Part shown: piece after piece, positions 1-50,010 of the stretch
How the letters are laid out: every line of letters starts with the position of its first letter
How positions within the stretch are numbered: position 1 is the first letter of the stretch
NCBI GenBank assembly: GCA_054600435.1
Contig: BAAIJX010000003.1
Location: 806,001-856,010 of the forward strand
Direction of reading: 5' to 3'
DNA: 50,010 nucleotides
Source of the DNA: Neophaeotheca triangularis
Lineage: Eukaryota
Made by a program: the position numbers and the translations under genes
The notes under the pieces: generated by a model
What the model was told of the DNA's origin: nothing
Seen by the model: only the letters and a program-made list of their open reading frames with translations
Database searches by the model: none

Positions 1-67
1 CAGTCATGAAGAGCAGAGCAACTCCCTCCATACTGTCCAAAACATCAACCCAAGCAATCCACCCCAT

Positions 68-3000
68 TCACAACCCCTCACCCTCCCCAGGACCCCTCTC
101 AGCCGCAGTCCGCCGAATCCTCTCCTCCTCCCGAACACAAGCCCCCAAAGCCCCAACCACAAACTCCCAACCCACCAGACTCCCATCCTTTGGCCCACCC
201 CACCCACCCTGCCAAACAACCTCCCCCCCGTCCCGCCCAGCGGCACCATAAACCCCCCTCAACGCCCTCGCCATCCCATCCCCAAGAAACGCAATCTCCC
301 CCCTCTCCATGGCCTCCACAACCCCACCCTCAACCAAAACCGCCATAAAACTCGCCACCACATACGCATGCTCTTCGGTAAAAGTATATCCCCCTTTTCC
401 ATTCCGCACAGCCTGCTCCGTCCCCACGATGGCCGCGAGTTGCGGCGCCATGGGCGGCAGGGTCTGCCACGCTGTTAGCGGATTCGGGATGATGCTGTCG
501 GGTTTTCCCGAAGTGCAGGATTTGAGCATGCGGTGGAGCGTTCGCATGTGCGCGAGGGTCCAGGGGTGGGTTTGAGAGAGGATGCCGTAGCGGGAGCGGA
601 GGTGGGAGCGGAGGTTGGAGGGAAAGGGAAGGGGCGAGGGAGTTTGGGAGGGTTGGGATGAGGTGTTTGTGATGGCGGTCCAGAAAGTGCCGGAGAGCTT
701 GGTCAGGAAGGTTGGGGCTGGAGGGGGGTTGGTTGTGGGGAGGCGGGGGGCTTTTTTTGAGACGAGGGTTATCGTTTGGGGTGATTTGGGGGACTCTTGA
801 TAGGTGCTGGCGGTTGGCTGGGCTGATCCGAATAGCGGCGGGTGGTTTTTCTTCGGCAATAGCAGGGTTGAGTTGCCCTGAGAGTCGTGTCCTTGAGAGA
901 GGGAGTCGTTGAACTTGACGCGAATTTTCTGTGGCGAATCAAGGTTGAGATGTTCCTCGTAGCTTCGCGAAGGTTCTTGCACAACCTCGTCGTCAGTTGT
1001 GACATAATCGCTTTCTCCCTCTGGCTGCTGATGCATAGCTTCTTCTTCATTGTCGACGTAGCTAGCCTCGCTTTGTCCAAGGTTCGTCGAAGTCTGCTCT
1101 TCAGCATACGAGAATTCAACTGTCGTGCTTCTAGGCCGCTTGACCGACGCCTGAGCTTCAGCAAGCAGTTGGCGCTGATCTGACGCCTTGCTTTGGAAGC
1201 TGTCGACCATATCTTGCGTCTCCTCGGCGGATTGGTCTAAAGCCTTGCTCATAGGGCTGTCTCGGACTTTACTGCTTTTGAGCAGACTCTTCCTAAGAGG
1301 ACTACTCATGGGCTTGTGCTTGGCCGGCGAGCTTCTCACTTTGCCTTCTGCAGCTTTCGTACGCAAGGCATTCGCTTGCTGCCTTTGCCTAAACTCAGCA
1401 GCTCTCGAGGAGCGATACACGACGGGCTTCCGAGGGCTGTTGCTGACCGGTTTCGAGGTAGTCGTGGCATCTATCCCACTGGTCTCGGGCCCAAGTAGTT
1501 CACTAAGGTTAGGGCCCGGATCTTTTCTAACAGGAGGACGTTCACGGCGCCGGTAAACTTGAGGCATGTTGCTTTGCCAAAACATGCCAGTGTCATCGCC
1601 ATCTGGGCTGGTGACGTTGTCGCTGCTATCAGAACCCGAACTGCCATCGGCCTCGTCTTGCTGCTCATCTGCTGCTTGCTCGTCTGCACCGGTGGCCTGA
1701 CTTTGAAGCTGCGTCGCTGCGCCATCTGGCTCCGTCAATTCTGATGACCCATCCTCCTCCACTTCTTTGCCAACCCCATCTACCGCCTGTTTCCTAACCT
1801 CATCATCCGTACTGGGAGGGGTCAAGACGCCACTGCTTCTGCGGCTCTCTCCTGTCTCCGAACCCGACGTCTTTCGGCGCTCATCATCCACTGCAGGGTG
1901 TGCTGGAGAGTCAGAGTACGCAAAGTCATTGCCAGAGCTCCGCCGCCACGTACGTGGAATCTTGGATCGAAGAGGCCGCAGAGGTTGATCGGCGAAAAGG
2001 TCTTCCAGCTGTTCGGAGTGCTCTTGTTCTTGCGGCGCTTGCGAAAGGTCGTGCGCCTGCTCTTCTTCCAGAGATCGTGACGCTTCTTCCGCCCAGATAT
2101 CCTCGTTGCTCGGGCTACTCCTTCGATTTCGGTCAGGGGAAGGTGAGTGGATGTGTATGTTACTGCTGTCGTTGATGACAATGACTCGACTAGTATTCGC
2201 GTTGCGGACCTGCTGGCTCACTGCTTCACGCTCTCGTTGCCATTCCGAGGGCTCGGGGTCTTCTGGCATTGGACTAGATCGTTTGGGCGGCGAGACCGGC
2301 CTTGCAGGTCCGGTGGGTTTCCAGCTCATAGCGTCGTAAGTAGCCGCCGGACTTGCTTGGGTTGCCTCCTCAAGCTGCTGCGTCAAGTCGGGGTATTGCG
2401 CTCTTGGTGGGGACGAGCCACCTACGTATGATACCCCGACAGCAGACTGATCGGCGGTGTTCTTTCTGCTCGCCATTTTAGACTTGTAGCTCTGAAGAGA
2501 CTCAATAGAGACCATGGTGAAGTCTTCGTTCTCTGTCACGGTCACATCGTCGGCATCCTCCTGATCCTGTGTTTCATCACCCACTGCATCCCGCAGTGCC
2601 TCATCAAGCTCGTCTCTGGCTTGGCTTAGGCGCTTGCTTCGAGGTCGTTTAAGGGGCGTGAACCCTCGCTTGCGCGGCGTAGTGGACGAACGCGGTGCAC
2701 TCGATCGAGGCGGAGGCTTCAAAGCTGTCGCATCGTCTGCATCGGCAGAACTCTCATTCTCGGCCACGCTCTCCTGAGCAGGTGGCTGGCCTCGACGCCT
2801 TGGTCGAATCGGTGTACCTTTCCTCTTTCTTTGCGCCCTGACATTCTCGTCTGGGGCTTCGATGCTCTTCTTTGCTGGTGTAGGCTTCCTGATCCTCCCC
2901 TTTTTCACGGGGCTTCCCTGCTCATCGGTGATTTGGAGAGGCACTTTGGTGCTCGTTTCGTTGCGAGTCGCTCTACTAGGACTGCTGGCCTCGACTGTTA

Positions 3001-3214
3001 CTTTGATGCGCCATGGACTCGCCTCTCCCTCCGGCGCGTTGGCCTCCATGACGAAGGATTTGCTTGGCGAGGAGCGTATGTTTGTTGACTTTTGCGAAAG
3101 CGGCCGAGAACGACGAGGGGTTGTACTGCGAGCGGCAGCGTTGTGTGGCAGTAAAGGTGACGAGGGTAGTGTAAGAGGATCCGGCGATGCCGAGCGGCTA
3201 CTAATAGCTGACAT
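68..3214 (-). CDS. Large, mostly disordered S/P/E-rich hypothetical protein (1048 aa), likely nuclear
   Basis: Uninterrupted ATG-initiated ORF. Contains basic NLS-like patches (RKRKGTPIRPRRR), the short motif SPWRIKVTVEA and a more ordered C-terminal segment (HPWTLAHMRTLHRM). Head-to-head with YEN1. Function not assignable. Confidence 0.7.
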   Translation of the reverse strand: MSAISSRSASPDPLTLPSSPLLPHNAAARSTTPRRSRPLSQKSTNIRSSPSKSFVMEANAPEGEASPWRIKVTVEASSPSRATRNETSTKVPLQITDEQGSPVKKGRIRKPTPAKKSIEAPDENVRAQRKRKGTPIRPRRRGQPPAQESVAENESSADADDATALKPPPRSSAPRSSTTPRKRGFTPLKRPRSKRLSQARDELDEALRDAVGDETQDQEDADDVTVTENEDFTMVSIESLQSYKSKMASRKNTADQSAVGVSYVGGSSPPRAQYPDLTQQLEEATQASPAATYDAMSWKPTGPARPVSPPKRSSPMPEDPEPSEWQREREAVSQQVRNANTSRVIVINDSSNIHIHSPSPDRNRRSSPSNEDIWAEEASRSLEEEQAHDLSQAPQEQEHSEQLEDLFADQPLRPLRSKIPRTWRRSSGNDFAYSDSPAHPAVDDERRKTSGSETGESRRSSGVLTPPSTDDEVRKQAVDGVGKEVEEDGSSELTEPDGAATQLQSQATGADEQAADEQQDEADGSSGSDSSDNVTSPDGDDTGMFWQSNMPQVYRRRERPPVRKDPGPNLSELLGPETSGIDATTTSKPVSNSPRKPVVYRSSRAAEFRQRQQANALRTKAAEGKVRSSPAKHKPMSSPLRKSLLKSSKVRDSPMSKALDQSAEETQDMVDSFQSKASDQRQLLAEAQASVKRPRSTTVEFSYAEEQTSTNLGQSEASYVDNEEEAMHQQPEGESDYVTTDDEVVQEPSRSYEEHLNLDSPQKIRVKFNDSLSQGHDSQGNSTLLLPKKNHPPLFGSAQPTASTYQESPKSPQTITLVSKKAPRLPTTNPPPAPTFLTKLSGTFWTAITNTSSQPSQTPSPLPFPSNLRSHLRSRYGILSQTHPWTLAHMRTLHRMLKSCTSGKPDSIIPNPLTAWQTLPPMAPQLAAIVGTEQAVRNGKGGYTFTEEHAYVVASFMAVLVEGGVVEAMERGEIAFLGDGMARALRGVYGAAGRDGGEVVWQGGWGGPKDGSLVGWEFVVGALGACVREEERIRRTAAERGPGEGEGL

Positions 3215-3749
3215 GGTGGATCGGTCGACGAGGAATGTTCTCCGTTCAAGTATCGATGGAAGCCGTTTCTCGGCCCGGATCTGTAGTATGTAGGGGCAAT
3301 ATCAGACTCGGCTTCGCGTCCAGCCCAGCCCAGCTGGGATGTTGATTGTTGATTGTTGACGGCTGCGCTTCGTTTAATTGCACCAAAGTGCAGAAGAAAC
3401 CATTAAATGGTAGCACTACGTACGAGCAATAGTGTACCTATCCGAGCCTTTGGCCTAATAATATCGCCTTGTTGTGTTCGATCGCCCATGTCGCCAGCAA
3501 CACGCCGTCAGAGGCGGTTTTCGAGCGATAAGAAGTCGTCGCCACAGCAACTATCAGCTTCAACCCAAGCATACCAGTACCTACTATGTAGGTACGCTAT
3601 CCCATCAGCACTGCCCATGGTTATTGCGCCAGGCTCTCGACACGACACCACAATTGCTACACACGTTGGAATCAAGTTACGACTTTACCAACCGTGCCAT
3701 GGCTCTTTTTGTACCTTAGCTTTCGCATACATACCGCCAGTGGAAAGCA

Positions 3750-6700
3750 ATGGGTATCCACGGCATCTTCAAAGAGATCGGGCCAGGCCAGCGCATCTCT
3801 CTGGCCAAACTCTCCGCCGAACATTATATCACTCACTCGCGGCCCTTGAAACTGGCCATCGACATTTCCATCTGGCTTTTCCAAATTCAGTCTGGAAAGG
3901 GAGGCTCCAATCCAGCTCTTCGAACCTTCTACTACCGCCTATTGCGCCTCTTGTCCCTCAACATCCACCCACTCTTCGTCTTCGATGGCCCGAACAAGCC
4001 GCTCTTCAAGCGCAACAAGCGCGTTGGAGGCCCTGGAGTAAGAGTTGCGAGCGTACCCGAGTTTCTGGCCAAACAGTTGTTGAAGCAGTTCGGGTTCCCA
4101 GCGCACATTGCACCGGGGGAGGCAGAGGCGGAGTGTGCGATGCTACAGAGGGAAGGCGTGGTGGATGCGGTTTTGAGTGAAGATGTGGATACGCTCATGT
4201 TTGGCTCTGGGGCTACGCTGCGTAACTGGACGCCGGAGGGCAGTACCAAGACGCCTACGCACGTGAATTTGTTTGAGGCGGCCAAGACGATGGAAACTAG
4301 CGGCCTGGATAGCGAGGGCATGGTGTTGGTGGCTTTGATGAGTGGCGGAGATTATATACCCGAAGGTATACCAGGATGCGGACCAAAGGTCGCCTGCGAT
4401 GCTGCGCGAGCTGGGTTTGGGAAGGAGTTGTGCCGGCTAGGCAAGAAGGACAAGGCGGGCCTCAAACTTTGGAGAGAACGTTTGACGCATCAAATTCAGA
4501 CAAACGAGCTCAAATTCTTCTCCCGCAAGAATCCCGCTTTTCGCATGCCTGAGGATTTTCCAAGCCAGGAAGTTTTGGGTTACTACACGCGCCCGTGTGT
4601 TTCATCGACGGAGAAGGTTGCTCGTCTGCGCAGTGAGCTACGTTGGGATGCTGAGATCGACTATCCTGCATTGAGGAGCTTCACGGCGGATGCTTTCGAC
4701 TGGCAATGTCTGGGTGGCGCAAAGAAGTTTATACGAAATCTAGCACCAGCGTTGCTAGTACGAGAATTGCGACTTCGTGGCGAAGGTGGAGACTTTGTGC
4801 CGGCCGAGCAGCAAGAGGAGTCTGAGCAAAAGCTCGTTGGTGCTATACATGGCAAGCGCACTCATTTCACGACCGATGGGGAGCTGGAGCTCCGCATTTC
4901 GTTCACTCCTATGGATCTAGTACCGATAGATCTCAGCATAGAAGAGGAAGAAGACGACTTTCGCCCAGCTGGTGGCGATGACAGCGACCTCGAAAGCGAC
5001 TCTGCCGCCCTACCACCCACTTCGACACAAGAAAATGACTCGGAAACCCCTGTATCACCTTCAAAGAAACGTACCTTCAAGTCCTATCATCCCGATCAAC
5101 CAGAAAAGTTGTGGATTTTACGCTCGTTCTTGCAGTTGGGTCTTCCTCTACTCGTTGAAGATTGGGAAGCGAGTATGAAGGATCCAAAAGAGTTCCTCAA
5201 GGCCAAAAGAAAGGCCAAGGCTGCAGGAAGCAAAAAACCCACCGCCACTAAAGGGAAGAAGAAGGGAACAGGAATGCAGCCTAACGCATTGATGGCCTAC
5301 ACTACGGTAGCAAAAGCTACAACACCTGCAGTAGAAGTCGAGGGCAAAGCACCGACAGCCACCAAGCCGGGTGAGCGAAGGACAGCTGCGATAAGTTTGA
5401 GTCCGAAAGCCAATGGACGTACCGTCGACCAGCCGAATCCTTCAGCATTGGATGATGACGATCTAGAAGTAATTTCTGCATTTAGACTCCCCGCCACCCA
5501 AGTCCCCAAGGACCTCTTGAACAAATACGTGCCCAATATCTCTTCATCGCAGCCGGTCCCGACCACTCGACCCTTCGCCCTTTTTGCGACAGCCTCCTCT
5601 CAGGCTCCAGCAGCAGCACAAGAACCCGACTCCAAGTCCATAGCCCCCTCCGCACAAGAGCCTGCGACTCCAAAAGCGCGACGCAAGAGGAGATCACCAG
5701 AGATATCCTCATCCGCCAACAACACTCCCAAGATCACAAGCTTTTTCTCGCCTTCTTCTAGAAGGGTTGAGAGGACCGAGACCATCGATCTCATTACCTC
5801 CCCGGCGCCGGGACCGGATCAACAAGACGTCTTCAGCGACGCTGGTGGCTTTTTTCGACCAGAGAGTCCCAGTCCACCCAACATCAGGCATCGGTTTGTG
5901 AGATCGCCTGAGCGCCAGGCGCAAGCTCCAGTATCGGAAGTCGATATCTTGACACCTGTAGCTAGGAGAGTAAGCAGTGACGAGTTTGGAGAATTGCCAG
6001 ACTCAGTGACAAAACGGAGGAAGCGAGTAAGAGGCCCGCTGAAGAAGAGCAAGACAGCCCCTGCGCTAGGTTATGATAACTTTGACGAAGACGACGCTAT
6101 GACACCACGACCCCCATCTCCCGGAATCGCCCTTAACGCTATGAATTTCGACAAACAGTCAGATGCTACCTGTGTTGTGGACTTGATCTCCTCCAGCCCG
6201 CAAAGTTTGCCGAGTCCGCGAATGCTGATGGGTAGACGAAGCGTGAGCTACGATGGCGCTTCCGCAGTGCAACCACCAGCAAAACCAGGGACAACGAACA
6301 TCTACCTAGATGGCCCACCAAGAGCATCCTGCGACAACTCTCACCAGCCTCTTGAACCAATGATGAACCTCACCGAACCGGGACCAAACCACGACGCCCT
6401 CCCAACCCCACCAATCAGCCGCAACAGCAGCCTACCGACCACGTACGACCCAACCCAACCCGAGACCGAAACCATCGACCTCTCAACCTGCACAAACTCG
6501 GCGCCCAAATCCGATCCAAAGCCCTTAATCCGGCGCTCCCCACGCCACAACCCGCCCGCCCCCACTACCTCCACGACCCACCCACAACAACCCCGTGCCC
6601 AAGCGAAGAAAAAACGCGTCAACCTCCGCGAATCCCTCCCAGGCTTCTTCCGCGAAACGGACCTCGCGGTCTTGGAAGCCGAGAGCGTAGATCTTAGCGG

Positions 6701-6821
6701 TGATGGTGGGGCTAGTAGCGGTGGTGCGGCAGTGAGAGAAAGCGCGGCTAGGATCGAGGCGCTTAGGGGTATGAGAGGGGGTTGGAGAAAAAGTGGTGTC
6801 GAGAGTGTTGATTTGACTTGA
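3750..6821 (+). CDS. YEN1: Holliday junction resolvase Yen1/GEN1 (XPG/Rad2 family structure-specific endonuclease)
   Basis: XPG-N motifs MGIHGIFKEI, LAIDISIW and FVFDG; XPG-I motifs APGEAEAECA, SEDVDTLMFG and LMSGGDY; long disordered C-terminal tail. Intronless. Confidence 0.9.
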   Translation: MGIHGIFKEIGPGQRISLAKLSAEHYITHSRPLKLAIDISIWLFQIQSGKGGSNPALRTFYYRLLRLLSLNIHPLFVFDGPNKPLFKRNKRVGGPGVRVASVPEFLAKQLLKQFGFPAHIAPGEAEAECAMLQREGVVDAVLSEDVDTLMFGSGATLRNWTPEGSTKTPTHVNLFEAAKTMETSGLDSEGMVLVALMSGGDYIPEGIPGCGPKVACDAARAGFGKELCRLGKKDKAGLKLWRERLTHQIQTNELKFFSRKNPAFRMPEDFPSQEVLGYYTRPCVSSTEKVARLRSELRWDAEIDYPALRSFTADAFDWQCLGGAKKFIRNLAPALLVRELRLRGEGGDFVPAEQQEESEQKLVGAIHGKRTHFTTDGELELRISFTPMDLVPIDLSIEEEEDDFRPAGGDDSDLESDSAALPPTSTQENDSETPVSPSKKRTFKSYHPDQPEKLWILRSFLQLGLPLLVEDWEASMKDPKEFLKAKRKAKAAGSKKPTATKGKKKGTGMQPNALMAYTTVAKATTPAVEVEGKAPTATKPGERRTAAISLSPKANGRTVDQPNPSALDDDDLEVISAFRLPATQVPKDLLNKYVPNISSSQPVPTTRPFALFATASSQAPAAAQEPDSKSIAPSAQEPATPKARRKRRSPEISSSANNTPKITSFFSPSSRRVERTETIDLITSPAPGPDQQDVFSDAGGFFRPESPSPPNIRHRFVRSPERQAQAPVSEVDILTPVARRVSSDEFGELPDSVTKRRKRVRGPLKKSKTAPALGYDNFDEDDAMTPRPPSPGIALNAMNFDKQSDATCVVDLISSSPQSLPSPRMLMGRRSVSYDGASAVQPPAKPGTTNIYLDGPPRASCDNSHQPLEPMMNLTEPGPNHDALPTPPISRNSSLPTTYDPTQPETETIDLSTCTNSAPKSDPKPLIRRSPRHNPPAPTTSTTHPQQPRAQAKKKRVNLRESLPGFFRETDLAVLEAESVDLSGDGGASSGGAAVRESAARIEALRGMRGGWRKSGVESVDLT

Positions 6822-7118
6822 CTTGAAGCAATTACGCCGGGAAAGGGAGTGGTCTTGAGGGAGTTGGGAACCTTGTGGATTAGGTGGGTCGGAAAGCTCT
6901 CGAGATTCTTTCGCTGTAACGATACCTCGCTGTGCTGTTGGTTACGTGCTATGAACTACTACTTGACAAACGAACCCGTGATTCCGCTACGAATAATCTC
7001 TGAAAAGAAGAGTAGCGATACTCGCTGCTTCCCATAGTACAGAGGTTCCGGCCTTCTCAATGCATAGTCTCTTGCATGGTCGACTCATGCACACAAACGC
7101 ATCAGCGCTCTTATCCGT

Positions 7119-9491
7119 TCATGTAAACTCCGTCTCGCAATTCGCGACCGCGTGGTCGTCATCGTGCGGTATCGCAATATCGTCCTCTGTCTCACACGGT
7201 TCCTCGTGCCCATCCTTGTTCTCGTCAAAAATCTCCACGTTGATCTCAAGGATTCTGTCCTCAACATCCTTCGCCTCGACACCCTTCGCCCCACCGCCAT
7301 TTTCCTCCTCACCCTTTCCCCCAACATCTTCCGCCCCACCACTATCCTCCACCCCACTCCTTCCACAACTCTCCCCCTCCACGCCCCTCTCAACCTCAAC
7401 CACACCCTCCAAGACTCCCTCCCCCCTCGCACAAGCCAAGACCCAAGCCTCCAACATCCCCTTCCCCACGCCCCTGCCATGCACAAGCGGCACTCTCGAA
7501 TCATACTCCGGCCTCGCCATCTGCGGGCCAATCTCGAAACGCAGTCTATGCGCCCTATCGGCAGCAGCCGAAGGAGAAAGAGACGCTGTGGTGGGCTTGG
7601 CTGTCTCGACTGGCGTGGGGATCTGCTGCGCGGCCGTGGGAGCGCAAGTGTCGATGGGGGTTGGTTTGCGCTTTGTGGTCGCGGTGGTGGTGGCGGGGGG
7701 CGCGGGGCTGGGCTTCTGTTGCTTCTGCTGCTTTTTCGGGGGCGCGGGAGCCGTGGCCGGGTGTTGGGATTTCTGGGCCTGGGCCTGGGCTTGGGCTTGG
7801 GCTTTGCGGGCTTTGCCCTTTAGCCTGCCGCCGGTCGCGTTGGGTTCGGCCGTGTTCGATTTGGTGGTGTTGGCGTCGGTGGTAGAAACGGCGGTCGCGG
7901 GTTTCTTGCCGCCCCGTTTCAAACCCGCGTAGTCTGTGTTCTCGTCGAATGCGGCGCCGAGTGAGCTGGCGAGAGTCTGTGGGTCGTGCATCGTGTGCAT
8001 GCGCTGTAGCATGCGCTGTTCCGTGGCATTCGTGCCTTTGGGGGCGGAGCCCGGGGCGTTGAGTGAGGCCGGTGGGAACAGTGAGCGGGCGGAGTGCTGG
8101 TGGTTTTGGGACGCATAGGTCGGGGTGTCAGGGGCGTAGTGTGGTGCCGCTTGGAACAGGTCTTGGATGAATAGGGGGTTTGGGAGGAATGGTTGGATTG
8201 GGCGGGAGGGTTGGGGGAAGGTGGTGTTGAGGTTCGGCAGGGCTTGGAGGTTGGTTTTGAAGGTGCTTTGGTGCGGCACGGCGGAGGTTGGCGTGGGAGG
8301 GAGGGGGTCGTTGGGGCGCTGGACGAAATTCTGAGGGTTGGTCTGCTGCATCTGACTACCGGCGTTGGTCGCCGTGACAGCTGCGAACGGGATGGCGATG
8401 AGTAGGTAGGCGTGTTCGAACTTTGGTTGGGTTCGCTTCGTTGGAAATGCCAGGATTTTGTTTCCGGGGAAAGCAATCAAGCTGTCGCTGTCAGTGAGTG
8501 CTTTCGTAGAGTTCGAATTTTCGCTGTCAAGATCGGACGAGGAGGAGCTATCATACCCGCTGCTATCGTCTTCAACGTCTTGCTCATCGTCGCTGTCGAG
8601 AGTGCTTGCCTTCATCGCCTCAATCAACTCAGCGTGCTCCGTCGTGGTGGCCTCGTTGAACGCTATTTCCAAGACGACCCAGTCACGCAAGTGCAACTTG
8701 TTCGAGTCTGGTTGCTCCTTGATTGCTTTTGGCAGCTCGATGCGAGTGAGCTTCAACTTTTCACACTCCTCGAGAGTGAAGGTAATGGACTGCTGCGAAA
8801 ACACTTCCTTCAATTGCAGAGTGCTAAGCTTCGTCTGATTTGTCTTGGTATCCGGGTGTTCCAACCAGCTGCAGATTCTCTTGGATAGCTTGTTGTACCA
8901 GTACGCGGGAGCCGGGTCCTTTCGAGAGCTGGATCCCAGACGGGTTCCTATGTAGTTTGGGGGCGGAGACGCTGGGCCGCCGGCAGCAGCTGCAAGCTCT
9001 TCGCACTGCAAAAGGACGTCAATCTTGGCAGTCGCGGGAGACTCATGCTTGGGAGGAGATACAGTAGGCTGGTAGACAGTGCTCGTTTCGCCTTCTGGCT
9101 TAGAGATTGTAATTGATGGCTTCTTGAGCAGTGGCTTGACAGCTCCGAGGGGCGTTCCAGGCGCAGAGCGCTTGCTACTCTTTGCGCTGCTTGGCTTCGA
9201 GCTCACAGGACAGTTCTCGACATCTTCTTCTTTTGCGGTGGGTTTTGTTAGTCCTTTCGAAGTTGTCTGTGTCTCAGTCTCCTTCTTACGCGACTCCGGA
9301 AGGTATGGAATTGGATCCGGCATCTCCCAGAGACGCACGGCCTGATCACCCGCCATCTTTGAGCCGTTTGGGATACCCAAGATTGCTTGAAGGGAGCGAG
9401 AGGCTTGTTGTGCTGCTGGGAGACGAGCACTGTAGCGCTTGTGAGAGAAGCCTTTCTCCAGATCCTGGTAATGGTTCTTGGGATCGGCCAT
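7119..9491 (-). CDS. Hypothetical low-complexity protein (about 790 aa)
   Basis: Long open frame; first ATG at 9491 (MADPKNHYQDLEK). Contains an acidic/Ser tract, AQ repeats and an acidic C-terminus. No recognisable domain. Confidence 0.55.
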   Translation of the reverse strand: MADPKNHYQDLEKGFSHKRYSARLPAAQQASRSLQAILGIPNGSKMAGDQAVRLWEMPDPIPYLPESRKKETETQTTSKGLTKPTAKEEDVENCPVSSKPSSAKSSKRSAPGTPLGAVKPLLKKPSITISKPEGETSTVYQPTVSPPKHESPATAKIDVLLQCEELAAAAGGPASPPPNYIGTRLGSSSRKDPAPAYWYNKLSKRICSWLEHPDTKTNQTKLSTLQLKEVFSQQSITFTLEECEKLKLTRIELPKAIKEQPDSNKLHLRDWVVLEIAFNEATTTEHAELIEAMKASTLDSDDEQDVEDDSSGYDSSSSSDLDSENSNSTKALTDSDSLIAFPGNKILAFPTKRTQPKFEHAYLLIAIPFAAVTATNAGSQMQQTNPQNFVQRPNDPLPPTPTSAVPHQSTFKTNLQALPNLNTTFPQPSRPIQPFLPNPLFIQDLFQAAPHYAPDTPTYASQNHQHSARSLFPPASLNAPGSAPKGTNATEQRMLQRMHTMHDPQTLASSLGAAFDENTDYAGLKRGGKKPATAVSTTDANTTKSNTAEPNATGGRLKGKARKAQAQAQAQAQKSQHPATAPAPPKKQQKQQKPSPAPPATTTATTKRKPTPIDTCAPTAAQQIPTPVETAKPTTASLSPSAAADRAHRLRFEIGPQMARPEYDSRVPLVHGRGVGKGMLEAWVLACARGEGVLEGVVEVERGVEGESCGRSGVEDSGGAEDVGGKGEEENGGGAKGVEAKDVEDRILEINVEIFDENKDGHEEPCETEDDIAIPHDDDHAVANCETEFT

Positions 9492-9976
9492 GATGGATAG
9501 TGGTGCCCGAAGGAGCCGCGAGCGGTGGTGGAGAGAGCGATGCTCAGATATCCTGCCGCGAAAGCAAAGATGTCTGCTCGTGGAACGATATCGATGCGTC
9601 AACCGCTACGATACGACGCTATGGCAATGGTGGTGAAGACGCTTGGGTGAGGATAGACAGGTGATAGAGGAGCGGTACAAAAGGTGTTGCGGAGGGTGTA
9701 GAGAAAGTAATACTTTCGTTGTTGATGAAATTGCGAGACTTCAAGTGGGAGGTGTCGGCAGCGCGTGTAGTGAGGTTGAAATCGAGGTGCAGATGTCCCG
9801 ACCCACCAGTGCAGGGGCGGAAGTATACTTACTTGGGAATTCTTGAAATGCAGCAGTAGGGAAAACGGCGTTTCGATGGAACGGTATATTTTCATCGTCT
9901 TTCCAGGATCGCCGGGAAGCTCGTCTCCAAGCTATGCTGCGACTAAAGCTGGCCTCCCTGGCACCTTCGGGTTTGT

Positions 9977-11344
9977 TCATTCATGACCCATCGTCTCGTT
10001 GTAGGCACACGCCAGGTCGCGGTTCAGCGAGAAGTTGTAGGTGGCTTCGAGAACGTAGGGGTTGTCGCCGGGACCGAAGATCTGCCTCTCGTCACGCTGC
10101 CATTCGGGGTTGTTGATAGCATCGATCCAATCTTGGACTTCCATGACGACGCAACCGTACTGCTCTACCACGCGGGGGCGGTCTGCATCGTCGAAAAAGC
10201 CCTGGGTTTCCTTCAAAGCCAATGTGCCTGGTTCTTAATCAGCACAGGACCAACATTACGTTCAACCATCAGACTTCACTCACCTCGCATGTTGTTACAA
10301 TCGAAGATTTGGAACGCTTCTTGATCGGTGTAGACGTCGACCTGAATTCCAGACCAAGGGCTCGCCAGAGTGGCAACAGGCTTGTTACGCCAGTCGTATG
10401 GCCCGTTCTGAGCGCGGTTGACGAGATAGCAGGTGTCGTAGCCAGTACATCCGAGACCGCAGTTGCCCTCAGCCTCAGGAGCGGTTATGTTTGCACCGAG
10501 CTGTTTCGGTGCGGACCACCAATCGTTGACCCCGTTCTGCGTGTTGGGCAGGATCTCTCCGGTGGGAATCAGGATGTTGTCGACAGCAACACGCTGACCC
10601 GAGTACGGGAGGTGTATGGTATGGTTCAGTGCGGAGTTAATGTCGGTGTTCTGGTAGCCGTCCAGATTCCAGTACGTGTGCTGGCTGAGCATGATGGGTG
10701 TCTTCTTGGTAGTGGATGTCGCAGTCATCTTGATGTGCCATTGGTACGGAGTGAGGGTATAAGTCACAAGGGAAATGACCTGGCCGGGGAAGCCTTGCTC
10801 GCCATCTTCATCAGTGAGGGCGAAAGTGATGGAGCTCGTAGTGTGAGCGACAACCGTCCAGTTGCGCCAATCATAGCCGTTCTCGCCACCGTGCAGAGTA
10901 TTGAGGCCATCGTTGTCATTGGGGTTGGTGTTGTAGGTTTCACCGTCGATTGTGAAACTGGAGTTCTTGATACGGTTTGCGTATCGGCCGGGAACACCGT
11001 TGAGATGAGGATGCAGCTCATCCACGCTGTAGTAGCTGGCGTTATCAAATCCCTGCAAGTCTGTCAGTGACAAGGACACAGCAAATGTGATTCTTTTCCC
11101 CTACCAAAACGATATCACGCTCAACGCCCCTGGTGTCCTGGATGAACAGGTTGCTCATCGACGCGCCATATGGGATGAACAGAGCCCGAATGCCTTCGCT
11201 CGAGACTTCGTATTTGCCGTCGTCCCTCACGTCAGAACCATTGCCGGCAATCATTGGCATGTCGTTGTGGGAGTAACTGCCATACATCTGGGTACGCGCC
11301 AGCAGAGGCAAGGCCGCCCACAAGGCGAGGCTCTTGAGACCCAT
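9977..11344 (-). CDS. Secreted aldose 1-epimerase (galactose mutarotase family), 3 exons
   Basis: Exons 11344-11105, 11052-10284 and 10227-9977. Introns 11104-11053 (GTAGGG..CTGAC..CAG) and 10283-10228 (GTGAGT..CTGAT..CAG). Motifs GRYANRI, LHGG, HTYWNLDG and MEVQDWIDAIN. Hydrophobic N-terminal signal MGLKSLALWAALPLLA. Confidence 0.88.
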
Positions 11345-12211
11345 GGTGAAGAGGATATTGGTTCTGTCGCACAAACAGAGGGCGATAAACGGTTCACAAG
11401 CGTTAGGTTAAGAAGCAACGGTAGCTAGCTGCTAAGCTTTTCCGGATGTTAGGAGATGAGGAGGAAAAGAGCGAGGGATTGGGGGAGCGGGTGCTTGATA
11501 CTTAATATCTATGCTACTACTACCTACTACCTACCTACGGGACTACTACCTTGACTACGGTTAGACCCAACAGGCTACAGCGCCCCGCAAACACATGTGC
11601 GATCGCCAGGAACATGGAGCAGGACGACAGCTACAGGTATACAGTACGTTACAGTATATTGGTGACCAGCCTTCGGCCGACGGCATTGTGGTGCGACGGC
11701 ATGGACAAGACGTGGTCCGCCCGGTAAAGAAAGGCCTCACTGCTCGTGCTCGTGCTCGCATTGGCTCATAGTCCGGAGAGCAGCGTTGCGGTGGCCGGCG
11801 GGGGATGTCAAAGGATCCAGAGCAGGAGGGGAGAGGGCAGTCGGGAGACTCGGGACCCGTGGACGTTGGTGGAATCCGGCTTTGGAGACGTCAAAAAGAG
11901 GGGAAGTCGAAAGGAAATTGAGTGGAGGGAGACGGGAGGCTGGCTGCGGAGACCGGAGACCGGCTCCAGCCATTGGTTAATATGGGGAAATGCTTAAGCG
12001 ACATCACTCATCATGTTGTAGCCATCCCCTTTGTCGATATCAATAGTATCGTCAAGTTACTTTTGTTATGATACACAAGCTAGCTTCTACGACATCAGCA
12101 GTGCAAGGGAGACGGCATGTCCATCTTGACCGTTGTTAGCAAACCCATAGATGTAAGCTACAAAGGGCCCTGTCAGACCCAACGCGTCGGGAGCCCAAGT
12201 CAAGAGCAGAG

Positions 12212-15169
12212 CTAGATGTCTTTGTTGAACCGGTCCTCCTCGCCTTCACGCTCGGGCATAGCCTTTGCGATCTTGAGATCATCATCCTCTTCGGCATTCA
12301 CATCCGCGGCACGCTTCTGATCTTCCCGTTCAAGCAGTCTAGTCTCAAGACTGGCAGCGGTGATTTCGTCTGCAGCGGCTTGTTGGCCTTCTGCATCTAG
12401 CCCAGCAGTCTCCGCACTAGAGACGCCTGCGGCGCCCGCAGCAGCAGGGGGTTCCTCCGCGCGTGGGTCGCTAGGCTTGTCGCTGCGTCGGTCCGCGCCT
12501 TGCTCCTTGTTCTTGGCCATGTCGTGATGGTTGACGAGTTCGACGTCCTCGTTGAAGATGCGAAGTAGCATTGCCTTTCGGTCTTCCTTGGGCAGCATGA
12601 GATTCAAGCTATGCATCGAGCGCCACAGTGGCAGTGTGATAGGCTCTTGGAAACCGTCTTCATCGTTACTCGCCTCCACACGCAGGACGCAGCATCCCAT
12701 ACCCACGTTGAGGACCTGAGGGCCAAGTTCACCGAGCTCCTTCCACCCACCATTGGGGTCGTTTGCGTTGCCGACTTTCGGGAACATCTCGACCAGCAGC
12801 TTCCGAAGCGTGCTCTTCTTGTGCATGGTGATGACACGATCTTGACCAACCCAACCCTCGATTATGGGCAATCCTTCGGTTTGGATGCGCCAGCGACAAA
12901 TGTCTTGACCTTGGGAATCCTGTTTCATGAACATCTTGACCCCTGCATGCACGAACTTCATACCTCTGCCTCCCGCATTCATCTGTAGGACGTCTTTTGC
13001 AAGTTTAGAAGTATAATAGATGCCTTTGACGGGGTCACCAGCCGGGTTGCGAACCAAGAAGCGATCCCTGGGGAAGCGTGGGTGGACTTGGTAAAACTTG
13101 TGTATCGACTCAAGCTCAGGGTGACTGGGGTCCAAGTAGATGAAGCTTTCCTCGTTCGCAGGCTCGTCGCCTCTCCTATGCTTCTTTGGCGGCGGGAGAT
13201 CTGTGGCTGTAGATCGCTCGAAGGGCGCATTAGCCGCTGCGTCAACAACCTTTTCGCGATCCTCCGTCGCTGCCGGCGTATTTGTTCCGGTCGAGACTGG
13301 TGCGCTCTCAGCCTGGTCGCCTGGGTTGGCTCCGTCTGCCTCGATAGCCATTCCAACGCTAGGAGGCACCGGCCACCTTTCCTTTCTGCCCTCTTCGCCT
13401 TCCAACGTTGGGTCGCCCGGATCCTCATCAATCTTCAGCTTCTTTCCGGCGCTCGAAGCACCTACTTCTTGCTCAAACTCATCCGCCTTTCTCTTAGATG
13501 CCGCGCCGATATCAGCAGTGTTTGGCTGGTTCTGCCTTGCAGCAGCCGATCTATCGCCCGTGTCTTGGTTTACGAACGTAGGTGCGATTTCCTGAGCGCT
13601 CTCGATGTGCTCGACACGACCATCAGCATCCGGCATGGCTTCCTCGATTTCGTTGACCATGTTCATAACAGGATTCTTGGCATCCTTTGCTGCCGCCGCC
13701 TCCGTGGGTTTGCTGCACCGGGTCTCTCCTTCAGGCTTCGCACGGATATCACCTAGTTTCTCGATCACAGTTATGAAGAAGCCGCCGGTGTCTTGTTGAT
13801 GCGGGTACACTCTCATGCATCGTTCCAATGGAATACCTTCCGAATCGTCAGGTGGGAACATGCCTGGGACGACCTTTGAGTTGGGCCCCTCAAATTGCTC
13901 GGCTTCGGGCCAAGATTCGTACGTCCTTCCGTCTTTAGCCATGATGATCCAGTCTTTTAGACCCGGCGACCGTACAAGTTCCGGGAGCTGGTCAGAGCAG
14001 TCGACCAGCTTGACCTTGGCGTTGCCACCGCAGCGTTCCACTGCCGAAGCGATAACAGCCTCATTCTCGATGGGGTTGAGAGAGCACGTGCTGTAAACCA
14101 TCTTCCCACCAACCTTGAGCATCTGCAGAGATCGAACCAGAATTCTGACTTGTGTGATGTACAAACCCATGCCATTGACCGGCGACCAGTCTTTCCAGAT
14201 ATTGGGGTTCTTTCTACAAGTGCCATCTCCGCTGCACGGCACATCCGCGAGAATGCGATCGAATTTGAGATACTGGCGTTTCTGCGGCTGGCCTGGCTTA
14301 GCTTCTGTCGTGGGTAGCTCCAGAGATGGGAACATGGTCGCATCGTGATTCATGACAACAAGGTTAGGCGAATTGAGACGCTTGACCTGGTGGACCAACA
14401 TTTGGGCACGCTTGTAATCGACGTCGTTTGCCACGAGCATGCCGGTAGAACGGCCGTCATCCTGAAGTACCTGGCCATCCACCTCGACGGTGTCCTGATC
14501 CGGGCGCGTCTTCGACTCTTTGATCGCCTTCCCTACCCTGTCTTCCTCTCCGAGATGCAGCAGTTCGATCAATTGCGCGCTCTTGCTCCCAGGTGCAGCG
14601 CACAAATCCAGCACGGCATGCTCCGGTTTGATGTCGAGCATCAGCGGTGGAATCATGGATACCTGTTCCTGCCTAGAGATGTTGCCGACTCCAGTCTCAC
14701 TGACCAAGAACTTCTGGAAGTCCTTGAACGGCCCATATTTTCTGACAACGTTCTTCGGTGTCGTCATGCTATAAGCCAATCCTTCGGGATACCACGGCAT
14801 TTGTCTCGGAATCTCCACAGGTCTCCCTTCATGCTTAATATCTTTAATCATCGGGAAAAAGCGCTCGACCATGTTGTCACGGACGCGAAGCGCGTGCCCT
14901 TTTGAGCCGCAAAATCTGAAAGCGTTGGGAAGTTCTCGACGGAGGGCAGCCCAGAAAGCTTCGCGTTCAGGTCCAGCAGGCACAATGTTCATGGTGTTGT
15001 AGTAGCCTTCAAATTTCTCGTTTTCCTTGGGCATGTTTTCAAAGGATACTCGGTTGTCTTCCTGTGGACGCGAGCCGCCTCCTCCTCCGCGACCTCCTCG
15101 ACCTCGACCTCTACCACCACGTCCTCCGCCACGGGATTTCTTGCCTCTCCAATTCTTAGTTCCAGGCAT
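12212..15169 (-). CDS. NCL1: tRNA (cytosine-5)-methyltransferase NCL1/TRM4 (NSUN2 family)
   Basis: Motifs DLCAAPGSKSAQ, ANDVD, FDRILADVPCSGDG, YSTCSLNPIENE and PHQQDTGGFF; RGG-rich N-terminus. ATG at 15169. Confidence 0.93.
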   Translation of the reverse strand: MPGTKNWRGKKSRGGGRGGRGRGRGGRGGGGGSRPQEDNRVSFENMPKENEKFEGYYNTMNIVPAGPEREAFWAALRRELPNAFRFCGSKGHALRVRDNMVERFFPMIKDIKHEGRPVEIPRQMPWYPEGLAYSMTTPKNVVRKYGPFKDFQKFLVSETGVGNISRQEQVSMIPPLMLDIKPEHAVLDLCAAPGSKSAQLIELLHLGEEDRVGKAIKESKTRPDQDTVEVDGQVLQDDGRSTGMLVANDVDYKRAQMLVHQVKRLNSPNLVVMNHDATMFPSLELPTTEAKPGQPQKRQYLKFDRILADVPCSGDGTCRKNPNIWKDWSPVNGMGLYITQVRILVRSLQMLKVGGKMVYSTCSLNPIENEAVIASAVERCGGNAKVKLVDCSDQLPELVRSPGLKDWIIMAKDGRTYESWPEAEQFEGPNSKVVPGMFPPDDSEGIPLERCMRVYPHQQDTGGFFITVIEKLGDIRAKPEGETRCSKPTEAAAAKDAKNPVMNMVNEIEEAMPDADGRVEHIESAQEIAPTFVNQDTGDRSAAARQNQPNTADIGAASKRKADEFEQEVGASSAGKKLKIDEDPGDPTLEGEEGRKERWPVPPSVGMAIEADGANPGDQAESAPVSTGTNTPAATEDREKVVDAAANAPFERSTATDLPPPKKHRRGDEPANEESFIYLDPSHPELESIHKFYQVHPRFPRDRFLVRNPAGDPVKGIYYTSKLAKDVLQMNAGGRGMKFVHAGVKMFMKQDSQGQDICRWRIQTEGLPIIEGWVGQDRVITMHKKSTLRKLLVEMFPKVGNANDPNGGWKELGELGPQVLNVGMGCCVLRVEASNDEDGFQEPITLPLWRSMHSLNLMLPKEDRKAMLLRIFNEDVELVNHHDMAKNKEQGADRRSDKPSDPRAEEPPAAAGAAGVSSAETAGLDAEGQQAAADEITAASLETRLLEREDQKRAADVNAEEDDDLKIAKAMPEREGEEDRFNKDI

Positions 15170-15669
15170 TTTGCCGGTAAGGTGTGGTTGTGTTAAGTGA
15201 GGAAGAAAGTCGCCATGAAATTCAGAGCTTGCCGACCTAGGGAAGCTCCAGGCCCCAGACCTTGGCGCTGTCACAGTTGAAAGTAAGTGGAAAGTTAGCC
15301 GAAGCGTCAAAGAGTAGGAGTGAGGGAATAATCAAAAGAGACCTGAGGTATGCAGAGGACTAGCCGAGCCGCCGGGTACAGTGAAGAGATCCGCGGAAGC
15401 GGGTCAAGTGGTTCCGTGGCGCAAGCCATGATAGTTTCCTTTTGCTAGCTATTGAAGTTGGTAGCTCTCCAAATTGTTGAAGCAAGATATCTGGCTCGAG
15501 CTGGTTCTTTCAACCGCTTCTGTACTTGCAACAGGTCGCACACCCATCATCCCTAGCATTAGACCGGTCCTCTAACTACATAGGCACCAGTCGCGTGTTG
15601 AAGCCTTGCGCAGTCTCAATCGTGCCGCCGCAGATCATCGCTCTCAATCACCAAAGGAAACGCTTCATG

Positions 15670-15703
15670 CTCCAAGCTCCACGCTCCACGCTCCACGCTC
15701 CAC
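15670..15703 (+). repeat. Short tandem repeat of a 7-mer, (GCTCCAC)n, about 5 copies
   Basis: ctccaa gctccac gctccac gctccac gctccac g, read directly from the intergenic sequence. Confidence 0.8.
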
Positions 15704-15864
15704 GAACATGCTTCGAAGCATCGTATCAGTACTTGAAGAGTAGGTGGCAGATTACCTGTCCAGGCACTAGCATTCGATCAACCTGTACAACCAGCGCGGG
15801 CAACCGGGCTGCGCGAAAACGATAACACGCCGAAAATTGTTGAAGGGCGCCGCTCTTCCAATCA

Positions 15865-17153
15865 TCACGCTTTCCGTCGTGTCTTCCTCTGACTCCCTGT
15901 TACTTTGCTGCCCTTCGTGTCATCTTCAAAAGCAAATCGCTGATCTCGCACTTGTTCATCATTCTTCGCATCGGCCATCCCGTTTCCCATCGTGGCCTCC
16001 GCTCGTTTCCTTGCGGCAGTCACTGAGCCTTTGCCAGAGTCATTGCCCGTGGCAATACCCTGGAAGTCTACCTCTTCGGCTTCGCCTTTTTCCTTTGGCT
16101 CATAGTGCACTTCGTCCGACCCAACGCCCTTGGTTCCGAAAGGCGGATCAAAACGCTTTCGGATCGTCTGGATCATCTTACTGAACCAGTAGTAGTTGAG
16201 CAGGTTTAGTACGGTGTTGGAAACGATGTAGGCAGACACGAGCCACATTGGAATGTATTCTTGACCCATTTGGAGGAAGGCTGTGCTTTGCATCTGAGCA
16301 TCGTTGGTTCGCATGGCCAATTCGGTCTGAACCTTGCGGGTGGTGAAATCGGAAACCACCGAAGGCGGCGAGCTGTGGCCGGCTTGAACGGCGTGATACA
16401 TGTCTGAGAAGACCCAATAGCTGTTCAATGCACCCCAGACTAATCGGCAGCCGAAAAAGGTCGATGTAAGCACTGCACCGTTGATAGCTTGATACACCGA
16501 GCCAGTGAGCTCGAGCTTATCCAAAAACCAGTGAATGTTGAGTGCTGGGCTGGAGAGCTCATAGAGAAGGAAGACTGGGCAGTAGAAATGCACAAAGGGT
16601 CGCTTTGAGGAGCATTAGCACTAGACCCCATCGCCTTGATTTGATAGCAAAAACTTACAAATCCCAGCGAGAAGACTGTAACAGCAGCCACTGCATGAGC
16701 AAGCATTCCCCAGCCAAATACGTTGACGTATACTGCGCACATTACCAGGTCCCACAGGAAGTACCCAAGGGCCATGCTTTGCACAAAGCCTGAGAGTCCG
16801 GTATAGCCCCATATCCGCTCTTTCCACATATCTGGCTCATAGAAGCTCCTCCGTTCTTCATCATAGAACATCAAGTACAGCGACAAGCTGCATACCGTGA
16901 TGCTCTGCACAAACGACACAACGTGAACATTCCAGTTTATCTTCGTCTTGTACGACAGCTTGGGAAAGTGATCCGGGAAGAGCCATGTGCTGATGAGAGG
17001 CGACAGGTACATTCCGACGATGCTGTAGACGCCTATGCTGAACAATACTTCGTGAGCATGGTACGGTAGCGTTGGGAGTGATGCAGCGTCAGCGAACGGC
17101 TTCACCAGGTTGACGAGAGGCGCCGGTGCGGCGACGGGGAATGGGTCCAGCAT
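15865..17153 (-). CDS. TLC-domain (TRAM/LAG1/CLN8; TMEM56/Tda4-like) membrane protein, 2 exons
   Basis: ATG at 17153 (MLDPFPVAAP). Intron 16658-16603 (GTAAGT..GCTAAT..AAG) joins FSLGF to RPFVHFY. Motifs WNVHVVSFVQS, GYFLWDL, LAHA, YELSSPALNIHWFLDK, FFGCRLVWG and LNYYWFSKMI. Confidence 0.85.
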
Positions 17154-17848
17154 GGTCGCGTACTTTGAAGAGGTTGTATGAAGAAGTGGACGTTCAAAGA
17201 GCCATGTTGGGGCGACAGGACGCAAGTTTTGATTGTGCTTGCTACAGCTGTACCATGCGGCCAGCCCACGCGATCGCTAACTTATCGCTTAGAGATGAGG
17301 TCCCGAAGGCGGACGGAGGTGTCCCGTTGTTTCCCCGGCCGACAAGACACCACCGCACGAGAACTACTTAGCAAGGGCGACTTCTACGGTTCAGGCGTCT
17401 CTCTTGCGTTCCACTCTTCCAAACAAACGAAGATCCTTTTGTGACACTAAGGACCAAGTAAATGATACTCAGCCCAATGATATGCAGTACGTACTCAGTG
17501 AGTTGGCTTGACGACCTCGACATGATGGTATTGATCATCAACGGCATCCTCCGTGATCATCACCCTCTGCTTCTAGTGTCAAAGAAACGTCGTGTATTCG
17601 GTTTTCTGTTAAAGAAGCAGACATTTTGCCATTTGACGCAAACTGGGATTGATTTTGGTAATGACCATATGTGGCACCCATCACAAGAGTGGCACATGAT
17701 TCGAATTGATATGGGCCGAGGCACTTCCAATACAGATACGAGCGGGGTGCGACGACGTGTACCCTCCAAGAGTTTCGTTATTGTTTCCTTGCTACTAATT
17801 TCTCTTCTAACGCAGGTTGGCCATTTGTTCAATTGTTCTTGGGTCAGA

Positions 17849-19063
17849 ATGCCGAAGTGGATCGACAAGCTAAAGCAAAAATTCGGAGAGGGTGACCACT
17901 CAGACGCTAGCGGACATGGGCTCTCCCAACACGAAGGGAAGACACTGGCAAATCTCCAAAGATTGCAAGGCAAAACACACGGCGGGAATGATGTAGCAAA
18001 ACCATCTGGCGAAGCGCAACTGCTGGGCCTAGTGTCGGACCCGAGGTGGTGCAGGGACTCTGGCGTTTCGGTGCGCGTCGGGGACCGCCAACTCTGGACG
18101 TGGCGAGATTCAACCCACTGGCCAGGGCAGCCATTCTTCTTCACCAGTAGCACCGCATCTTGGAGTGATTTTGACGAGCAGGGGCGCCCCAAAGTTGAGA
18201 ATGGCTTGCTCCGCTTATATGGAGATTCATGTCACGAATCGGCTTACTTCCCCATGCCGTCAAAAGGGTGCCATCCGCACTCTGGCGCGTTCGATGATGG
18301 CAGCAGACGCACTATTTGGCCAGATACCAAACCTCTGGTAGTGGATTTGGGCAATGGCGACGCAGCTCTGTACACATGGATCAAGCAGGCTCACCTCAAG
18401 GGAATGGAAGATCTTGACCCGACACCCGCGACCGCTTTATACCGGGCCGATTTTCAACTGGGCAACTCTTTCTGTGCTCAAAACCCACCACAGGAAAGAC
18501 TCGTACAGAGAAATTACTGGCCGAGAGAGAGCATTGCGTACGGTAGCTACGGATATCTCATCGGGATCGACGGATATGCGTATCTCTACGGCAAGCTGAG
18601 TGACAACAAGGGCATTTCGCTGGCAAGAGTCCCTCTGAACAATATCGAAGACCCGAGTACAGCCACTTTCTACACCAAGTCAAAAGGTTGGTCTAGCGGA
18701 CGACCGGGTATGGATGATAGCGACGCTGCCATTCCCAACGCCGGAGCGGGCGGTCAGGGGGACTTCTACCACAGCCAGCATCTCAACTCCTTCGTCTGGA
18801 TTGGTTCTGGCGTATTCCCTAGCCCTGATTTTTTCGTAGCGACTTCGCCGTCTCCCGAGGGCCCGTGGACCGACCCAGCTCCGCTATATACTGGCGTGGG
18901 CGGGGAATCTCATCTACCGGCATATAGTTGTGTTGCGCATCCGGGTTTGAGCGAGAGAGAGGGTAACGGCAAGGATATCTACCTCACGTACACTAGGGTT
19001 GATAAGGGCCCCAACAACGAGGAGCTCTACACTACGCCACTGGTTCGGCTGGAATGGCAGTAG
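17849..19063 (+). CDS. DUF4185-like beta-propeller protein (putative glycoside hydrolase fold), no signal peptide
   Basis: Likely ATG at 17849 (MPKWIDKLK). Motifs RDSGVSVRVGDRQLWTWRDS, DGYAYLYG, LARVP, SPSPEGPWTDP, YSCVAHP and IYLTYT resemble fungal DUF4185-type proteins. The upstream extension of the ORF track looks non-coding. Confidence 0.6.
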   Translation: MPKWIDKLKQKFGEGDHSDASGHGLSQHEGKTLANLQRLQGKTHGGNDVAKPSGEAQLLGLVSDPRWCRDSGVSVRVGDRQLWTWRDSTHWPGQPFFFTSSTASWSDFDEQGRPKVENGLLRLYGDSCHESAYFPMPSKGCHPHSGAFDDGSRRTIWPDTKPLVVDLGNGDAALYTWIKQAHLKGMEDLDPTPATALYRADFQLGNSFCAQNPPQERLVQRNYWPRESIAYGSYGYLIGIDGYAYLYGKLSDNKGISLARVPLNNIEDPSTATFYTKSKGWSSGRPGMDDSDAAIPNAGAGGQGDFYHSQHLNSFVWIGSGVFPSPDFFVATSPSPEGPWTDPAPLYTGVGGESHLPAYSCVAHPGLSEREGNGKDIYLTYTRVDKGPNNEELYTTPLVRLEWQ

Positions 19064-19401
19064 CTGTATACTGGAAAAGGTTCTTGTTCCCATGGTTGGG
19101 GGTGTTTGTTCAGGCTAGTGATAATACCATATGTACTTCTATCTTTTTCCGTTTTCATCGAGTACCTAGGTAGTACCTTCACACGTCTACGAGTGAAACA
19201 CACATGTCATTCCGGCATCGTGACTGCCCTGCTTGGTGCAACTCAGGCTTTTGTACCAATCGGGCTTAGCGCTTTCCAACCGGGCCTCGAGCTCGCCAGC
19301 TTCCGACCTCATCGTCGCCGCCTGCTGTACATCACCATCCAAAGCGAAAGCCGCATCCTCTTCCTTTATCGACCAGTCGCCCTCACACACCAGTAGCCAA
19401 G

Positions 19402-20657
19402 ATGGAGGGCATGTTCTATAATGTCCAATATGGCTACATAGAAGGTATCGTGCGCGGCTACCGCAACACGTTGCTCACCGGCCAGAATTACGGCAACTTA
19501 ACGCAATGCGAAACCGTCGATGGTGAGCTACTGTACCTACTCTACACCTGCTTGCTCACATCGCTGGAGCAGGCTGAGTGGTACCCGGGGCTCGCTAACA
19601 ACTTGAATATCTAGACATCAAACTCCAGCTCTCGCCCGCCTACGGCGACTTCCTAGCCGCTCTTCCCCCCAACCCCCCCACCTCTGCCCTCGCCGACAAG
19701 ACCCTCGACAAGCTCGTCGCCGAGTTCCGCTACGTCCAAGCCAATGCTGTCGGCTCGTTGTCGAAATTCATGGACTACCTCACCTACGCCTACATGATCG
19801 ACAATGTCGCGCTGCTCATCACGGGCACGCTGCACGAGCGAGACACGCGCGAGCTCCTGGAGCGTTGCCACCCGCTCGGCTGGTTCGAGACAATGCCCGT
19901 CCTCTGCGTCGCGACCAATATCGAAGAACTCTACAACAGTGTGCTGATTGAGACGCCGCTGGCGGCCTATTTCAAAGGCTCGCTCAGTCACCAGGACCTC
20001 GACGAGCTGAACATCGAGATCATTCGCAATACGCTGTACAAGAACTACCTGGAGGACTTCCACAACTTCGTCAACACCGATTCGGAGATCAAGGGCACGC
20101 CAACTGCGGAGGTCATGACGGAAGTTCTGGAGTTCGAGGCGGACCGCAGGAGCATCAACATTACCCTCAACTCTTTTGGCACCGAGCTGAACAAGGCGGA
20201 CCGCAAGAAGCTGTATCCGAGTTTCGGCAAGTTGCATCCCGAGGGCACGTTGATGTTGAGCCGGGCGGACGATGCCGAGGGCGTTAGGATTGCTGTCGAT
20301 GGCGTTAGCGACTACAGGACCATGTTCGACCAGACTGGGTTAGGAGGCAGTGGTGTCGGAAATCAGAGCGGTGGAATTGGGGGAGACGAGGGCAAGAGTC
20401 TGGAAGACTTGTTCTACCAAAAGGAGATGGAAATCAGCAAGATCGCTTTCACATACCAGTTCAGCCACGCTTCAGTTTACGCCTGGGTGAAGCTGAGAGA
20501 GCAGGTAAGATCCGCAGTGGCGACGTCCGTACATGTGACACAGAATGCAACAGGCTAACATTCGCTCCCGCAGGAAATCCGGAATATCACGTGGATCTCC
20601 GAGTGCATTGCGCAGAACCAAAAGGACAGGATCGGCAACTACATCAGCACGTTCTGA
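19402..20657 (+). CDS. VMA6: V-type proton ATPase V0 subunit d, 3 exons
   Basis: N-terminus MEGMFYNVQYGYIEGIVRGYR. Exons 19402-19522, 19615-20504 and 20574-20657 with GT..CTAAC..AG introns. Motifs YMIDNVALLITG, CHPLGWF and FEADRRSINIT; C-terminus EIRNITWISECIAQNQK..ISTF*. Confidence 0.96.
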
Positions 20658-21125
20658 TTTGGTGGGGTAACAGACGGTTTTGGCATTCTGATTGAGTTCT
20701 GACACTACTCTACTGCTGTTGTCGTCACCTGTTTGGCGACCTATTTGACAACCGACCCGACCTGTGAGCGAGATATCCGGCATTTTCTGTTGTACAGTAG
20801 TACTTGTTCTCCGGCGCTGCAGGCGTAGCGGCGTTACTTTTGCTCATTCTTTTACGTGCTCTCTGTCTCTCTCTCTCGCTTTTGGTCTCGCTAATCCTCT
20901 CGTAAGCTTCGGCAGTGCTTAGGAGCTTTGCTTGTGTAGATCTGACTTTCCGCGACTCTATTCGGCGTTAGCGCACTCTCACCACGTCTGTGGCACAGCG
21001 CCATAGTCAACCAGCACCGTAGTCAACAAGCCGCCACCCCGCCGTCTCCAGCCTCACTTGCACAGCTTAACTCACGCACAGATCCACCTATATAGCCCAG
21101 CACCAAGTAGACAACCCACTCCCAC

Positions 21126-21932
21126 TCAATCCCCCGTCTCAATCTCCAAATCCAACTGTACCCCACTACTAACCCCATAATCGGCGAGCGTCAACTGATC
21201 CCTGAACGGCCGCTCGCTCTGTCTCCGCACCATGATCTCGTGCGGTTTGCGCCCAATCTTGCTCGCCACGAGCGCTTTGAAGACTTTGACGCTATCGCTT
21301 CCCAAACAGGGGATTTGCGCTTTGGTGCCAAGGCGGTCGTTTACTGTCACCATCATGAGGGGTTCTTGGGGAACTGTGCGTTTAAGTTTGGGTTTGGTGG
21401 GGTTGGTGACCGGGGGGTTGGAGGGTGCGGTGGTCGTGGCTGTAGGGGCGGGAGTTGGGGCGTCGTTGTTGTTGGTTTTGTTATCCGAGGTTGCGGGTGC
21501 GCGCGGTTTGTAGTTTGCGAATTTGCTGGCGGCGGCGGCGGCGCCGAATTTGGCGGCGATGTCGTTGGTGGGTTTGCTCGGGGCGGCAGTGTCTGCGGCG
21601 GAGGAGGTGGTGTCCGACGCGGGTGCGTCTTCGGCGGCGCTGGCTTTGGCTTTGGAAAGTAGGGCCTCGCGCTGGGCGTTCATGGTTGGGGGACCGTCGG
21701 CGGCATGGTTCTCCTCGTCGTCGTCACGGTCGCGACGGCGCGCAGGGGAACGGTCGCGGTATTTGCTGTTGAGGGATGCGGCTTGGGAGGCTGTAGCGGT
21801 GGTGCTGTCTTCGGTGGGTTGCTTCTTCTCCTTGAATTTGAGACCGCCTTTGCTCTTCTTTTGTTTCTTTTGTTTGGGTTCAGCGGGATCACGTGCCGGC
21901 GAACGGGACCTGCTGCGCGTTGGTGAGGCCAT
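21126..21932 (-). CDS. HUB1: Hub1/UBL5-type ubiquitin-like domain with a long N-terminal RS/K-rich disordered extension
   Basis: The C-terminal 75 aa (VTVNDRLGTKAQIPCLGSDSV..FK..IG..TLADY) match the Hub1 signature VNDRLGKK..KC..D. The N-terminus carries RSRSRSP and basic NLS-like tracts. Confidence 0.75.
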   Translation of the reverse strand: MASPTRSRSRSPARDPAEPKQKKQKKSKGGLKFKEKKQPTEDSTTATASQAASLNSKYRDRSPARRRDRDDDEENHAADGPPTMNAQREALLSKAKASAAEDAPASDTTSSAADTAAPSKPTNDIAAKFGAAAAASKFANYKPRAPATSDNKTNNNDAPTPAPTATTTAPSNPPVTNPTKPKLKRTVPQEPLMMVTVNDRLGTKAQIPCLGSDSVKVFKALVASKIGRKPHEIMVRRQSERPFRDQLTLADYGVSSGVQLDLEIETGD

Positions 21933-22432
21933 GGTCGTGGTGCGTTGCAGTACGTTGGAGACCGGTGATGTTTCGCGTCGCGTATCGAGAAAGTGTCTGT
22001 ACCTTAAGTTAGCTTTCGTTGCTGGCAGTCTTCACATGCAGGACATGAGAGCTGTGGCGTTTCGATGTGTGGCTGATGGAGCTTGGCAGACAGATTCCTT
22101 ATCTTATCATGTTATTCAGCCGACGGATTCGGGCATCAGTCACCGAGCCGGCGGCATTTGAGCCAAAGAGCGAACCTTAGGCAGAGACGGCGTCATCCTC
22201 GCCGGCCCCACCTCATTCTCATTATTCGTCCCCACGTGCGTCGTCGGCTTCGGAGCAATAACGAGGCGCGAAGTGCGCGCGCCGGACTTTGTCAAACATC
22301 ATTACCTTACCTTATTCTCAGGCTCCCTTCATTCTCTTACTCCTTCCGTTCGATCCTTCTTACGGCCACGTTGAGAGCATGGTATGACTATGAACTACGT
22401 CTGCAAATACGCCCAACAGTAGCAAGCACACC

Positions 22433-24835
22433 ATGGCCAAACAACCGGCCGTTGTCATCATCGCCAGACACGGCCCGCGACTCGATGCAGCTGACCCGCA
22501 GTGGCATCTTGCGACTCCCACTCCCTATGACCCTCCTCTCACCTACGGCGGCTGGACCCAGTGCAGGACTTTAGGCGGAAGAATAGCAAGTCTCTTGGAC
22601 GCACGCGAACAAGCAGTAGATGCGACCTCTGGTGAACCACATCCCACTAACGGCGTCACCACTCACGATTTTGCCGGGACAAACGGCGGCGGGACGAGAA
22701 AACGCAAGAGGAAGCATAAAGTGGTCATCCACTCATCGCCGTTCTTGAGATGTTTGCAGACCAGTGTTGCCATTGCCGCCGGCATGGCACAACATCAGCC
22801 CTCCAACGAGACCGGCCACAAGCCCAGCGTTGGGCATAGGACACCAACGCAGCTGCACTCCGCTTCCCCTAAAGTCAAAGCCATGGAGGGAAATGGATCG
22901 CCTACTCTTGCGCCCATTTCAGAACCAAAGCATGACTTTGCGCACGATCTGGCTCGTAAACACTTGACCGAGCGCAAAAAGTATAGACGGGCGAAGCTGC
23001 GGGTCGACGCCTTCCTTGGCGAGTGGCTGAATCCACAGTACTTTGAGCACATCACCCATCCACCCCCGAGCTCTATGATGGTTACGGCGGCCAAGGCTGA
23101 GTTGATGCAGAATGAACCCATTGACGTTTTTACACCTTCGATATCCACAACCCGAACGCCTTCGAGTAGTCTTTGGGGCGGCGTGAATGGCGCGTCGAAG
23201 TCTGCAGGTACTAGCAGGCAGGGTACATTGGACAACTTCAGCCATTTGAGACTAGACGATGCGCTGCATGTGCCCACGGCTAGGAGTCGTGCGAGTAGTG
23301 AGGTCAGCGCGAATTCCTCTTTGGATGTACCGCATCGTCCTAAATCACCCTATCGCCCAGGGCATCTGAACATGGCGCAGAACTCCACGTTCCCAAATTC
23401 AGAAACCTCGCAGTACATCGCTCCCACACCCTCTTGGGCGGTCTCTCCATCCGACGTCATACCTCGAGGCTATGTCTCGCATGCTCGTCAATCGTGCACA
23501 AATGTGGATTTCCAATGGGACAGCAGTAGAGCACCTCAAGCCTGGGGAGATGGAGGCGATTACGGCGAGGAGTGGAGTTCAATGCATAGGCGTTTCAGGA
23601 GAGGCTTAAACCACGTGGTCGATTGGTATAGTCGTCATGATGCTGACGACAGGGGGGAAGACGCGCTGGGGTTTGACCAGGCCGAGAGGAACGAAGACGA
23701 CGAGGAGGAAGAGCTCGTCGTGGTATTGGTAACCCATGGTGCAGGCTGCAATGCTCTGATCGGTGCCATGACCGGTCAGCCGGTACTGCTCGACGTGGGA
23801 ATGGCCAGCTTGACCATGGCAGTAAGAAAAGATGATGCGCCGCCAGTGAAGCGCGCCGACGAGCTGTTAACCCAGAAGACCGATGCATCAGCATCTTCTC
23901 TAAATGGCTACCGCCACGAAAGCATTGACACGGGTCTCAGCTCAGTCTACGACATGAAACTAGTCGCTTCTTCCGAGCACCTCCGATCCAACGCCGACGC
24001 GAGAAAGCCTTCCGCACCGCCTAACACCAGCTACCGCGACTCTCTTCCTCGATTCCGTGAGATCCCTGATCACGCACCAAACACCTCCCCACTTCCCCAG
24101 AACTGGCGCTTCGGCGAGCCTACCCCACGCAACAGCGGCAGCACAAGCGCAGCTCTAGGAAGCATGCGTCGACCCTCCACAAGCAACGGCACAGCTCCAC
24201 CCCTGAACAAAGCCAACACAGCCCAAGGTCTGCCTCATCACAACGTCAACGCCTCCCTCGCGCCACCGGGCGCAACAGGCCTCTGGACGCCACCAATTGC
24301 GCAAACCCCCTCGCCGTCGCTCTCAGCTTTCCATACAACCAGCAGCCCCTTCTTCCACCCCCTGAATGCAGACCACGACTCCGGCCACTCCTCACCAGGC
24401 CAGGACCTCGTGCTCGACTTCTCCAACTCCCCGCCCCCGGAACCGCAGCAGCCGACTATCCCAAACGGCACCACCACCACCGCCACCAACATCAACCCCA
24501 AGGAGCCCCATTCCTCCCACCCCCTCAACCTCGCCACCGCCTTGTCAAGAGCTCAATCCCATTTCCAATCCCAGCCTCCTTCTCATACTCCCTCAAGAGA
24601 AACGGAAGAAGAGAAGAACGAAGAAGAAGAGACCCTACAAGAAACCTCCGACAGTCTCACTGAGCTGCCACCCCCAGGCGGTGAGCTCCCGCAAGCTCTC
24701 AAGAGGGGTTTGAGCCAAAAAGGCCTTTGGGGCGCCAGACCGAGTGGAGATCTTGTTAGTCATCCTGCTGGGATTGGCGGGCCGAAGAGGAGATGGACGC
24801 TTGATCAGGGGAGGGATCAGGGGAGGGGGGAGTAG
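22433..24835 (+). CDS. Histidine phosphatase / phosphoglycerate mutase superfamily protein (800 aa)
   Basis: Motifs IIARHGPRLD, DPPLTYGG, HSSPFLRCLQT, LGEWL and VLVTHGAGCNA; long low-complexity insertions. Confidence 0.85.
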   Translation: MAKQPAVVIIARHGPRLDAADPQWHLATPTPYDPPLTYGGWTQCRTLGGRIASLLDAREQAVDATSGEPHPTNGVTTHDFAGTNGGGTRKRKRKHKVVIHSSPFLRCLQTSVAIAAGMAQHQPSNETGHKPSVGHRTPTQLHSASPKVKAMEGNGSPTLAPISEPKHDFAHDLARKHLTERKKYRRAKLRVDAFLGEWLNPQYFEHITHPPPSSMMVTAAKAELMQNEPIDVFTPSISTTRTPSSSLWGGVNGASKSAGTSRQGTLDNFSHLRLDDALHVPTARSRASSEVSANSSLDVPHRPKSPYRPGHLNMAQNSTFPNSETSQYIAPTPSWAVSPSDVIPRGYVSHARQSCTNVDFQWDSSRAPQAWGDGGDYGEEWSSMHRRFRRGLNHVVDWYSRHDADDRGEDALGFDQAERNEDDEEEELVVVLVTHGAGCNALIGAMTGQPVLLDVGMASLTMAVRKDDAPPVKRADELLTQKTDASASSLNGYRHESIDTGLSSVYDMKLVASSEHLRSNADARKPSAPPNTSYRDSLPRFREIPDHAPNTSPLPQNWRFGEPTPRNSGSTSAALGSMRRPSTSNGTAPPLNKANTAQGLPHHNVNASLAPPGATGLWTPPIAQTPSPSLSAFHTTSSPFFHPLNADHDSGHSSPGQDLVLDFSNSPPPEPQQPTIPNGTTTTATNINPKEPHSSHPLNLATALSRAQSHFQSQPPSHTPSRETEEEKNEEEETLQETSDSLTELPPPGGELPQALKRGLSQKGLWGARPSGDLVSHPAGIGGPKRRWTLDQGRDQGRGE

Positions 24836-25074
24836 GAGTGGAAGTGGGGTAGTGGGAGTTGTTGTGGATGTAGGGTATTGGCAGTCGAAGTGGATGTGGA
24901 TGTGGATGTGGGAGGAATTCATGGGTCTATTACTCGCTAATGGGCAATAACGATGAACGAAGATGAACAAATCGATACCTCTTCGCTCAATCCTCGCTGA
25001 TGCATCCCAGCACGCCCCCTTCCCGTTTCCACATCTCCAACCCCGTCCCCCCTCCCCTCCTTTCCCCTATCCAC

Positions 25075-27059
25075 TCACAAACACAAAATCCTCCCCTCGA
25101 CCCTAGGCGCAATCCCCCTCGTCCAATCCACGCCAAACTCGCCCCCGGCCAACTCCTCGCACATCCTCGGATGCCCTTTCAAACCCGCCAGCCGCCACCA
25201 CTTGCGCATGACCTTGCGCATGAGCTGGAGCTCTCGCTCGCCATCGCCACTCCCACTGCCATCGGATCCCGGAATATGGGGTTCGTTGGGAGCAAAAGGG
25301 GTCTGGGCCTGCTCGCCTCCAGCACCGCCGCCACTTCCAGAACTAGTATCCGCAACAGGCTCTCGCACGGGATGCACCTCGTGCAACTCCTCCTGCACAC
25401 CGGCCCAAACGTGGCCCAGCCTCGCATTCCCGCCCCCCTCACCCTCAGCACCTCGACCTTTGCCAACACCATCGCGCTCACGCTCGCGCCCACGGACCCC
25501 CCAGCGGCCCAAAACTTTCAAACTCAAAAAATACTGCCGCAAAAGCATCGAAATCAGTAACCCATTTTCCTCACCGACCACACTCCGAGCCGTCCCTTCG
25601 CCGTCCCCAACAAGTCTGAGAGATTCGAACCCGTCCTTCCCCCTGACCATATACTCCCTCGTGACAAGCGTATACTCGCGCTCGAGCTCCAGAGGCCGGC
25701 CACCGACCCAAACCCCGCTGACACGACTGCCCGGGACCTGATGAGGGGAGAAGGAAAACCGTAACCCGGAAACTTGCGGGAACCGGCCCTCCAGCGCGGG
25801 AACTTTGCTCACGCTGTTCTCGAGAGCAGTTAGGATTTCGCGGCCTTTGAGGGCGATGACGACGCACGGGTCCTCGAAGGGGAAGCAGTTCAAGATGTCT
25901 TTGAGTCGTAACAGGCCTGGTGGGTAGATTTGGTCGCCGCGGATGGTGCCTGCGGCTATGATGCAGAGTTCTGCCCCGTAGTGGAGGCGCATGATGTCGG
26001 TTATGAGGTTTCCGAGGTTGCTTTCGCGGGTGCGGACGGTGGTGAAGCGGGCGTCTAGGGGCGCGTGGGTGTAGGCTATGGGTTTGGAGAGTTTGGTGGT
26101 GAGGTGCGTTGTTAGGGAAGTGATTAGGGAGAGGGTTGAGGGGTCCGGGGGTATGAGGGTCGTGGTGTCCAGGCGGAGGATGTGGAGGTTCCAGGTTTGG
26201 AGGATGGTGTCGCGCCGGAGTTCGATGTAGGAAAGTTGTTTGAAATCGCTCCCGGAGCGGAGGATGTGGGTGTTGTTGATGATGGAGTGGTTGTAGTAGT
26301 GGTCGTGGCCGCCGAGGATGAGGTCGAGAGTTCCTGGTGGTATTTTTGAGGCGAGCTTGTTGTCGTTGGGTTCCCTTTGGTGCGTGAGCGCGATGACGAT
26401 GTCGGCGCCTTGCTCGCGTAGCTGGGGTGCTAGTTCTTTGGCCGTGGCGGATGCTGAGAGGTACTTGAGATTGGGGGGTAGGCTGTTGATGGTGTCGAGC
26501 CATTCTCGTTCCACTAGGCCAATGAGGCCGACTTTGATGCCGTTCGAAGCTTGGAGGATGTGAGTTCGTTTGCAGTTCCCTAGCGGGACAATGTCTCCTA
26601 GAGCTGGATCAAGTACGTTGGCCACTAGCCAGGGGAAATTGCAGCGGGCGGCGAGTGTATTGAACTGCTCAACGCCAAAGTCCAAGTCGTGATTCCCCAG
26701 ACACGCGGCGTTGGTGTTGACGTTGTTCAAGACGGGCACCATATGACTGCCTACTGACGAATCAGTCAAACGAATCATACGTGCTCGAATCGCTGTAGCT
26801 CACCCTTAGTGACACTGCTCTCCAAACTCGGATTGAAAGCATCGCCCGAGAACAGCGTCAGTAGCTCTGGTTGGCCAGCGAACTTAGAGTCTTCTCGGTA
26901 GTAATTGCAAAGCGTTTGGAATCTGGCCACGCCACCAACGGGCTCCCGTGAGCCAGCCTCGACGTGGTAGACATCGTTGTAGTGCAGCAGTCGAAGGTCT
27001 GGTAGTTGGGAGGTGTCACCCGAGGTGTAGGTCAGGGATTCAGTGGGAATCTTGGCCAT
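25075..27059 (-). CDS. 5'-nucleotidase (calcineurin-like metallophosphoesterase plus 5'-nucleotidase C-terminal domain), 2 exons, no signal peptide
   Basis: Motifs LLHYNDVYH, SGDAFNPS, GNHDLDFG, ALTHQ, GGHDH, ESNLGN and GRFPQVSG. Intron 26803-26751 (GTGAGC..CTGAT..TAG). Confidence 0.9.
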
Positions 27060-27792
27060 GGCTTGAGAACGGATGCGTAGGTAAGAGAGGACAACTTTGT
27101 TTCGACGCAGGTATTCCGTGTGACAGGAAGATGCTCTGCTGTCTGTTCAGAGTTGTAAGCGGCTGAGCAGTGGGAAGGGAATACAGGTACCTTCCCCTGA
27201 ACACGATCCCGGAAAGCGCGGCAGTAATGTTCCTGCCTCTTAAAGCTACTGGAAGCTCACAAACCACCGATGAAAGGGTTATACATCATCAACAGCAGAT
27301 TGGAAGGTGGTGTTGCTCCGGTAGTAGGGCATAGACCCTAGACGTCGGGTCCTCAAAGTGAAGTCAGGCCTTGAGAGAGAGTGACAACGCGCAGCCCCTC
27401 TCATTCTATACACTCAACCAGCACTACTAAACCCTGAATTCAGGGGACCAAGGAGATGTAAAGAATACATGTACAACTTGGCGTTTGTGCGACAAGATAT
27501 CAACAAAACCGACCTCTCGCATACGCTCATGCTTATTAGGTACCAGAATAGGAAGACCGACACCCAGCACAAACGCTCGACAAAACTGACCACTTTTGGC
27601 AAACGCCCAAACAATCAATGGTACACTCTCCTCAAGGCTTCACCAACCTTCCCAGTCTTTCTCACTCAGTCTGTGACCGCGTAATATTCTCATCCCATGA
27701 GTGTAGTCGTAGGATCGGAAAATCGTAACCAGGTCATTGCACCATCAACTACAAAGCCACTGCGATTCAGCCGAATTGACCTCGCTAGTCGT

Positions 27793-29119
27793 CTAGAGAG
27801 CGACAGGCTCCTCGCTCTTGTGCTCCGTCGACTCGGGCGTAGGCTCGGTCTTGGGCGCGCTGGGGAAGTCACCGTGCTGAACACCGCCAGCAGGAACGCT
27901 CTCGCCAACGCGGTCGATGGGTTGTCCGGGGGCCTTCTCAGCCGTCTCCTTGTTCACCACACCATTGTCCACAGCGGCCTTCTTCGCTCCGCCCATCATC
28001 TCTTGCGCCTTGGCAGCGTACTGCTTTGTAGCGGAGCTGGTGGCCTCCATGGCCTTGTTGGTGTGCTGTGAAGCAATGTTGCGCATCTGCTCTGTCTGCT
28101 TGCTCATGATGTTGCCGGCGTTCTCAAGGTGAGAGTCGATGACAGCCTGGTTCTTGATGTAGACCAATGGAGCGAGGTAGACGAAGGTGGTGCCGATGAG
28201 GGCGAGGCCCCAGTTTGGCACAAACTTGACGAGGAAGTAGCCGATCAGAGCAGTAGCGAAGGCCTAGTGAGTGATTAGTGAGTTGTGCTTGCGAGCAACT
28301 TGCAGCGTTTGGTGCATCTTACAGCGATGGTGACGTAGACGTTCTCAGCAAAGATGATGCGCTGGAACTCAATGACGAAGAAGTTGATGAGCTGCTCAAC
28401 ATCCTCAAGCGCAGCCTCCAGAGATTCGCGAGGGATGGTGTAGTATCGCTTCGGGCGCATAGAAGTTGCGAGACCCTTGCCCATGACGAAACGGCCCACG
28501 AGCTCGGCGGCCGCAGTGATGCCAAGAATAATATACGTGGCCTTGAAGGTGTAGCGTATGATGGGGACATAGCGGGTCGCAAAGATCAAGAAGATGGTGG
28601 TAGCAAAGGAGATGCTGGTGGCGCGAGGGTTCTCCCAGGACAGCAGGTTGTAGAACATGCTGTGGTAGTGGGTGAGGCTCTGGCCAGTTGCGGTAGTGCT
28701 ATTAGGCATCTGGCGGCTGTTGGCAATGTTGCTGAACTCAGACCTAGTGATCTCGGCCTCGGCGCGAGCCTTGTCGGCCATGGGTCCGTTTTGGAGAGAT
28801 TGGATGGTTTGAGAGTTGGAGATGGAGTTCATGGCGGAGTTGGCGCCTGTGGATTGGGTTAGGTTGGTGTGAGAAAGGAGGTGGTGTTGCGGTCAGGTTA
28901 GAGGTGTCAAAAAACTGCGAGTGAGAGTTAGTAGACGGTCGATAGCTAGGTACTGTAGGTATGGGAGATGCCAGGTAACAGGTTGTGCCTTACCTTACTG
29001 TCAATGGCCTTGTTCTTGGCCGTCTCAGCCTGGGAAGCAGCACTGCCGTTGCTGTTTCCGTATGGGTCGAGGTTTGGGTAATCGGCCTGCTGGCCAGGTG
29101 CGGAGCTGGTATCGGCCAT
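27793..29119 (-). CDS. RTN1: Reticulon-like ER-shaping protein (Rtn1/Cwl1 family), 3 exons
   Basis: Exons 29119-28999, 28846-28323 and 28263-27793. Reticulon domain LLSWENPRATS..FFVIEFQRIIFAEN..YLAPLVY. The first intervening sequence is a nested intron; the second intron is 28322-28264 (GTAAGA..CTAAT..TAG). Confidence 0.88.
28847..28998 (-). other. [D5,6] spliceosomal twin intron (stwintron): internal intron 28993-28915 nested in the donor of the external intron
   Basis: Minus strand reads A|GTAAG[GTAAGG...TACTAAC...CGCAG]TTTTTT...CCTAAC..CACAG|GC. Removing the internal intron rebuilds the donor GTAAGT, and the final product is in frame (D-S-A-N-S-A-M). Confidence 0.8.
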
Positions 29120-29221
29120 TACGAACTTGGTAGGAAGGTCTGGATGGGGGGAGCGTGGAGTTGAATCGGCCTGATCGAGTCGTATTACAGCTTGGAAGTT
29201 GTAGTTGTTGTCGTTGTCGTT

Positions 29222-29270
29222 AGTAGAGGAGAGAGAGAGAGAATAGTAGTAGTAGTGGTGGTAGTAGTAG
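29222..29270. repeat. Compound microsatellite (GA)n/(TAG)n upstream of the reticulon start codon
   Basis: agtagaggagagagagagagaatagtagtagtagtggtggtagtagtag, read directly. Confidence 0.7.
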
Positions 29271-29933
29271 AGGTTTGTTGACGTTGGCGAAAAGTGCTCG
29301 CGTGCGCAACGGGGCGGTTTCAAGAAAGTGCAAACAGCCCAGGGCACAGCTGCAGCTGCACCCACTCGCAAGCCACAACACACGTCATCAGCTCAACAAT
29401 CTTGACATTGGATGAACACAACAACCCGTATTGGAAATTACCTAGTAACATTGACTGCGACCTCGTTCCAATTAATATAAATGGTAGTATACAGTACTTT
29501 CTCTTATTATTGTTATTGCTGATATGTGATTATCCCCACGACATACCTTATGTGTCTGGCTTCAGGTTTCACAACACCTCTGCCCGCTGGATACAGACAG
29601 CATATACCGTACATAACTAATGCCTGCACAATTGTCGGCGGCCAATCAATGATTCCTAATGGCCCTGCCGCCGTGACGAAACGTTAGCGGATCTACAGAG
29701 TGAGTGCTATTTTGACATGTGAAAGCCACTGGCAGCTACTACAACCTACTACCTCCTAATAAGGTAAGGTAGCTAGCATTTGAAATCGATGAATGCGAAA
29801 ACTCCAAGCTTCCCCTATCCAGCTAGCACCCGGCCCCCGGGTGATACACTGAGAAGACTCCAAAGTTGCTCGCGATCGACAGTAACTGTAACTCGAACTA
29901 CGCTTAGGTGGCAGTTGAGAGCATCTTCAGCCC

Positions 29934-31483
29934 TCAAGCATTGCAAGTCTGATAAGCCCTCGGAAACGCAACGACATCTTTAATCGACTGCGCCCCCGTC
30001 AAATACACCAGTAGCCGCTCAAACCCGATGCCAAACCCCCCGTGAGGCGACGTGCCATAGCGACGCAGATCCGCAAACCATGTGAGCGAGTCCAGGCTCT
30101 CCCCTTCGCGCACATAAGGATAGTCTCCGCCCTTCTCCAAACCCATGCCGGCATTGCTCTCTTTGAAGAAGTCTTTTTCCCGTATCACTTCCACGAGCTT
30201 GTCAAGGCGGTGCTCTCGAAGACCTCCCGAGAAGACTTCGGCCACGCCGGGGAGTAGCAGGTCTACAGACTCCGTGGTCTGCACGCCGTTCTCAGTAGAT
30301 GGCGGTGGCGACTGCAACGCGGAGAAGAGACGTATCTTTGTCGGGTAGTGGGTGACGAAAACCGGGCGCTTGAAGTGCTGTAGTAGGAACATCTCATGCT
30401 CCGTCGAGAAGTCGATCTCAGGTCCCGGCTTCTCGTCAAAGTTCGTCTCCTCTCCGCTCACAGCGTCCAACATCAACGCCACAGCTTCCGCGTGCGTGAT
30501 CCTCGGCCAGTTGGGCTCACAGAGCAGCTCCCACCTGGCCCGCAGCTCAGAGCTCGTGACTGGTGTTGTACCAGCACGACCAACGCTCTCAAGCAGTTCG
30601 CGACCCACAGGAGAAGCTCGAAGCCTCTGTATAAGCCCACGAGCAAAGTCCTCGCACATCTCAAGCAACGGCTCCAAAGCCTCGACATAATTAATCGCAA
30701 CCTCCAGCATATGGAACTCCGCCAGATGCTTCTCATCCAACACCCTCTCAGCGCGGAAACTCGGCGCAAGCATCCAAACACGATCCAAGCCCATTGCAAA
30801 AGCTTCCCCATGAAGCGCCGCCGTGACGGACAGGTAGCGCCGCCCGCCGAAGAACTCATCCCGGAGCACGGTATTCTTCTTCGACCTCTGCGTCAGGACG
30901 GGGAAAACTTCCGCTCCGCCTTCGCAATCGGTGTGTGTGATTACCGGGTGGTGGACTTGGGTGAAGGTGCCTTCGGGGTGCGTGGCGAAGTATTCGGTGA
31001 TTGCTGCGATGGTGGCAGACCGGAAACGCATCAGGAGACCTTGCCAAGGGGTTCGTAGTCGGAGGTGTGGGTGTGCTAATGTTGCAGAGGGGCCGTGGTT
31101 GAGGGGGTTCGAGGCGTCTGATAGACCTAGGACTTTGGCGTCGGATACTTGCAGTTCGTGCTTTTGGTCTTGGCTTAGGATGCGGTTGCCTTGCAGCTGG
31201 ATTGTCGACCATTTGGGTAGGTCTTTGATAGTCTGTGAAGGCTGTTCGATGCGGGCTCGTAGGGGGCGGATCGTGCTGCCATCGTGGATGGTGATGATTC
31301 GAGCGTCGGAAGTGCTGTCATCTTTGTCACTTGATACTTCGTCGACTGTCCCGGAGAGAGTGACCGGATAATCCAGACGTGAGTTGTTCGGTGTAGTGTG
31401 AGGTGGGTAAGTGGGTAAGTTGATATTCTTACAGCAAAAGGGAAAGACAAAGGCGTTAGAAGGAGGGCTCAACTAACACGCAT
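29934..31483 (-). CDS. Divergent asparaginyl-tRNA synthetase-like protein (class IIb; related to the mitochondrial-type AsnRS)
   Basis: Contains HPHLRLRTP, motif 1 region FTQVHHPVITHTDCEGGAEVF, motif 2 PSFRAE..HLAEFHMLE, PVFVTHYP and motif 3 DLRRYGTSPHGGFGIGFERL. The start is uncertain; one model is ATG 31483 plus an intron 31477-31428. Confidence 0.8.
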
Positions 31484-33315
31484 AGCTCATTCCCTCTAGT
31501 GGCGGTCAATGTGCACGAGGCAGCTACTCTTATGAAACGTTACGGTCGAGCAACGATAACGTACGCACTCTACAAAGTCAGTCGACGACAACAGGCAGCT
31601 ATCGAGCAAACCTCCGGCAGTAACGGTCCAACGCGTACCAAGACCCACAGACCCGATACAGCCGTCGACTCGACGAGACCACGGTGATCACGAGGTGCCT
31701 GAACGCCTCAGACTCGGCGAATCCTGATTGTGAAGAGCTCAAGGTACAGAAAACGCAAACGTTCTTGCTACGCAACCAACGCGGATCGAACTTGCTGTAT
31801 GCGGGAGCCCTTGGGACTGCATGCGTGGCGCAATACGCACATTCCAGATGCGGTGGTGGTGTCGCCACGCCATCTAGGAGACCACCTTCCAAGGTAAACC
31901 CCCCAGCTGAATGTTGATATTGCGTGGAGAATTGCTTCGAGCCATTGTACCGTTACCCAGGACATCCCTTAGCTTCTCAAGGTGCAGTCCCGAGTGTGCG
32001 CTCTTCTTAAAAAGGGGCATAATCTGTACCAATCCTGCGCAGAACCCTCATCTAGGCAGCCTGTAACCTACCCCTCACGTTCGCGCTGATCGACCCGGCA
32101 TCTGCAGTACTGTATTGGAATGCGCATACTACCTCAGAGATGCCACACGCTTTATGGGCTCGCGTGATATCTTGCCTCCGCGAGCGCAAGGCTTGCAAGC
32201 CGCGAAGTATATCTAGGAGGTCATGTTGCGCAATGCCAAGCTCATTCGCTATATAAGCTTACTCGATAAGGCATAGCGGATCAGTTTAGGCTCGTCGCTC
32301 GACTTCACCTCTTCTCCCTAACTTCTTCTTTGTGTAGATTTGACCTACCTTCGAGCGTTATCATAACATATATATGGCCTCCCAAGGAAGCCTGCGATCA
32401 CCGCCTCAGTACTAGAAAAGCATTGACTGAAGTCTCGAGCTCATTGTTACGCCCGCCCAGTGCAAGGAAACCCTGGCCTGCGGGTGGCCGGACGCAGTCC
32501 GACGCAGCTCCTCCGCTTAGAGTTCCCCCCGGATGCAGGCGCTCGTAACCTACGATGCAGTGCTGATACCACGACTGATTATCTGGTCTTTGATTGCACT
32601 AATCAAGACGTGCTTGTATGCGTCAAAAGCTTGCAGACAGCTACTCGTCAGGCGTGATCACCTTGCATTCCGCTGATGTTCTTCGATCAGCCGCCAATTG
32701 CCATCAAGTAGCGCGCCCTAGTCTAGCCGACCGGCCCTTGAGTTACGTTGGTGTATTCTTGGGTTGCGAAGAAGTAGAGCGTAGACCTGAGACAGCTCAA
32801 GCCGCAACGGTGTCGGCAAGGATTGACCGGATAAGGAGTGCTGATACAAAGCGCCATTTCTATTCGTGCTTTTGGTTCCGAAGTCCAAACAATACACTAC
32901 CTAGACGCTGCGCGCTGTGCCGCTCGAGACGTGCGCCTACCTTTACGAGCACGATTGCTCTACTGTAGTACTTACTCGGCCAGAACGCAAGCCCGCCTGG
33001 CAAAGGTCTAATTTCTGTACTAGATAACCTTCGCTCAGTGGTCAATCATGGCCGCATCGAGTAAATGCTTACCGCACTTTACTTACATCGGCTGTCTAGC
33101 GCTCAGGTGTCTCACTGGTCCTATGCAAGTGTTGAAGTGACTAGAGATATGAGGGGTCCATGCTGGGTTTGGTGGTAGGTGGACTGATGCGGTTACATCT
33201 CGCGTCGGTCTCCGCCTCAAAACGTGCTATAAATCAAGGCTCTCCTTGTCGATGACACAGCTCTCATTTACAATCCTGGAATTTGGCGACTTGTCAGCCA
33301 GCTTATCGTTCTGTC

Positions 33316-35410
33316 ATGAGCGTCGAAACCCAGTCTTTCACCAAAAGCCAGGAGGCCACCAACAGATGGCCAGGACGAATCAAACTCCGTCCAACTGGAA
33401 GTTCGCCATGCGGCGCTGAGCAGTATAAAATCGAGGAGCAAAGACCTGTCAAGGTGCAGGTGCCCTTCGACTCGTCACTCGGCATTGCCGCTCACTTTGC
33501 AACATGGATATGCTACAGTGCATATCTCGTATTGCGGTTCATGGGTATCAAAGAGTCTCCCTCGCTATGGTCATCGCTCATCTATCTCTGCGAAGTCTCT
33601 TTCATGCTTCAGGAGTTGCAAACTGCCGTGGAGCTAAGTTTCTCGCTTTTGGGTCCACGGGATGCTTTTCAATACGCCCAATACGTCTTGAGGGGAAATA
33701 CAGCACCCAAGGTAGCCGTCTTCGTCACGTCAGGCTTCCCGCTCGATCAGTTACCCGGAGTTTTGCTGACAGCTATACAGTGTTTGTGGAGAGGACCTAT
33801 CTACGATCATGGACACTGTGGCAGCCGCCGTATTCCAAGAATATCCAGCCGAAGCATTCAAAGTCTTCGTCTTGGATGACGCTGCGGATCAAGACTTGCA
33901 AGAAGCTGTCAAGACCTTCAATGCCTCGAGCTGCATGCGGGAATCTGGTTATCAAGAAGTGGTATACAGCGCTCGAGAAAAGGTTCCCGGTTTTCGGCAC
34001 TTTTACAAATCCGGTAATCTGCGCGCTGGCCTCGACTTCGCAGCCCGCGATTACGTTGCTTGGGAATACTTCGCTTCGCTGGACGCAGAAATGATATCAG
34101 AGTCCGATTGGCTTTCTCGAACCGTTCCACATCTCGTCAAAAACACGGACGTCGCGCTCGTGAGCCCTCCGCAAATCTCATACAACATATTGGAAGAAGA
34201 TCTGCTTTGTCAGGATGCGAACAATTACTCGCAGATTCTGGAGCCCACTCGAGGTTTCATCGGATGCAGTCAGTGTTCGGGCTCGGGGTATGTGATGCGC
34301 CGCAGCGCGGTAGAGTCTATTGGGGGCTGGCCCCTACGTGCAATCGGTGAAGACATCATCTGTTCGAACATGTTGCTCGCCAAGGGTTGGAAAACAATGT
34401 ATATACCGGATCAACTGCAATTTGGACAGTCGCCGGATTCCTTACACGCTGCGATCAGTCAGAGAATCCGCTGGGTGAGCTGCTATTGATCAATGATCGG
34501 GGATACTCAAAACCAGACTCGCTAATACGGAAGCGGACAGACTTACGGCAGTCTTTTACTAGGACAGCAGTTCGGCCTCTCCTTCCTGACCTCCGAGCAG
34601 GGCAAGAAAATGACTGGTCCCCAGCGTACACTGTCCATGATGGGCGCACTCAAAGCGTACGCCTCGATCTTTGCATTCGTTGCTACTGTATGTCTGCCCC
34701 TCTGCTTCTGGGCTTTTCAGACAGGCCGCCTCGAGGCCAGGACGGAACGGCAGAGCATCCGGCTAGCACTTCTCTCGCACTTTGTCGCCTCATCGCTATC
34801 AAGAAAACTCGTGTACGGTCGCCTGGGAGGAGCAAATGCCACCAACATAGCCACGAACCGAATCTGGGGCTCGCCATGCAAAACTCCCCACCGCAGACCC
34901 AACTAGCATTCACACTGACCCAGCCTAGTCAACGCTTTCTGCGCGATCAAATCCCTCTTCAGCGATATTTCCAACACGGCCTTCAAAGTCTCCGGCACCT
35001 TCATCTCCCCGACCGAAGAGCGCTACGCCGCCCGCCGCAAGCCCTTGATGACGCGCATGTCGAGCCCGGTCATCATAGGCTACACGTGTTACTTCTCAGT
35101 CGCCGCAGCCGCTTTGGCAGTCTCCATCGCGTTCGTCGCCCACCGCCACTTCCTCGTACAAACGGACAGGTTTCACATGTACACCGGCGCGGCTTTGAAG
35201 CTAATCGATCTGGTCCTGGCCGCGGCCGTTCCAATTCGGTACATGGCTTTTCCGCCCTCGATCCCGGAGCGGCGGGGATTACTCGTCAAGGACGCGAAGG
35301 GGATCTATCGCTCGGGCAAGAAGGAGTGGAGGAAGAGGGATGGGAAGGCTGGATTTAAGCTTAAGCTTCTGCTTCAGGTCGTGGTTATCTTGCTGTTTGA
35401 CTGGCTGTGA
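33316..35410 (+). CDS. Processive glycosyltransferase family 2 (cellulose-synthase-like membrane protein), 4 exons
   Basis: Motifs VCGED, VLDD, KSGNL, LDAEM, SPPQ, SGSGY, GEDI and QRIRW, plus transmembrane helices. Predicted introns 33729-33780, 34475-34540 and 34878-34928; the last needs a GC donor. Confidence 0.8.
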
Positions 35411-36221
35411 TGCCGCCGGTCTGGACTCTGGAAATGTTTATCGCCCGTTGGACTTTACCTTGCACCCACCACGTTTGGAGCTCAAATCGCGCTTGTGCTC
35501 GTATTGCTTTTTGAGCCGGGAGGATAGAGTCAGGGGCGGTACTACGCCTGATCTAGAGGTGAACAAGATATTGGGGTGGACGACCACGCAAGAAGCTGGG
35601 GGACGGGGAATGGTAGATGCACGTATGAGGAAGAAATTCAGAGGCTGGAGGCGAGGTTGACAGCGACTACCCTTCTCTACAGTGAGATGCTGTTTTATGT
35701 ATGTACCAACCACGAGCTGGAAATTGAAACGGCAAGCCCGTGTAAACGCTGTGTAGTCCAGCGATTCCTCCGCTCTCTTGAAGCCTAAAGGAAGGCTGGT
35801 TGTTGGTAGCGTGAGCCAGGGAAACGGGGTAGCGTGAGCGAGGGAAACGCATGCATCTTCCTTGCCCTTTTGCAGATGCAATCGCGGTTTAGCAAAGACT
35901 ATCGCTATAGATCCCAGTTCTGACATGGAAAGAACGCATTTCACGAACAGTGGATAGACCTGCGCACTTGAGCAAAGAGCGGACGTAGACCCCACACATA
36001 AGCAAATCATGACAGAGAAGGAGAATACTCCGCGGTCAAATCATGAACCATTGCAAAGACTACTACATCGTGCAAGGCATGGTATCGTCCATTAGGCATG
36101 AATCTACGTTCCGCCCAAGACCCAGCAAGCAGTCTTTGCTTTTTCGTCGCTTAATCGAGCGCCAGAACGCCTCGCCATGCGAACCTTCTTCCATCCCGCC
36201 AAGGCCCCCCGTTTTGCTTAC

Positions 36222-37303
36222 TCACATGCGCGCTTGCTGGGCCGCCTCCCTCTCGACCTCGTACTTGAAGTCAAAGTATGGCGGGTCGAAGTGGTGGACA
36301 CGCACGTATCCGTCTTCACCGCCACTGCAATAGCATTTGCCCGTCGGGTCGACGGCGACGTAGTTGAGCGGGCCGAAATGTCCTCGCACACGCCCGATTT
36401 CCTCCTCGAAGACCTTGTGGTAGAAGCGCGCTTCGAACTTTCCTTGCCGTGCGCTCGTGGTTGTCACGTCCATGGCGGCTTGTCCACCACCAAGGATGAC
36501 GTATTGCTGGGGGTCGGGGGTGATGGCGGCGCTGTTGAGGGGGGTGTCGGTGACGTAGGTCTTGAGGGTTTCCATGCTCTCGACGTCCTGCAGTTTGGCG
36601 GTCTTGTCCTTGGAAGAAGTGATGAAGTAGGTCCTGTCCGCGCTCCACTGAAGGTCTGAAACCACCATGCCATCCTCGTGCGGGTAGACCGTTTTGAGCT
36701 CCTCTCCGGTCTTGGCATCCCACTGCGTAACACTTCCGTCCTCGTGGCCGGTGATGATGTATTTGCTCAGGTAGCTGAAGCCCGCCACGGTAACTCTGGG
36801 CAGGTCGCTCACGACGATGCGCAGGCTGTGCTCGCTGTTCTGCTCCGCCTCCGGGTCCGGGTTGATGTCGTAGACGTAGATGTTGCTGAGCTGGCCTTGT
36901 CGCTTCTCCGTCACACACAGCAGCTGCCTTCCATCGTCGCTGAACTCGCATCGCTTGACGGCGGTCAAGTACTCCCACGTCTTCAACAGCTTTCCCGTCT
37001 TCACCTCCCACAATCGCATCGTGCTGTCGGCTCCACCGGTCGCGAGGAGCGTGGTGCTCGGGTCAACGTCGACGGTCCATAGCGCTCCCTGGTGGCCCTT
37101 GTAGGCACCGAATCGTTCGCCGTTTGCCGAATACCATGCGCAGACCTAGAAAAGTCGTCAGGATATGGGTTTTTGGAACAGGCCAGGCGGGTTGCAAGAC
37201 TTACAATGTGGTCCTTGGACACACTGAAGAGGAGATCACCCTCCTTGCTGAATTTGACCTGGGTCAAGGCACGCTCGTGGCCGGAGAGTAGTATGGGTCT
37301 CAT
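36222..37303 (-). CDS. TIF34: Eukaryotic translation initiation factor 3 subunit i (WD40), 2 exons
   Basis: N-terminus [17 protein letters not shown]. Intron 37204-37146. Motifs [41 protein letters not shown] and [14 protein letters not shown]. Confidence 0.96.
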
Positions 37304-38023
37304 GGTTGCGGTTGTGTATGGGGACAAGGAACTACTGCCCTGGCCGAGCTGCCGTTGGTGAAGTCGGCGGGCGTAGAGAAATTCGAGATTGCATGACTCG
37401 CGCCAGTGGGGTTATAGCCTCAGGCATCAAACTATTAGAAACTTGATACTTCCAACACCGCCTCGATCCTCCAATCCTTCAATCACTAATTCGAGAGCAT
37501 CTCACATGTCTGCTGACTGCCGCATGTAGGGTATCAATGCTGCTTCCCTGCTCATATTCAGGCTCAGGCTGAGGAAGGCTGAGGCTGAGGCGGAACTTGA
37601 GTGTGCAAACCGACCGGGCCACTGCGTGAGGGGCCTTCGATTCGTGAGCAGAAGCAGAGTACAATGTCACAGAAAGAATACCGGTATGGCACCCACCTAT
37701 CACACTCACACTCACACTCACTGCAGCTCCGCTCAGCTCAGCTCACAGCCTCGTGGTGCATCCTTCATAGCCTCATGCCGCTGTTTCCAGTCGCGAAGCA
37801 GTCGCCTTGTCGTCCACGACCCGGCAAGGCTACCTAATGTAGGTAGGTATCGACTTGGTAGGTAATGTAGTAATGTAAGTTGCTCTTTCTTATTCCTTCG
37901 TCTTTCCTTTCGTTTCAAATCTCCGACTTGCACGCAAGAGGGAGTTGATCGAACAAAACGCTGCAGGAGCTGTAATACCATATTCAGAAGGAAACGGCAG
38001 TACCACCACCGGCCGCCGCCGCC

Positions 38024-40880
38024 ATGGCAGTCTCCGCCTCACTGGCAGCCCACTCTTCGGCCATCCAGTCAGCCATCCATGCAGTGTCAACCGCATATCC
38101 TACGTCTAGCATCATCGGCATGCCAGAACCGCCGGTGCTCGCCGGCTATCAAAACTTTTCGTCCGTAGAATGGGACCTCGCGGCTCATAGTTTGACCTAC
38201 AAACAGTCATACTGCTACCGGCCCGGCTCACTACCCGTAGCCCTGGCATGGAACGATACTTGTCTGCCGGGCTTCTTCTGTCCAAATTCCACCGATCGGC
38301 AGCCACCGCAATTCTGTCCGCCGTATGAAAGGTGTCTGATTTTCCGCGCTGGAAAGGGAACATGCAACAAGCAGGGCATACTCGAACCACGCATTTGCAT
38401 CGATGGTCATTATTGTCCGGCGGGAGGCAAGAGGCAGATTGAGTGTCCGGCGGGAAGCTTTTGTCCTTCCGGCACGCTTGAACCGTTCAAATGTGATTTT
38501 GGTGCCATCTGTCCAAAGGGATCGAAGCGACAGATTGCAATCGTCCCGACGGTATTGGTGCTTATGGTTGATGTCCTACTTGGCATACTAATAGCTGTTG
38601 GCTTCGGCATCTCGCGATGGAGGAGGAGGAAGCCAAAGAGGTACACTACGTTGGGAGCACACAATAGCAAAGATGATCTGGAGCTCCTGCGAAATCCCGT
38701 CTTGACAGGAAGGTTGCGAGGCTTATCAAATGCCAGCGCGGAAACCCACAAGACGAACATGTCTAGCCCCGACCTTGATGCCACCCCAGCAGATACCCCG
38801 ACGCTGCCAACAAAATTGAGACGGACAAGCGGGCGTGCCGATCACCTATCTGCCTACAGTGTCTTTGACGGCGCTTCCGATGCCAGCAGTGACCTCGAGG
38901 AAGAGTTTGCCGATAGCCCCGACTTTCAACGCTTCATCCGGTCAATGTCAAGAACGATACATACCAAGAACGTTGGATTGTCTTTCGATTTCGAGAACTT
39001 GGACTTCACCACCAGTAGTGGGAAGAAGATACTCAAGAACGTGACTGGCACCATGCCTAGGGGCTCAATGTGGGGCATCATGGGAGGCTCCGGAGCTGGA
39101 AAGTCAACGTTCATGAACGTGTTGATGGGAAAAGCTATCACCACCGCCGGAACGGTGAAGATCAACGGCTGGGTGAAGGACATGAAAAAGTACAAGAAGC
39201 TTATCGGTTACGTACCGCAAGACGATATTGTGTTCCCAGAGCTGACCGTGCGCGAGAACATCCTGCACTCAGCTCGATGCCGACTACCAGCGAACTGGCG
39301 GGACAAGGCGATTCAAGACCACGTCGACTCGCTCATTGCTTGCCTGAACCTCACTCATGTGCAGCATTCCCGGGTAGGCGACGCCAACAAGCCCGTGATC
39401 TCGGGCGGGCAGCGGAAGCGAGTGAACATTGGGCTGGAGCTTGCGGCAGCCCCCATGGCCATTCTGCTCGACGAGCCCACGTCTGGACTAGATGCAACGT
39501 CTGCAGCGAGCATCATGAGGCTGTTGAAAGCCATTTCTCGACTAGGCGTCACCACCATAGCCATCATACACCAACCTCGCGAGCAGATTTTCTACGGCTT
39601 CGATCAACTGATGCTTCTCGCCCAAGGCAGGACGGTCTACAGCGGCCAAACCGACAATGTCCAGCACTACTTCGAAAGCATGGGCTTTGCCTTTCCCCAA
39701 CGCGGCAACCCCGCAGACATCATAATCGACATAGCCACCGGCGACGGTGCGCAGTACACACTCAATTCTTGCCGACACGACGTCGATGCAAACATGCTCA
39801 TCGACCACTGGGACAAGCGTGGCCAATACGGCGCCTCAAGCCATTACCTCTCCCCAGAAGACCCTACGCGCCGTCTCCGCCGCATTTCCAACCAATCCAT
39901 CTCCAGCACGGCCGAGCAAGAAGAATCCCTCCGCCAAACCATGCAAGCCCGCGGCGCAACTTGGGTCGCCCAAGTCTACTACTGCTGGAAACGAGCTACG
40001 ACTCAACAAATCCGCAACTACGGCAGCTTCTTCTTCGAAATCGCCGTCGGCGCCCTCGCAGGCGGCATCATCGGCCTCTCCGCCTTCGGCAGCGAGGGCC
40101 ACCTCTTCCAAGGAATCTACCACCCGCCCTTCACCATGCTCTCCAGCGCCGTCGACTACCAATCCGTCCCGCAGATCGGGCTTCTAGGAGCCATGGCCAT
40201 CGGCCTCGCGGCCGCAGCCCCAGGCGTCAAAGTCTTTGGCGAGGAAAACCTCGTCTACTACCGCGAAACGGCCTCGGGGCATTCGCGATCCGCCTACTAC
40301 GTCGGCAAAGTGCTTTCCACCCTTCTCCGCATCGTCCTCAGTAGTTTCCACTTTACGGTTTTCTTCGGCGTGTTGGCGACGCCCATGATGCGTTTTGTGC
40401 ACATGTTCGCCGCCAATGTCATGTACTTTTGGTGTATCTACGGACTGGCGAGCTGCGTGGCCATGGTTTCGAAGCGCGAGGACGGTCCGCTATTGGCGGT
40501 CTTTGCGAGCTTGGTTATTGGGATTTTGGGCGGAGTGGCGCCGCCTTTGAGTAAGGTGAAGAGTTGGGGAGTCGAGTAAGTGGGATCCCACCACCATGTT
40601 GCTTCCGGTCGATGGAACCTTTGATTCGAAAGGGCTGACTTTGTGTTCTTGCAGATGGCTCTGGCGCATGTCGCCTGGTGTCTGGTTTACTGAAGCGTAT
40701 TTTTCGCAAAACTTGCTCCCGCTCAAACATCTCTACGTGCTCGAGTTGGCTGCCGAGTATGTTGGTTATACGCTGGGGCAGTACACGTTGGATATTGCTA
40801 TGCTCTTTGTTATTGGGCTCGTTTACAGGGTGGTTGCGTACTTGGGACTGGTGTTATTGAATCGCAAAAGGCAGATTTGA
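38024..40880 (+). CDS. Half-size ABCG transporter with an N-terminal Cys-rich extracellular domain, 2 exons
   Basis: Walker A GGSGAGKST, GYVPQDD, signature ISGGQRKR, Walker B LLDEPTSGLD and H-loop IHQPR. N-terminal CxxGxxCP repeats followed by one transmembrane helix. Intron 40576-40654. Confidence 0.9.
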
Positions 40881-41113
40881 TCGGTTAGGGACTTGGTTAT
40901 GCAACCGGAAGAGCATGCAGCTAGTCTTTGGATGCTTCAATATATGTCATTGGTCCATCCAGGCAGCTCTGTAGATGTGAAGCTAACCAAGCATTCCAAG
41001 ATGCTATACCCTCCATGCTGCTTTGTCCTATATCGTCGCTCGAACGCAATGCACAATGCAAATCGGAATCACAACCACAAACACTCCGGCAGAACAACTG
41101 CGCCTCGGCACTG

Positions 41114-43018
41114 CTACTCGCCCATCTGTTCCTCCATTTTCGCATCCATGCGCACCCGCCAATGATCCCCGAACCTCTTCATTGCCCAGATAGTCAACAC
41201 GCCACCAACGACGGAAATCAGCCCTATGATTGTAAACAACCACCCATTCCCAATAGCATCAATGAGCGGCTCCGCAACAGCACCACCCACACATGAAAAG
41301 ATATTCCGCACAAAATTATTCAGCGCGATCCCATGCGAAGCCTTCCTGGGCATAAACTCCGTCAGCATGGTGGTGATCATGGCGAAAATCAGCATGGAGC
41401 CGATGCCAAAGAAGAAATTCGCAACCATGGGGCCCGCGACGTTGACGCGGAAGTGCGCACACCAGCCGTAGGTTATGAGAGCCGCGGGAAAGAGGAAAGC
41501 CGCTATCCAGGCGTTTTCTTTCATGCGGTCTTCGGGGCGGAACTTGAGGCGGCCCTTTTCGTCGTAGCGGCCCGCTTTGCGAGCTTCGCGGTGCATGATT
41601 CCATCGACCCAGCGGCCGCCGAGGAGGGAGGAGAGGAAATAGCCGAGGGAGTTGGGGATGTAGAGCACGCCGACGATGATGGAGCTGTAGTTGTAGGGGG
41701 ATGCCGAGAAGGTTGCTTGCACGGAGATGTTGAGCATGTAGAGCGAGCCGAAGGTGATGCTGGCGTAGAGGACGGAGATCGCCACGGCTGGGAATTGGAG
41801 GTAAAGGATGATTTTTAGAGGGTCCAGGAAGGCGCGGCGGAGCATGGAGAGGTAGTGTTTGCTTTTCAGCCTTACTGATTGCTGGGTTTGTGTACGGTTT
41901 AGTGTTGGTCTGGGTACGTCTTTGTCGTTTTCCATCGCAGTGGGCGTTTCGTCTTCTTCTCGAGTTGGTACTAGAGGCTTGCTTGTTTTGAGTGTTTCTG
42001 GGAGAGCGAAGAGGATGGCGACAACGACGAACACGCCGAATATGGCCAAGAAGTATTGTAAACTTCTCCATCCGAGTCCCTGGGCAAGCGCACCTCCTAT
42101 GATTGGGGACAGGAGAGGACCGCATAGGGGACCAAGATAGAAGAAACCCATGGCTCGGCCTCGCTCTTTGACCTCCCAGATATCAGCAATCGTGCCGGCT
42201 CCTACGGCTTGCACGCTTGCGGCAGCGCCACCCGACAATATCCTCATGACGATGAACATGGCGACATTCGTGCTGACAGCAGCCAACACGTTGAACACAA
42301 TGAACAGCACGAACGAGGAAAGGTAGATTGTTCGTCTCCCGAGGGATTCCGAGAAACTGCTCCACCACAAAGGGAAGATACTCATCGAGAGCATGAACAT
42401 TGCAACGGACAAGTTGACAATGGTGCCAGTCGTGTTGAATTCATCCGCAATGTCCGTCAAGGCGGGTAGGACGATCGAGGAGCCCATTGGAGCGGCAGCG
42501 CCAGCGAAAGCTACGATGGCTGTGATAATCCATTTCAATCGACGTGAGTAATCGAAAGGCTCCGTAACTTCTGCTACTAGCGATAAGCGAGCCAATATAC
42601 CACGGCGTTCCGATCGCGGTACCTTGACGGCTTCGGGCTGGATAGATCGAGCGGACGATTGCGCTCGACTGCGGGCAGAGTAGGCACGACTTCTGCTCCT
42701 TCCAGGGCGGATATGCGAGCCTTCGAACGTGTGCTCGGTCTCATGGGACGTATCCGAAGCATTGGAATCATGTCTTCGGGGGACCTTGAGAATCTCTTCT
42801 GTGTTTGAGGGGGGAGCTGCCGTAGCTGGAATGTCGGGCTCGTTGGTCAGACCAGGATTCACATCTGGTGGGCAAGGCGACCTTCCGCGCTCGGGGCTGT
42901 CGTCTCTTGATGACCGAGAGCTTTTTAAAGCATTGCCGACACTCTCGACAGAAGACGAGGATCTCCAGGTTGGCTCTGCCTCTTCGCGTGCTGCACGCTC
43001 GGGGCTAGATCCTCTCAT
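41114..43018 (-). CDS. MFS drug:H+ antiporter, DHA1 family (Dtr1/Qdr-like)
   Basis: Motifs WSSFSESLGRRTIY, GAGTIADIWEVKERGRAMG, GPLLSPIIGG, GWRS and NNFVRN; 12-transmembrane pattern. The start could be extended by an upstream exon. Confidence 0.9.
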   Translation of the reverse strand: MRGSSPERAAREEAEPTWRSSSSVESVGNALKSSRSSRDDSPERGRSPCPPDVNPGLTNEPDIPATAAPPSNTEEILKVPRRHDSNASDTSHETEHTFEGSHIRPGRSRSRAYSARSRAQSSARSIQPEAVKVPRSERRGILARLSLVAEVTEPFDYSRRLKWIITAIVAFAGAAAPMGSSIVLPALTDIADEFNTTGTIVNLSVAMFMLSMSIFPLWWSSFSESLGRRTIYLSSFVLFIVFNVLAAVSTNVAMFIVMRILSGGAAASVQAVGAGTIADIWEVKERGRAMGFFYLGPLCGPLLSPIIGGALAQGLGWRSLQYFLAIFGVFVVVAILFALPETLKTSKPLVPTREEDETPTAMENDKDVPRPTLNRTQTQQSVRLKSKHYLSMLRRAFLDPLKIILYLQFPAVAISVLYASITFGSLYMLNISVQATFSASPYNYSSIIVGVLYIPNSLGYFLSSLLGGRWVDGIMHREARKAGRYDEKGRLKFRPEDRMKENAWIAAFLFPAALITYGWCAHFRVNVAGPMVANFFFGIGSMLIFAMITTMLTEFMPRKASHGIALNNFVRNIFSCVGGAVAEPLIDAIGNGWLFTIIGLISVVGGVLTIWAMKRFGDHWRVRMDAKMEEQMGE

Positions 43019-43667
43019 TGCCACCCTGTTGAGATCGACCTCAGGGTCTGCGGTTAACCAGTGGATCGAACCAAAGCTTTGGGGCCTAACTCCCTTCGAT
43101 CCCTCGTACAGTTGTTACCATTCGAGGCACACTCGAGGGCTCTGATAACTCAAGAGGCAAAATAATAGTCGGGTGAAACTGTTGGTTAGGAGGTCTGTGA
43201 GAAAGCGTCCCAGGTGTCAATCAAACAAAGACAGACTCTGAACAGATGACGATATGGAAAGCAACGATATGATGAGTGTTACGTGCCGTCGACTGCGAGG
43301 GGCATACCTACGAAAACTCATTACAATACGGTTACAACGGCATTGGAGCTCTCAAGGGCCGCTTCAAGAGACGTAGAGAGGTGTGCAGGAGGAGGTACCT
43401 TAGCTTACATTGTAGTCGATTGCCGAGCAGCCGGCCGGTGTTTTTGGCCGGCTTAAAACCGACGACCTGTTATCGGAGGTATGCCGACGTCGGACGTCGT
43501 CGTTGCCACGGCTCGCTCTTTAACGTCAAACCACCTCATCCAAATATATCTTCTTGTATGTCTTTGTGGTTAAATAACTGTAGGCAATGCTCAAATGGGT
43601 CGCAGCTGCATACCGTGAACTAGCACCCAAAAAGCTCAAACAACTCACACTGCAATATCAGAAAACT

Positions 43668-44483
43668 ATGGCGGACCCTCGAGAAACATTACGGAGCGCT
43701 TTCCTAGATCAACCACCAGAGAAGCTCGCGGGGAAATGGGACGACATGTGGAGGAGCAAAGTCACTCCATGGGACCGAGACTTACCAAACCCGGCCCTTG
43801 TCGATATTCTAGCAGGTGGCATGCTAGGATCTCCAATCACCAACGATGGGCAACGGAAGAGAGCACTTGTCCCAGGCTGCGGCAAAGGCTACGATGTGCT
43901 GCTGTTTGCCAGCCATGGTTATGATGCTTACGGCCTTGATGTTTCAGAGACAGCGCTTGAAGAGGCGGGCAATGTCAGGCAGAGAGATGCCGACGATGAA
44001 ACCAAATATCCCATGCGCGCACCAAAGAGCAAAGGGAGAGGCGAGACGGAATTCCTCATGGCCGACTTCTTCAACGACTCGTTCCTGGAAAAGACCCAAG
44101 GTAGCAGCTTTGATATCATATACGACTACACATTTCTATGTGCTTTACCGCCTGCTTTGCGGCCGCAATGGGCGAGGCGAATGAGCAGCTTGCTCTCCCC
44201 CAACGGCAGGTTGGTGTGCTTGGAGTTTCCTCTGCACAAGGACCCGAAGATGGGCGGTCCGCCTTTTGGGCTTCAATCGAATCTCTACGAGGCGCTTTTG
44301 AAAGCACCCGGAGAAGCAGTGGAGTACGATGAGGCTGGTAAACCGAGCAAAGAGCCGGAAAACGTTGGCAAAGGCTCACTCATGAGGATCGAGCATTGGA
44401 AGCCCGAGCGCACGCACAAGGTCGGCGAGGGAACTGATATGGTGTCGATTTGGAAGCATCGGGCGACAGAAAAGGTCCGTTAA
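43668..44483 (+). CDS. SAM-dependent halide/thiol methyltransferase (TPMT/HOL-like family)
   Basis: Motifs WDDMW..TPWDRDLPNPAL, ALVPGCGKGYDV, ADFF, FDIIYDYTFLCAL, CLEFP..GPPFG and WKPERTH. An alternative in-frame ATG lies at 43587. Confidence 0.88.
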   Translation: MADPRETLRSAFLDQPPEKLAGKWDDMWRSKVTPWDRDLPNPALVDILAGGMLGSPITNDGQRKRALVPGCGKGYDVLLFASHGYDAYGLDVSETALEEAGNVRQRDADDETKYPMRAPKSKGRGETEFLMADFFNDSFLEKTQGSSFDIIYDYTFLCALPPALRPQWARRMSSLLSPNGRLVCLEFPLHKDPKMGGPPFGLQSNLYEALLKAPGEAVEYDEAGKPSKEPENVGKGSLMRIEHWKPERTHKVGEGTDMVSIWKHRATEKVR

Positions 44484-45820
44484 GTGATCCTGATGTCTCC
44501 ATATTATACAGGAGTTTACAGTGCCACAGTCAAACATCTAGGCATCGGATCTGACGCCAGGAAGCTGAAGGGCAGCGAGTGGCTTCCAGTCGTACCGAGG
44601 CTTTGTAGAGCATAAGCGAGGGATACGCCGAGCAAGAGAAGCTGCAGTCTGCAGACAGTGCAGCTGTCAAATGCAGTACACTATTACTGATGAAAGCTTG
44701 AAGCCTAGGCTTCGGTGTATCGCTCGCGGGTGTTAGCCCGAATGCTCATGAAGTAGCTGGCATATTGGCATTGGAGAGCACAGTAGCAATGAACATTCGA
44801 TAGCTGCAAAACTAAGACGCAGGGATCGTGTACCACCTCTTTTATTGCTCCTCTACCTGGGTAGTAGCTAGCGTAGCTGTCATGGAAGGTTTGGTGTGCT
44901 GATAGCTCCTCGGCTACATCGGCACGTGGCGCCATGCGGAAGCCAGACCTTTCCAAGTCAACCTTGGAACATCTTGCGTGCAGGGGGATGCTTAGAATAT
45001 TGAACGGCATCTCGTTTCTCAAAGAACACCAACTGATCATGATAATTTCCAACCTACATGCGCAACACGTTTGGGTCCAGGTTCAAAAGGAAAGCAGTGC
45101 ATCCCTACTTTTTGCAGCCACCGACGGTGAGCTCCATGGACGTGTAAAAAACACTTCGCCGTCACGTCAAGATGCGCCAATCTATTCAAACCGCGCCAAA
45201 TCCCCTTGGCGACACCGCAGTCGCACCGCACCGGCACCGCATTACAGTATCCTCATTATTGTTGCATGATTCCCCACGAGAGCTCCTTTACTTTACACAT
45301 TCCGCCTTCGGATCCATCCCGTCTTTTCTTTCCGCCGAGCTCCAGAGGACCAAAGACTCAACTCCGAGCAGAGAAACACCAACTCCGCTCCCGAGAGCCG
45401 ATCTTCTGTGAGCCGGCTGCACTATGCCGCTCGTAGCAGGTCAAATGGCAAGTGGTACTGTACTCACCGTGTACTCACCACAGCGCGACCATCTTGACCT
45501 CCCCTTCAAGCAAGCCATCTACCTGTCTCTATATGTCAGCACACGCGTAGGTTCGCATCTAAGAAGCTCTCATTCTCGTCATCTCCTCTTACTACCTACC
45601 TCCCTATTCTCACCTAGCATCTTCCATTTCCCCGCCGAACTAACTCTGGATATTCCTACTCCTGTACCGCATCTCCGCTGAGCATTGGCACGTTGTCTCA
45701 AGATACTTGAGACACGCTCGTAATACTTCTACATAACACTTCTACCCGACCGAGCCCCAGCACCTCCGATGCCACCGCACCGATCGCTTCGATAAATCAC
45801 GCATTTAGCAGTCGGACATA

Positions 45821-47819
45821 ATGCCCGGCGAAGATGCTCCAGAGAAAGAGATGGCAGCAACAGGGAAGCGCTCCTCGGTCACGTCCCACGAGGATTCAGG
45901 CCGATCGCCTAGTAGTACACACGGATCGGATAATGATACAATATCAGAAGCTTCTTCGCCAATTGAGGGTGACTATGATCGTCGAGGCAAGGCGCTACGA
46001 CCAACAATATCCCACGCGTCGAGTGCGACAGGCGCTGTAGGCGGCATACCTCCCCATATATTGGACAGAGCTCAAACGAGACGGAGCACCGCAACCAACG
46101 CGACATCAGATCTGGCTTTCGAGGTTGACTTCGAGGACGAAGACGATGGGAACCCGCAAACATGGCCAATGTGGTTCAAGGCAGTGATTCTCGCGGTCAT
46201 GAGCTTTGCTACCACCTCTGTCGTCCTGTATAGCACTTCTTACACTTCAGCAATACCCGGCATGGAAGATGAGTTTGGCATTTCTAATGATATTGCCAAT
46301 CTGGGTATCACAACGTACCTTCTCGGCATGGCTGTTGGCGCAGTCATTCTTGCGCCTCTCTCCGAGATGTTTGGCCGCAGACCGGTCTATATCGTTGCGT
46401 TGGGACTTTTCGTGATACTGACCATACCTTGCGCACTCGCACCGAACATTATCGCTATTCTTGTAACGAGATTCTTTGGCGCGTTCTGCGCAGCTGCTAT
46501 GATATCCAACGCACCTGGTACAGTGTTTTCGTTTGACGAGCGCACTTTAATCACACATTCTGACATGCTCCAGGTACTGTGAACGACATCATCGACGAGG
46601 AGTACCGGGCATTGGCGTTCTCGATCTGGAGTATAGGTCCAATGAACGGCCCAGGTCAGTCACCCAAAGACGCCTGATTGTCCGATCAGTGGCTGACAAT
46701 GTGTTCACAGTGATTGGTCCCGTGGTGGGCGGCTTTACTTTCCAGGGACTTGGTTGGAGATGGACCAATTGGGTAGTGACCTGCGTTTCCGGGGCTGCTT
46801 TCGTAGCTGTCGCTTGCATAAGAGAAACTTACGCACCATCTATATTGAGAAAGCGTGCGGAGAAGAAAAGGAAGGAAACTGGCGATGCGAGGTGGTGGAG
46901 CCGGTACGACGCGAAGACCGAGTTCTTACCACTGCTGAAGGTCAACCTTTCACGACCTTTCGTGATGACCGTCACCGAGCCGATCCTCATATTTTGGGAC
47001 CTCTACATCGCCATTGTCTACGGAATTCTTTACCTCTGCTTCGTTGCCTACCCCATTGTCTTCAATGGCTTGCGAGGGTGGGCTCCCGGAATAGGCGGCC
47101 TGGCATTCTGCGGCATAGGGGTCGGAAGTTTGATCGTCATCGTCTGCGAACCGCTTATCCGGAAAATGATCAATGCCCACAAGAAGGACGAAGATGGAAA
47201 CGTGCCCCCCGAAGCCATGGTCAGCGCCGTCTGCATTGCTGCAATCTGTATCCCAGCCGGCCAGATCTGGTTCTCCTGGACTTGCACGCCCAACGTTCAT
47301 TGGATCTGGCCTATTCTTGCTGGCATCCCGTTCGGCGCGGGCAACGCTGCCGTCTTCATCTACGCCACCAACTATCTCGTCCACAGTTACGGCGTCTACG
47401 CCGCCTCAGCGCTCGCTGGGAACGCAGTCCTGCGGAGCATTATGGGTGCCACGCTGCCCCTTGCGGGGCCTGCAATGTACGCTGCCCTGGGGCCCAATTG
47501 GGCTGGAACGCTGCTCGGTCTGGTGGAAGCTGTCTGTATACCTATCCCTTTCATCTTCTACCGCTACGGCCACAAGATCCGGCAAAAGTCGGCGCTCATC
47601 CGCTCTATGCAAGAGGATAAGCGGAAAATGGACACGAAGAAGAGGGTCGCAGCTGAGAAAGAGGAGAGAAGGCTGGAGCTGGAGGCAGAAGGCGGTGCTG
47701 GCATGCTCACGGGTTCTGCGTTGGAGGAGATGGAGGACGCGGAGCAAGATGTTGAAAAGGGGCATTTGCATCGTTATCATCAGCATGATTTACATCAGGG
47801 CAAAGAAGCTGGCGGGTGA
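45821..47819 (+). CDS. MFS multidrug transporter, DHA1 family, 3 exons
   Basis: Motifs NPQTWP, APLSEMFGRRPVY, GPVVGGF..GWRW, ETYAPSIL, RPFVMTVTEPI and YAASALAGN. Introns 46518-46573 and 46655-46710. Confidence 0.9.
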
Positions 47820-48050
47820 AGGGAGCATGCTGTTTTCAAGCGTGGCGCTTCGGCGTTCTGTCTTTTTAGAGACCGTTGTTCGCCTGATCTAGACATATTC
47901 ATAACAGACTTCCCGTCTCCATTACTGATAGCTCATCATTACGGTAAGTAATACTAGGTATTTCGCAGCGCTTAAAAGACGGCTCCTTCCGAGCACATGT
48001 TTTTCCGGCTCTTACCTTTACTTTCACAAGCTCGCTGACAAAAAAAAGTA

Positions 48051-48365
48051 CCGAGGTGTTTCCCCCGCGATTTCTCCACGCGGACTATCCCGGCTTGCAT
48101 CAAGTGCACGTGATTAAGCAACGACACCTCGTCCTTTGGACCGAGTTAATCTCTGGTTCTTTGCCATTATACCGAGGATTTTTTTGGCCGAAAAATTGCA
48201 TTCTTCGAGGCGTGCTAACAGCCCTAATAGATACACCACAGACGCGGAACAGATCGGGAGGATACCAAACAGAAACGGGCAGGCGTCCAGATCCCAGTCA
48301 GACGGACTCCCGCAAGGAATGCTAGCCTATGAGTGACGCTATAAGACCATCTTGGCTTGCCTCGG
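48051..48365 (+). promoter_or_regulatory. Putative ICL1 upstream regulatory region: three CCTCGG/CCGAGG (FarA/FarB-type) and two SYGGRG (CreA-type) motifs
   Basis: CCGAGG at 48051 and 48172; CCTCGG at 48360; CCCCGC at 48063 and CTCCAC at 48074 (SYGGRG on the minus strand). Confidence 0.5.
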
Positions 48366-48588
48366 TCCAGTGGAAAGTTAGGTGTCTAGCTCTCGGTTGT
48401 CTCATCATTGCCCAGAGCTGCTTTGTCGTCTCGAGGTATCTCCTTCTTTTCTACTCTCTTATTACTCTCTCATACACCTCAAACCTAGCAGGTATCTCTA
48501 GAACAAGCTGGCAGACCGCGTCAAACAGCTCGTCCAATCCGTGTCTTCCGTCCTCCCCACCAGTCTCTCCGCAGCACCAGAAGCTACC

Positions 48589-50010
48589 ATGGCAGAATCC
48601 AAGAACGAGCAGCAAGCGTTTGAAGATGAGGTCAAGCAAGTACAAGAGTGGTGGAACGACAGCAGATGGCGGTATACCCGCCGTCCCTTCACGGCCGAGC
48701 AGATTGTGTCTAAGCGTGGAACGATCAAGATCGACTACCCCAGCAGTGTTATGGCCAAGAAGCTGTGGAAGACCGTCGAGGGGCGCTTCGCGGTACGTTC
48801 AGATGGGGACATACCTGCGACTGATACAGACCGACTGACGGACAACCACAGAACCGAGAGGCAAGCTACACTTACGGCTGCCTTGACCCCGTGATGGTCA
48901 CCCAGATGGCCAAGTACCTCGACACCGTCTACGTCTCGGGCTGGCAGTCTTCCTCCACAGCCTCGGCGTCGAACGAGCCTGGCCCGGATCTTGCGGACTA
49001 CCCTTACACCACCGTCCCTAACAAGGTCGAGCACCTCTTCATGGCGCAGCTGTTCCACGACCGCAAGCAACGTGAGGAGCGTATGAGCACTGCGTCTGCT
49101 GATCGAGCCAACCTGCAACACATTGACTTCATGAGGCCTTTGGTGGCTGATGCCGACACCGGTCACGGTGGTTTGACTGCGGTCATGAAGCTCACCAAAC
49201 TTTTCGTTGAGAAGGGAGCTGCTGGCATCCACATTGAGGACCAAGCACCTGGAACCAAGAAGTGCGGCCACATGGCTGGCAAGGTCTTGGTGCCCATCAG
49301 CGAGCACATTAACCGCCTGGTCGCCATTAGAGCGCAAGCCGACATCATGGGTAAGATAGCTGACGCAGTGTGAGATGAAAGATATGGCTAACGGTAGTAG
49401 GCTCCGACCTCCTGGCCATCGCTCGTACCGATTCCGAAGCCGCAACCCTCATCACCTCCACCATCGACCCCCGCGACCACGCCTTTATTCTTGGTGCCAC
49501 CAACAGCAACCTCCAGCCTCTGAGCGACCTCATGGTAGCCGCTGAGCAGGCCGGCAAGACTGGCGACGAACTGCAAGCCATCGAAGACGCCTGGAGCGCA
49601 CAGGCCAACCTCAAGCTCTTCGACGAGGCTGTCGCAGACACCATCCACGCCGGCGTCCACGTCAACAAGAAAGAGATGGTCGACGAGTACTTGAAGCTCT
49701 CTAAGGGAAAGAGCAACAACGAGGCTCGCGCCATCGCCAAGGGTTTGACCGGCGTTGACGTCCACTTCGACTGGGATGCTGCCCGCACGCGCGAGGGGTA
49801 CTACAGGTACCGTGGCGGCTGCCAATGCGCCGTCAACAGAGCCATTGCCTACGCTCCCTACTGCGACCTCATCTGGATGGAGAGCAAGCTCCCCGACTTC
49901 AACCAGGCCAAAGAATTCGCATCAGGCGTGCACGCTGTCTACCCGGAGCAAAAGTAAGCCACCCTTCAACCATCAAACCCTCCCCCCCCCCCCCCCCCCT
50001 CCCAGAAGAC
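48589..50010 (+). CDS. ICL1: Isocitrate lyase (glyoxylate cycle), truncated by the window end
   Basis: Motifs [54 protein letters not shown] and DLIWMES. Introns 48793-48851, 49351-49400 and 49954 onward. Confidence 0.96.
49982..49999 (+). repeat. Poly-C homopolymer (18 nt) inside ICL1 intron 3
   Basis: Run of 18 C read directly, downstream of the GTAAGC donor at 49954. Confidence 0.85.

Follow-up and report, generated by a model that had tools for sequence, protein, structure and literature searches.

The gene encoding a reticulon-like protein on the minus strand of the analysed stretch of the Neophaeotheca triangularis genome (50,010 nt of contig BAAIJX010000003.1, positions 806,001 to 856,010, hereafter the window) is interrupted near its 5' end by 152 nt that begin with two abutting donor sites and contain two branch site and acceptor pairs. 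This raises the question whether the sequence is removed as one ordinary intron or as an intron nested within the donor of another intron. A precedent exists in the same gene: according to Kavalecz et al. (2019, PMC6616335), a [D5,6] spliceosomal twin intron (stwintron) forms the 5'-most intervening sequence of rtnA, where it lies in phase 1 in the variable N-terminal region. That study mined 754 orthologues and reports the element from almost all sequenced Pezizomycotina, Dothideomycetes included; the splicing intermediate was confirmed by RT-PCR and sequenced in six species (A. nidulans, A. niger, B. cinerea, T. reesei, N. crassa and H. solani), and EST support is given for Tuber. The first-pass annotation of the window had pointed to donor-disrupted stwintrons from Pezizomycotina, among them one in the Aspergillus reticulon-like gene, which agrees with what we find in PMC6616335.

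The predicted gene has three coding exons. The coding part of exon 1 (28999..29119, minus strand) runs from the ATG at 29119-29117 through 40 codons to 29000 and ends with an A at 28999; its translation, MADTSSAPGQQADYPNLDPY...KAID (MADTSS..YPNLDPY..KAID), is followed by the first base of codon 41. Exon 2 (28323..28846, minus strand) supplies the two bases that finish codon 41 (Ser) and a further 174 codons, which include the first portion of the Reticulon domain (Pfam PF02453, E 1.5e-18). It is separated by intron 2 (28264..28322, minus strand; 59 nt, phase 0, with the canonical signals GTAAGA..CACTAAT..TAG) from exon 3 (27793..28263, minus strand), whose 156 codons (28263-27796), followed by the stop, encode the last part of the Reticulon domain together with the C-terminal tail; here the match to profile positions 110-157 of PF02453 scores 31.0 bits, against a cut-off of 31.8 bits for that piece alone. 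The predicted spliced product is a reticulon-like protein of 371 residues. The host is an rtnA orthologue with the PF02453 domain, and the 152-nt sequence interrupts it in phase 1, after 40 codons and 1 nt. Upstream of the gene, a series of CTA/CCA triplets with a CT repeat after it (29225-29275, minus strand), approximately 110-150 nt from the ATG, is likely to belong to the 5' leader or promoter, and an open frame of 512 residues (29934-31472, minus strand) adjoins the reticulon gene.

The nearest proteins in a large collection are reticulon-like proteins from Dothideomycetes, among them Meristemomyces, Zasmidium, Recurvomyces, Cladosporium and Ramularia, and are 60-70% identical over exon 2. 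A second protein search returned as the best relative a protein encoded on a 20-kb contig (P0121), which is 91% identical and matches exon 2 only; no protein with more than 91% identity was found in either search. When 19 orthologues are aligned, exon 1 of the Neophaeotheca gene fits their N-termini (MAD..YP.L(N/D)P..), the domain aligns over its full length, and the junction of exons 1 and 2 falls just before the conserved block ..A(Q/N)SxM(D/N)S(I/V).N.

Reading of the minus strand and recomputation by script gave the following anatomy for the sequence between exons 1 and 2 (28998-28847), and upheld all coordinates that the first-pass annotation had assigned to its donors, branch sites and acceptors. 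The outer donor starts with GTAAG (28998..28994), and the inner donor directly abuts its G5, so that the two read GTAAG|GTAAG (28998-28989), as in the pattern GTRWG|GTRWG. The putative internal intron (28915..28993, minus strand; 79 nt) comprises the donor GTAAGG (28993-28988), the branch site TACTAAC (28933-28927) and the acceptor CAG (28917-28915). It exceeds the minimal length of 42 nt, and its branch point sequence ACTAAC is located nearer to the acceptor than to the donor (55 nt past the donor, 9 nt before the CAG); no inner acceptor other than the CAG ending at 28915 has a branch motif 4-30 nt upstream of it. The remainder of the putative external intron (28847..28914, minus strand; 68 nt) follows directly with TTTTTT (28914-28909), and the first of these bases, the T at 28914, would complete the donor GTAAGT (pattern GTRWGH) upon removal of the inner unit. 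The resulting outer unit of 73 nt has its own branch site, CCTAAC (28863-28858), 8 nt before its own acceptor, CAG (28849-28847), and its excision restores the frame. The segment 28914-28850 contains no AG and no GT, and includes two branch-like motifs besides CCTAAC. The outer and the inner donor read the identical hexamer GTAAGG, so that donor strength does not favour the inner one.

The reading frame is preserved solely by excision of 28998-28847. Joining the outer donor to the second acceptor leaves the frame open through exon 2, with the junction ..KAID-S-ANSAMNSISN, while the outer donor paired with the first acceptor gives a stop at residue 42, the inner donor paired with the first acceptor a frameshift and a stop at residue 98, the inner donor paired with the second acceptor a stop at residue 47, and the unspliced sequence a stop at residue 57. 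These recomputations reproduce the earlier claims that removal of the 79-nt inner unit rebuilds GTAAGT and leaves a 73-nt outer intron with the in-frame junction ..ID-S-ANSAM, that the other single-step pairings fail, and that loss of all 152 nt at once is likewise in frame, its product being identical to that of two-step removal. One could also imagine a role for the two acceptors and the tandem donor in alternative splicing that is partly unproductive, with early-stop transcripts lowering the output of reticulon: the three other pairings all end in premature stops, and in A. niger and N. crassa the rtnA stwintron is involved in alternative splicing in the form of exon skipping (PMC6616335). 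We regard such a role as very unlikely, as the Neophaeotheca gene possesses neither an exon II nor a second intron that could be skipped, and the mere existence of the sites is all that points to regulation.

The arrangement shares with the [D5,6] stwintron described from A. nidulans and other Pezizomycotina (PMC6616335) the PF02453 gene, the place as first intervening sequence, phase 1, nesting between G5 and base 6 of the donor, and the regeneration of GTAAGT. The sizes of the units are also near, with 75 nt (inner) and 76 nt (outer) in the A. nidulans gene AN5404 versus 79 and 73 nt in Neophaeotheca. The differences are that the Neophaeotheca gene has one further intron as opposed to five in A. 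nidulans, and that it lacks the small exon II and the second intron of the published rtnA. In having no second intervening sequence it resembles Capnodiales, Myriangiales and Aureobasidium, from which that sequence is reported to be absent (PMC6616335). Among the matches listed in Table S1 of the same paper, Dothideomycete elements measure about 116-435 nt overall, with approximately 116-125 nt for Pleosporales, 158 nt for Botryosphaeria and 235-255 nt for Aureobasidium, while those of Acidomyces, Baudoinia, Hortaea, Cladosporium, Zasmidium and Zymoseptoria span 256-435 nt; compared with the last five of these genera, the Neophaeotheca element is compact at 152 nt. Its local oddities, namely the compact size, the G at position +6 of the inner donor, the full TACTAAC and the outer part free of AG, are variation inside the published range.

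Two of its features depart from the string with which [D5,6] stwintrons were searched for, GTRWGGTRWGH(25,120)DYTRAY(4,24)HAGH(25,120)DYTRAY(4,24)HAG (PMC6616335, Methods). The strict string has no match in the window; it fails at the reticulon site at two places, with G instead of A, C or T at position +6 of the inner donor, and with C instead of A, G or T at the start of the outer branch site. In the Methods of PMC6616335 this string is a screening tool and not a definition of the stwintron. Relaxed at those two positions, it matches once in the window, with both strands scanned, and the match is the reticulon site; in 200 dinucleotide shuffles the relaxed string occurred 0.065 times on average, with at least one match in 12 of them. 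The bare tandem donor was observed three times in the window against 1.02 expected. Tandem strings of the form GTRWG-GTRWG at 10614-10623 and 15177-15186 on the plus strand were rejected as chance occurrences, lying inside or antisense to long ORFs and having no downstream signals. The string alone is thus only mildly improbable, and the weight of the assignment lies in the orthologous place within an orthologous gene.

That place was compared across metagenome contigs, which were scanned using exon 2 aligned with 24 orthologues, and the best 80 of 181 confirmed loci were taken. Loci in which the frame stays open for 250 codons or more beyond the match were classified as transcript-like (34 of these 80), and the other 46 as interrupted or genomic-like. 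Within these best 80 of 181, a tandem donor GTRNG|GTNNG is present at most 900 nt upstream of the match in 36 of the 46 genomic-like loci, two of them doubtful (L042 and L043, where it lies in a GT repeat), versus one of the 34 transcript-like loci (L002); most of the ten genomic-like loci that have no tandem donor offer less than 250 nt of upstream sequence. The exceptional transcript-like locus L002 retains an entire stwintron (381-639), though its frame continues downstream. At L031, L033, L076/L077 and L078, two tandem GTRNG|GT donors each, about 200 nt apart, were seen upstream of the match. These doubled donors would fit a further [D5,6] stwintron, located at intron position 2, such as has been reported for many Dothideomycetes and Lecanoromycetes (PMC6616335).

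For a closer comparison we selected the nine closest distinct genomic loci (L001, L002, L004, L006, L007, L008, L009, L011 and L012), dropping the duplicates L013 and L027, and searched them with the strict branch motif; a model of 28 loci with a relaxed motif proved noisy for distant loci with an extra exon and intron. All nine share the same layout, though they are not nine independent lineages, since L006 and L011 form one close set and L008, L009 and L012 another. In each of them exon 1 ends in phase 1 (..A) and is followed by GTRAG|GTNNGN, a GCTGAC branch site precedes the inner CAG by about 8-11 nt, and the next base is a T that would yield GT(A/G)AGT. The outer unit measures 66-88 nt, and its branch site precedes the final CAG by 5-16 nt. 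This branch site reads CCTAAC in seven loci (5-12 nt before the acceptor), TCTAAC in one and TCTGAC in one, while the remaining intron sequence has diverged between the sets of close loci. CCTAAC, which fails the published motif, is therefore the predicted outer branch site conserved in this group. As in Neophaeotheca, the junction precedes a block of the form ..A(N/Q)(S/T)xM(N/D)S(I/V), and no second intervening sequence is found ahead of the reticulon domain. The Neophaeotheca copy differs from these closest relatives in size (79 nt for the inner intron and 152 nt in total, versus 193-272 nt and 259-357 nt, respectively) and in its inner branch site (the full TACTAAC versus GCTGAC).

The intron position and phase, whose alignment with reticulon orthologues the first-pass annotation had recommended, hence coincide in nine of nine close genomic loci. 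Its further proposal, that the element is a conserved orthologous stwintron in another lineage, stands as regards the orthology, to which the correct order and spacing of all five signals can be added, but the lineage is not a new one, Dothideomycetes having already been covered in PMC6616335. The same comparison bears on the idea that we are dealing with splice-like strings that arose by chance in a long intron, unrelated to the published element. The shuffles that matched the relaxed motif and the near-chance rate of bare tandem donors speak for it; against it, the gene, the position, the phase and the order of signals agree with the published element (as described in PMC6616335) and with all nine close relatives, and we consider a chance origin already so improbable as to be nearly negligible.

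Evidence at the RNA level comes partly from the gene itself and partly from its relatives. Twelve sequencing runs matched (11 recorded as RNA; best word share 0.45), and the contigs of four of them, X1, X2, X3 and X6, were analysed. The gene was met in marine metatranscriptomes, whose contigs extend over parts of 28100-28821 and leave 28822-29350, with the start of exon 2, the 152-nt sequence and exon 1, uncovered. RNA contigs from X1 and X2 span 28367-28821 at 95-100% identity, and an X1 RNA contig joins across intron 2, skipping its 59 nt and thereby confirming it. An otherwise identical X1 contig is without 3 nt at 28641 in exon 2, probably a one-codon difference between strains. A crude intron scan of the window yielded 55 candidates with a median length of 264 nt, dominated by false pairings, and the short consensus-like ones among them measure 50-68 nt.

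Among the metagenome loci, the transcript-like L005 (10-1550) and the genomic L006 (946-2832), which are 88% identical, align in two blocks, and L005 omits exactly positions 1181-1498 of L006, 318 nt that correspond to its complete predicted stwintron. This pair supports the predicted mature junction in the nearest clade. Another contig, L014 (1-260; cf. L018:40-470 and L017:640-1070), comes from another species. It matches the genomic L018 at 98% over exon 1 through GTAAG, skips 182 nt of L018 that begin with GTACGT and end with CACAG, and keeps a 55-nt external stretch that starts with T and ends with TTTCAG before exon 2, so that its donor reads GTAAGT. It is also without a downstream 56-nt GT..AG intron that is present in both L018 and L017. 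L014 has the form expected of a [D5,6] splicing intermediate in a related fungus; alternatively, it could stem from a species that has lost the inner intron and represent an mRNA in which an ordinary intron was retained. Two further transcript-like contigs (L015:1-242 and L016:1-290) begin in sequence resembling the 3' part of a stwintron and have no in-frame exon 1, and could represent RNA that was left unspliced, or else a start within the intron. Contigs from metagenomes and metatranscriptomes can in this way supply both mature and intermediate forms for uncultured relatives.

Judged by its anatomy, by the logic of the reading frame, by the orthology of gene and position, by the conservation of the signals in relatives, and by the RNA forms of those relatives, which fit a mature transcript and an intermediate, the segment 28998-28847 (minus strand) is very probably the Neophaeotheca copy of the ancient rtnA [D5,6] stwintron, and we infer that in Neophaeotheca both steps of its removal occur, in the following order. 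In the first step the nearest usable sites would pair, i.e. the inner donor GTAAGG (28993) with TACTAAC and the CAG ending at 28915, and the 79-nt internal intron would be excised. GTAAG would thereby be joined to the next T to give the consensus donor GTAAGT. A second standard U2 reaction, using GTAAGT, CCTAAC and the CAG ending at 28847, would then remove the 73-nt external intron and complete codon 41 (A+GC, Ser), yielding the mRNA for the 371-residue protein. In recursive splicing of long metazoan introns, the first step likewise creates the donor for the second step (a regenerated 5' splice site, or ratchet point); there the donor is composed of bases at the exon end and a GT at the internal acceptor, and the introns extend over tens of kilobases. 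Unlike at such ratchet points, in Neophaeotheca it is a whole small intron that is placed within the donor hexamer.

The same mRNA would result if the outer GTAAGG (28998) reacted directly with CCTAAC and the CAG ending at 28847, in which case the 152 nt would be one ordinary intron, and the inner signals relics or sites used occasionally. Apart from the identity and frame of the product and the identity of the two donor hexamers, this explanation can draw on the loss of the inner intron with retention of a standard intron at the position in less than 3% of species, one Dothideomycete among them (PMC6616335), and on Lipomyces starkeyi, where splicing of a related nested intron in this gene takes either one or two reactions (PMC7138796). 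We nonetheless find it unlikely for Neophaeotheca. The inner signals are intact and strong, with a full TACTAAC, 9 nt, and CAG, and the T after the inner acceptor, which is needed for GTAAGT, also follows the CTGAC-linked acceptor in nine of nine relatives, even though their introns have diverged. Furthermore, fungal splice sites are described as pairing across the shortest intron (intron definition; PMC6616335, Methods).

One-step and two-step splicing may also truly compete at the Neophaeotheca copy. This we suggest only tentatively and with considerable doubt, on the grounds that the two GTAAGG donors are identical, as if produced by a clean 5-nt duplication, that the inner unit is reduced to 79 nt, compared with 193-272 nt in the nearest relatives, and that the AG-free external part holds three branch-like motifs. 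The reticulon-like gene of L. starkeyi shows that both routes can coexist. Its first intervening sequence, a [D6,7] 'stwintron sensu lato', also begins with a pair of abutting donors (Ag et al. 2020, PMC7138796, in which it is stated that no species of Saccharomycotina has the [D5,6] form). The L. starkeyi element differs from the Neophaeotheca one in that nesting occurs after base 6, so that the outer donor is already whole when the first step takes place, and in that its one-step route uses the downstream donor and gives an mRNA longer by 6 nt (PMC7138796), a pairing that in Neophaeotheca leads to a frameshift.

As regards annotation, six of the 19 aligned orthologue models appear wrong at the junction (P0001, P0013, P0019, P0033, P0003 and P0011): four are without exon 1 and start at a Met just past the stwintron, and two carry an insertion of 20-30 residues at the junction that resembles translated intron. 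The expectation of the first-pass annotation that standard gene callers would mis-annotate the element is borne out to this extent, but a caller that accepts a 152-nt intron with the donor GTAAGG obtains the right protein, because one-step and two-step removal yield the same mRNA. In practical terms, gene models at the reticulon locus call for care. Scans that rely on the motif only can be expected to undercount stwintrons, given that the published one would miss the Neophaeotheca copy with its +6 G and CCTAAC.

The Neophaeotheca sequence is a genuine case of an element known from the literature, and its local peculiarities are minor. The element, its host gene, its position and the two-step mechanism were described in 2019 for almost the entire subphylum, this class among them, and the finding has little import beyond annotation. 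Were the tentative competition between one-step and two-step removal to prove true, the locus would constitute a compact model of how the spliceosome chooses between identical abutting donors, and would parallel, within Pezizomycotina, the transitional state known from Lipomyces starkeyi.

Follow-up and report, generated by a model that had tools for sequence, protein, structure and literature searches.

The minus strand of the window, the 50,010-nucleotide stretch of Neophaeotheca triangularis DNA analysed here, carries a gene for an asparaginyl-tRNA synthetase (AsnRS)-like protein of a conserved yet very rare fungal family, which we call D-type. Since its features for reading tRNA and for import have been lost, its ATP site has been kept, and a GT2 gene lies beside it in four related genomes, the protein probably does a job outside translation. 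We consider it likely that it is no working tRNA-Asn ligase for translation, and we lean towards the view that it is an accessory ligase that adenylates an amino acid outside translation, perhaps in concert with the GT2.

The reading frame is open from stop to stop over 512 codons (29934-31472), in keeping with the unbroken frame of about 500 codons described in an earlier note made from the sequence alone. That note placed the gene at 29934..31483; a gene is indeed present there, on the minus strand, but its open frame reaches only up to 31472. Relative to this frame, the ATG at 31483 is offset by 2; in frame, the first ATG lies at 31031. A start at 31483 therefore requires a 50-base intron, and this ATG is the only one that can be spliced in frame via a consensus fungal intron (Table 1). 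The product of the main exon is 99% identical to the annotated N. triangularis protein P0001, whose public model uses the same donor with a later acceptor, so that the conserved first OB strand is removed. The ancestral ATG of the relatives has been lost in the window gene, and the 5' end bears insertions of +17 and +1. A frame near 31585, reading 'RRLTL', was considered as the lost N-terminus and was rejected, as it has neither an ATG nor a workable splice.

Table 1. Positions of the D-type gene, its domains and motifs, and the neighbouring GT2 gene in the window.
Feature	Position	Strand	Remarks
Main coding exon, D-type gene	29934..31427	-	497 codons plus TGA stop at 29934-29936; open frame, PF00152
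Putative first exon, two codons ATG CGT	31478..31483	-	Predicted
Putative 50-base intron	31428..31477	-	GTTAGT donor, CTAAC branch point, AAG acceptor; predicted from the sequence
OB-fold domain, residues 22-101, VTLSGTVDEVSSDK...ARIITIHDGSTIRPLRARI	31125..31364	-	Fold kept; anticodon-contact residues and positive charge lost
Class IIb catalytic domain, residues 120-497	29937..31070	-	PF00152; AsnRS structures are the best solved relatives
Motif 2 and loop, FRAERVLDEKHLAEFHMLE	30702..30758	-	Arg, Glu and a later Glu (T. thermophilus Glu225) kept; canonical loop Ser/Thr replaced
SGGLRE versus canonical GGS(M/L)RE	30213..30230	-	Arg (T. thermophilus Arg368) kept
Motif 3, HGGFGIGFER	30015..30044	-	Minus-strand translation
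Cellulose-synthase-like processive GT2, multi-exon	33316..35410	+	Divergent from the D-type gene; exon borders approximate; Pfam GT2 families

The earlier suggestion that this is a paralogue is borne out by phylogeny. In an 83-row tree the D-type proteins form a single branch (18/18 rows, SH-aLRT 100) on a stem of 0.96 changes per column, a separate lineage rather than a fast-evolving orthologue, nested inside the mitochondrial AsnRS of Pezizomycotina; the canonical enzymes of Dothideomycetes form their own clade elsewhere in the tree (support 97). The window protein shares 34-39% identity with fungal mitochondrial AsnRS. Of 17 named species with a D-type gene, 10 were seen to carry the canonical enzyme as well (Extremus antarcticus, Aspergillus nanangensis, A. 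unguis, A. tubingensis, A. vadensis, A. luchuensis, A. brasiliensis, A. candidus, A. campestris and A. taichungensis), and the D-type gene is present in several Aspergillus sections. Among 1.84 billion representatives clustered at 50% identity, only three (722, 455 and 335 bits) exceed the level reached by canonical enzymes (≤300 bits). Against the asnS equivalog model TIGR00457 (cut-off 342.6 bits), the window protein and the D-type protein P0370 fall short at 282.4 and 238.7 bits, whereas the canonical P0106 and P0368 pass at 464.3 and 456.5 bits; for NF003037 the window protein reaches 278.5 bits against a cut-off of 414. Public annotations of D-type proteins read 'asparaginyl-tRNA synthetase', 'class II aaRS and biotin synthetase' or 'hypothetical protein'.

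The N-terminal part of the protein has kept its shape and changed its surface. The OB domain had been described as decayed, which holds for its sequence determinants but not for its fold: AlphaFold2 predicts a confident five-strand barrel (strands at residues 22-33, 43-48, 56-60, 75-84 and 90-101; block pLDDT 86-97). PF01336 was not detected in the window protein in a Pfam scan at E up to 1, and none of the best 36 rows among the listed relatives carries it. In an alignment with 36 canonical fungal mitochondrial AsnRS, the Arg of GWVR is replaced by Asp, the Phe of AFAAV by Ile and the Gln of LQAV by Arg, just as the loss of these three residues had been read from the sequence; we take them, from class IIb structures, to be the contacts to anticodon U35. 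The canonical OB Arg and Phe survive in no more than 1 of the 26 D-type rows. The net charge of the OB domain is -2 in the window protein and averages -2.2 over the 26 D-type rows, versus +3.0 over the 36 canonical rows. Ahead of the OB domain, D-type proteins have a median of 19 residues with charge 0, versus 48 residues and charge +4 in canonical enzymes; judged from this length and charge, the mitochondrial presequence is lost in D-type, which agrees with the earlier remark that no Arg-rich presequence is evident. Given that the OB domain has been kept with an acidic surface, it may have taken on a new partner.

The catalytic core is that of a class IIb enzyme, as had been proposed: FRAE and GFGIGFER are both found, and PF00152 (E 2.9e-51) is the sole Pfam domain in the window protein. 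VTAALHGE and RLFSALQS are also present in the minus-strand translation. The best solved relative by sequence is the AsnRS 6pqh (1.3e-47), and those by fold are the AsnRS structures 6pqh, 9sh8, 2xgt and 1x54. The T. thermophilus residues Glu225 and Arg368, presumably those that recognise the side chain of Asn, correspond in the alignment to Glu242 and Arg404 of the window protein and are invariant in 62 rows; the residues that bind ATP/Mg and form the adenylate are invariant in the 26 D-type rows. AlphaFold2 models the window protein with pLDDT 85.1 and pTM 0.86, with low confidence for residues 163-203, which adjoin the active site.

Elsewhere the core departs from the canonical pattern. Of 164 columns conserved to at least 90% in the 36 canonical enzymes, D-type keeps 84, and 30 show the canonical residue in no more than 1 of the 26 D-type rows; among these 30 are the OB Arg/Lys/Phe, the hinge Q-K-Y, the loop Ser/Thr, Gln204, Leu207, Glu244, Tyr369, Met370 and Gly400/Ser402. 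The pocket for the alpha-amino group and side chain is remodelled in D-type (Gln to Ala, Glu to Ala, FYM to FSA, GGS to SGG), and the Gly and Ser positions of SGGLRE are swapped in 26/26 D-type rows. The further deviations listed previously (VTAALH, the motif 2 loop and SGGLRE) are real, and they are common to the whole D-type clade rather than specific to this gene. D-type arose within the family of the Slm5-type fungal mitochondrial AsnRS and shares with that enzyme the fold, the succession of an OB domain and a class IIb core, motifs 2 and 3, and the Glu/Arg pair for the Asn side chain, but it lacks a presequence, has an acidic OB domain, and is changed at anticodon, hinge, motif-2-loop and pocket residues.

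A working AsnRS, either as the sole mitochondrial-type enzyme after xenologous or paralogous replacement or as an inhibitor-resistant second copy that reads tRNA-Asn in an unusual way, is an unlikely alternative in our judgement. In its favour are the retained motif 2 and 3 residues and Glu225/Arg368 counterparts, the confidently predicted OB fold, and the fact that the best solved relatives are all AsnRS; since the Asn side-chain residues and the OB fold are kept, some tRNA-linked activity is possible. In addition, the best 120 matches to a canonical Dothideomycete query include no canonical mitochondrial enzyme from Neophaeotheca, Cladosporium or Zasmidium, a weak and not decisive absence that leaves room for replacement in those lineages. 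However, the anticodon-contact, hinge and motif-2-loop Ser/Thr residues are replaced across the clade, the OB domain is acidic and the presequence absent, the asnS cut-off passed by canonical fungal enzymes is missed, and D-type is a separate, long-stemmed clade whose members coexist with a canonical enzyme in ten species. Arg404 is moreover changed to Gly in a sister strain. The version with inhibitor resistance, also raised in the earlier note, is unlikely because recognition of tRNA-Asn and organelle targeting would both have to be kept; the rest of that proposal, a second copy with a non-translational role, is favoured by the paralogy and by the loss of tRNA and presequence features with adenylation residues kept.

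Adjacent to the D-type gene lies a divergent gene for a GT2 with the motifs VLDD, LDAE, GEDI and QRIRW (34460-34474), followed by hydrophobic segments. Its best solved relative is BcsA (3e-13); the NCBIfam CelA model gives 91.5 bits against a cut-off of 699.1, which is not reached, for a 239-residue exon scanned alone, and a search of the ESM Atlas with the GT2 exon returned generic GT2 clusters only. By its sequence, the neighbour shares D,D,D,QxxRW and downstream membrane helices with BcsA and with the fungal Tft1/CelA mixed-linkage glucan synthase. Tft1 is described as a fungal MLG synthase (bioRxiv 10.64898/2026.09.17.752320), in passages that hold 0 occurrences of tRNA. The GT2 is adjacent and divergent in 4/4 independent D-type loci (the window, L003, L006 and L005), with the D,D,D,QxxRW motifs conserved in all four, and it is the only neighbour in the window that is also conserved beside the D-type genes of L003, L006 and L005/L004. 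As these are four related loci of Dothideomycete type, inherited synteny is a possible reason for the adjacency. Black yeasts and Cladosporium-type fungi carry the D-type/GT2 pair.

In relatives, genes for His_Phos_1, beta-lactamase-family and sulfotransferase proteins lie near the pair; none of the three was found in the window by tblastn at E up to 1. A secondary-metabolite cluster was considered for the window and rejected: by Pfam, its 36 long ORFs are housekeeping genes and transporters, and there is no PKS, NRPS or terpene core. In a full-text literature search, mostly at listing or abstract level, neither a fungal AsnRS-like paralogue nor a pairing of an aaRS-like gene with a GT2 came up.

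The conserved GT2 neighbour is also compatible with a different kind of protein, namely a catalytically silent regulator or scaffold that senses an amino acid or ATP and perhaps controls the GT2 instead of supplying its substrate. Regulatory aaRS paralogues are known, HisZ being one such case, and the substrate pocket of D-type is altered. Nevertheless, the ATP/Mg-binding and adenylate-forming residues are invariant in all 26 D-type rows, which is not expected for a pure scaffold, and we regard a silent protein as improbable.

For comparison with the window there is run X2, another DNA run under the same organism name. Over codons 72-400 the two differ by 14 synonymous and 7 non-synonymous changes; over the last 108 codons, which are covered by a sole X2 contig, the differences are 6 non-synonymous versus 3 synonymous and include the change of Arg404 to Gly. 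One X2 contig skips 923 bases of the D-type gene, and the GT2 contig has a 5-base deletion. Among sites that are invariant in the rest of D-type, the window copy itself is changed at 2; the count for other members is 0-8. That the gene is a recently disabled, functionless relic in this species would fit the lost ancestral ATG, the 5' insertions and the lesions of X2, but with the 512-codon frame open, only 2 unique changes at invariant sites, the excess of synonymous differences over codons 72-400 and a candidate consensus intron that would restore the start codon, we find it unlikely. The X2 changes do fit dispensability, and it is a possibility that the D-type/GT2 pair is decaying in this species.

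Other class IIb paralogues provide precedents for the ligase that we favour. The cores of AsnA and of the archaeal AS-AR (PDB 3p8t, 1nnh) have been turned to tRNA-independent adenylation and amide formation. These proteins have about 300-350 residues and no OB domain, whereas the window protein keeps its OB domain; its sequence similarity to 3p8t is weak (4.3e-11), and it scores far below the cut-offs of the AS-A models NF005052 (82.2 versus 368 bits) and NF005054 (64.2 versus 309 bits). EpmA/PoxA (GenX), the EF-P lysine ligase, is similar in concept, being a class IIb paralogue whose amino acid goes to an acceptor other than tRNA; unlike the window protein (27.6 bits against the genX cut-off of 286.9), it is bacterial, derived from LysRS and lacks an OB domain. 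ErdS, a fungal AspRS-DUF2156 fusion that aspartylates ergosterol, is a fungal class IIb paralogue outside translation, as is proposed for D-type, but it is tRNA-dependent and has a fused transferase domain, while the window protein has PF00152 only.

In the mechanism that we propose for this accessory ligase, the D-type protein, which descends from the fungal mitochondrial AsnRS, would most likely be cytosolic and act outside translation. It would bind ATP/Mg and an Asn- or Asp-like amino acid and form an acyl-adenylate, given that the arginines of motifs 2 and 3 are kept, together with the acidic residues for Mg and the equivalents of T. thermophilus Glu225/Arg368. With the basic OB surface, the U35 Arg/Phe/Gln, the hinge QKKY and the motif-2-loop Ser/Thr lost, it would be without the means to find tRNA-Asn. 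The activated acyl group would probably go to an acceptor other than tRNA, as the loss of tRNA recognition and presequence and the remodelled pocket suggest. Since the divergent GT2 is the only conserved neighbour, the D-type protein and the membrane-bound GT2 may act in one pathway, for example in the amino-acid decoration or priming of a beta-glycan or glycoconjugate; that the two proteins work together is a tentative proposal. In its most specific form, which we rate as unlikely, the two-gene system would transfer the aminoacyl-adenylate to a sugar rather than to tRNA and so yield an amino-acid-decorated beta-glycan, oligosaccharide or glycoconjugate, which the linked histidine-phosphatase, beta-lactamase-family and sulfotransferase genes of the relatives would tailor further.

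The conserved GT2 neighbour is new here, having gone unseen in the earlier note, and it is the best functional lead for the family. The public labels mask the failure of D-type on the tRNA features that define the AsnRS family, and D-type is a caution for automated annotation and for counts of the fungal aaRS complement. The repurposed aaRS paralogues AsnA, EpmA, HisZ and ErdS each opened new biochemistry, and the D-type/GT2 pairing offers a directly testable hypothesis of a new glycan or glycoconjugate modification. If the sugar-acceptor proposal is true, it would represent a route of carbohydrate aminoacylation undescribed in fungi.

The top match of the window protein, an AsnRS-like class IIb synthetase, is an annotated Neophaeotheca triangularis protein (99% identical). 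The following 35 rows, at 44-81% identity, carry PF00152 only, and the canonical fungal mitochondrial AsnRS (PF01336 plus PF00152, many named Slm5) rank after them, at 34-39%. We refer to the small clade that includes the window gene as D-type. Among 1.84 billion representatives clustered at 50% identity, just three matches (722, 455 and 335 bits) score higher than the canonical enzymes do (≤300 bits), so the D-type family is very small. In a maximum-likelihood tree (LG+C20, quick search) of 83 chosen rows (the window protein, 17 further D-type sequences, 28 named canonical enzymes and 37 representatives without names), D-type forms one branch (SH-aLRT 100; stem of 0.96 changes per column). 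This branch is placed within the Pezizomycotina mitochondrial AsnRS, beside Eurotiomycete and Lecanoromycete enzymes, with a placement support of only 91-93. Because D-type has its own branch and the Dothideomycete canonical enzymes form a separate clade (97) elsewhere, the tree shows that the window gene is a paralogue, as the earlier note had proposed, and not a fast-evolving orthologue. Separately, the canonical model from Polychaeton citri (P0166; 797 residues) has an additional mitochondrial-carrier domain (PF00153), and is probably a fused gene model.

To compare the two types, 36 canonical enzymes were set against 26 D-type rows over the 164 alignment columns with ≥90% conservation among the former. 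D-type keeps 84 of these columns, and in 30 the canonical residue is left in at most one of the 26 rows. Every row retains the Arg and Glu of motif 2, the acidic residues that bind Mg and the GFG.GF.R of motif 3. Glu242 and Arg404 are likewise kept throughout; their T. thermophilus counterparts in the alignment, Glu225 and Arg368, read the asparagine side chain. The OB Arg, Lys and Phe are lost clade-wide (GWVRSVRKQK..AFAAV becomes SG.VD.VS..I.I); in class IIb structures the OB triad binds anticodon base U35. Lost or changed throughout D-type are the hinge Q-K-Y and, from the canonical motif-2 loop RAE(K/R)SDT.RHL, the Ser and Thr, which touch the acceptor end in class IIb enzymes. Also clade-wide are Gln204 to Ala/Val, Leu207 to Gly/Ala, Glu244 to Ala, K.FYM to RLFSA, GGS to SGG and Asp470 to Glu. 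The pre-OB stretch has a median of 19 residues and zero net charge in D-type versus 48 residues and +4 in canonical enzymes, while the mean OB-domain charge is -2.2 versus +3.0.

Pfam finds a single domain in the window protein, the class II D/K/N core PF00152 (E 2.9e-51), and a threshold as loose as E 1 brings up no anticodon-binding PF01336. Against NCBI's curated model for the asnS equivalog, whose cut-off is 342.6 bits, the window protein and a second D-type protein score 282.4 and 238.7, both below the cut-off; two canonical fungal enzymes score 464.3 and 456.5. The AlphaFold2 model from a 62-row alignment (pLDDT 85.1, pTM 0.86) has a five-strand barrel at residues 22-101 that is predicted with confidence, low confidence is limited to residues 6-11 and 163-203, and the top Foldseek matches of the prediction are full-length AsnRS structures. 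Hence, of the "decayed anticodon-binding domain" described in the earlier note, the replacement of anticodon residues stands and proves clade-wide, but the domain is predicted to be re-surfaced, not structurally decayed.

The motifs first quoted for the gene are all present at checked coordinates; its strand, however, is corrected to minus, and the ATG at 31483 once taken as the start is out of frame as an unspliced codon. Starting at the first in-frame ATG, 31031, would remove the N-terminal domain. The D-type genes of relatives are single-exon and start with M..MPRRLTIARF; DNA alignment with them shows that the ancestral ATG is lost in the window, with +17 and +1 insertions within the first ~20 codons. 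We infer from the sequence that a two-codon first exon and a 50-base intron would supply an in-frame start. P0001, the public model of this locus (MSYAF/DEVSS; window 31344-31490, minus strand), takes the ATG at 31490 as its start and joins its first exon to 31344, sharing the donor of the putative intron and using a later acceptor. It looks mis-spliced, since the first OB strand, the conserved VTLSGTV, is lost with this acceptor. A tandem duplication, CTTACCCA twice (31400-31425, minus), lies inside the 17-base insertion relative to metagenome loci L006, L003 and L002; this insertion and the later +1 insertion re-frame ~15 N-terminal codons, coinciding with loss of the ancestral ATG.

Coordinates of features in the window and in metagenome-contig D-type loci
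Feature	Locus	Position	Strand	Remark
AsnRS-like gene, stop-to-stop frame	window	29934-31472	-	512 codons, open frame
Putative first exon	window	31478-31483	-	ATGCGT, two codons
Putative intron	window	31428-31477	-	50 bases, GTTAGT...CTAAC...AAG
GT2	window	33316-35410	+	multi-exon; upstream of D-type gene, opposite strand
ABCG-type transporter	window	37976-40576	+	
MFS transporter	window	41117-43114	-	
TPMT-type methyltransferase	window	43584-44480	+	
Second MFS transporter	window	45809-47816	+	
His_Phos_1 (histidine-phosphatase)	L006	6745-7410	-	
His_Phos_1	L003	3955-4593	-	
His_Phos_1	L005	11498-12178	-	
Beta-lactamase-family (PF00144)	L005	5547-6854	-	
Beta-lactamase-family (PF00144)	L003	7221-7931	+	
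Sulfotransfer_4	L006	8053-8919	+	

Scanned with Pfam, 36 long ORFs from the window show a housekeeping context (GEN1, NSUN2, a TLC-domain protein, V-ATPase d, 5'-nucleotidase, reticulon, eIF3i, ABCG and MFS transporters, a TPMT-type methyltransferase and isocitrate lyase) and no secondary-metabolite core. The transport and modification genes at 37976-47816 have no visible link to the AsnRS-like gene. Scanning metagenome contigs with the D-type alignment gave 49 loci, six of them D-type; as L001 partially repeats L006, L004 repeats L005 and L002 is short, there are four independent contexts including the window. In all four, a cellulose-synthase-like processive glycosyltransferase gene (GT2) lies upstream on the opposite strand, and no other window neighbour was found in the other D-type loci. 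GT2 has the motifs VLDD, LDA(D/E), GEDI and QRIRW with hydrophobic helices downstream; its closest solved relative is BcsA (3e-13), and CelA is its best NCBIfam model, at a score far below the cut-off. The window GT2 reads LDAEM (34084-34092) versus LDADM in three relatives, a conservative change, yet one that falls on the second acidic residue of a catalytic motif of the DxD type. Near the pair in relatives are genes for His_Phos_1 (3/4 contexts), a beta-lactamase-family protein (2/4) and a sulfotransferase (1/4), none of which occurs in the window. Their shuffled order suggests a small metabolic cluster, reduced to the AsnRS-like/GT2 pair in the window.

The window copy has two unique changes (R233K, L257M) at sites otherwise invariant in D-type; other members have 0-8. 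Assembled contigs of X2, a further DNA run under the same organism name, were compared over codons 72-497 (29937-31212), and the 30 differences listed comprise 17 synonymous and 13 non-synonymous (ratio ~0.25 per site); a few more differences in the contigs fall outside this list. Codons 72-400 hold 14 synonymous and 7 non-synonymous differences, and the last 108 codons hold 3 and 6, among them Arg404 to Gly and Gly463 to Glu. In one X2 contig, 30259 and 31183 are linked by a single T, so that 923 bases of the AsnRS-like gene are skipped, and the contig spanning the GT2 catalytic exon misses 5 bases at 34000. Both genes may thus be decaying in this strain, a pattern that fits a dispensable accessory pair but is not proof of one.

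D-type and canonical proteins were both seen in at least 10 of the 17 named D-type-bearing species: Extremus antarcticus (60% and 37% identical to the window protein, respectively), Aspergillus nanangensis, A. unguis, A. tubingensis, A. vadensis, A. luchuensis, A. brasiliensis, A. candidus, A. campestris and A. taichungensis. Among the matches listed, no canonical entry appears for N. triangularis, Cladosporium fusiforme, Zasmidium cellare, Xylariomycetidae sp., A. affinis, A. neoniger or A. costaricaensis. Within section Nigri, the D-type cluster of P0026 includes A. tubingensis, A. neoniger, A. vadensis, A. luchuensis and A. costaricaensis; A. niger is absent among its 8 members yet abundant in the canonical cluster, which suggests that D-type presence is patchy even between close relatives.

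The earlier note's interpretation of a repurposed paralogue is partly supported, by the paralogy, the loss of tRNA and presequence features, the retained adenylation residues and the canonical enzyme coexisting in at least 10 species. Counting against an accessory role, no Neophaeotheca, Cladosporium or Zasmidium row occurs among the best 120 matches to a canonical Dothideomycete enzyme. Known repurposed aaRS paralogues likewise keep adenylation chemistry, lose tRNA and targeting features, have a remodelled pocket and coexist with a canonical enzyme. Given this match, the window gene would encode a ligase that adenylates an amino acid in an accessory role, probably in the cytosol, and passes it to an acceptor other than tRNA; it is probably not a translational AsnRS. 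The best functional lead is the processive GT2, which stays divergently paired with the D-type gene where the wider synteny does not persist. That the two proteins act in one pathway is a tentative proposal, and aminoacylation of a glycan or glycoconjugate by the pair seems unlikely. Full-text searches of one literature library, judged mainly from abstracts, found no description of the D-type family or its GT2 pairing; passages of a preprint on Tft1 (bioRxiv 10.64898/2026.09.17.752320) contain 0 occurrences of 'tRNA'. The gene would thus belong to a known kind, the repurposed class IIb aaRS paralogues, here with an unexpected conserved partner.
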